Positions 1 through 64,000 of a DNA stretch of 64,000 nt are shown in pieces. Under the pieces are notes generated by a model. That model worked only from the letters and a program-made list of their open reading frames with translations. It made no database searches and was not told the DNA's origin. The DNA lies in the NCBI RefSeq assembly GCF_009914755.1, contig NC_060938.1, one strand, 5' to 3'. This DNA is from the human T2T-CHM13v2.0 reference genome, Homo sapiens. The first letter of the stretch is position 1; every line of letters starts with the position of its first letter. Position numbers and translations under genes: made by a program.

Positions 1-1313
1 GCAACCTTCTGTCTTATTAGTGGAAATTGCTGGTACTCTCCCCATTACCTGGATTTGAATGTACTTGGAGTTGGTCATTTCCCCAATGCCCACCAAACTG
101 TCAAAGACCAGACCAAACTTCTTACAGTTTTCCACTGGAATGGAGTTTACTTTCCCTTTCATCGGGAGAGCTGATTTTTCACAATTGAAAATGTAAGCCG
201 CTTGTTTCAGCTCAGTCTCTGAAATCACAAGGTCATTCCTGTCTTCTTGGTACTCTGCTCTCCATTTACTTCCTTCCAACTTGAACACGGGTGCATGTTG
301 CTGGGAAGGATGAGGTTTGGGAGATGTGGGACTTGGAGTGTAGCTTCTGTGGGGAGACGTACTTTGCCCTCCGTGAGCCTGCAGGCTGGGATTCTTATAT
401 AGGCCTTCTGGTCATCAGTGATGTGCCAGAGCCCTGGTTCTGCAGGGTTAGGCTTCTCCCTGGTTAAACCGGGCAAATAAAGCTGAGCATGAAGGAGAGG
501 ACTTTTCTTTTGTGTCTTCATTCTCAAAAAGTGGAGGGGCCCTGGAGGAGGTGAGGAGGATGTGGAGAAAGGTCAGGCCCTCAGGAGAGAACAGAAAGCG
601 CTGATGTGGGTGCTGCGGACCTGTTCTGCTCCACGTGAGGCCCGTGGTGTGGTGCTCCTTGACGCATGCTTGAAACTCACTCCAAATGTTCACATATGAC
701 CTCACCCAATCCACACGGTGTAAATCATGTTTGTAGCCCTTTAAGACCCTGTTAGTGTAAAAGGTGGCAGCATCACACATCTCGTTGACGTAAGTACCCA
801 AGTTGGGGGGCACAGTTATGCAGCCAAGGGCAGGGAGGCTTTTGCTGACATCCGAGAGATGACTAAACATGTTACTCCCTCGGTTTCTCTCTTTGAAGGT
901 TTGGACTTCTGAATCTTTTCTGATTTGGGTTTCAGAAATGCAGCCACGCATTCTCTCGGGGTTGTTGGTCATGAGATGCCATCAGAAGGAAAGCCCTGTA
1001 ACACCCTTTCTGCATAAGTCTCCATGTCACCAGCAAGGATCCTACTGTTCTTTAAAAACTTGGCCACCATGCTGTTCATCAGCTTATCAAAGGCTTCCAC
1101 GGAGGGTGCCACACCTCCACAGACACTCTTGCTTACCCCGCCATCCCCAGGGGGCCTGTGGGACTCTGCAGACAGCGACTCCAGGCAGCTGACAGCCCAC
1201 TCCAGTCTTTCCAGCAGTCCCTGCATGTCTGCCATTCTGCTTTGCTGCCCTGGGGTCCTGTCTTTGGCAATGCAAATCTGTGGCCGGCCACTCATGCTCT
1301 CTTCCTGTGGCCC
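1..1313 (-). pseudogene. CAP2P1: Processed (intronless) pseudogene of CAP2 (cyclase-associated protein 2); 3' part continues beyond the left edge
   Basis: Minus-strand translations match CAP2 colinearly with no introns: MADMQGLLERLEWAVSCLESLSAESHRPPG (ATG 1235-1233), FKERNRGSNMFSHLS, DAATFYTNRVLK, KEHHTTGLTWS, SALFARFNQGEA, and IQIQVMGRVPAISTNKTEGC at bases ~60-1. The frame is split over several ORFs by frameshifts and a stop at 448-450. An L1-endonuclease-like TTT/AAAA lies at 1331-1325. The symbol is from memory of the locus. Confidence 0.93.
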
Positions 1314-1423
1314 TTATTGTGTTGTTTTAAATATACTGAAGTTTCATCACATTCCCCAAAGCCTGCCATTCAGTTGGGACTTCATTCCTTGAACGTGTTT
1401 GCGAACTGCGATTGACCTACGGC

Positions 1424-1632
1424 CGGATTTCTTAACCTCAGCATTACTGACATTCTGGATTGGATAATTCTTGTCCTGGGATGCTACACTGTGGATGGTA
1501 AGATGCTCAGCAGTCTTCCTGGCCTCCCACTAGACACCAGTGACACCCACCTCATCAGCTGTGACAACCAAAAATGTTTCCAGTTATTGCTGTGTGTCCA
1601 CTGGGGAATAAAACTGCTCCCAAATGAGAACC
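1424..1632. mobile_element. MER20 (hAT-Charlie MITE)
   Basis: TTTCTTAACCTCAGCATTACTGACATT...GTGACAACCAAAAATGTTTCCAG...GAGAACC signature. Confidence 0.8.
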
Positions 1633-2077
1633 CAGGAACACTGGCCCCAATCTCTCCACTCATCAAGTCCCAAACCTCCCGCTCCATCTTTCGGCAGGCA
1701 CCGTCACCTCCTCTTTTCTAAACGAAGGACATGCCCTTCCTTCCACCTCCGTTCGCTGGCTCCATTATTTCTGCCTGCGCGTGCATCTTCTTACTTGCCA
1801 AAGTAACATCTCTATTACCCTTCTTTTCCTCTGGAATCTTTCCTCCCTCCACTACCCCTTGTCTCCACTTACCTCCCCCTTCCCAGGACTGATGATTTCT
1901 TATCTTAGCCATCGCCACACATAAACTGGTGTCCAAGTCCTCCTTTTGGCTCCCATTATTCTTTCCTGCACTCACAAATCCCAAGAGCTGGCACCGACAG
2001 CGCAGCTTCCACTCCCCCATGTCACCACCACAACCTCTTCCTGCCAGGGGTCACCTGGGTCCCCCAGTTCCCCAGGT

Positions 2078-2438
2078 GCTATGGTTTGCATGTGTCCCTC
2101 CAAAATTCAGGTGTTGCCAAGGTGATAGTGTTAAGAGGTAGGGCCTTTAAAAGGTGATTAGGCCAGGAGGGCTCCTTCCTCATGAACGGGATTAGATGAC
2201 CATATAAAGGGGCTTAAAGGAGGGAGCCACCCCCCTTTTCTGCCTTCTGCCATGTGAAGACACAGTGCTCCTCTCCTCTGGAGGGTACAGCGTTCAAGGC
2301 CCCATTTTGCAAGCAGCCCTCACCAGACAATGAACCTACCACAGCCTTGATCTTGGACTTCCCAGCCTCCAGCATAGCGAGAGATCTATTGTTTGTAAAT
2401 TACCCAGTTTGTGACAGCAGCACAAACAGACTAAGACG
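2078..2438 (+). mobile_element. MST-family MaLR solo LTR
   Basis: TGCTATGGTTTG start, ATCTTGGACTTCCCAGCCTCCAG internally, AAACAGACTAAGAC end. Confidence 0.8.
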
Positions 2439-2947
2439 AGCGGTCACTGCCCTTGATGTCACTCCAGCCTCTCTCCCCTCTCCACCGCACGACCTCCCAC
2501 ATGCACTCACATGAGAAGCCTCTTTCTGGGTTACACAAACTTCCTGTTACTTTTGACAATACTCTTAAAAATCCTTTCCACCTTTAGCTACAAAACACCC
2601 TCCTGGCCTGGGTTCGGCTCCTCCCACTCTTCTTGCCGGACAGTCGGCTAGCTCTCTGTCCATGCTCGGCCCCACCATCAGAGCATTCCTAGAGTTCTAG
2701 CCCTCTCCTCTTTTCTTCTCATGCTCTTTTCCTAGGAGAGTTTGTGGAAAGGTTGGGTTTGCCACTTCCCCACTGCCAGCTGATTCTGTTTCCAGATGCT
2801 GGAGGGTATCTCCAGCGGGCTCTGCACAGAGCAGCTTTCAGCTGCCCCTAGCTCCCACATCCGCTCAAACCAGAAGGCAGCTTCCCCCCTCTGCCTTGCT
2901 TGCCAGTTCCCAGGGCACGCTCTCCATGCTGCCCAGGGTTTATCAGT

Positions 2948-3430
2948 GTCTATTCGTTTGCTGGGGCTGCCATAACCAAGTGCCACAGACTGGGGGGTTT
3001 AAGCAACAGAAATTCCTCCTCTCACAGTCCTGGAGGGCAGAAGTCCAAGATCAAGGGGTCACAGGGCTGGTTCCTTCAGCAGGCTGTGGGGGAGAATCTG
3101 TTCCTGGCCTCCCTCGCAGCTGCTGGTGTTTGCTGGTGTTCTCTGGCTTGCAAGAGCATTGCCCTGCCTTCATCTTTACACAGCATTCCCCCGTGTGTAC
3201 AGCTGGCTTCAAATTCCCACCTTTTCTAAGGACAACGTCATGTTGAGTCGAGGGTGCACCCCACTCCAGTGTGACCTCATCTTAACTAATGACATCCTGC
3301 AAGGACCTTATTGGAAATATGGGCACATTGGAAGTAAGGGCACATTCTGAGGAACTGGGAGTTAGGACATCAACATATGAATGGAGCGGCGGTTGGGGGT
3401 AGGGGGAGAGAAGCACAATTCACCCCAGAC
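2948..3430 (-). mobile_element. MLT1-family MaLR LTR (MLT1B/C-like)
   Basis: GGGCTGCCATAACCAAGTGCCACAGACTGGG...CAGAAGTCCAAGATCAAGG...GACCTCATCTTAACTAAT. Confidence 0.8.
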
Positions 3431-4086
3431 AGTGGCTATTTCCCTTCCACATGCAGTCTCTCCAGGCTATACCAAGACACCTGTGGCTGTCTTTTCCTGA
3501 ATCCCTAATACCTACTGCTGTGCTTGGAACCTGGCTGCCACAAATGTCTGTTGAGGGAAGTAAAGTTTATCCTTTAATTCAGCATTCCGCAAAGAACAAA
3601 ACAGAAGAAAACAACGGACCCAGCCTTTGGTAATCACCTGGCAAATGCTCTAGTTCAAAATTCTGGAGGCTCTGACACCTTCCTCAGCTACGTCCCTGCC
3701 TCCAGTCCCCATTGGGGCCCACCCGTTCTTCCCAAGGGCTCCTGCACTTTCCTTTCCTTTCTGTTTCTACTCCCAGGCCTGGGGTCAGCTCAAGTTAAGA
3801 TGTCCTCTCCTGAATCCTAATAGGCCTCCCTGTCTCCAGCCTCTCTCCCCACAGCAGGCCGCCCTGCCTGACACCTCAGCAGCATTCTCAAAGCACAATA
3901 TCTTCAGGCACAGTCCCCAGGGCTTGCCAACGTGGAGAGGTGCCCAGAGTGCTATCAGGGGTGGGGGAATGGTATCACCAGAGCTGCCCAATGTCAACAA
4001 AGCCTCTCATTTTTCATGTGTCTCATACACCGACTCTCCATGTGCGTCTTCATTCGAAGAGTTTGGTGGCTACAGAAGTGTGAATG

Positions 4087-4635
4087 TGCCAGAGGCGTCT
4101 GAACCACAGCAACTCCATCATGAATAGGGGCTGGGTAAAATGAGGCTGAGACCTACTGGGCTGCCTACCCAGATGGTGAAGGCATTCTAAGTCACAGGAT
4201 GAGACAGGAGGTCGGCACAAGATGCAGGTCACAAAGACCTTGCGGATAAAACAGATTGCATTAAAGCCAGCTGAAACCCACCGAACCAAGATGGCAATGA
4301 GAGTGACCTCTGGTGGTCCTCACTGCTACACTCCCACAGCACCATGACAGTTTACAAATGCCATGCCAACATCAGGAAGTTACCCTATATGGTCTAAAAA
4401 GGGGAGGCATGAATAATCCACCCCTTGTTTAGCATATCATCAAGAAATAACCATAAAAATGGGCAGCCAGCAGCCCTCCGGACTGCTCTATATATGAAGT
4501 AGCCATCATTTTGTTCCTTTACTTTATTAATCAAGTTGCTTTCACTTTACTCTATGGAATCGCCCTGAATTCTTTCTTGTTTGAGATCCAAGAGCCTCCT
4601 CTTGGAGTCAGGATCGGGACCCCTTTCCTGTAACA
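4087..4635 (+). mobile_element. MER41A-like ERV1 solo LTR, full length, 4-bp TSD AATG
   Basis: TGCCAGAGGCGTCTGAACCA...GGGACCCCTTTCCTGTAACA, 549 bp. AATG at 4083-4086 and 4636-4639. Confidence 0.88.
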
Positions 4636-5218
4636 AATGCTTACAGGGCAGGGTGAGAGCCAATCGGTGCTGGTACCCCTCAGAAGCCCTCCTGTTCCTT
4701 CCCAGCATGTCCTTCCTGCTTTCAATATGCCGCCTGGCACAGGTCTCCAGAACACCTGCACCCAGGAGGCTTTTTGGGCCCATCCCAGCCCAATCTCTCC
4801 CTCCGCTGCATGAAATGCCCTAGACCCATGTTCTCTTCACCTGTTACAGCCTATTCATCCTTTAATGTTCAACTCGAATCCCAGGTACCCAGGACACCTT
4901 ATCTGGTCACTCTCACCCTACAACCTCTCCCTCCTCTGAATCCTTCTGGCAAATACCTTCTGTGCAGCTCATCTGGGAATTAATTGCACTCTGCAGTGTC
5001 TTCCCATTCTAACGCCTTATACCTTTAACCCACAGGTATGTGTGTCTCACCTTACCTTGGCAGACGTCACGTGAGCAGAGGCTAACAGTGACTCCTCTCT
5101 TAGAACCTGGCCAGGTTCACAGCACACGGAAGATGGTTGTCATTATTCTAAGTGATTCTGAAAAACAGCGGGAATGCTACCTGCACCTCCTACACAGAAT
5201 TATCTCAAACACTAAGGA

Positions 5219-5537
<319 letters not shown>

Positions 5538-6295
5538 AGGATTTTTAAAACATCTCTTATAAACATAATTAAATCTCTCACAAAGAAACTAGCCTATAGT
5601 AACACATCTTCTTCACTATCATCATCTCAAATAAAAACTCAAAAATATTTAAAAATTGAAAGAAAATTATAAATCTCATTCATAGTAAGTAATAGATTAG
5701 GTAATTTGGATTCCTCTTTTCTGTGATTTCTTGATTCCTTAGGAACAGATAAATAACTAGATAAATACATGCATATTTTTTATAATATGGGATGCATGTT
5801 TTGAGTATATACTGAAAAAACTCTGCTTAAAACCACGGCTACGATTTTACATGCATACAGCTTATGATACATCTCATGAACAGATGCAAAGGTGTTTATC
5901 ATTATCTTTGTGCTACACAGTTTCTAATTTTACATATGAAAACCAAGGCATCATTCAGTATAAAGTACATTATTTGCATGATATATTTGCATTTGTAAAA
6001 CACCCACATTTACTTTTACTGCTTAATGGGCCCTGATTTAAATGGGCCACTCTATATAAATGGAGCACACTGGTTCTCCACTCAATGGTGTTGATAAGAA
6101 AACTACTCCTTTTAGATGCAAATGAGCCTACTAATCACAATTAGAATGGTGGAGTTAAGGGAGGCAGAGCAGCTGGGCCAAGAGCTCCCAGTCTAGTAGG
6201 GCCAGTTTGGTTCTAGCTTCATCTCTGAAGCAGCAACTTGGGACTTCCCCAGAGGACATCTGCCCAGGGGCCCCAGGGATAAACTCAACATTTCT

Positions 6296-6577
<282 letters not shown>

Positions 6578-6921
6578 GAAACTCAACATTTCTGAAGGGG
6601 CTGGAGGAGAGGAGAAACAGCTTCAGAATTTGGGCCTGCTGTGCTAGTGTGGATCAATCTATCCATGGCCTTTGTTATCCCAAACCTGTCCAAAGTGCCA
6701 GATATTAAGCAATACTTTTCAAACATAAGTGGAATCATACGGAAGGAGAATAGCATTTGTAAAACTAACAAGAGGAAAGGCAAGTAAAGGGAAAAGCTAA
6801 GTAACTATATAAGACATTACCCAAACTAATGCCACGGAGGCGGCGCAAAAGACATCCCCTTAAAATGGTGCAGGCACTCTGAAAAAACAGTATGGCGGTT
6901 CCTAAAAAAATTAAACATAGG

Positions 6922-7217
6922 GGCCGGGCGCGGTGGCTCAGGCCTGTAATCCCAACACTTTGGGAAGCCGAGGCGGGCGGATCACAAGGTCAGGAGATCG
7001 AGACCATCCTGGCTAACACGGTGAAACCCTCTACTAAAAATACAAAAAAAATTAGCCGGGCGTGGTGGCGGGCGCCTGTAGTCCCAGCTACTCAGGAGGC
7101 TGAGGCGAGAGAATGGCGTGAAACTGGGAGGCGGAGCTTGCAGTGAGCCGAGATTGCGCCACTGCACTCCAGCCTGGGCAACAGAGCAAGACTCCCTTTC
7201 AAAAAAAAAAAAAAAAA
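6922..7217 (+). mobile_element. AluY
   Basis: GAGATCGAGACCATCCTGGCTAACACGG and GAATGGCGTGAA diagnostics. TSD AAAATTAAACATAGG. Confidence 0.92.
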
Positions 7218-7337
7218 TTAAACATAGGAATGCCATCAAATCTAACAGTTCCGATTCTGGATATATACCCAAAACAACTGAAAGCAGGGATTTGAAGAGA
7301 TACTCGTACACCCATGCTCATAGAAACATTATTCACA

Positions 7338-7652
7338 TCTGGGTGCGATGGCTCACGCCTATAATCCCAGCATTTTGGGAGGCCAAGGCAGGAGAATTGC
7401 TTGAGGCTAGGAGTTCGAGACCAGCCAGGGCTACATAGCAAGACCCTGATTCTACAAAAAAAAAATTTTTTTTTAAGTCACCGGGTGTGGTGGCACACAC
7501 CTGTAGTCCCAGCTACTTGGGAACCTGAGGCAGGAGGACGGCTTGAGCCCAGGAGTTCAAAGTTACAGTGAGCTATAATCATGCTACTGCACTCTGGCCT
7601 GGGTGACAGACAGAGAACATGTCTCTAAAAAAACAAAACAACAAGAAGAAAA
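7338..7652 (+). mobile_element. AluJ
   Basis: Dimeric Alu with TSD AGAAACATTATTCACA. Confidence 0.88.
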
Positions 7653-8063
7653 GAGAAACATTATTCACAATAGCCAAGAGGTAGAAGCAACCTAACTGTC
7701 CCTCGATGGATGCATGGATAGACAAAACAAGAGAATAATATTCAGCCTTTAAAAGGAAGGAAACCCTCACATACGTTATAACATGAACCTTGAGGGCATT
7801 ATGGTAAATGCAATAAGCCAGTCACAAAAAAGACAAACACTGTATGACTCCACTTTTATAAGGTATCTAGAGTCATTAAACTCATAGATAGAAAAAGAAT
7901 GGTGGTTGCCAGGAACTAGGTGGAGGGGAACGGGGGGAGTGGTTGTTTAATGAGTACAGGGTTTCAGTCTTGGAAGATGAAAAAAATGATGATGGCAGTG
8001 CTGGCTGTACAACAGCTGAGCATCTTTAATGCCACTGAACTGTAAACTTTAAAAATGCCTGGA

Positions 8064-8133
8064 TGGCGCCACTGCACTCCAGCCTGGGTGATAGAGGGAG
8101 ACTCCGTCTATTTAAAAAAAAAAAAAAAAAAAA
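8064..8133 (+). mobile_element. 5'-truncated Alu (3' end plus poly(A))
   Basis: GCGCCACTGCACTCCAGCCTGGG...A-tail, with degenerate TSD GCCTGGAT/GGCTGGAT. Confidence 0.8.
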
Positions 8134-8781
8134 GGCTGGATAGTACATTTTATTTCATGTGTCTTTTACCACAATTTAATAAATAAATAACAGATAGACG
8201 ACAGACAGACAAACAGACATTTCCTAATGGCTGGCCAGACAGTACATAAGGCAGGTGACACCTCTGCTGCTCCACTGCCAGGATCTAGAAATAAGGGCTG
8301 GTTTCCTCACTCTCTTTTCTCTCACTCATCCATTCACTGAATAAACATGTTTTTACATTGCTATGAGGACGCTGTGACAAAATAACCATCCTGTCCTCCA
8401 AGAGGCAGGGACATGGATGGCAAATTAGCTCAAGGATTCTGAGATGTACAGAGGAACCCCTGCAGCTGCCTTTGGATGTCTTGGTTACTACACCAAGAAT
8501 AAAACCAGACACTAGAATCTTCTGGACAATGTTCCTCTTGTTGGGTAGAATACACTGACAGTCTCTTCTATGAGGCCCATGCCCATTCCTTGACCCTCAT
8601 CTGAATCTTCTCTGAGCCCTAAAAGTGCTGCTGTGGGACTTCAATGCCAACTGTCCTGCCAGTTCTCCAGCTGCTTCCCTGGAAAAACTATAGATCCTCC
8701 AAAGGTGACATCCACCTTCTGGGTGCTCACACCCAGTATGTGCTCAATAAGTGCTGCTATTATCACAGCCTAGAAAGTAGC

Positions 8782-9106
8782 TGATATGGTTTGGCTGTGT
8801 CCCTACCCAAATCTCACCTTGAACTGTAATAATCCCCAAGTGTCAAGGGTGGGGCCAGGTGGAGAGATTTGAATCATGGGGGCGGTTTCCCCCATACTAT
8901 TCTCAAGGTAGTGAATAAGTCTCACAAAATCCAATGGTTTTATAAATGGGAGTTCCCCTGCTCAAGCTGTCTTGCCTGCCACCATGTAAGACGTGATTGT
9001 GAGGCCTCACCAGCCATGTAGAACTGTGAGTCCATTAAACCTCTTTCCTTTACAAATTATCCAGTCTTGGATGTCTTTATCAGCAGCATGAGAACAGACT
9101 AATTCA
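8782..9106 (+). mobile_element. THE1 (THE1D-like) MaLR solo LTR
   Basis: TGATATGGTTTGGCTGTGTCC...GAACAGACTAATTCA with 5-bp TSD GTAGC/GCAGC. Confidence 0.88.
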
Positions 9107-9728
9107 GCAGCCCTTCAATATCTTCTCTTTGGTGCACTCCTGAGGAGCTGAAACCTGGAGGCTTTGCTCTATCCCATGGAATCTCTCCATCTCAGCCTCA
9201 CTGATCCCCAAATACGGAAGCCAAGTCCCTCAAGGAGCAGCTTGCCTCAGAGATGGAGATGATAGAAGGTGGCCCGGGGATACCTTCTACACCTCCCACT
9301 TTGGCCGTGCTGACCCCAGAGAGGGACCAGGTGGCCAAGTCTGGACTGGAGGGACTCTGAGACTGAGGAAGCCCAGCCACTCCCTCCTTCCTTTGGCAAC
9401 AGTTTCACGGAGGTCTTGACAATGGTACAAATGGCACCAGTGCAACAGGTGGAACCAGCTGAGGACTAGACAATGTTAGTATGGCCAGGGTGCTTGATCC
9501 AAAGACAGTGGCAAAAGCTTATCTAAAATCCCCTCCATCAAGAGCAAACACATGGTGAGTAAAAATATCATTTCAACTTGAACTGAATCGCAAGGAAGCA
9601 AGAAGGCTGGCCACACTTGCATCTTCTGTCCCAGCACAGCAGCATCATTTTGAGGTGGTGACCAACAACTACACACTGCCCATTATATAATGTGAGTAAC
9701 ACAATTCCCTCATTACTCCATGAACTGA

Positions 9729-10210
<482 letters not shown>

Positions 10211-10416
10211 TAACCTATTTGTGGAGAAATTGTGATTTCCCTTGATTATTCATTTCCTCCCTTTGACAGCTAGTCCCATCCCATAGTCCACCACGAAGAT
10301 GAGAGACATAAACACTGATTTTGGAAAGCTGATGACATAGAAGGGACACCTCGATCTAAATGCTGTATCAGGAAGACCTAATCTGGGCACTCAATTGCTA
10401 CAGTTGTATGTAATAG

Positions 10417-10743
<327 letters not shown>

Positions 10744-10842
10744 TCAGATGTTTATTTTTTATAAAACATTTTTCCTATGGTTTATTACATCTATTTATGG
10801 TTGGCTTCAAAGTGACAAAGTGATTTTAAATTTCCAAAATGT

Positions 10843-11478
<636 letters not shown>

Positions 11479-12859
11479 TCAGCGCCTTAACCATGTCTTT
11501 GTCCTGATACTTCCAACTGAGCAGAAAGGCCCGGCCCGACCTCAAAGGTACCCTGTCTACTCACTCCTTTCCCGGTGACCTCTGGCCACCTCCCTCACCA
11601 CCTGTACCAACCTTTTCCTTGCTTGTGACTCTCTGCTGTTCGCAAACTGTCCCACGTGTCCCTCTCTCAGTCCCTCCCCACATAGTGTAGCTCAGGAAAA
11701 CCCAAAACGAAATGGTTGGGAAGGCCAAGTGCGTTGGTTTTCTTCCACCATCACATGGGCTGGAGCCGAAGAAACTGATTCTTACACACCTAGTACCTAA
11801 TACCCATTCGATGCTTCGAGAAAAACTATAGAAACATCTATTCCTCTCCTGGAAGTGAACTGAGGCAAATAATGTTGCTGAACTTCCATGATAGCATTAA
11901 ATTCGAAGAGAACATAGTTTCAAAAGAGTAATGTCACTTCTTGGCCATAGTTATGTAACTATGAGGGTGTGTCCATCAAGCTTTACAAAATGTGGTAGCA
12001 CACCATGCCTTCTCAGCACCTTTCTTTCTGGGTGTAAACAGTTACGTATGATTGTGAGGGTTTTGCTTTGTTTTACTTTGTTTTGTTCTGTGCTTCCCTC
12101 TTCTTTGAATTCCTATGGCGAATAAAGAGGACCACACAATTGAAGCTTTAAACATAACCCGAAAAACCTTAGCCTCCTGAAACCTTTGGAGGAAACTGAC
12201 TCACACACATGGGCTGTGCTTCTTGGTGCTGGGTCATTGGGCTCACCTTTGCAAGTCCCCTGAGCACACACAGGCCACACACCGCTGCCAAGGCTCGTGC
12301 CTTCCTCTTCAATGCTACCTGGCCTGAAAGCTCCTGAAGGATGTGACTTATCCTCCAAAGCCACTTGCAGAGCCCAGTACCAATCGGGTCTGAGAAGGTA
12401 TGCTACTTCTCTCCCTTTCATCTGCCCTTCTCTGTCCACCTCCACCCTCTTCAAAGGCTGCCCACCTCCGCCCTCTTCAAAGGCATTGTTCAAAGGAGTC
12501 ACAGGCCACCAAGTTTTAGTACTGTGCTACAGCTTAGCCTTTCCAGGGAGGACACTTTATGTGTAGGGCATTCTTTGCCTGCACTAAACTGCTACCACTT
12601 CATATACACAGATTCAGGGACTTTTGCTAGCAATGACTCCACTTTAATTTGTGTATAATCCAGTCAATCGTGTGCTCAAAATGACTCCTGGCTCCCTGTG
12701 ACCTGTGCCACTTCCAGGTTCTTTAGCACTAAACAATTGGCTCCACTTGCTCCAGCTTCTCCTGCCACCCCTTGTCTTTTAGTTTTTTTCGCTCTGACAA
12801 TACCAAGTTGCTCATGGTCCCTTGGAGACACCAGAGCGCCTTTGACCTCTGTCATTGCT

Positions 12860-13290
12860 ACTCAGTTGCCCCTGCTTGGAATGTCCCTCACTCCCTTGTT
12901 TTCTTTGCAAACTTTTATGCAGTCTTGAAAATACTGCTCCTCCTGTCTTCTTCCTGCCTCCCTCCATGCTGAGAGCAGATCCTATCTGTCTTATGCTGTC
13001 TCCTTTCCATGAAACACAGGGTATTATAAGTTAGTTATTTATGGAGCTAGACTGTGAGCTCTCTGAAGACACTGACGATCTGATTCAGCTCATGTCCCCA
13101 GGAGCTGGCATGGAGTAGGTGTTCAATAAACATCTGCTAAAAAAAAAAAACAAAAAAAAAAACTAGCCCTATAAAGTATATAGGGCTGGTATTATGATCC
13201 TCATTTTGCAGCTAAGAACACTTAATTCAGAAAGGAAAAGTCACTTAATGAGGGTCGCATGGCTAGTAAGTGACTCATGCTCTCTTCATT
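12860..13290. mobile_element. Degenerate L2 3' end plus MIR fragments
   Basis: CTAGACTGTGAGCTC...GTAGGTGTTCAATAAA (L2) and ATCCTCATTTTGCAGCTAAG...GGTCGCATGGCTAGTAAGTG (MIR). Confidence 0.55.
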
Positions 13291-14728
13291 GCCATGATGC
13301 TTACATAACTACCTCCCGTTTCCTGCTGTCTCTTGAGTTTGGTGATCTACAGAAAAGAAAAGGAAAACTGAAGAAACAATACAAACACTTCAAAAGTTTA
13401 ATGGATGTTTCTGAGCATCTATACATCGCCTTCTTCTCAGAACAGACATTGAGGACAGTCCTATAATTCACTATTATCAGTGTATCTACTTTAACTTGGA
13501 GCCCAGGCAACCAAGCACTAAATTAACACTGCCCTGTCTCTGCAAAGGTGATGGGGGACAAGACGCCTTGTAACTTTGAAGAAGAGATTTACACACCCCT
13601 GTGTCTCCCATATAAATGGACTCAAGAGCTGCAGCAGTCCATAAATGATCCTTTCTTTCCACTGTTGATAGTTGAAGGCAGCCGTTTCCAGCTTCTTGCC
13701 GGTGATCACTCTGCTAAAAATAGCTTTGATGCTGTCACATGCAAACTTGAACAGAACCTGAAAGCAGTTCCCCTTTTAGTTCTGAGCTGGTTCAACTTTA
13801 AAAGAGAGGCAGCTGTGAACACACTCCAGCGTGTTTACATGATGCTGAAGTAGTTCAGCTCGTAGTAAAAATACCACTGAAAAGGGACAGGCTTGGGTTT
13901 GCAGCCTCTGCTGACGACATTTCTTCCTGCTGAGCTGGAGCCCGGGAAGGGGCGGGAAGGGGCGGTAAGGTTAGCAGGGAAAATCCAAAATGTCCAGTTT
14001 GAAGGGGAAAGTGGCTGTGAGCAGAACCGCGGTGAAGACAGGAGAGAGATGTTTGTTGAGATGTGAGATTTCTGACTATGGTGGAGGTGGGGGCAGGAGA
14101 GGCGGCAAAGATCATATAGAAAAGAGAACTTAGACAACAGGGGGTGCTTTTTAAAAATTCTGTTAAAAATATCTAAGGGCTGTTTTTTTAGAAATCAAGG
14201 AAACAAAGGATGAAATACATTCAACATCTTGGCCATTCATTTGATACCTTATGTTGGTTTGCTGGGCAAATGGATGATTCTGGATGTGTTCTGAAAACTG
14301 GGCCCAAAACTAAGGATAAAGCAGAGTATGGGCTTGGAAACCAGAGAAAACCTGGGCATTCAACCCGGCTGCTCCTCGTCTGGCCCCCATAAAACTTGGC
14401 TTAAGCACTGGTGTCTCCCAGACCTTCTGCACAGAGCTGGGAGTTAAGTGAGAAAATACACACCGAAGTGCCTGGTGGAGCGGGGGACCCTGACCCATAA
14501 TAGACAACGTCCTTTAAAAACATATACCCAGAGGAGAGGAAGCTGACAGTGATCTGCGGACAAATCTGGAATACAGTGTAGTTTCTTAAAAAAAAAAAAA
14601 AAAAAAGTACCAACCAAATAAATAGTGTTTTTTCTTCCTTCTTAATTCTATGTGGCCAAAGCATGACTCACACTATATTTGCTTATGAAATGAGAATTCA
14701 TTTTACGAAGTTGTCCTAGAAAACTTAC

Positions 14729-14872
14729 GCTGAGCCCGGCTGATCTGGAGGGGACGAGAGGAAGGCCTGGCCAGCACCAGGACGGATCACACAGGCCGGG
14801 TGCTGGTGTCTGTACCCACTGAGGGCCACTAGGAGATGGGAACTGAGGTCATCGATGGTGAACTCGCGGCTC
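14729..14872 (-). other. Candidate cryptic in-frame cassette exon of FOXN3 (144 nt, phase 2-2)
   Basis: AAGCAG acceptor with a weak pyrimidine tract and GC|GTAAGT donor. Open in the frame set by the upstream exon's phase-2 end. Confidence 0.25.
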
Positions 14873-15940
14873 CTGCTTAAGAACCAGAATCCTGACTTCA
14901 GACGTTTATGCTGGAGCTTCACATATGTTTCAGAACCCATCGTTCAACAAAAACCTCAGATTCATCTTAAGAGCCCTTGAGAAAAGGACGCCTCTATGAC
15001 ATCACTGTCCTACCCGATGAGTTTCAGTACCATGAGCAGATGACATGTGACCCAAGTACGAAGTGAGCAGGTTCTCTAAACAAGCTATAAATTTGAGCAG
15101 CACACTGAGGTTATATTAGCATAGGAATTTATCACGTAAGTTATATGTTTGAACAACAGAACAGACTTAACATACTGCTGTATCTTTAACTATCATTTTT
15201 TGTTAACAAGACAAAAGAATTTACAGTTTCTGCCAACTGTTTTGTTGGCCCCTAATACCACGATTAGCTGTTGCCAGGCAACCATGAAGCATGCTTCCTC
15301 CCAAATCAGGAAGACCCACTGCTAAATCTAGACTAATTATAAAAGGAGACAAATATTTAAAAGCCTTATATTTATGAAGGATTTGGGAGGTGCCCTGATA
15401 AGAATGATTCTTATTAAACGGATCTAACTAAATACAATGCATATGTCTGCAGTGCATTGTCACAGGTTTTGTAAAACAATTTAGGAAAACTGAATGTTTC
15501 TGCAACTTTCCTAATTTCCCTCAATAGGATACTAAACAAAACCAGGTGTTTATAATTTGTGGAAGCATGTCTTTTGCCTACTTCTCTAAGAATAAGGATG
15601 AAAAGAAGCAGCTGAGAGACCTAAGCCTTTTAAAATACATATATATTTGCAAAGAAATTATGAGAACACCACCACCATTTTCACAACCCTTACAGAGCTA
15701 TGTGCATATAATGCTCAGCAGCTTTCCTCTCAAGTTTCTGCCTTTGTCTGCATTCTCAATTCCCTCTATTTCAAGAGTCATTTAGAATTCTCTGTGTGGA
15801 GAAGAGTTTTTCAGTCCCTGAGGCGAGCCTCCTTGCCATCAGCACTAAACTGCTGGTGGCAGGCTCCAACAACCGGAGTTCTAATGTCTAGAGACCCTGC
15901 TTCATCCCCAAGAGGGGAGCTGAAGAAACAGAAAAGCTCA

Positions 15941-15996
15941 ACACACACACACACACTCACAGACACACAGACGCATGCACACACACACACACACAC
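15941..15996. repeat. Interrupted (CA)n microsatellite
   Basis: Read directly from the sequence. Confidence 0.9.
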
Positions 15997-16007
15997 TTTG
16001 GTTCTCT

Positions 16008-16307
16008 TTTTTTTTTTTGAGACGGAGAGACGGAGTCTTGCTCTGTTGCCCAGGCTGGAGTGCAGTGGCACCATCTCGGTTCACTGCAAGCTCCGCCTCC
16101 TGGGTTCACGCTATTCTCCTGCCTCAGCCTCTGAGTAGCTGGGACTACAGGCGCCCACCACCACGCCCGGCTAATTTTTTTGTATTTTTAGTAGAGACGG
16201 GGTTTCACTGTGTTAGCCAGCATGGTCTCAATCTCCTGAACTCGTGATCCGCCCGCCTCAGCCTTCCAAAGTGCTGGGATTACAGGCGTGAGCCACCGCG
16301 CCCGGCC
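16008..16307 (-). mobile_element. AluY
   Basis: GCAAGCTCCGCCTCC and GTGTTAGCCAG diagnostics. TSD TTTGGTTCTC. Confidence 0.9.
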
Positions 16308-16386
16308 CATTTTGGTTCTCCTTCATATGCAAAGTGGAGTTTTCTCCCCAAAAGACAAAATTCTGACTACAAAGTCAGAACTAGGA

Positions 16387-16643
16387 CGGGGGTTGGCAAA
16401 TTATGAACCAAACTGTACTAGCTGGAAGCTAAGTATGGCTTTGACATTTGGTAATGGTCAGGGAAAAAAGAATCAAAAGAAGAATATTATTTCTTGACAA
16501 GTGAAAATTATATGAAATTCAAACTTCAATGCCATAAATAACATTTTATTGGGACACAACACACTCACTTGTTTATGTGTACGTCTATTTTGTGCTAAAC
16601 AGTTACTACATGACCCTTCATAGAAAAAGTTTGCAGAAGCCTG
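16387..16643. mobile_element. MER58B-like hAT-Charlie element
   Basis: GGGGTTGGCAAA...GAAAATTATATGAAATTCAAA...AGAAAAAGTTTGC termini. Confidence 0.7.
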
Positions 16644-17610
16644 AAGTGGAAGACAGAGTAGTGACATTTTAATCTTGAAAAAGAAATTGATTTTGGATTA
16701 ACTTTAAACGCGACCAAAACAAAGCAAATAGGCCATGTCCCACCCAATGGCCTGAAACCTAGGTTGCTCTGAGTGTGTGTGTTACTCAGTGACTGTCCTA
16801 CCAAAATTTCCAGAAAACAGTCCCTGTGGAACGCTAATCTAATTATTATTAAATGTAATAATCATTACTTGGAAGCTTTCTGATTTCACTAACCCAATCC
16901 TCTCTCCACCTCCACACACAAATTCAAAATGTTTTTCTTAAGATTGTTTCTCCTCTGTGTTACTAATGGAACAATCTGAGGCACTCATCAGACTGTCTAT
17001 GTAAATCTACACCTTTTTTTAAGCTGAAATAATTCTGGTTATTAAAAACAAACATGGGTACTGTTTGTAGGTCTGAGAGGAATATGGAATCAATTATATA
17101 TATGTGTGTAAATAAGGCCGCCCACCAGATAATGCTGGATGGCCGGTGAACTTTGCTAGAAAAGTGCTGATGCAGATGAAAATTTGGACAGGCTCTCGTG
17201 AAAGTCGGAAACACCAAAGGTCTCTTTGCTTTTGCTACCCTCTCTCCCTTCGGTTCTCCATTTACCGAGCCACAGTATTTCTTAAAGCTCGTTGGCAGCC
17301 TGCACCTCTGCTTATTCTTGGGAGACACGTGTTTGCATCCTATTACAACCCATAGTTTTTGCATAACCATGGTGAGAGGAACCATCCTTCCCAATCCCAA
17401 CCTCAACCAAAGCTTAGAAAAAGTGCCATTCTTAACCTTTCAGAATCACTCATAAGTAAATCCTATAGCAGTCTCTGCTAATGCAAATTTCAATGTGTGC
17501 CCGATATAGGTAACTTTTGTACACTCTGCACCGACATAAAGAAAAGAACAAAGATCTTCAAGTTTTGTCAGTATTTGCATTTTTGGAAGAAGAGCATGAA
17601 AATAACATCA

Positions 17611-17967
<357 letters not shown>

Positions 17968-20465
17968 CTAATCCTGCAGGATGGAATTAGCTCTCCTAAA
18001 ATGAGCTCAAATCTTCTGGAATTTGTTCGAGATGTCCCGCACCGTTCTGTGCAGATGCACGCACTTGCTGTGGCCACTATGGGTCTCCAGTCTACTCTGA
18101 AAATAATCCCACTGTCTTCAGGCTGTACCTGGGGAAAGGTGTCATTCTGTGAATGAAGATACCTGGTGAAGTTGCGGGTCTTTGGGAGCTCCTGGCCCAC
18201 ACTGTCCTTATAACGCCTGAACCCACATCCGTGGCCACATACTACGGGAAGAAGCAGAATCTGGCCCCAGAACTGGACACAAAAGATAGGAGTTCAAGTA
18301 ACCTATGGCCTAGTTGGCCTGGCTCAAAAAGAGAAGCTGAGTCATTCAGAGTCCCCAAGACTAGAATTAAATGAGTAGATTCTTTAAGGAGGAGGTAGAG
18401 AAAGGAGAAGCTGCTAGGAGGCCAGAAAGCAGCTGTGGCCTGAGCAGATGTAACACACTGTGAACAAATGGAAGGAGGCAGCGAAGGACAGGTAAGCACA
18501 GCAGGGGAGCCTGGTTCCTGCAGAGGCTAATGGAACCCAGGCAGAGGAGGACAGAGGAACAGGTATCTGAAGCCCCTGGGGACAGCTCTTGCAGCCTGAG
18601 GGGTCTCCTGTTCCAGGCACTAGTTCCCTTGAGGCCTGGCCGCACGGTGGTCTGGGGCCTGTGTATGGGATTTCCTTGATGACTATAAAACTGTCTCTTT
18701 GTTTGTTTTTTTATTTTTCCTTGTAGTAGTTTAAATGCTCTTTATATTCAGAAATCCAAACTACGATACACCAGGTTTGAGGGTCTCCCTTCAACATCAC
18801 AGCTTACAGGCCATTCAATCTCTCCAGGGCCTCTCCTCCGTTAAGTGTGATGGCTGGACTTGGCGCACCCTGCAGCCACTTTGGATTAATATTCTAGGAC
18901 CCCATTTCCAAGCCTCCAGGAGTTGCCACGTGCCACCACTTCTCTTTACCCATCGGAACACGAGATTGGGGTTAGGGGAGGTGTGTTCCAGGACTCACCC
19001 ACAGTCACTCACTGGGCAGGCGCAGAGGGGCACCTGGAAACCAGGTCACCGCTGTTTCCATGACACGGGTGGCCTCTGGTATTAGAATTAAAAATTTATA
19101 AACAAGAAAATGGGGGAAGCAGATTTCACAGAAAAGTCTGTGCTTTAAGCAAAGAAAAAGGAATCTGAACACTTCGTTAACTGGGTATAACTAACCATTG
19201 GAGCAACAGCAAAACCAAGGCAGAGGCTGAGGGGGAGATGCACTTTAGCCCAGGGGGGTCTCTGGAGTCTGCTCTCTGCCCTCTGGGTGTGCGTTTTAAC
19301 CCTTCCACAGCCAGCCAAGGCCCGGCCTCTACAGCAGATTCCCACAGGGGTGCGACGGAACCATTTTCTGGTTTAATGCTGAAATGGCAGGCTTGAGCCT
19401 CACCTCACTCAGTAAAAAGAATCTCACTTAGTAATGAAAACCCAATTAAGCTCTGCCAAGAGTGACCGATGGCGTTGGCTTCCTGGGGCTCTCAGTCTGC
19501 AGTCACAGACCTACCTGAAAGAGGAGTTTCCGCTGCCTTAAGTCACCAAGACTGGGCAAGCCCAGATCTCTAAAAACAGGTCTGTATCTAAGCCTGACAG
19601 TATGAACTCTTCTCTGTGTGAAAATAGAACGTCGCTAAGTGCCATCCTACCCATGCGGGGGTGGGGACAGTGACCAATGCTCCTGGCCAGCGAGCACCCA
19701 TTCCCTCCAGCAACGGCTCTCTAAATTCCCCTGGGTGCCAGCACCCTAGTGCAGAGTGGGCATAATACCAGCCACAAGTCAAAAAATGTACACCATCCTC
19801 TGCTACAATGAATAGCTTAGGGAGGGGGATATGGCTTTAGGTCAATGGCAGTCAGGTCTGAATTTTGTGGGAGGAGATCTTCTCTTTTTTCACTGGACTT
19901 GAACCTGCAGGGACTCACAGGGGGTCGGGCAGCCATCCTGCCTCCACGAGGCGACAGAGTGCCTAAGAACCAAGCCAACACAGAGAAGAGATTCTGAAGG
20001 ATGGAGAGAGCGGCTCGGCTGACCTGCAGCCAGGAAGTCACGGCTTCATGTCTTTGTCCAAAGTTAGACCTACTCCTGGACTTTCCAGTTGGATAAAGCT
20101 GCCCGATTTTCATTGGCACGAAAGCCACTTTGAGTCATCTTTCTCTCAGTCGCAAAGACAACTACTAATGAATCCACTGATAATGAATTCAAATGGAGAC
20201 GAAGCTCAAGGTTACCTCTTCCACTGCCTTTAACAAAAGGGTCCATCATGCAAATGGAATTATTACAGACAAGGATGAAAAGAGAAACAGGGATTCTGCT
20301 TAAGAAAAGTACCTGCTAGCATTTGGGCACCATATATACCACACTAACTACTATAAAAGAGCCTTATTACCTAGTCTTATTTGGGGCTGGACGGCCTATC
20401 AGCATTCTACACTCGGCAACCCTTTAGTTAGCATCTAGTTGACATGAAAAATCCTTATATCTTTT

Positions 20466-21986
<1,521 letters not shown>

Positions 21987-22479
21987 TTAAGAGAAGAATA
22001 CAGCTGGCCAATCCACACGGGCAAGGGTGTCAGCCTCAGCAATTGTAAAAGTAAGGAAAATCAAGCCAAAAAAAAATCTCTATCAATTGGATTAGCAGAT
22101 ACTTAAAAAACTGACAAGACCCAGGGATGACAGGAGAACAGTCAAATATAATATCACAGGACATCTAAGTTGATATAACTTGGAGAAGGGGTAGGGAAAG
22201 AAACTGGGATAAATATGTCTATCTCCTTGGTCCATAAATTCAGCTTCTAGGAATTAAACTTTACATTCTACAGCCCACCAATAAAAGGACTCGGGCTTTA
22301 ATACTGGACAGACCTGAGTGTGTCTTACAATCCCACCACACCTTGCTAGCTGGTAGACCCTGGGAAAGTTACTTGTAGAGTAGATATATACTACTAGCCC
22401 CTACAACATTGGACTGTTAGAACTGCATTTATGTACTTAGCATAGCACCAGGCCTAAAGACAGGACCACAGAGGTTATG

Positions 22480-22748
22480 AGCACTCGCAGTGATACCTCA
22501 ACCCATATCCTCTGTGTTAGAGGCTGCCCCCACTACCGACTGCCCTGTAAGCTCACAACCACCACCTTCTACAGAAATCCTTTTCGCTGAAGGTCTCAAG
22601 AGGCCTGGGATTACAAGATAAATGACTGATAGTACAAAAGCCCTGTCGCTTTGTCCCAAAGAGGACAACTCTAGAACAGTCCCTCAGCAAATCACTCACA
22701 ACCAAGTCCCTGTCTCAGATTCTGCTTCTAGAGAATCCAGCCTAAGAC
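22480..22748 (+). mobile_element. Old ERVL LTR fragment (LTR16/LTR33-like)
   Basis: 3' end TGTCTCAGATTCTGCTTCTAGAGAATCCAGCCTAAGAC resembles LTR16-type termini. Confidence 0.5.
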
Positions 22749-22937
22749 CCAACTGTTAGGATTTTTATTACTAGGCAAGGGTGCAAAGGTCTAAGTCTCT
22801 GCATGTTTACTGAGGCATAACATAAAGAAATGGAAAACAACCACAATGTCCAGCCACAAACAGATGAATCCATACAAGGGGACATTGCACACATAGTAAA
22901 AAAAGAGTACTGTGTATCCATATGAACTGACAAGACT

Positions 22938-23257
<320 letters not shown>

Positions 23258-23319
23258 CTACTGTATGACGCAGCACATGCAGTATGAGCTCAGGCACAAG
23301 TAAAGTTTGTGTGGGTAAA

Positions 23320-23800
23320 GTCACATGTGAAAAGATATTCCAATACCAATGTCCACAGCAGCAGCAGTATTCACAGTAGCAACCCAAATGTCCCTCGATG
23401 GCGAATGGATAAACAAAATGTGGTATTATACATACATACAAGAGAGTATTACTCAGTCTTGAAAGGGGCAAAAGTACTGATACATGCTACAACATGGATG
23501 AATCTTGGGGACACTGCGCTAAGTGAAAGAAGCCAGTCACAAAAGGACAAACACTATATTATTCCATATATATGAGGTACCCAGAGTAGTCAAATTCGTA
23601 GAAACAGAAAGTAGAATGGTGGTTGCCCAGAGCTGGAGAGAGGGGGAAAGGGGGAGTTGGAGAGTATCAGTTTTGCAGAAAGTTCTAGAGATTGGTTGCA
23701 CAACAGTGTGAATATACTTAACCCTACTGAACTATACTTAAAAGTGATTAAAAGTACATTTTACATTGTGGGTATTTTACCACAATTAAGAATTAAAAAG
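23320..23800 (+). mobile_element. L1M (L1MB-like) 3' end
   Basis: GAATGGATAAACAAAATGTGG...ACATGGATGAATCTTG...GTAGAATGGTGGTTGCC. Confidence 0.8.
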
Positions 23801-25659
23801 AAAATTTTAAAAATTTTTCTTAAAATGTAACAACACAGAAGTAGGGATACTTTTATTCAGTTCTTTAAACTGTTTTATTGTTTGACCATTCTACATGAGT
23901 ATATATTGACTTAATAATTAGAAAATACAATAAGCTATTTTAATTCTGGGAAAATACTAATACACTACAAAACGATAAATATTTTACTACACTAGGCTGG
24001 TAATCTAAGTCATTCAGGAGTGTGGGTCTTTGGCAGTGAGTGTTTACTTGTTTTTAATAGTGTATAAATTTAACTCTGGTCACTTGTTTTGTCGCTTCAT
24101 TTCTTATCTCAGCTCAACCAAAAGAACTTAAATGACATCATCAGTCATTGTTCTGTGACCATTAAAATGTCTAGGTTAATTCCAGAAAAACTGTCAACTA
24201 AAGATACTTTTAGAAAATTCCCCTTCCAGATTTTCTTGATTCATTCATTCAACAAAGACTTCTTAAGTGCTTAATAAGTGTCGTGCAACACACAAAGTCT
24301 TAGGGACACCATGGTGGCCAAGATGAGCTCAGTTTGTGGATCTCAAACTGGGAAAAGACAGACATGAGATGGACAGGGTGGTGTGGAGCTCTGCTTGTGT
24401 TTCCCTACTAGGCCACACGTGTATGCACAAACATACAGACACAGTCACTGAAGCCATCTTTCTCAATGATGTTGATGTTAGCTAACCGAGAACCTTCAAA
24501 AATCCCAACAGAGTAAGAGATTTTCAGTGACCAAGACAGTTGAATTTGCTTAATCTGACACACTCTCATAAACTCAGCCTAAAAGAATGGAAATTTCTTT
24601 CTTGCTCAAATTTAATTACTCTTCACGGCTTGCAATAAAGGTCACCTCCCCAGTAATCATGTCTCAGAAAGCCTAGTCATCTCCTTGAATTATTTTCCTA
24701 AATGCACTTGATAGATGTTCTTTGATACCAGATCAGCCCCCTCCATATCACCTGGCTCAGACAAACAAAGAGAAGGGGGTGATAAGTGTGTCTTTGATGC
24801 CCAGGGCCCAGCATCATTCTAGGGCACAAAGACCATCGATCCTTTTTATTCCTTCTCCTACTCATTCTAGACTCTAAATCCAAACACCTTTCTGATCTTA
24901 AAATCATTTCCTGAATTATTGTCTCTTGGTGCAGCATCACACAGCAATATCTTGATGAGATAGCACAAATAATTGCTAAATAAAATCTTTAACGTCGGCA
25001 TAACCCTGAAAGGATATACAATGAAAATAAGATCGTTACAACGAGGATGAAGCCAGGCATCAATAGTCCATCAGCTCACCCTTCCACTTGCACAGGAGAT
25101 CAAAGGCAAGGGCAGCAAACCCAACTAACGAATCTGGGTGTCCAGTCTCGCAGGCATGCCTTTGATTCTCCCCCTTCCCCGAACTCTCCTCCATGGCTTT
25201 GCTGTCCTCAGAATGTTGTCCACAGCACGGTTAGAGGAACAAAGAACAGGCAGACCCCAGAATTGCTGTCGAACAGAATGAATATGCAGCTCAGACTCAG
25301 GGCAGGCTGAGAAAACTGCAGGGAATTTTAGATGTCACTCTGCCGAAAGATCTGCGTGGGCTATATTGCATACCAGCTCTGAGTTCCTTTTCTAGCATTA
25401 ACATCAGATTTGTGCTGATCCAGCCATATTCTCCTGGTGGCTCCTGTGGGACTGAGTGCCCATCAATCTGTGAGCCAGATGGCTTAAGCTTATGTGTAGC
25501 TGCTGGTCACAGAGGGAAGTGGGGCTAAAGGGGCCCATGCAGATGGTGAGTGGAGCTCTCTAACCACTGGCTGCATCTATCCCAGGCAACTCTCTAAAGA
25601 ATGATGCTGCTTTCCCTTCTCCCAAGATCCTAGATAAACTCCTTGTTATAAACTACTGC

Positions 25660-26685
<1,026 letters not shown>

Positions 26686-27401
26686 AACATTCTATGCAAT
26701 AGAACCTGCACCACAAAGCAGGATTTCAAGACTGCAATTGGCTTCAAGATGTAGTTTGACAGGTGACTTTAGTGGGTACCTAATGCAAAAAAACAAAAAA
26801 TAAGTAAAACAGTAAAAGCAATTGACAATACTTTATAAAGCCTGGCCTCTGACAGTGAGTGAGGAAGCTCATGGGATGAAATCATCTGCACATGGCACAG
26901 CTGTTTTACATTCAACAGCAGCTCACTCAAGGTAACTCTTCCTACCAGCTCAGTGATGCCAGCTTCAGGAACAGCCACCCCACTTCCTGCGATGTTTTAG
27001 AAGGCAAGAGTTCTGGGTGTTAGTGCTGGAGCTGACAGGTAAATGTCCTCTGAGAGTTCCTTCTACCTCTGAGAGCCAGGAAGAAATCTAGACACCCTGG
27101 AGGGAATCACTCAGAAATCATTAGACAGTCATTGTACTTCTGAAAGTGCCTGTTTCCTGTTAAGCAGCTCAAAATGTCACCTGAGGGAAAGGCAAATTTC
27201 AGCAGGGGTAAAGTGTAGGGTCCCGCAGGAAGACTTCACTTATACGACTGTCTCTTAGAAGCACACCGGATCCTGACACTCCTCTTTCTCTGTGGGATCT
27301 GAAATGGTGACAAATAGGAGTTTGGCACCTTTGATTGCAACAATTGAACCTACCTCCTTTCCCCCCCCATAGAAATCCCTCCTTTCCCTGAACCTCTTAT
27401 G

Positions 27402-27702
27402 GTACCAGTTCGGGGCCTGTTAGGAACCGGCTGCACAGCAGGAGGTGAGTGGCAGGCGAGCAGGCATTACTGCCTGACTTCGCCTCCCTCCTGTCCCATC
27501 AGCTGCAGCATTAGATTCTCATAGGAGTGCAAACCCTACTGTGAACTGCACATGTGAGGGATCTAGGATGCGTGCTCCTTATGGGAATCTAACTAATGCC
27601 TGATCCAAGGTGGAACAGTTTCATCCCAAAACTATGTCCCCTACCACTGAAAAACTGTCTTCCATGAAACCACTCCCTGGTGCCAAAAAGGTTGGGGACT
27701 GC
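27402..27702. mobile_element. MER1B (hAT-Charlie)
   Basis: GGCCTGTTAGGAACCGG...GCATTAGATTCTCATAGGAG...GTGCCAAAAAGGTTGGGGACTGCT. Confidence 0.85.
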
Positions 27703-27817
27703 TATATTAGGGCATCTTATATCCCCCAACTAGCCAGTAAGTTTCTTTAGAGTAGTAACTATGTTTTAATCTTCCCTCCTTCCCTCCCTTTTTCTTTTCT
27801 TTCTTCTTCTTCTTCTC

Positions 27818-28137
<320 letters not shown>

Positions 28138-28854
28138 TGATTCAGCAATTGGTTATTAAAAAGCTACAGCCAGGCACAATACAGGAAGCAGCTCACAGCC
28201 CAGAGGGGAGAATGCCAAGAAATAATTATAAAACATAATCTTGGCTAACCGTTATCAAGCACCTTTTATGTGTCAGGCTGTGTTCTAAGGATTTTAAATG
28301 TTCACTCATTTAATCCTTGCATCAACCCTATGAGAAAGGCAGTGTTTTTATCCTCAGATACAGACAAGGACACTAATGCACAGACAGGTGATATAGCCTG
28401 GTTGTGCGCAGCAGTGACTGGTGGAGCTGACCACTCAAATCCGGGTTCTCCCTGCCTTCCTGCACCATGGCCAGATGAAGCCGCCGACCCGATGCATCTG
28501 TATTCTATTTCATGGGCAATGTCAACTCAACCTAGGTTTTGGACTAAACAATGGTTACATCAAAGACGGGCTGGAATGGAGAACGGAGGCAGAAACACCA
28601 GACAGAGAAGCTATTGCAGGGAGTGTGAAGATGAGGTGCTGAGGGCCCAGACTGGGCCAACAGGAAAGGCCACCAGGGGCCTGGGCCCAAGAGGACACTT
28701 CTGAGACAAAATCAATAGGATGTTGGTACCTGAGTCAAGGGAAGAATCAAAGACAATTCTGAGTTGCTGACTTTGGATACTGGGTTGTACTGGGGTGAAG
28801 AGAAAGACCTGAGGAGGCAGGAAAATTCAAGAGGCAGAACAGCTTTGGAAGGTA

Positions 28855-29377
28855 TGTGAGGGGTCACCAAGACCACCCCCAGTGAGTCACTAGGAGGACT
28901 CACAGGACACAGCGTACAGTCATGCTCACGGCTATGATTTATTTCAGCAAAAGGATATGAAGCACAAATAGCAAAGGGAAAAGGTGCATGGGGGTGAAGT
29001 CCAGAGGAACCCAGATGCAAGCCCCCACCCAGGAAAGTCACACAGAATGCACTTGCTTCCCCAGCTACACATCCTGCCAGCACACATGAAGTGCTGTTTG
29101 CAAGGGAAGAGCCTCAGAGCCTCAGTGCCCAAGGTTTTTACTGGGGACTCTTCAGGTAGACACCCTATGCCTAGAGCACACCAAAATGTCAGACTTCTTC
29201 CACCAACCACAGTGTTTCCACAAACGATGCAGGCACCAGGAGCCCCACTTCTAGGTCTGGGAGTGCTGAGAACCCTCCTGAAATCCAAATTTGCAGACAC
29301 CAACCAAGGGCTAACCTTGCAAGCAGAACTTTCTAAGGAGAGAACCCTCAGACTTGCTATGTTCAATCTTCTGCACT
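28855..29377 (-). mobile_element. MER21-family LTR
   Basis: Reverse strand begins GTGCAGAAGATTGAACATAGCAAGTCTGAG...CCTTAGAAAG...TTGCAAGGTTAGCCCTTGG. Confidence 0.75.
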
Positions 29378-30655
29378 GGAGGAAATGATGTAGCTCCATT
29401 TTATACATGGGATGTCTTACACGCAACATCCAAGTGCTCAGATTTTATACAAGATAGTAATCCTTGAGTAATGTTCAGATGATTAAACTTGAGTCAATAC
29501 TTTTCTCATATTTGAATATAACATCAAAAATAAACAACATATTACAAATCACCAACCAGGGCTAATAGGTCTCGAGGTTGCTGGTACTTCCCTTGCCATC
29601 CAGTAAGAGCGGAAGCTCAAGGATGACGCTTTGCATTTCATTACTAAGACAGGTAAACATCAGATCTGCTGCAGAATCAAACACAATTAAAACTTTAATT
29701 AACTGAAACCTAACTAGCCCCCAACTTCAAATAAAAAACATTTGCGGGCAGCCGGGAAGGGGAAGATAGAGGTTACAGTACTTCATTTTTAAGAAAAAGG
29801 GGAAAGTCAGAGGCTCATATATGGAATTTATTCAAAATCATCATCTCTTGCAGCCTCCCAAGGGTGGGCACGTATTTTACATCAACATAATTACACAGTG
29901 AACACTGAAGGGCAAAATTCAGTGTCCTCCAACACATCAAGTATTCATTCAGCGTATTCTATCTATTGGCAGAAAACAGACCCATTGATTTGGAATGTAT
30001 TTTTAATAATAGAAGTTCAAACAAAAGGTTTGTAACCAGGGTACCCCTGTTTCCCAAACTTTGTGTTAACTCAGGATTCCATGGTATGAAAATCTCTCAA
30101 ATATTTTCCGCAGAATCACCCACACACTGGTCCCTTGCTAGAGGCTAAATAAACCTGATATCCTTTAAGTTTTCACATAACCTGGTATCCTCTTGCATAC
30201 CTCGGTGAGATAGCTAATCCCCAACCATCTTGCAAGAATCAGACTCAAGTATTATCAGCAGTGAGACAAACCCCTCATGGGTCTCCTCATCACACTCAGG
30301 GGAATGGGAAGTCCTGCTCTGATAAAGACAAAAAGCCACTTCACATCAATACAAACTTCAGATAAAGCAGGAAGGCTGATAGCATGAGGAAGGAGAAGCT
30401 AACTGAGATTTAGGGTTCAGAGGCACCTGGGCTAAATGCCAAACAAAATATACCTCCCAGGAAGCATCAAAAGTGAAAAAAGCCTTAAAGTATTAAGAGA
30501 ACTGTTATGCTGGCTATAAAACCCAACACAAACGGCAGACAGCATGGCTGCGCGATTCTCACCCAGCTGACTCTGAGGAGTTTTTATGAACGGTTTATAT
30601 GCAGGGAGTTGGGGTCAAGGGGAAAGGAACCTTCTTCTTGGGGTTTGAAATTTTA

Positions 30656-31256
<601 letters not shown>

Positions 31257-32663
31257 TTAAGAAGTTGTATTCTGATCACACTTCCCATTCACTTTCTAGA
31301 CTTTGGCTTGAAGACACACTGGCCAAAGACGTTCTTTCAAAAGAGGTTGTCTTTGTATTCTCTTAATAGATCTTGCATTCAATTTTGTTTGTTTAGAGTA
31401 CTTGACAACTGAGTTTCTTTTTCTTTCCATTCCTGTCTTTCTTCTTTCCTTTTTTTTTTTTAAATAAAAAAACAAACAAGAAGCCCAACAAACACAACTA
31501 CAGATCAACTTATTTTTAAGTATCTGAAGAGGCCCACGGCAATGATCTACCACTCCAGACCCTCAACTGGATTGTCTCACTGCCTTAAAGAAAACCGGTA
31601 AATTATTTCCTGAACAAAAGCAAGAATCTTTTAGGTCCTATAATCTCATTTCAAATCCTTTTACCCACTCCCTACTCCATTGGCCCTGATACTGCAACCC
31701 TCTTTGGGTAATCTGAGGTCCGTGGGTGCCAGGGCCACAGTTGCCTTAAAGTTCCTCCCGGCTTGCTGCCGTTGCTCACTGCTGGGAGGGGCAGCATGCC
31801 AGGGTTCGGGACCCCATAATGGCTCTGCTCTTACAGGGCAACTGTTAATAATTAGCAGGAAGCATTTTCCCTTTAAATCTCACAGCTTGAACAGTAAGAT
31901 CTCGTAGTGCCAAAGAAACATTTAATTCCAGAGAAGTGAGACTTGCTTCCAACATATTTTGTGTGGTTCTACCCATACAATTAAATGGCTTCATTCATCT
32001 ATCAGTAGATGGTTATGAAGCCAGGTGCTAAGGTAAAGTTGGGGGCATGAAGGGGAACAAGAGAGGATACGGGCTCCTGCCCTCACACAACTTGGAGTCT
32101 ACTGAGAAGAGATGCCTTTAAAGTGTAAATGCCAGGACAGACAATATGCTTGGGCCACACAAGGACATAGTGTTCTTGTCTGGAGGGGGCTGCAGAGGGA
32201 AGAACAGAGAAAAGAGGGAGCAACATGGTGGCATAGTCAAAAAATGAAGGACATTCAGTAAGGCTGAGAAGGGGACCGGTGGGGCAGTCAAGAGTCATAT
32301 GAGGTGCTTCTCTGCAAGGAACTGTCAGGGCAAACAGATGTTTCGGAGGAATCACCATGCTGAATACTCGCTGAGTACTAGCCAGGTACAGCAGAGGCAC
32401 ACCAGGAAGAGGCAAGAAGGAGGCCAAGTGGGAGTCAATGGCAGCTATCCAGTTAGAAGGTCATCCATCCATCCATCCATTCAAAACTACCAGCCTCGTG
32501 CTACTATGGGCTGGGGACTGTTCCAAAGCCTAAGGATACAGCAGAGAGCAAAAGAAAGTCCCCGCTCTCAAGGAATTTACATAAAACAAATACATAATGT
32601 GCAAGTGGTAATAAAAGCTAAGGAGAAAACTTAAAGGCAATGGCAATAAAGAATGACAGTGGG

Positions 32664-33597
<934 letters not shown>

Positions 33598-34100
33598 TTA
33601 GAGACTCATTAGAGGCAGGGACCTCTAGCGTGGTGCCTTTGTGCTTCAGTTTCCTTGTGGTGCCCTGGGCAACTCCTCAGATACAGCTTAAGTTGCAACC
33701 TGCAACAGACATCATATAGACAACATCTAAGCCACCACCATGTGATGTCTGTGAGCCATTCAAGAATGAAAAGTATCCACCAAAATAATTAAACATATAG
33801 TCCAATTCCCAGCTTTGCCGAATATCAGTAATAGCCAAGCAACACGCCCATTAGCTAAAGTGATTTCTCCAATGGGCATCAAAGAAATCTGCAAAGTTTT
33901 CTGTAACTATTGTTTTTGATGGGTTAAATTAGCACCATTACGGAATAGAAATTATTAATACATTCAGGGAGGTGGGGGGACATTTTCACTTAAAGAGAAA
34001 ATGCTACTTAGGCTTTTGAAATATTGATCACTAGCCAGAGTGCTGGGAAGCATTAAGAGAACCACAGCCTAAACATACTGATTTGGTTTGAAACAGCTAA

Positions 34101-34101
34101 G

Positions 34102-34148
<47 letters not shown>
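34101..34148. repeat. (TG)n microsatellite
   Basis: Read directly; about 24 units with one interruption. Confidence 0.95.
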
Positions 34149-34152
<4 letters not shown>

Positions 34153-34490
34153 ACCCACATCTTTACTAGCAGGGAAAACAAAGCGGCAGTAGGATACATG
34201 AGAAAATAACAGCAGAGCTACCCTTTGGGGAGAGAATATAGGAATACAGAGATTAAGGAGGTTTATGAGGAGGAATACACAAAACAGCGTTTCATCCTAA
34301 GATGACAGCTACAGAACTTTTTTCTTTGATCTCTTAACCACAGGGACCCACACACATGGGTCCCCTGAAAACCACAGCAGGTTGTGAGAACAGCTGAGAA
34401 GGCAAAGAAGACAGCAAGAACCTTCCATCCTTGACCAGCACAACTGCCTGGAAGTCTCTGGAAAGACACTGAGAGGTTTCAAGGCTGGCC

Positions 34491-34600
34491 CAGTGTTTCT
34501 TAAACCACCTGGAGATTGTATTAAAAAGCAGGTTCAGATCCAGCAGGTCTGGGGTGACGTCTGAGATTCTGCATTTCTCCCAGGCTCCCAGGAAACGCAC
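34491..34600. mobile_element. MER5A-like fragment
   Basis: CAGTGTTTCTTAAAC...CAGCAGGTCTGGGG...GAGATTCTGCATTTCT...CTCCCAGG. Confidence 0.65.
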
Positions 34601-34637
34601 ACGTTGCACATCCTTAGGCCATAGCAAGGCTCTAGGG

Positions 34638-34835
34638 TGGCGCTGTCCAACATGGTAGCCTCTTGCCACATGGGATTAGTTACATGAAGACTAAAGGAAA
34701 CTAAAAATGCAATTCCATGGGCACACTGGGTGCATCTCAGGTGCTCAACAAGCCACATGTGGCTAGTGACTACACAGCGGACAGCATAGACACAGAGTAC
34801 TTCCACCACTGCAGAAAGTTCTGCTGAGCTATGCT
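34638..34835. mobile_element. MER3/MER33-like hAT element
   Basis: GCGCTGTCCAA...AGCCACATGTGGCTAGTG...CACTGCAGAAAGTTCT. Confidence 0.7.
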
Positions 34836-34877
34836 ATTCTTCGGGCTCCTGCTCCCATGCCCATGCCAACACACATG

Positions 34878-35081
34878 CACCACCACCACCACCACCACCA
34901 CCACCATCACTACCACCACCACGACCACCACCACCACCACCATCACCAACACCAACACCAACACCACCAACACCAACACCACCACCACGACCACCACCAC
35001 CACCACCACCACCACCACCACCACCACCACTACCACTACCACCACCGCCACCACCACCATCACCACCACCATTATCACCAC
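34878..35081. repeat. Imperfect (CAC)n trinucleotide tract, 204 bp (68 triplets)
   Basis: Read directly; interruptions are CAT, TAC, GAC, CAA, CGC and TAT. Confidence 0.95.
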
Positions 35082-37940
35082 ACAGGTCTAACCTCTAACT
35101 CTGCACTGTATCATGTCAGAGACCCAGAGACTGAGGCTACTGGGGCCCTTTCTTCTTCTTCCCTATCTCATGCAAGAGTAAGAGGTGAAACAGTTCTAAA
35201 TGGAGGGTGGAGAACCACCCTCTTTGTTAAAGGGAAACATCACAGGAAGGGAAAGGAGTTGTAAACAGATACATTTATTGAACTATCTCTGTACAGAGGA
35301 CATGACTTGTGGTGATCTCATTGAATAGACACTACCCATTGTGGGTGGTAGACACTACTGGCCCAGTTTTACAGATCAGTGAACAGAGAACAGAAGAGGT
35401 GACACTGCAGGCCCTGACATCACAGAGCTAGTGAAGTGGCAGGTATAGAACTGCACAAGATGTGTGTGAGTCCCAAGATGATGCTCTGCCCCTGGGGGCT
35501 CAATGAACTGAGCTGGGCATTACCTGTGCCTCTTGGGGACCAAGCCTAGCCCCTGTCCTGTCAAGTAAGATAGCATGGCTGCACTCTCAACACAGGTCTG
35601 GCGTCTCCCAACACTGAAAACAGCTCCATCTAAGACATTAATCATGGGGAATTATTAGAGACAGAGGCACAGAGAACTTTTAATCCAGAAAACACTTTTA
35701 CCGGTGATGAAAGAACACTTTTATCAATGATGTAAAGCAAAACTATTGTATCTCATGCGTTCTCATTCAACAAACGTTTACTCAACAGCTACCAAGCGCC
35801 AGGCACTGTGTGGGCTCTGGAGCTAAGTAAAGAACAAACCTACCATGTCCCTGCCCTCCCAGAGCACACACCTTCTTTTATAGGTGCTGTCAAAGAAAAT
35901 AGCTTTCCTAAGGCAGAAGCCTTTACATATTCTATCTATACCCAATTCCAACTCTCTGGATGCTTAAGAAAATATTAAACATGAGGAATGAATAAGACAC
36001 AAGTATATTTTCAACCCCAGGAACTGTACAGAATTTTAATTTTGCTTCATGTGCTGCTTTGAGAAGGACAATGATCAAATCAAACTCTTCTTGAATCAAA
36101 AGCATCCCTTCACCAAGGCTACTTTAATACTCGGCAGAATCCACAATCCTCTGGCTGCCCGGGAAGTCATCAAGAGTGGTGCACACACTCACAGGCGCAC
36201 TGGACTTTAGTCAAAAGTAATGAATTTTGTGATAGAAAATTGATCTCTCCTGTTCCCATAAAGCAGGCTCTGTCGAGAGAGCAAACAAACAGGGCTGTAA
36301 TAATTAATTGAAAAGAAAGAGTCTAATTAAATTTTTATATTAGTGTACATAATGGCCAGAAATAGTAAACATTGCTGTCAAAAAAAAAGAATCAGAGCTG
36401 TAAAACCACTAAAAGCTCTATGACTCTTCAGACAACCAGCAACCACTTACCACTATTCAATGCAAACACAGCTTCATCTTATTTTCTAGCCCATGGTAAG
36501 TGGCATAAAGTAGGAAGAATAGAGAACCATGAAATATTTAGCCACTACAACTCGGTACAATTCAACAACTATTTATTGAGTGCTTCCCGTGCCTGACATT
36601 GTGATCCATCTATCCCGCCAACATTTCCCGGGTACGTAATATGCACACACACACATGCTCACACACGCACCACCCAACCCAGCTGTGGGGTCTTTGCTGG
36701 TGATTAGATGCAATCATTGGCTCCAAGAGATGAGTCCAATTCTGAAAGAGAAAAAGCACATGTACACATAGGACCACAACATGAGGCCATAATTGCCAAG
36801 TATCATCTAGGTGGTCCGGGAAACTTATTATGACATGCAGTGAGAGATCATATAATGTTTCCTTAGAAAAGGTGAGATTTATATACAAAGCAACTGAAAT
36901 ATGAAGAAGTACACTAAGGAGAGAAGAATGCTCCAAATATTTATCTACCATTATTATATGATGTGCTTAACGACTACAGATCTTATCCCTGACTGGGTGC
37001 CCCTTGCTAGGAGCTTGGCTGCTGCCATCTTTGGGGTTACCAGCCCTGGAATGCTGAGGATGGTGCTTACAGAATTTAAAAGTGACAAGTATGCGACAAG
37101 GTTTAAACTGGGCAGGAAACTGACCTACAGCTTCAAGAGCAAAAGGAATGGATAATTTTAACCTAATGGATTTATACAAATCCACAAGTGGACAGAAGGA
37201 TAATGGTAAAAGGCACCTCTACCCGCCAAAAGCCCTATGAAAGTTGATGAGGCTATTTACAGATGGTATCTTTCTTCTGGAACTTCAGGGCAAGACATCT
37301 GTTTAGTCTTTCAGACTACTAGTTTACCCCTCAGATGGGGCCTCAAAGTGTTGCTAGGCTTCTGACCATACCAGAGTTGCCCAAGTCTCCCCAAAGGCAC
37401 AAATGAGCAGGGAAGCCACTTTAAAAACTTACAATAAATCCTCCTCACAAAGGCTGGCTAATCTCGAAGTTTCCAGTCTTTAAACATTATAATAAGCAGA
37501 GGCTACCAGAATCAGAAGGAACGTTAGAGATGATCTAGCCCAACCACCTCATTTTATAAACCTAGGGAGGGAAGTCCATTAAGATGAAGTGACTCAGGTT
37601 TACAGGAATTAGCACACAGCTAATCAGGGCCAGTGTCAACACTAAAAACCCAGGTTTTCAGACTCCCAAATAGCATTCTCCCAGACCACAGGCTAATGCC
37701 TTCCAAAATGTCACCACTGTGTTTCAGTACTTCAATACTTGGGAAGAGCTTCAAAACAGCCAGGATCGTTAAACTACAGCACTTTTGTACAGATGACCGA
37801 AAGCAAGTCTCATGTTACATTAGATTTGTTTACAAGTCCATCTTTCTAACTGGAGGTGTATGCTCTGATGACAGGAAACCTGGCTCAGTCATCAAGGATC
37901 CCAAGTAACCCGCACAAAGCATGGCACACAGGAGTTCCAG

Positions 37941-38358
37941 CAGCCCTAGATGAATGGGCGAAGAGACATTCCCACCAGCAGCCCTGGATGAATGGGCAAA
38001 GAGACATTCCCAACAGCAGCCCTGGATGAATGGGGGAAGAGACATTCCCACCAGCAGCCCTGGATGAATGGGTGAAGAGACATTCCCAACAGCAGCCCTG
38101 GGTGAATGGGTAAAGAGACATTCCCAACAGCAGCCCTGGTTGAATGGGTGAAGAGACATTCCCAACAGCAGCCCTGGGTGAATGGTTAAAGAGACATTCC
38201 CAACAGCAGCCCTGGATGAATGGGGGAAGAGACATTCCCACCAGCAGCACTGGATGAATAGGAGAAGAGACATTCCCACCAGCAGCACTGGATGAATAGG
38301 AGAAGAGACATTCCCACCAGCAGCACTAGATGAATGGGCAAAGACACATTCCCACTAG
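37941..38358. repeat. VNTR, 11 copies of a 38-bp unit (consensus CAGCCCTGGATGAATGGGNGAAGAGACATTCCCA(A/C)CAG)
   Basis: Units start exactly every 38 bp from 37941 to 38321. Confidence 0.95.
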
Positions 38359-39060
38359 CACAGCCTCAAAGGGAAACGGAGGCTTGGCTTTTTGGAGGAT
38401 GGCCCTTAGGAATCCATCTGGGGCTCCAGAACAGGTAATTACATCACAGATAATTCCATGATCTCAAATAACTGACACCACGACAAGGGTAGAGCTTGAC
38501 AGGTGATAACAAGATAAAGAGCAGGTACCATCCTCCATTTAGATGTGGAAGAGAAAGATATAAGACGTGCAATGAAATAAGCTGCCTATGTCATTCAGCC
38601 ATGGGACTGGCACAGAAGGAAAAGAGGACAAGTAGTACTCAGAGGCCACGGATGCAGGCCTCCTCCATCTCAGCTTACCTGCTCCTGTGCTCAGCTTATA
38701 ACCATGCAAGGCCTCGGCCTGCCATCTGGGAAATACAGCAAAGTAGATGATATAAGAGAGGCCACCGACCCTCACCACTGTGCAATTCTTCGGCAGCTGG
38801 ACCACACCAGAAATCATGTTGCCCAAGATATAGCACCCCTCACGGAACCAAGCCTAGTACATGGGTAACAGATTCATTCTGACATAGATAGTAGGTGTTA
38901 ATTTTTCCCAGGCTGTGATGCTTACACACCCTTTAATACTAATAAAGCAGGAATCAAACCAAAACCCCAAGCTCTTTTTCATTATTATTTCCAGAATATC
39001 CATGGAAAAAGTCCTCAACATTTAAAACTCGGAACATAGCAGAAGGGATTTGGGGTGTGC

Positions 39061-39612
<552 letters not shown>

Positions 39613-40699
39613 GTGGACCTAAAACTCACAGACTATGCTAACGGTTTCAAGATCATTATCATGATGTGTGCCAGCCATCCCTGCTCCCCCGCCATTTGTG
39701 GTAAAGTTCAATGTAACATAAAAATAAACTATTTTCTTAGCTCCCAGTAAGCCCAGTTAACTATTTTCACTGGTGGAGTTAGAGAGACATCCTCCAGGTT
39801 TCCTTTAATGCTGCTGCTGACTTGAGGGCTGCAGAGATTCTGACAGGGTGGCTGGAAGCACAAACCTGTTTGTCAATAACAGTGGAGGGGCTAGAAGCAC
39901 AGGGGTGCCTGCCAGGTAGTAAGAAATCTCCAATGCCCTCAAATAGAGCCAGCGGTAGACTCCTATCTGCCACAGCTTGTACGGGCAGAAATTGCCCTGC
40001 ACTGGGAGTATCAAAAATCTTAAGTCAGCTACAAGAAAGAAACAGACATCCCGCTTCTGCTACCCAGCTGCCCCTGACCTCATTTCTGGCTCACCCCGAG
40101 TCTTCTGACTCTCATATCCAAACATGTGAAGCAAGAGTACAGAATGGAGCCAGCGTGAATCACTGTAACTTGTGGGTAGGAGCATGTCGCTTGAATTGCC
40201 ATTTGCAGGGAGCCTGGAGGTCTTGCAAAGAAAGAGGGAAGAGTAAAGAGAGAAAAGGCTATTTGTTTATGGGTTAAGGCTAAAGACCAACTGATGAAAG
40301 GGGTGAGACCAAAAGAAAAACCATAAACGATGTTTTTCCTTGGCATTCCAAAAGCAAATTGTGGGTTTATCCAAATGCTGCAATTGGAAAAATCAGAGCT
40401 ATTAGCACATGAAAGGTCATTGGCTAAGCATCACTCGCTGCTGTAAAATGCATCACCTGTGGAAATGCCAGCAGTCATCACCTGCCAGGGATTCCAGAAT
40501 CAAGGCCACACTTGGCCACAGTCGGTTCCATGGATTCCTAAGGCCAGGGAGCCTGTCCTGTTTGCCTCAGAATCCTCAGGACCTGGGCCCACCAAGGGGT
40601 AGGCTGAAGGAATAAACGGCTGCTGGAATGTGAAATGAGGTCTGTCTACAAGAAATGCTACGTTGTTCTGTTTCCTCTTCTTCTTTTGCGCCTAGATTC

Positions 40700-41150
40700 A
40701 TTTTGGAATGTGTGATAAAATACACAAAATATGAAATTTGCCACTTAAACAATTTTTTAGGTGTACATACAGTTCAGTGGCATTTGGTGTATTCACACTG
40801 TTGTGCAACCATCCCTACTATTTATTTCCAGAACTTCTTCATCATCCCAAACTCTGTACACATTAAATACTAACTCCCCATTCCCACCTTCCCCCAGGCC
40901 CTGGTAACCACTAATCCACTTTCTGTCTCTATGTTATTTGTCTATTCTAGGAAAACTTCATATAAGTGGAATCATATGATATTTGTCCTTTTGTATCTGG
41001 CTTTTTTCACTCTGCATAATGTTCAAAGTTCATCTATGTTGTGGCCTGTGTCAGAATTTCATTCTTTTCCAAGGCTGAGTAATATTCCATTGTCTGTACA
41101 AGACACGTTTTGTTCATCCACCACCTGCTGATGGACGTTTGCGTTGTTTC
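40700..41150 (-). mobile_element. L1M 3' end fragment
   Basis: GTTCAGTGGCATTTGG...CCCTGGTAACCACTAATCCACTTTCTGTCTCT...GGCTGAGTAATATTCCATTG. Confidence 0.8.
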
Positions 41151-42822
41151 CCTGAGTGTTGCTTTTAAACAGGATGGTCTATGGATTTAGCAAAAGCAGT
41201 GGTGAAGGGGACTGAGGATGAAGAACAGACTCAGACTCAATCTGTTACTAACTCCCCGTGTGATCTTAGGACCACATGGGTCTCCTCTGTGTTTTCAGTT
41301 GTAAAATTGAGGAACTGAATCAGACCAGTCTTCTCCAGCGTATTTTTGGCCACCATTTATAGTAACAAATAGGCTTCATTCTGACTGAGTTCACACAAAT
41401 ATACCATACACAACTGAAACAAAGGTTTCACAAAATAATAGCCTCCTCTGTGCAACGCACTCTGGTATTTCTTATTCTACTGTATTATTTTTTGTAAAAC
41501 AAAAAGATAGTTGTAACCCCTACATTGATTTCATAACCCATTACGGAGTGGTAATCTTTATTTTAGATTACTTGTTCCCAAATTGGTGTTCCTTGGAATA
41601 TGTTGATCAGTGTGCTGTGATTTTTTTAATGTCTGTTTGATAAAATGTAGGAAATATCTTAATTTTGGCTTACTACAAAGAAGTTACAATAAGCTGCGTT
41701 TCCCAAACTTATTGACCACGGGCAACTTCATGTATACTCAAAACTAAAGTCCTAACAACCCCAGGAAGCTGTTCATGTGGTGTCCCACCTAAGGACTCTA
41801 AACTGGGTGATTTTAGGTTCTTTTCTGCTGCAATATTCTATGATTAAGACACTAATTCTCAACATGTATTTTCTGTTGAACAGCGCAGAGAGGGGCAGAC
41901 ACCCTGCACAGTTAACTATGACTCACTAAGTCAATGATTTTAAATACCATATCCAGCTCTCCAGGGTCAGGAAAATTATATACATATATTTTAATAACAG
42001 ACTTCATCTTTTAAGAGAAATTTTAAGCTCACAACAAAAGTGAGCAAAAAGTACAGTCAGTTCCCATATACCCTTACCCCCATCCCCGGTCTCCATGGCC
42101 TCTCCCACCATCAACACCCTATATAATTTTCTTAATGTCCCTCTTGTGATTCTGATGCTTCACTCCTTGTCCCTTAATGCTGGTCTAAAGACTTTGTTAA
42201 AACGAAATTTTCCAGACAAAAATCCACTCAAGATGGATTAAAACTTTAATTCAATGTTAAGACTTGAAACTGTTAAACTAGAAGAAAACAAAGGGGGAAA
42301 ACTCCATGACATTGGTCTTGGCGATGATTTTTTGGATACGACACCAAAAGTACAGGCACAAAAGCAAACATAAGTGGGACTACATCAAACTAAAAAGTTT
42401 TTTGTACAGCAAAGGAAATAGTCTACAAAATGAAAAAGGCAACCTACAGGACGGAGAAAATACTTGCAAAGCACATATCCAATAAAGAGTTAATATCCAC
42501 AATAGAAAGGCACTCATACAACTCAACAGCAAAACAAAACAAAACAAAAAACTAAACAAATCCCACAAATAACCCAGTTTAAAAATGGGTAAAGAACCTG
42601 AATAAACATTTTTCTAAAGAAGACACACAAATATCCAGCAGGTATATGAAAAGGTGCTCAACATCACTAATCATCAGGGAAATGCAAATAAAGCCACAAT
42701 GAGATACCACCTCACATCTGTAAGAATGGCTACTATCAGAAAGACTGTCTGTACTGGTGAGGACATGGAGAAAAGGAAACTCTAATACCTTGTTGGTGGA
42801 AATGTAATTTGGTTCAGCACCA

Positions 42823-43453
<631 letters not shown>

Positions 43454-43638
43454 CAGAACCACCATAAGATCCAGCAATTCCACTTCTGGGTATATATCCA
43501 AAGGAAATAAAGTCACTATTTCAAAGAGATACTATATCTGCATGGCACTCTCAATTTCATTGCAGCATTATTCACAATAGCCAAAATATGGAAACAACCA
43601 AAGTGTCCACTGACAGATAAATGAATGAAGAAAATGTG

Positions 43639-43677
<39 letters not shown>

Positions 43678-43842
43678 AATGTGGTATACACACACACACA
43701 CACACACACACAAAGGAATATTATTTGACCTTAGAAAAGAAGGAAATCCTGCCATTTTTGACAGCATGGATGGACCTAGAGGACATCATGCTACATGAAA
43801 CAAGCCAGACACAGAAACACAAATAGCACATGATCTCACTTA

Positions 43843-44305
<463 letters not shown>

Positions 44306-44389
44306 GCCCTAGAGACCTAATTTACAGCACAGAGACTACAGTTAATAATACTGTATTTTATACTTTAAATTTGCTAATAAAAGAGTAGA

Positions 44390-44715
44390 TTTGTTTTGTT
44401 TTATTTTGTTCTTTGTTTGTTTTGTTTTGAGACAGAATCTTGCTCCTTGTTTTGAGACAGAATCTTGCTCCGTCACCCAGGCTGGAGTGCAATGGTGCGA
44501 TCTCAGCTCACTGCAACCTCCGCCTCGCAGGTTCAAGCAATTCCCTGCCTCAGCCGCCCCAGTAGCTGGGATTACAGGCGTGCACCACCACACCCAGCTA
44601 ATTTTTGTATTTTTAGTAGAGATGGGGTTTCACCATCTTGGCCAGGCTGGTCTTGAACTCCTGACCCCATGATCTGCCCGCCTCAGCCTCCCCAAGTGCT
44701 GGGATTACAGACCTG
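44390..44715 (-). mobile_element. AluS with a 25-bp tandem duplication near its 3' end
   Basis: Reverse Alu with TSD AAAAGAGTAGA. Confidence 0.88.
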
Positions 44716-44744
44716 AAAAAGAGTAGAACTTAACTATTTTCATA

Positions 44745-44777
<33 letters not shown>

Positions 44778-45787
44778 TGGTAACTATATGAGGTAATAGA
44801 TATGTTAAACTGTGGTAATCATTTTACAATGTGTGTATCACAACATCACACTGTACGCCTTAAATATCCACAATTTTTATTCATCAATTATATTTCAATA
44901 AAGCTGGGGGCACAGAAGGACCAAAAACCCCCAAGTTTTCCAAGACTAATTGTAAAACAACTCAGTGGTCCAGCACATTACTTTCAGTTGAGTCTCTCAA
45001 ACTGAGTGTCATTCCTACACCTGCTTAGATTACTGAAAACATCCTCACATGTAGCGTTTGGCCACAAGTGGTCTATTGAACTTGGCACAGCCAAAATGAC
45101 CAACAGTGCTCATCATTCCTACGATCTAAGTCTTGCCTCAGCAAATATGCTATTTACAGACACTATTTTGATAATTATTTAGAGCTTAATTTTTATACAC
45201 TTGGGTCAACCAGAAATCAGCCAGGCATTTTTGGAAGAATCTTCACTGCTTGTTCCTTAACAAAATAAAATTAACCCTGTGTCTTTAATCCATTTTATGA
45301 CTTCAATATCAAATAAAAGGATGCTAATTATATCTATTCATTTTTATTTCACAAATATTTACTGTGTACAATATTAGAGATTCAGGACGGTGGTTAGAGA
45401 GATTTTCATTTTTAAAGAATGTTAACAAAATATGTTGCTCTAACAACAATAATTTTTTTTAAAAAAACTAAATTCAAAAGATGGTGAGAGTCCTTGTCAG
45501 TTCTCCCTACAGACATATCAAAAACAAATACATATAAGAAATGATTAGAAAGATAGCTGAAGTATAGACATTTATTCCCAAAATGACTGAGAGTTTAAGA
45601 GGAACAAAACAAGAGGAAACCCTCATTTGCTCTAAGAAGAATTCATGGGCAAGAAAGCTTTATAATATGGTGAGGTTTGACTCTCTTTTTTTCTTATTAA
45701 ACAAACGTATAAATAATCCCTAAAATATTGTGTGATTCTCCCCACCCTACATTCGCTTTTCGATTTTGTCTAAAACAGAAGTGATCC

Positions 45788-45789
<2 letters not shown>

Positions 45790-45823
<34 letters not shown>

Positions 45824-45930
45824 TCATAATCCTTAGTCACCCCTTCCCCATTCTCCTAACGGTGCCTCCATCCATCCATCCATCCATCCATCCATCCATC
45901 CATCCATCCATCCATCCATTCATCCATCCA
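45790..45930. repeat. (CA)n at ~45790-45822 and (TCCA)n at ~45867-45930
   Basis: Read directly from the sequence. Confidence 0.93.
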
Positions 45931-47099
45931 CACAGAATCCTCTCTGCTTCCTCCCCACGCCTCCCCCATCAATTTCCATGGCTCTCCCTCTAATTGTCAT
46001 TGTTTCCTCACCATTGCCAGTTTCCAATGGCAGGAACTCTCACCTCCCATCTGTCTTACTCTCACTATGCTACAAACCCTAAATTCCTTTTTAACAAGTG
46101 ATATGTCATTCTTCCTTTCCAAAGCTCATCGAAGAATGTTTCTGCAGAAGACAGTGACCACAAGGTGGCAAATTACCTTGAGAAGAACTCAGGCTATGGG
46201 GTCAGAACAGTCAGATGAGGCCGGCTCAGGTCCCAGCTCAGCCATCTGCAAGCTGTGTGACCTGCTCTTTATAGGCACGTGATAGCCTCTCACATGCTGT
46301 CTGTATACCAAGTCTGACACACAGTAGGTGCCCAATAAATGCTTGGTTTTCTGCCTCTCAATCAAAATCCAGAATGGTTTGGAGTCCAAAGCAGATGGAA
46401 TAAAATAAATTTAAAATTCTTTACAGTCCTATAGTGCTAAACAGCTTACTTTCATAGTTCATTTCTTAGAAGCCTAGAATATCGGATGGAAATAGATTTT
46501 TGTTTTACTCTACATCAAAGAGTTGTATTAGAGAAATTCAGGTTGGTTTTCCTATAACTTTAACTTCAACAACTCTGATGATGGAACATGCCACGTCTAA
46601 GGGGTGAGGGTAAGAAAGGGTGGTGTTAGAAAGAGGGAACTTCAAAGGGCTTTAATAAGAATAAAATTCCATTGGAGTCACCGTATGTCCAATCCTTCCT
46701 TTCTCAAGAACAATCCATTAAAAATCAGGGAGGGGGAGGTGCCCAAGAGAGGGGTCCTTAGGTAGTCAGGCCATGGTATGCCGCCAGAATGCCTCCAGAA
46801 AAATCAGGACCTCTGGCACCACAGATTTGTGAGTTCTGCACACAGATTTGGTAGTACAAAGAATTGCGATCTTCCTCTTTTAGCAGGTAGAGAAGGATAG
46901 CATTTGGGTGACTTTCTTCCTATGGGATCAAAGTGCGACAGGGAGATTTCCTGGGAGAGAAAAGCAAGATTGGGAGCTGGGAGGAGCCGGGCTTTGTTCT
47001 CATCAAAGAAGAAAAGAATGTAGGGGAAAAAAACTAATGAGTGACTGCCAAGAGATTTAAACACGGATTATGTATCTGGTAGAGAAAGAACACAATTGA

Positions 47100-47602
<503 letters not shown>

Positions 47603-48185
47603 ACGTTTACATTTTCTACAGCAGCTGCAAAAAAGTTTCCTCCTGTGACAATATTTGGTGCCTTGGAGTCAACAGCCTGGAATTTATAACCTTTCTATCC
47701 CAGGGCAGCCTGTCTTAGGCTTGAAGAATGACCAGGTCCAAACAGTCTGGCCTCGTGCATACCCAGAGGGACACTCGGACCTTGGCAGACAGATGGGGAA
47801 GTAGATGGAAGGTCAGAAACACCAACACTGCAAAACTGCTAAATTGTCTTTCATAGAGTCCAGCTTCTCCCTCCCCCTCCAAACATCTGGACTTGTGACT
47901 GTAAAGGGGAGGAGGGTAGCCAATGATTTCTGGCATCCCAGAGCAACTAAAGGAAAATATTTTTCACTACTCTTATAATCTATGCTATGCATTCTAAGAG
48001 AAATCATTGATAAATAATATATTTTGAATAACACCTACATGTGAAGTTTATAGCACCAGGAGAACTTGCAAACAGTCCTGGTTTTCACAGATCTTAAATC
48101 TAGGGGAAAGCACAGAACATAAAGTATAAAAAGATTCCTCACAATACAAAACCATATATATAAGGGCCAAACTGGTATGCAGCCA

Positions 48186-48493
48186 GCTGGGCGCGGTGGC
48201 TCACGCCTGTAATCCCAGCACTTTGGGAGGCCGAAGTGGGTAGATCATCTGAGGTCAGGAGTGCAAGACCAGCCTGGCCAACATGGTGAAACCTCGTCTC
48301 TACTAAAAATACAGAAATTAGTCAGGTGTGGTGATGGGTGCCTGTAATCCCAGCTACTCGGAGGCTGAGGGAGAAGAATCACTTGAACCTGGGGGTGGGC
48401 AGGGAGGCATGGAGGAGGCTGCAGTGAGCCAAGATCATACCACTTCACTCCAGCCTGGGTGAAAGGGCAAAACTCTGTCTCAAAGAAAAAAAA
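48186..48493 (+). mobile_element. AluS with a short G-rich insertion in the right arm
   Basis: TSD TGGTATGCAGC. Extra GGGGTGGGCAGGGAGGCATGG at ~48391-48412. Confidence 0.88.
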
Positions 48494-48671
48494 TATTTGG
48501 TATGCAGCATTTGCAGAAACAAGACTGCACAATTATTAAAAGACAGTGGCAATGGTGAGGAAGGAGAAATCAAATTCAATGACTTTCCCTGGGCCAGGCA
48601 CAAGGGCTAGGCATTTGGTACATCATTTTACTTAATTTAATCCCTAAAGCACTCGTTTAAGACAAGTATTC

Positions 48672-48946
<275 letters not shown>

Positions 48947-51900
48947 TAAGACAAGTATTCTTATGCCACAATGAGTAACAAAACAGAGGCTCAGGGACCA
49001 GAGACTTCAGGTAACATGTCCAAGGTCACACAGCTAGTGAGTGGCCCAGGGAGGCTCTAACCTGAGCCTCTTTCTAGACCTAACTAAGATCTGCTCTGAG
49101 CCTGCTGCGACATTGGCCAACCTGCAGGAGCTGGGAGGAAGCATGGAGACCCTCCAGTCCCCGTCTGCACCAGGGCAAGCGTGTGGTTCTCTCGGATCCT
49201 GCTCCTTCCAATGCTGGGGAGGCAGAAGGACCTCTCTGGGGCACTAAAGCTCATGGGAGACAGGCCCAGGACAGAGTTTCTGACTCCTGCTCTACTGCGG
49301 GCAGGATCGGGCAGGCGGGGAAGCCAGAGTCACGCTTTGAGAGCTTCAGACTGTGGGATCTTTTTCATTTCTCTGCTTCCTCACTGTTTCCTCGGACTGG
49401 CCTCCTCCTCCTGAGGGTGACAGAGCCGCTGTGCCCATCTGCAGCACCAATTCGGGGCCACTCCCCTGCAAATGCAGGTGAAGCTAAGCCTGGGCTGGAG
49501 GCCTGGGGGCTGGTGAATGCACCAAAGCCAGGCCAGAACCCCCACCTCCCACGCGGGACTCTGCTGGGAAGCTTGAAATGCAGGGAAATCTCTTGATGTG
49601 TTTCTCATCAGTAGAAAAGAATAGGAGGGTTTGGGGGTGGGGGGCAATTTCCAGTTCAGAAGAATCCTAAGATAAGAAACTCTGCTCTCCTTACAGTTAA
49701 AACAAACAAACAAAAAGCTTTCATTCAGAAGACCCACAGCTGCAAAGAGAAAGAGAGAGGAAAGAGAAGAAGGAAGGGGGGTGCAGGGGAAGGAGGTAAA
49801 AAAAGCTACTAAAATTTGGTAATGTTTTTTCCCCTCTGAATGTGTTTTTCCCATTCATTTTTCTTCTGCCCAAACTGGTTGGGGCGTGTGTTCTGAGGGA
49901 AGGGGGAAACTGATGTGTGTTAGAGAGACATATGTTGGAATAAGCAGCTCATAAACAGACTTTGACCAAAACTTTCCATTTAAAAGTAAACACACAGGAA
50001 ACATGTCTCAACTTGGACTATGGTGATTAAGCAACTCAATTTGAGAAGATAAGGATTTTTTTTAATGTGTCTCAATGGTTTATGGAGGTTTTCTCCAGAT
50101 GATTTAAAAATCAGCAAAAGTTAGGAATTAATGTGGAATCTCTGATGCTTCCCACGCTCTTTCCGTACCTCTCACATCCATGGCAGAGTCTCAGAGATGC
50201 TTTGACAAATAATGCAACACGAACCTTATGTAAGAAAAACAAAAGGTTATGAATGTGATCAGAGACTCTGGCCAAGAACATGTGCTTCCACAAAACAAGG
50301 ACACCAGTTTGGCTCTTCCATGGAGATTTATGCAAAGGGTGGGTGTTATTCTCATCAATTCAGTGGATAAACAATAGGGGGGAGGTTGGGATGATTTGAT
50401 GGACAGCTTTTGGAAATGATCTTCTGCTTGGCAAAACACTGCCGTGATCATTTTATTCACACGGAAGGAAATGCAAAGAAGTGTCACTAAAACAAGGGAG
50501 GTAATTGTAGGGCATGAATCAAAAAGCTGGATGACACAGAACGAAGAGTAACTGAATTAGTCCCATCACGGTCTTGAAATCTGCACTTAATTTCAAGAGA
50601 AGAGCCTGACCTCTCATTGCTGGCTAACAAAGCTATGCATCTATTCCCTCAAGTTTCATTTCCACCTTATAAACTACAAACACCATGTTGCAGAGGGATA
50701 TGCCTCGACTGTCATGGCAGCCCAAGAAACTCAGAAACAACATCTCAAGAGCTGGAAGCGATAACCCTGCAGTTCTCCAGTAAGAGTTAAATCTTGGGAC
50801 GACCCTGGCAGCTGGTTGTCTAGCCTCGACTGGCATCCCTGGGGGTAGCTCATTCTACCTTCATCCCCTTCATCTGTCCACCCACCCAACAACTCTAGCA
50901 TTTACCCAGCTTCTGTTATGTGCCTGGCACACTGTCAGATGCTGTTCTGTCTTGACCCCAAATCCTTCTTTCTATAACTTCGATCCATCAAGTCCAAATC
51001 TGTCCTCTCTGATGGTGAGGATGGCTGGCATGCTAACCTTCTGAAGGTGCTCTTCCCGGGTTACACATTCCCTGTTCTTCAACAGTAACACATGGATGCC
51101 CCTGCCAACCTGATCGCTTTCCTTATCAATCCCCCATTCTATGTTCTTCAAATCTTTTATGAATGATGGGTTCCACTTCCCATCTAATTATACTGCACCT
51201 CTACTTCTTAATCTCCCTCCTTTGTTAATCTAGAAAATTTGCAAGTATTTAGTGTGACCAGAACTTGGAGAAGACAAAATGCTGAGATCAAAAATATTCT
51301 ATGAGACCATCTTAGATGTGCTAACAGGTTTTTATTTTCTATTATTGATGAAAAATGTGCTATTTTTAAGCTTCTACAAGACAAAGTGCCGCCTGTTGTT
51401 TCACGTTGTACACGGTTGATTTCATGCACTTTTGACAGTTTTCCTATTTCTAACATGAGGATCAATTTCTCCTCCTCTGGGAAGGCGAGGGGTTTGACAA
51501 ATATGCAGAATGCAGGTGAGCCCCACTTTGCAGACACTTCCCCCTCTAACGATGCCTAAGGCGTCGCTGTGCTCAGGAATCCTTGGCTGGCTATCCCGAG
51601 AAGTAAATACTCACCAAGCAAATCTGCAAAGACTCCAGGCACCTACTAGGCCCATCAACACTGCAACTTTCTTCTCATGAGGTATTGGAAACACAGAGTT
51701 TCTTTGGTATCCATCATCTCAGGAGTTAGGTCAATGGAAATTTATCTGTAGTAGACTTAAAGAACTTCTAACGCTTTGGCTATTAAAATACAAACCAGGG
51801 ACTGAGGGCACCCCAGGAGGTCAGAAGATAAAAAGGTAACTCGGAGTGGTTCTCTCAGTCACGAGTTTGACTCAGTACCTGAGTAAAATAGATATAATCA

Positions 51901-53433
51901 GCCCAGCTACTTAAACATTCAACTTTCAAAGTGAGTGTGAAAACAGAATGAAATTGGATGACTGGGCATAATATTCATGAGCTACCCCTGATACAAAGTG
52001 CTCAAAGATAACAGGGACTGTTTTCCATTTAAATAAAACAACACAGGATTGACTCAGAATTAAACGTATAATGAACAGCATACCGAAGGCAAAATGCTGA
52101 GAACAAAATTATTCTATGAGACCAACTCAGGAAATATAATGGAAGTCAAAAGACAACATGATTTGATATGAAAATAAAATTATAGCCAACTAATGGATTT
52201 TTAAAGCTCCCACTGTCAATGAGCACTGTGTTTTTTAAAGAGTGTGCCCTTACAATTTAAGCCTTTCCTATTCTTCATCCCCTCCAATTTTTTAACAAAA
52301 TATAATGTATATTTGGAAGTGCTACCACTTTGAAAGCCCCGGTATTCAATCCCACATCTACTTTACTGCATTAATTTACCACACTCTCCTACCTGTTTAG
52401 CACCATGAAGCTTCATATTGATTTTTTTAAATTTAATATTCTTTCAAAAATTACTCCCAGCAAAAAGTGCTGTTTAAACATAATCTTTCAAAATGCATAA
52501 TGCCTCACGCTTTTAAATTAAACTTATCCAAATAAGTGTATTGAATATGAGGGGCATTTAAAAAACTATTTCGGGTTTCCATCAAATATGTTGCTTTCAA
52601 GTAAATATATTTGTAATAATGAAGCAACTAATCGAAATCCTTGCAATCTTTCTTTATGCTTGACTGAATTAACACTTGCAATGACACCACAATCTAACAA
52701 TTAAAGTCCTTCAATGTAAGTTAAAACTGATTTCATTGTGGCTTTGCAGTGCTTCTGCCAACTATTAAACGCACAACACTCTGAATAACTAGAATGAAAG
52801 ATGTCTTATAAATTAAAAAATTATTGGATCCTATCCAAGCAATGAATAAGCTATTCCTTGCTGTGTGCAAATTCAGCATTCTGAGTGGAGGAATTAACAC
52901 CGTTATGTTAACAAGATTAACATTTTAAGGATTTTCTAATCTTCTAATTGTCTAAAAGGATGAGTTCCCTAAACACCTCAGTACCTTCCCCACCTCCTCC
53001 CAATGCAATTCCCCTATCTACTATTCCCAGCCTCACTATGACAGCCAAAGATTATTTACCTGGTGAACAATGACTGATAACTTTGTTAATTTGAATATAC
53101 AGTGACCACTCTGTACAATTTCTATACCCTTAGCAGTATTACTCTATGAAGACATTTAAATTAAAAAAAAAAAAAGGACATCAATAGGGCAGCAGGCAGG
53201 ATAATAGAACTTGCTGAGTCAGCACTAAAATCTGCCATTTTCATTAAGAACCTCAATATCAGAAAGGCCAAAATCTTTGGAGAGGCCATTAATGTGTGTG
53301 GTTTTTTTTTTTTTTTCTTTTTTGCGGCTCGTTAAATTCCTCTGAGGAAGCAAACAGAAACAGCTAAAAGGAGAAGCTTAAATGTCTGGAATTTATTCCA
53401 AAAAAAAAAAAAAGATGAGAGTAAAAGAAACTT

Positions 53434-53758
<325 letters not shown>

Positions 53759-55039
53759 TAACTCTGCAAATTTTATAGTCATCCAAAAAATAAATCTTTA
53801 GACCTAGATCAGCAAATGAGTCTTGTGGATTTTTCTAACTTTGTACATGTTAAGCCACAATACTTTACATGAAATATAGACTATGATGTCATTATTTTTA
53901 CATTGAAAATTTTAAAGCAAAAAAAGGGAAAGCTCATTAAAGAAAAAAAAAAAAAAACCATCTCACTCAGTTTCTGACCATCTAACACCCAATCATGGTC
54001 AATCCATCATGGAGGCCAAAGGTACGTAGGATGCTGGGATTTCTTTGGAATTACCAAGGAAACACAAAACAACGCTGGCTCTGAAAACCAATCATCCAGG
54101 AAACTCTCCATAAACCATACTGTTTGATTAAATGCAAAACCTGTTCTCCAACCATGGTGAGAGAGGATTAAAATGTTTTTCTGGAAACTGACTTTGGATT
54201 GGTGCCTATAGCAGAGAAGGTATTACATAAGACCCATATATATGTCACTCTCTAAAAACAATCTGTTGTCATAAACATTATTATGGGGAGAGCTGCTGTT
54301 TATAGGGTGTTAATGTAGTGTTACGAAGTTTAAATACCCCCACTATAAGTACCAAAATCACAAAGTCAAGGTCACCCATTGAGGAACTGTCTTTTCATTT
54401 AACTGTCAGACATTGAGAAAGGTTAGAAAAATAGAAATTTCCTAAAAAGTTGGTGGGAATGTGGACTAGAACCGAGTGTAAAATCAGAAGGCAATTTGGC
54501 AATGTCTACTGGAAACATTAAAATACGCATATTCTTTAATGAGAAATGACGTATCTAGGAAGGAGGGGCACAGGCAACATAAAGATTAGAACAGCTCAGT
54601 GGACTTTTCCGAAGAGGTACGGGCAAGCAACCCAAACACACCACCCCTCCTTCCACTTTCCAGATCTAGATTCCGAAGGCCCCACGCCAGAGTCTCCTTG
54701 GCAAAGGTGTAGATTCCCCAAGCAAGCTGGCGTGGCTCGGTGTGCATGAGTAGCCCGAGCTCAGCCACGGGTACTCTACAAAGCACAGTGGAGTGCCATT
54801 TCACAAAACTAACGTTCCAAGAACTGTAGTATCCAAACTACAAAGAGACCCCTCGTGTGGCTCAGCAGATCTTCCAGAGAATGAGGCAAAAGCAAGAGCC
54901 CTTCACAATCAGCTCTTCACTAAAGTAGGTCAGGCAACTCTCAGTGCTGCAGTGATTTTACTTTTCATTCTACCAAAAACAATCGGGATATCTAAAATTG
55001 ATCAATGAGTCTGCATTTTGGAGACTGCTTTAAAAAAAA

Positions 55040-56720
<1,681 letters not shown>

Positions 56721-56771
56721 TTCTGCTTCTCCATATATTCATCAGCAAAATGTCTCCCTTAAGAAAAGGGT

Positions 56772-57230
56772 TGCTATGGGGTGATTTATGCCTCCCCAAA
56801 ATTCCTACATTGAAGATCTAGCCCCCAGTACATCTGAACATGACCTTATTTGGGAACAGGGCCATTGAAAATGTAATTAGTTAAATAGGATGAATTATTA
56901 CGGGAGAAAGATGGGCCTCTAAGCCAATACGACCAGTGTGTCCTTACAAGAAGGGAAAATTTGGACATAGACACCACATGGAGAAAACGAATGCCAAGTG
57001 AAGGTGAAGGCAGAAATCAGAGTGATGTTTCGACAGGCCAAGGAAGGCCAAAAGCATTCCAGCAAAATGCCAGTAAACCACCAGAAGCTAGGAGAGAGGG
57101 GTGGAACAGACCCTCCCTCACAGCCCACAGAAGGAACCAACCCTGCCGACACATTGGTCTCGGACTTCCAGCCTCCAGAACCTTGAGACAGTAAGTTTCT
57201 GTTGTTTAAGTCACTTGGTTTGAAGTACTC
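56772..57230 (+). mobile_element. MLT1B/C-like MaLR LTR
   Basis: GACCTTATTTGGGAACAGGG...CCACCAGAAGCTAGGAGAGAGG...GGACTTCCAGCCTCCAGAAC. Confidence 0.82.
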
Positions 57231-57346
57231 CACGCTGAGCTCTGCACTTCGATTAAAAACAATTCACAAATTTGGTATCAACAAAGCAGGTGTGGAAGAA
57301 CATCCTAACATACATTCAAAAGGGCACTTTAGAAAACAGAGGCATG

Positions 57347-57678
<332 letters not shown>

Positions 57679-59107
57679 TTAGCATGGTATTTGGATGTGA
57701 GCAAGGTCTGGGCAGTGCTCTCAAATGTCTCGCTTTTCCCGCAGCATTTCCAGCCACCTGCAGCTCAGTTCAGAGTGACATTTGCCAAGCACACCTGCAA
57801 GTCCTAGCAATAACCGCCCATCTAGTATAATCACCATCTTCTTCAGGATGCTAAGTACCAGCCCCATGAAAGCCAAGCACTTCCCAGGTACCCCTCACAG
57901 CGATCCAGCAAGGGGCTGACGGGTGATTCCCCGCATCACAGTGGACCCAGCCAGATCACGTCAATTCGGCATTTTGGGGTCCCTGTTTAATGACTCGGTG
58001 TTTCACTTCCATCTTCTCTAGGTCATGTCAACAAGTGGCCTGATGGCTTAGAATTGAACCAAATGCCACATCACTGTTAAGACACAGAAATATTGTACAA
58101 TTACCCAGTGTTCAGTGGCTTCAGTGCAATTTCACACACTAGAGGATCCTGAAGCAAACTCTCAGCTTTCAGATGAAGGGATGACAGTCCCCAGGAAAGA
58201 GAAAGTGACTTGTTCTCATGGACTTAAGGCATGGAAGAGGCAGACTAGAATCTCATCTGTCATCTCCCTCCACCGCCAGTGACCTCTGTGGAGGTGAAAT
58301 CTAAGCACCGCATGGGCAGAAGCAGAAACTGGTTTTTTTTTTCCCCTCAGTCAACTGGGGATAAAGGCTGGAGGTGACGGAGTGGGGTCTGAAATATTCC
58401 TTCGGAAATGATTTTCATTACAAAAGCTCTGGTTCATCTGCATTTTTATGTCTATATTAAAAATCAAATGAAGTAATTAAGCTAAGGCCAGCTCAGAATG
58501 CCTCTCGCCTGAATATGCATTCCTGTTCCAACCCCCAGAGCTCCTCTATAATCCTTCGAATTATTAAATAATTACTGTGTTTCCCTCGGGGTCACATTTG
58601 GCAACAAAATACTGGTCTAAAGGAACCAATGACATGACCCAGTGAGTAACACTCATGTTCTTAACTTCCTAGAAGCAAAGGGAGATGAAATACTTCTGAG
58701 GTGCAGAGTGGAAAACCCAGAGAAGGGTATTCCATGCAGCTTGGAGAGTCGGGGGGTGGGGGTAGAATGACAAAGAAACATGAGAATCTGGGAAATATTT
58801 CAATAATTAGTGTCACGTCCTCCTTCACCAACCTTGTACATCGGCAATTCTCCACTCCAATCCTGGTTCTCTTCCATTTGGGGAGTGGCTATGGCCACAA
58901 GGAGAAAACCAAGCATATGGCTCTGTCCTTCTGGACATGTCTACTATGTTGGCTGGGCTGCTTTGGAAAATCCCACTTTCTCTCCTACAGCTATATGACC
59001 TCAAGTTGTCATTTCGAATAAAGTATGCTTCCACTGATTTTTATGAACACAGACAAAAGCTGCTACAACCTTCCCCCCCACACACCAAACCTTTCAAATC
59101 AACTGTA

Positions 59108-59281
59108 GTTGCTATGTAAGGTTATTTGTTTCTAAGGCAACAGTGTATATCTAAGTACTAATGGCCTGTCCTTTTGCCAGGCAACAAACAGCCTTGTGAT
59201 GCAACTGCACCTGTCTCGGCTACGCGTTACTATGGAGACGCTCCAGTTGCTATGGGTACCATCACGCTAATCGCCTAGCAA
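59108..59281. promoter_or_regulatory. Homotypic RFX X-box cluster with (G)ACGC motifs; candidate antisense promoter or enhancer
   Basis: GTTGCTATG 59108, GTTTCTAAGGCAAC 59128-59141, TTTGCCAGGCAAC 59173-59185, GTTACTATGGAGAC 59226-59239, GTTGCTATGGGTAC 59246-59259, CCTAGCAA 59274-59281. Six CpGs in 59217-59273. Confidence 0.7.
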
Positions 59282-59863
59282 AGGCAGACATACAGCAGTC
59301 TTCTCAGAGAGCCCAGCTGTTCCTCCCTGTCTCTTGCTGAAGACTGATTGTCTAGGGCCTGTGATGGAATGCTTCTCAACTGAGATGCAGAAGAACTTCA
59401 TTAATGCTATTTCAGAAGATCACTTTGTGCTCCCTCCTGCAGAACAAACAGCAGACTAGGAAAAGAATCTGCAAAGAAGTGGACTGTAAAATTCCTGAAG
59501 TCTATGACATCATGCCATCCCTAATTAACCTCAACTTGCAGTCCAAGGATAATTCCTCTTAACTAGGTGGTTACGATAGAAACATTTCTATACATTTTTA
59601 AATATTTTTTTGTAGAACTGAGGAATGCACTTCAAATTCAAGTACTATGTATTCATAAAAATTGATCTTAAAAATTTGGTTCTGATTATTTGGCTCTCTT
59701 TTGGAATCTAACATTAAGACACTTTTTAAAAAAGTGACAGGCTACTTACCCTCCCTTCCAATGATATATTTGTAAAAATGGTACCCATGACCTTACTGTC
59801 TCAAACAAATGGGCATGTGAGGAGGATAAAATGTCTCTATTGTTTCTACTGTTCTCCTTGAAG

Positions 59864-60168
59864 AAGCAAAGACCAAGTAACCACAACAAAATGGTCACCT
59901 GGGAGCACCGTCTACATGGAGACTGCGAAAGACAACAGTGGGGACAACTGAGTGAGCCTCCACTGAATGTCTGCAGAGACCGGCCAGATGAGGGGATGAT
60001 GGAGTTGCCTGCTTGACTCGTTCCTGTACTTTTATCCCAACAAAACATGACACACACCGAGATGTGAAAGCTGTCGACTTTTCTTTGTAAATGTTTCTAC
60101 CCAGGAAGACATGATTTCACCCACCATGAAGCCTTCTGGAAGCACATTCCTCTGACGCTGCAGCAGCG
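59864..60168 (+). ncRNA. Candidate exon of a transcript antisense to FOXN3
   Basis: Long pyrimidine tract 59833-59859, then AAG/AAG acceptor (59861-59866) and donor CG|GTAAGG at 60169. It lies downstream of the X-box cluster. No transcript evidence is available from the sequence alone. Confidence 0.4.
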
Positions 60169-60346
60169 GTAAGGTTTGTAGGAAATACAACAGTGGATAT
60201 GCCTCCTAATAATACTTAATTTCTTTCTCATTTACCTGCAGTTATTTTTAAAATCTCGTACGGCCTATTAAATTAATTTCCGCGCAGGTCTCTGCCAAAA
60301 TAATGCCATTTCAGTAGACCAAAAAAAAGAAGTCTGAATTGCTTAC

Positions 60347-60483
60347 CTTTGATATGCCTGAGGACAGGTGGGAGGTGTATTGAACACGTGTGGGTGTGGG
60401 TGATAAGGTGTCTTTTTCAAAGCCTGAATTAGATTTTGTCTATACTCTGGGTCTATGCACCACAACGACCCTTTCCCAATACT
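60347..60483 (-). CDS. FOXN3: FOXN3 internal coding exon (137 nt, phase 0 to phase 2): C-terminal end of the forkhead domain and following linker
   Basis: Acceptor TTTTCTTTGCAG (AG at 60485-60484) and donor AG|GTAAGC (60346-60341). Translation [45 protein letters not shown](S) contains the FOXN2/3 GKGSLW wing motif and matches human FOXN3 as I recall it. Confidence 0.97.
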
Positions 60484-62580
60484 CTGCAAAGAAAATTAAA
60501 ATACAAAGGCATTAATAGAGAATTATTAAGTACTTTGCAATAAGTAGATGTATAGCTATTATCACTTCTTTATTTTTAAAAGCTTCTCATTTGTTGACTG
60601 TTTGCCAGCCTTAAATATTATACTGACAGTAGAACTCCATAAAATGCACTTCAATCTTACTTGTATTATGTTTGATAGGCAAAATGAACATATTATTACC
60701 AGGTTATGGTGATACAACAATATTACAATTTTCATACCCAAACTACCAATAAAATGAGAATCTCATTGTTTTTCAGCGTCAACATTGAAGAACACGTGCA
60801 TTCTCTTCTAAAAATGAATTTAACTGTGTCAGATTTCTAAAGTTTGGGGAAAAAAAAAAGAGGGCCGAGACACCCCCAAAAGTCCATCTCTGCTCCAGAA
60901 ATTTAGTTATGTTTTAAAACCATATGACATCGGGATCATTTTATAAAAACAGAAAAGTAATCCCCTTGTTTCTTTCCAGCTTACTCACAAAAGAATGACA
61001 TTTACTCTTGGAATAGAATTCTGTAATTACCTTCCCTAAGCAACAAAAGAACTCAGGCAGCAATGGTAAAGCCCAACTCAGAATCCACTATTTATTTTTT
61101 GGATTCCTCAGTTCCCAGCAATCGACTCCAGCCATTAAGAGTTGAATCTTTAGAAGTCAAACTTTAAAATGCAAATTTTCTAAAACCGTTCTGTGGAGAG
61201 AGGGAGGCTTCCTGTGAGGCCCACTTCCTGTGAAGCGTTTGGTCTATGGACAGCCTATTTTTAAAAATGTAAGTCCTTCCTTTGAGGCCCCCCGGAACTG
61301 GCAGCAGGCCGACGGGCAATCGTTCCTCTGGCCGCACACTTTCAAGTGACCGAATGTACCCAAACTGTTTGATAAGGTCATTTGTAAATATTTACTGATT
61401 TGCAGAGAAAAGAAGTTAAATTACATAAACCCGTGCCCACCTCCTGCTTTCAGCCAACAGTAAGATTGATGTTGTCCTCCAACATTTAGAAAGCAAACAA
61501 GAAGCTGTTTAACTAACATGGGGGAAGGGGACAATCCAAGAAAATCCCACTGAAGGAGCTGTAAAAACAAGTTACTCCTAAAATCTTTTTAAAAGTTTAA
61601 AAAAATCTGTGTTTCATCATCAGTTCACCCGAGTAGTTTCCTTACAAACATTATTCACAGAGCCCATTAAAATACTTTATTATCAACAACATCAGCAAGC
61701 CGTGCAACTGGAATTAACTCTTTCTGGTGCAATGAGAATAGGAGAATTGCTCAAAACCACAGCCAGGGGCTGGAACCTCTGACCACTCTAGTCACCCACC
61801 CCCACGTGCAGGCCTGACCCCAGACACAGGTCAGAGTCTGGCTGGACACTCTATGCTTAAACATCAATGTTCTCAGTTTAACCAACCGGATGTTTAAAGA
61901 CCTGAAAGATTTCAACTTTGGAAAATTCAACATTCCTACGTGTTTTTTCCTTTCACGCACACATTCTCAAACCCAGAATAGTTCAGGGGGAGCAGTGAGA
62001 CTTTGCAAGTAAATCAGGCGGGCCACTCAATAATCTGCCCTGGAAGCTTCATCCCTTCCTTTGGAAAAGAGCTGTGCAGAAGAAAGCCAAAAGCTAAGGA
62101 GTGGAGAGGTTTGGGGGGAAAGACAGGAGACAGGTAACTACCAAATTTGGAAAACATAAAACAAACCACCAAATCCTGTCAACAGTAGGGGTCTGGCCTG
62201 ATTCCATCAAAGGCTCCCGGTGGAGCCCTGGGCCAGTGGGACCTGCCTTTCTGATCCCTTGCACCCAAGGCTCCAAACCAGCAATAGCTACACTGAGGGC
62301 CATGGCTGACATGTGACCCAAACATTTCTGCAATGATATTGTCTCAATTCTGGAAACCCAATGGCTTTTGTTCTCATCATGGTGGCTTTCAGGGTGGGAC
62401 CATTTAATCTTAACGCTACAAAAATAATATGACAAAGAAATGAAGGACAACCGGTTGGCCTTCTCAGGGAAATAACCGTAAGCCAAGAACGTGGTTTCTC
62501 CTAATCCTAACCTAAGTGTTTGTTTACTGTACCCTTGTATACCCATATTAATGTATGCTACCATTTAAAAGCTAAGCAGA

Positions 62581-62694
62581 TTGAACCCAGGAGCCAGAAG
62601 CTGCAGCGAGCGGAGATCGCACCATTTGCACTCCAGCTGGGGCAAGAACAGTGAAACGCCATCTCAAAACAAATAAATACATAAAAATAAAAAC
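62581..62694 (+). mobile_element. 5'-truncated Alu (right-arm end)
   Basis: 14-bp TSD AAAAGCTAAGCAGA (62567-62580, 62695-62708) at a canonical TTT/AAAA site. Confidence 0.85.
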
Positions 62695-63414
62695 AAAAGC
62701 TAAGCAGAATAAACCCCCAGGACTGTGCAGGACATTCACAAGGTAATTGATCCAGATGCAGAGAGGCAGGCTGAAGAATAGTAAGAACAGGTGATCTGGA
62801 GCCACACAGACGTTTCCTGAGTGGCCCTGCACAAATCACAGCGCCATGGGAAGTCTTGCTTCCTCACTGGTAAAACAGTGACCCACTTAGAGATAGCTGG
62901 GAGGCTCAGAGATGGCATAATATAAAACACCTTCAGTAGCGGCCCTACCTACAGGTACTCAATAAATGGCAGACAGCATCATGAAAATCTCCTTTTGGAC
63001 ACAAGAAAGACAATGAAACTGGCTTACAATGTCTTTCATTGAACCATATCTGATTGATTTTCATCTCCAACAGCAGCGGTGGGAAGGGCCTCCAGCAAAC
63101 AGATGGGACGAGTGAAGATAAAATGATCATCTATTTGAATGCAGTGGTGGTCCTGGCTCAACAAATTCACTGGGAAGAGCTTTTTGACATTCTCAGCTCC
63201 CCCTCTATTTGCATCACTCCCTGCATCTGCTTTCTATGAACCCCACACCCCACACTCACTACTGGGACTTCTCCCTTGCTAGGGAAGCTACTATCACTGA
63301 CTCATGACTACCTGGCTGCTGAAAGTCTTTTGCCCAGGTCTCTGCACTGTCAACATCAAGCTGAGGTTTAATTCCATACTTGGTCAGTTCATTGTGGCCA
63401 TCTCCCAAAAAAAA

Positions 63415-63678
<264 letters not shown>

Positions 63679-63886
63679 TAGTAAAATGGTTTACTTGAAA
63701 ACTTTAAAAATGGAAATATGCAAAGGATAGAATGCTCAAGTTTCTTAGGCCAGGAAAAATTACATTTAATGTTCCTAATAGGAGAGAGAAGGCTATAACT
63801 TGATTATAGTTGTGTAGTAAGTTTGAGAGTTGGAGCTTTCTTAGAAAAATATCTGCATCTCATCTGAAGACAAGAATATGGAATGC

Positions 63887-64000
63887 TTTTTTTGTTTGTT
63901 TTTTTTTGTTTGTTTTTTTTTAGACAGAGTCTCGCTCTTGTTGCCCAGGCTGGAGCGCAGTGGCACAATCTTGGCTCATTGCAATCTCCGCCTCCCAGGT
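63887..64000 (-). mobile_element. Alu 3' end, running off the right edge
   Basis: T-tail followed by AGACAGAGTCTCGCTCTTGTTGCCCAGG. Confidence 0.9.

What the first reader, a model, noticed from the sequence alone, without database searches (positions are those of the whole stretch)
59108..59281. Helically phased cluster of RFX X-boxes hidden in a FOXN3 intron: candidate cilia-programme promoter
Seen: four near-complete X-boxes (GTTTCTAAGGCAAC 59128, TTTGCCAGGCAAC 59173, GTTACTATGGAGAC 59226, GTTGCTATGGGTAC 59246) plus half-sites (GTTGCTATG 59108, GCAAC 59201, CCTAGCAA 59274) within about 175 bp of repeat-free DNA. The sites fall in pairs exactly 20 bp apart (59108/59128, GCAAC 59181/59201, 59226/59246), about two helical turns. 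Nothing else in the 64 kb comes close to this density. Established: RFX1-4 bind GTNRCC(N0-3)RGYAAC, and promoter-proximal X-boxes are the hallmark of ciliary and sperm-flagellum genes. Inference: this is an RFX2/3-driven promoter 1.1 kb from the forkhead-encoding exon. From memory, unverified, an antisense lncRNA at this locus (RP11-356K23.1/AL357093.2) is listed as a ciliated-cell marker, and this cluster would explain that specificity.
Basis: partly seen in the sequence, partly recalled or inferred. Interest (0 to 1): 0.8.

Follow-up and report, generated by a model that had tools for sequence, protein, structure and literature searches.

The report
RFX-site cluster upstream of FOXN3-AS3
A short stretch inside a FOXN3 intron carries an unusually dense group of binding motifs for the cilia-gene activator RFX, so it is probably a switch for a neighbouring antisense RNA made in ciliated cells or for FOXN3 itself, but nothing here shows that RFX actually binds it.

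Summary
The density is real. There are 5 perfect RFX half-sites in 144 bp, and the next best place in the 64 kb has 3. Three near-complete X-boxes lie within 133 bp. Shuffles reach these values in 28 of 1000 and 4 of 2000. That is unusual for one window but would give roughly 100 chance clusters genome-wide. The DNA is single-copy.

Context carries the argument. The cluster lies 681-854 bp upstream of the annotated + strand start of FOXN3-AS3. RP11-356K23.1, a FOXN3-associated chr14 lncRNA, is in print as a ciliated-cell marker, but I could not prove it is FOXN3-AS3. FOXN3 is now published as an RFX3-tethered repressor of cilia genes, and mouse Foxn3 has RFX3-bound intronic enhancers. Forkhead-type motifs and E-boxes sit among the X-boxes.

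The three 20-bp spacings are only nominally unusual. X-box pairs genome-wide show no helical periodicity.

Verdict: a probable RFX-dependent regulatory module, a new member of a known kind. Occupancy, conservation and the target gene are untested.

The parts
59108..59120 (.). Site A: perfect half-site GTTGCT with a weak partner (GTTGCTATGTAAG, 2 mismatches)
59123..59129 (-). Forkhead (FKH) type motif TATTTGT, abutting X-box B
   Evidence: consensus RYMAAYA taken from PMC4168999
59128..59141 (.). X-box B, GTTTCTAAGGCAAC. It has 1 mismatch to GTTRCYNNRGYAAC and matches RYYRYYN1-3RRNRAC exactly on the other strand.
59173..59185 (.). X-box C, TTTGCCAGGCAAC (13-mer, 1 mismatch)
59184..59190 (+). 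FKH type motif ACAAACA, overlapping the end of X-box C
59201..59213 (+). Lone GCAAC inside CAACTG, followed by the E-box CACCTG (59208)
59222..59267 (.). Four ACGC/GCGT cores (59222, 59224, 59238, 59264), including GACGC at 59237, within a group of 6 CpGs that flank X-boxes D and E
59226..59239 (.). X-box D, GTTACTATGGAGAC. The left half is perfect and the right half has 2 mismatches. It matches RYYRYYN1-3RRNRAC exactly.
59246..59260 (.). X-box E, GTTGCTATGGGTAC(C). The left half is perfect. It has 2 mismatches with a 2-bp spacer and 1 with a 3-bp spacer.
59274..59281 (+). Weak half-site CCTAGCAA (AGCAAA, 1 mismatch)
59314..59319 (.). E-box CAGCTG
59962..60168 (+). FOXN3-AS3 exon 1 (RefSeq NR_188029.1). 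The GT donor at 60169 is present. No AG precedes 59962, so that position is a start and not a splice acceptor.
   Evidence: hub annotation
60347..60483 (-). FOXN3 coding exon, lying inside intron 1 of FOXN3-AS3. It translates to [15 protein letters not shown]... and has no Pfam match on its own.
   Evidence: hub annotation

Best explanation
The stretch 59108-59281 is a homotypic cluster of RFX sites. Two are strong (59128, 59173) and three are weaker (59108, 59226, 59246). Forkhead-type (FKH, ACGC/GACGC) and E-box motifs sit among them, in single-copy intronic DNA.

The most likely function is an RFX-dependent regulatory module. In cells with high RFX2/RFX3 and a forkhead partner (FOXJ1 or FOXN4) it would switch on the + strand antisense lncRNA FOXN3-AS3, whose annotated start lies 0.7-0.85 kb downstream. 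It would act as an upstream promoter element or proximal enhancer, not as a core promoter.

Shown here: the motifs, their statistical rarity, single-copy status, position, and the published expression of RP11-356K23.1. Inferred: RFX occupancy, the identity of the target transcript, and the forkhead partnership.
For: - Five perfect half-sites in 144 bp, against 3 at the next best place in 64 kb.
- Shuffles reach this in 28 of 1000 for half-sites and 4 of 2000 for three full sites.
- It is the only place in 334 kb of FOXN3 with 2 or more near-complete X-boxes within 175 bp.
- The DNA is single-copy.
- By the hub annotation the cluster is at -681 to -854 from the FOXN3-AS3 start. That falls inside the -1000 to +500 promoter region used for RFX1-3 ChIP-seq (PMC7498320, passage).
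- RP11-356K23.1 (ENSG00000258752, chr14, FOXN3-associated) is a listed ciliated-cell marker and falls together with cilia genes.
- A second, relaxed X-box 15-162 bp from a first one is reported for motile-cilia genes (PMC4168999, passages).
- FKH motifs abut X-boxes B and C. GACGC overlaps X-box D. Four ACGC cores lie in 43 bp, the only such place in the window, reached by 3 of 1000 whole-window shuffles and 49 of 5000 local shuffles.
- The 6 CpGs in 56 bp give an observed/expected ratio of 0.89, against 0.27 for the window.
Against: - There are no occupancy, accessibility, CAGE or conservation data here.
- No site is a perfect palindromic X-box, and the only perfect one in the window is at 15270.
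- Published X-boxes lie within about 500 bp of the start, and often about 200 bp. This cluster is 681-854 bp away.
- Extrapolating the shuffle rates to 48,707 windows gives about 97 chance clusters genome-wide by the stricter statistic and about 1,360 by the half-site statistic.
- RP11-356K23.1 = FOXN3-AS3 is unproven.
- A second X-box cluster 50 kb away, with a strong splice donor about 220 bp downstream, could instead be that lncRNA's promoter.
- RP11-356K23.1 is also listed as a 'new neuron' lncRNA (PMC8037018), so it is not strictly ciliated-specific.
- The ACGC cores may partly reflect a CG flank preference of RFX itself (recalled, not tested).
- My statistics were chosen after the fact.
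Confidence: 0.45

Rival explanations
1. The cluster is chiefly an intronic enhancer of FOXN3 itself and a node of the RFX3-FOXN3/FOXN4 circuit. RFX3 with FOXN4 or FOXJ1 (plus a bHLH factor such as ASCL1) would activate it. FOXN3, tethered through RFX3, would repress it, giving negative feedback. The antisense RNA would be a by-product or unrelated. It could be the human counterpart of one of the two mouse Foxn3 intronic enhancers.
For: - bioRxiv 10.1101/2024.10.28.620684 (abstract, section 8, methods sections 17 and 24, and passages of the discussion read) reports two Foxn3 intronic enhancers bound by Foxn3, Rfx3 and Foxn4 in E16 mouse retina.
- In enhancer 2 the RFX site is needed both for activation and for repression by Foxn3. 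Its motif set is RFX, two E-boxes, FKH and FHL-N.
- The same vocabulary occurs here: X-boxes, CACCTG 59208, CAGCTG 59314, FKH at 59123 and 59184, GACGC 59237.
- Foxn3 RNA rises when Foxn3 is deleted (PMC12304973, passages).
- RP11-356K23.1 also marks newborn neurons.
Against: - Mouse enhancer 2 is described as having a single Rfx3 motif, whereas five X-box-like sites occur here.
- Other candidates exist in the gene: the perfect X-box at 15270, the cluster at about 109,560, and a GC-rich perfect X-box at about 125,955.
- E-boxes and FKH motifs are common and not enriched on their own here. Generic FOX motifs number 3 in 500 bp against about 1.9 expected.
Confidence: 0.25
2. The cluster is a chance accumulation of X-box-like words with no regulatory role.
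For: - The shuffle rates (4 of 2000 and 28 of 1000 per 64 kb) imply about 100 to 1,400 such clusters genome-wide by chance.
- No site is a perfect X-box.
- There are no functional data.
- The statistics are post hoc.
- The apparent inverted repeat 59104-59130 / 59183-59209 is not unusual: 69 of 875 tiles score as high.
Against: - It sits inside a gene of the RFX network, within 1 kb upstream of an annotated lncRNA start.
- It coincides with the window's only dense ACGC-core group and with a CpG-retaining patch in non-repeat DNA.
- It has the top density in 334 kb of real DNA.
Confidence: 0.17
3. The 20-bp (about two helical turns) spacing is functional. RFX dimers on the same face of the helix would bind cooperatively and give a threshold response.
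For: - Three same-orientation pairs are exactly 20 bp apart. Random placement gives 3 or more equal spacings with probability 0.0027 (4+3 sites) or 0.0098 (5+3 sites).
- The five site centres fit a period of about 10.6 bp (R 0.911), reached by 623 of 20,000 random sets.
Against: - The choice of anchors and sites was post hoc. Two of the three pairs involve a degenerate or lone half-site.
- Genome-wide, 67 non-tandem head-to-tail X-box-like pairs show no periodicity. These are 36 with spacing 15-45 and 31 with spacing 46-76, after I dropped tandem arrays, duplicated copies, both-strand duplicates and this locus by hand. The maximum R is 0.191 for periods 10-11.5, reached by 1299 of 5000 random sets.
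- Ten further matches were not listed, so they were not counted.
- Among the 10 papers listed (of 12 found) holding RFX, X-box and helical, no title concerns phased X-box arrays (listing only).
Confidence: 0.1

Closest known systems
X-box promoters of motile-cilia genes (for example HEATR2/DNAAF5 and DYNC2LI1; PMC4168999, passages read)
   Same: They have an RFX X-box plus a second, more degenerate X-box 15-162 bp away, with FOX motifs nearby, and their targets are expressed in ciliated cells.
   Different: Those boxes lie within 500 bp of the start, often at about -16 to -200, include one near-perfect palindrome, and are shown to be conserved and RFX3-bound. Here there are five imperfect sites 681-854 bp upstream of a non-coding RNA, with nothing shown about binding or conservation.
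Mouse Foxn3 intronic enhancers 1 and 2, bound by Foxn3, Rfx3 and Foxn4 (bioRxiv 10.1101/2024.10.28.620684; abstract, section 8, methods sections and discussion passages read)
   Same: They lie in an intron of the same gene and use the same motif vocabulary (RFX, FKH, FHL, E-boxes). The RFX and forkhead sites are close together: a 30-bp probe holds both in the mouse, and here they abut or overlap.
   Different: Enhancer 2 is said to have a single Rfx3 motif. Orthology cannot be checked because the coordinates are in a closed supplement. The mouse work concerns retina, not multiciliated cells, and does not mention an antisense RNA (0 occurrences of 'antisense' or 'lncRNA').
RFX1-3 co-occupied sites in ependymal cells (PMC7498320, passages)
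   Same: That paper infers that RFX-bound regions hold one site or 2-3 closely spaced sites. It defines promoters as -1000 to +500, a range that includes this cluster.
   Different: Five sites spread over 150 bp is more than the usual 1-3 within 50 bp. Whether this locus is in their peak lists could not be read: the supplement was cut when stored, and the two passages shown were motif names.

Membership tests
RFX (X-box) target regulatory region of the cilia programme | Contains a sequence matching the X-box consensus | tested here: met
   59128 and 59226 match RYYRYYN1-3RRNRAC exactly. 59128, 59173 and 59246 have at most 1 mismatch to GTTRCY-N0-3-RGYAAC. No JASPAR matrix was available, so there are no PWM scores.
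RFX (X-box) target regulatory region of the cilia programme | X-box close to the transcription start (within about 500 bp; -1000 to +500 in the broadest usage) | tested here: inconclusive
   The cluster is at -681 to -854 from the RefSeq start at 59962 (hub annotation). That is outside the 500-bp usage and inside the -1000 to +500 usage. No CAGE data were available.
RFX (X-box) target regulatory region of the cilia programme | RFX occupancy in RFX-high cells | not testable with these tools
   No ChIP, CUT&RUN or ATAC tracks are on hand.
RFX (X-box) target regulatory region of the cilia programme | X-boxes conserved across species | not testable with these tools
   No vertebrate genomes other than this one are held. 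CpG retention is only indirect evidence.
RFX (X-box) target regulatory region of the cilia programme | Target transcript enriched in ciliated cells | tested here: inconclusive
   This is true in print for RP11-356K23.1. Its identity with FOXN3-AS3 is not established. It is also listed for newborn neurons.
Foxn3 intronic enhancers bound by Rfx3/Foxn3/Foxn4 | Lies in a FOXN3 intron and holds RFX, FKH, FHL and E-box motifs | tested here: met
   Hub annotation; (GACGC 59237, CACCTG 59208, CAGCTG 59314, FKH 59123 and 59184).
Foxn3 intronic enhancers bound by Rfx3/Foxn3/Foxn4 | Orthologous to mouse enhancer 1 or 2 | not testable with these tools
   The coordinates and primers are in Supplemental Table 5 of the preprint, and bioRxiv supplements are closed.
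Helically phased homotypic site array | Site spacing in multiples of the helical repeat, beyond chance | tested here: inconclusive
   Local tests give 623 of 20,000 and 0.0027-0.0098, and both are post hoc.
Helically phased homotypic site array | The same phasing recurs at other X-box pairs in the genome | tested here: not met
   67 non-tandem pairs give a maximum R of 0.191, reached by 1299 of 5000 random sets (data). The site definition is crude, and control counts (21 and 44) show that many pairs are chance.

The most novel reading that the evidence does not exclude
A double-negative feedback switch. In multiciliated cells, high RFX2/3 with FOXJ1 or FOXN4 fires this multi-site, high-threshold X-box array and drives FOXN3-AS3 antisense through the FOXN3 exon at 60347-60483. 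That exon lies in intron 1 of the antisense gene. This would damp production of FOXN3, the RFX3-tethered repressor of cilia genes, and lock in the cilia programme. In non-ciliated cells FOXN3 would sit on the same array through RFX3 and its ACGC sites and keep the antisense RNA off.
Probability: 0.1. Interest if true: 0.75.

Novelty: new member of a known kind. Interest (0 to 1): 0.5.

Why it matters
FOXN3 has just been shown to brake the cilia gene programme by docking on RFX3. If an RFX-driven element sits inside FOXN3, next to an antisense RNA that marks ciliated cells, it would link activator and repressor in one circuit. It would also give a concrete, small target (175 bp, five boxes) for testing how cells decide between no cilium, a primary cilium and many motile cilia.

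On present evidence it is a well-placed motif cluster, not a demonstrated element. In the library, FOXN3-AS3 occurs in 1 paper, a gene table, and RP11-356K23.1 in 6. I read passages of 5 of those 6, and in each the name appears only in gene lists or tables. I did not open the sixth (PMC10517020). The searches FOXN3+RFX3+X-box+ciliated (0 papers) and FOXN3+RFX3+cilia (8 papers) turned up no description of this human element.

Tried and rejected
- **Loose pattern.** GTNRCNNNRGYAAC with up to 2 mismatches gave 249 matches against 220 expected, which is too loose to be informative.
- **Tandem duplication as the origin of the 20-bp pairs.** TRF found nothing. The 59226/59246 copies share little beyond the X-box itself.
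- **Inverted repeat 59104-59130 / 59183-59209** (27 nt, 70% complementary). It is not unusual: 69 of 875 tiles score at least as high.
- **Interspersed repeat or segmental copy.** Rejected.
- **Paralogy with the second FOXN3 cluster.** The best alignment is an 18-mer scoring 26, below the top background scores of 30-35 (the 15 printed of 167 control chunks).
- **Structured RNA.** There is no Rfam match at or near gathering score in 58000-61000. The 3 matches have E-values of 0.2-0.9, all outside the cluster.
- **A + strand splice donor between the cluster and 60300,** which would suggest a closer first exon. None was found with at most 1 mismatch to MAG|GTRAGT.
- **Generic FOX motif enrichment.** 3 in 500 bp against about 1.9 expected, so not enriched.
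- **MYB-like YAACKG.** 3 in 300 bp against about 0.3 expected, but two overlap RFX half-sites, so this is not independent.
- **Linking ENSG00000258752 to FOXN3-AS3.** I tried two phrase searches and read the table format. This was inconclusive, because the rows lie beyond the held text.
- **Co-expression with cilia genes in brain (PMC11288953).** No usable statement was found.
- **Foxn3 in the RFX ChIP supplement of PMC7498320.** Of 61 occurrences, only 2 passages were shown, and both were motif names.
- **Pfam on the FOXN3 exon.** No match for the 45-residue piece. Its GKGSLW..DP resemblance to the end of a forkhead domain is recalled, not tested.

Full report
**1. What is in the sequence**

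I scored sites with the consensus GTTRCY-N0-3-RGYAAC. The cluster then holds:

| Site | Sequence | Mismatches |
|---|---|---|
| 59128 | GTTTCTAAGGCAAC | 1 |
| 59173 | TTTGCCAGGCAAC | 1 |
| 59246 | GTTGCTATGGGTAC(C) | 1 with a 3-bp spacer, 2 with a 2-bp spacer |
| 59226 | GTTACTATGGAGAC | 2 |
| 59108 | GTTGCTATGTAAG | 2 |

Sites 59128 and 59226 fit the looser published consensus exactly. So 'four near-complete X-boxes' is really two good sites plus three sites that have one perfect half and one weak half. The only perfect X-box of the window is isolated at 15270.

**2. Is it more than chance?**

- The window has 110 perfect half-sites. Five lie in 59108-59251, and the next best place has three.
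- A maximum of five or more in 175 bp arose in 28 of 1000 whole-window and 28 of 1000 block-wise dinucleotide shuffles.
- Three full sites with at most 1 mismatch inside 175 bp arose in 4 of 2000 shuffles. Five sites with at most 2 mismatches arose in 53 of 2000.
- In 334 kb of real FOXN3 sequence (the window plus L006-L032) this is the only place with two or more near-complete sites within 175 bp. It also has the highest half-site density, and the runner-up has four.

The cluster is therefore unusual for its neighbourhood. Scaled to 48,707 windows of this size, however, the shuffle rates predict about 100 (strict statistic) to about 1,400 (half-site statistic) such clusters by chance. The motifs alone do not prove function, and I chose the statistics after seeing the data.

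**3. Not a repeat, not an RNA**

- The own-genome search with 401 bp returned only the locus itself.
- The paired-box pattern is unique in the genome.
- There is no tandem repeat.
- A sensitive BLAST against the 334 kb found nothing beyond the locus itself.
- No Rfam family comes near threshold.
- An apparent 27-nt inverted repeat flanking boxes B and C is not unusual: 69 of 875 tiles score as high.

**4. Helical phasing**

Locally, three same-orientation pairs share an exact 20-bp spacing. Random placement gives that with probability 0.0027 to 0.0098, depending on which sites are counted. The five site centres fit a period near 10.6 bp (R 0.911), reached by 623 of 20,000 random sets. Both tests are post hoc.

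To ask whether phasing is a general habit of X-boxes, I searched the whole genome for head-to-tail pairs of GTTRCYNNRGNNAC.

- With gaps of 1-31 there were 110 matches against 21 for the reversed control.
- With gaps of 32-62 there were 95 against 44.
- Most matches are minisatellites or duplicated copies. After I removed those by hand, together with both-strand duplicates and this locus, 36 + 31 spacings remained.
- Ten further matches were not listed and were not counted.
- The short range alone leans toward 10.5 bp (Rayleigh p about 0.024; 1017 of 20,000 after scanning the period). The long range does not.
- The combined set shows no periodicity. The maximum R is 0.191 for periods 10-11.5, reached by 1299 of 5000 random sets.

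The phasing claim is therefore unsupported as a rule and only nominal at this locus.

**5. Surroundings**

By the hub annotation, FOXN3-AS3 starts at 59962 on the + strand. The sequence has no AG before that base and has a GT donor at 60169, which is consistent with a true first exon. The cluster thus lies at -681 to -854.

No good + strand donor lies between the cluster and 60300, so nothing points to a nearer first exon. The FOXN3 exon at 60347-60483 lies inside intron 1 of the antisense gene. It translates to [15 protein letters not shown]... and has no Pfam hit on its own.

Inside the cluster there are further motifs:

- FKH-type motifs abut X-boxes B and C (59123, 59184).
- E-boxes CACCTG (59208) and CAGCTG (59314) are present.
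- GACGC (59237) overlaps X-box D.
- Four ACGC/GCGT cores fall within 43 bp (59222-59267). This is the only place in the window with three or more within 50 bp. It was reached in 3 of 1000 whole-window shuffles, and in 49 of 5000 shuffles of the segment itself, which keep its CpG content.
- These cores account for 4 of the 6 CpGs of a CpG-retaining patch, with an observed/expected ratio of 0.89 against 0.27 for the window.

ACGC/GACGC is the FHL motif reported for FOXN3-bound sites (PMC12304973; preprint). One caveat, from recall only: RFX sites may themselves prefer CG flanks, which would explain some of these cores.

**6. Literature**

- RP11-356K23.1 is ENSG00000258752 (PMC5356355, passage).
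- It is on chr14 and assigned to FOXN3, and it is the most down-regulated lncRNA (1221-fold) in serous ovarian cancer versus fallopian tube (PMC5979786, passages).
- It falls together with SNTN, CFAP52, CFAP221 and other cilia genes (PMC6826756, table passage).
- It sits in a ciliated-cell marker list beside SNTN and TMEM231 (PMC10357887, table passage).
- It is also listed as a 'new neuron' lncRNA (PMC8037018, table passage).

I could not prove that it is FOXN3-AS3. Each name occurs once in PMC12519442, whose table gives one Ensembl identifier and one symbol per row. The relevant rows lie beyond the held text, and two phrase searches failed.

The most important context is recent. FOXN3 represses cilia genes and their activators (PMC12304973, abstract and passages). 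It does so through a motif that docks on the RFX3 dimerisation domain, and 81% of Foxn3-bound regions are also Rfx3-bound. Two intronic enhancers of mouse Foxn3 are bound by Foxn3, Rfx3 and Foxn4. In one of them the RFX site is required for both activation and repression (bioRxiv 10.1101/2024.10.28.620684; abstract, section 8, methods sections 17 and 24, and discussion passages).

**7. Reading**

- *Most likely (0.45):* an RFX-dependent module that drives FOXN3-AS3 in RFX-high, FOXJ1/FOXN4-positive cells, acting as an upstream promoter element or proximal enhancer.
- *Serious rival (0.25):* an intronic FOXN3 enhancer of the RFX3-FOXN3/FOXN4 feedback circuit. The two are compatible.
- *Pure chance (about 0.17):* made less likely by the position in a gene of the RFX network, next to a lncRNA start, and coinciding with the ACGC group.
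- *Phased cooperative binding (about 0.1).*

**8. Comparison and novelty**

The cluster works like the X-box plus FOX regulatory regions of motile-cilia genes and like the mouse Foxn3 enhancers. Membership of either is not established: distance to the start is borderline, and occupancy, conservation and orthology are untestable here.

It is a new member of a known kind. Its interest lies in the circuit it suggests: an RFX-driven antisense RNA across the gene of the RFX-tethered cilia repressor.

Noticed in passing
L010:5560-5625 (window coordinate about 109,560-109,625; outside the window, same FOXN3 intron region): A second X-box cluster lies 50 kb away. It has AGTAAC, a perfect GTTGCTAAGGCAAC, and GTTGCTATGGAGAC 43 bp further on: four perfect half-sites in 53 bp. 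A strong + strand splice donor GAG|GTAAGT lies about 220 bp downstream (109,846), and no RefSeq gene is listed there. It looks like an X-box promoter with a first exon and could be the true start of a ciliated-cell lncRNA. This locus and the finding are two of about 40 distinct head-to-tail X-box pair loci in the whole genome.
   Followed up: partly
window 15270-15282: The only perfect X-box of the window, the palindromic 13-mer GTTGCCAGGCAAC, stands alone. It is a candidate for a single-site RFX element, such as the mouse Foxn3 enhancer described as having one Rfx3 motif.
   Followed up: partly
L012:1840-1975 (window coordinate about 125,840-125,975): A GC-rich stretch holds a (CG)n/ACGC run, CCAAT-like boxes and a perfect X-box with CG flanks (GCGTTGCCGGGCAACGG). 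It lies about 1.1 kb upstream of FOXN3-AS1 (127,073 +) and looks like a CpG-type promoter carrying an X-box.
   Followed up: no
G000:C1:21026190-21026266; G000:C19:43323882-43324327; G000:C5:150826365-150826803: The genome-wide pattern search turned up a 21-bp tandem array of GTTGCTATGGTTAC units on chr1. It also found two loci (chr19, chr5) that each hold several X-box-like pairs within a few hundred bp. What they are was not examined.
   Followed up: no
window 59100, 59202, 59244: Three MYB-like YAACKG words (CAACTG/CAGTTG) fall in 300 bp, against about 1 per kb in the window. Two of them are simply an RFX half-site followed by TG, so they are not independent of the X-boxes.
   Followed up: partly
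window 57000-58000 and 61200-61400: These stretches are GC-richer (0.5-0.55) with CpG groups (7 CpGs per 100 bp at 57311, 6 at 57901 and at 61291). They flank the cluster and lie near the annotated silencer (61091-61140). They may be further regulatory elements.
   Followed up: no
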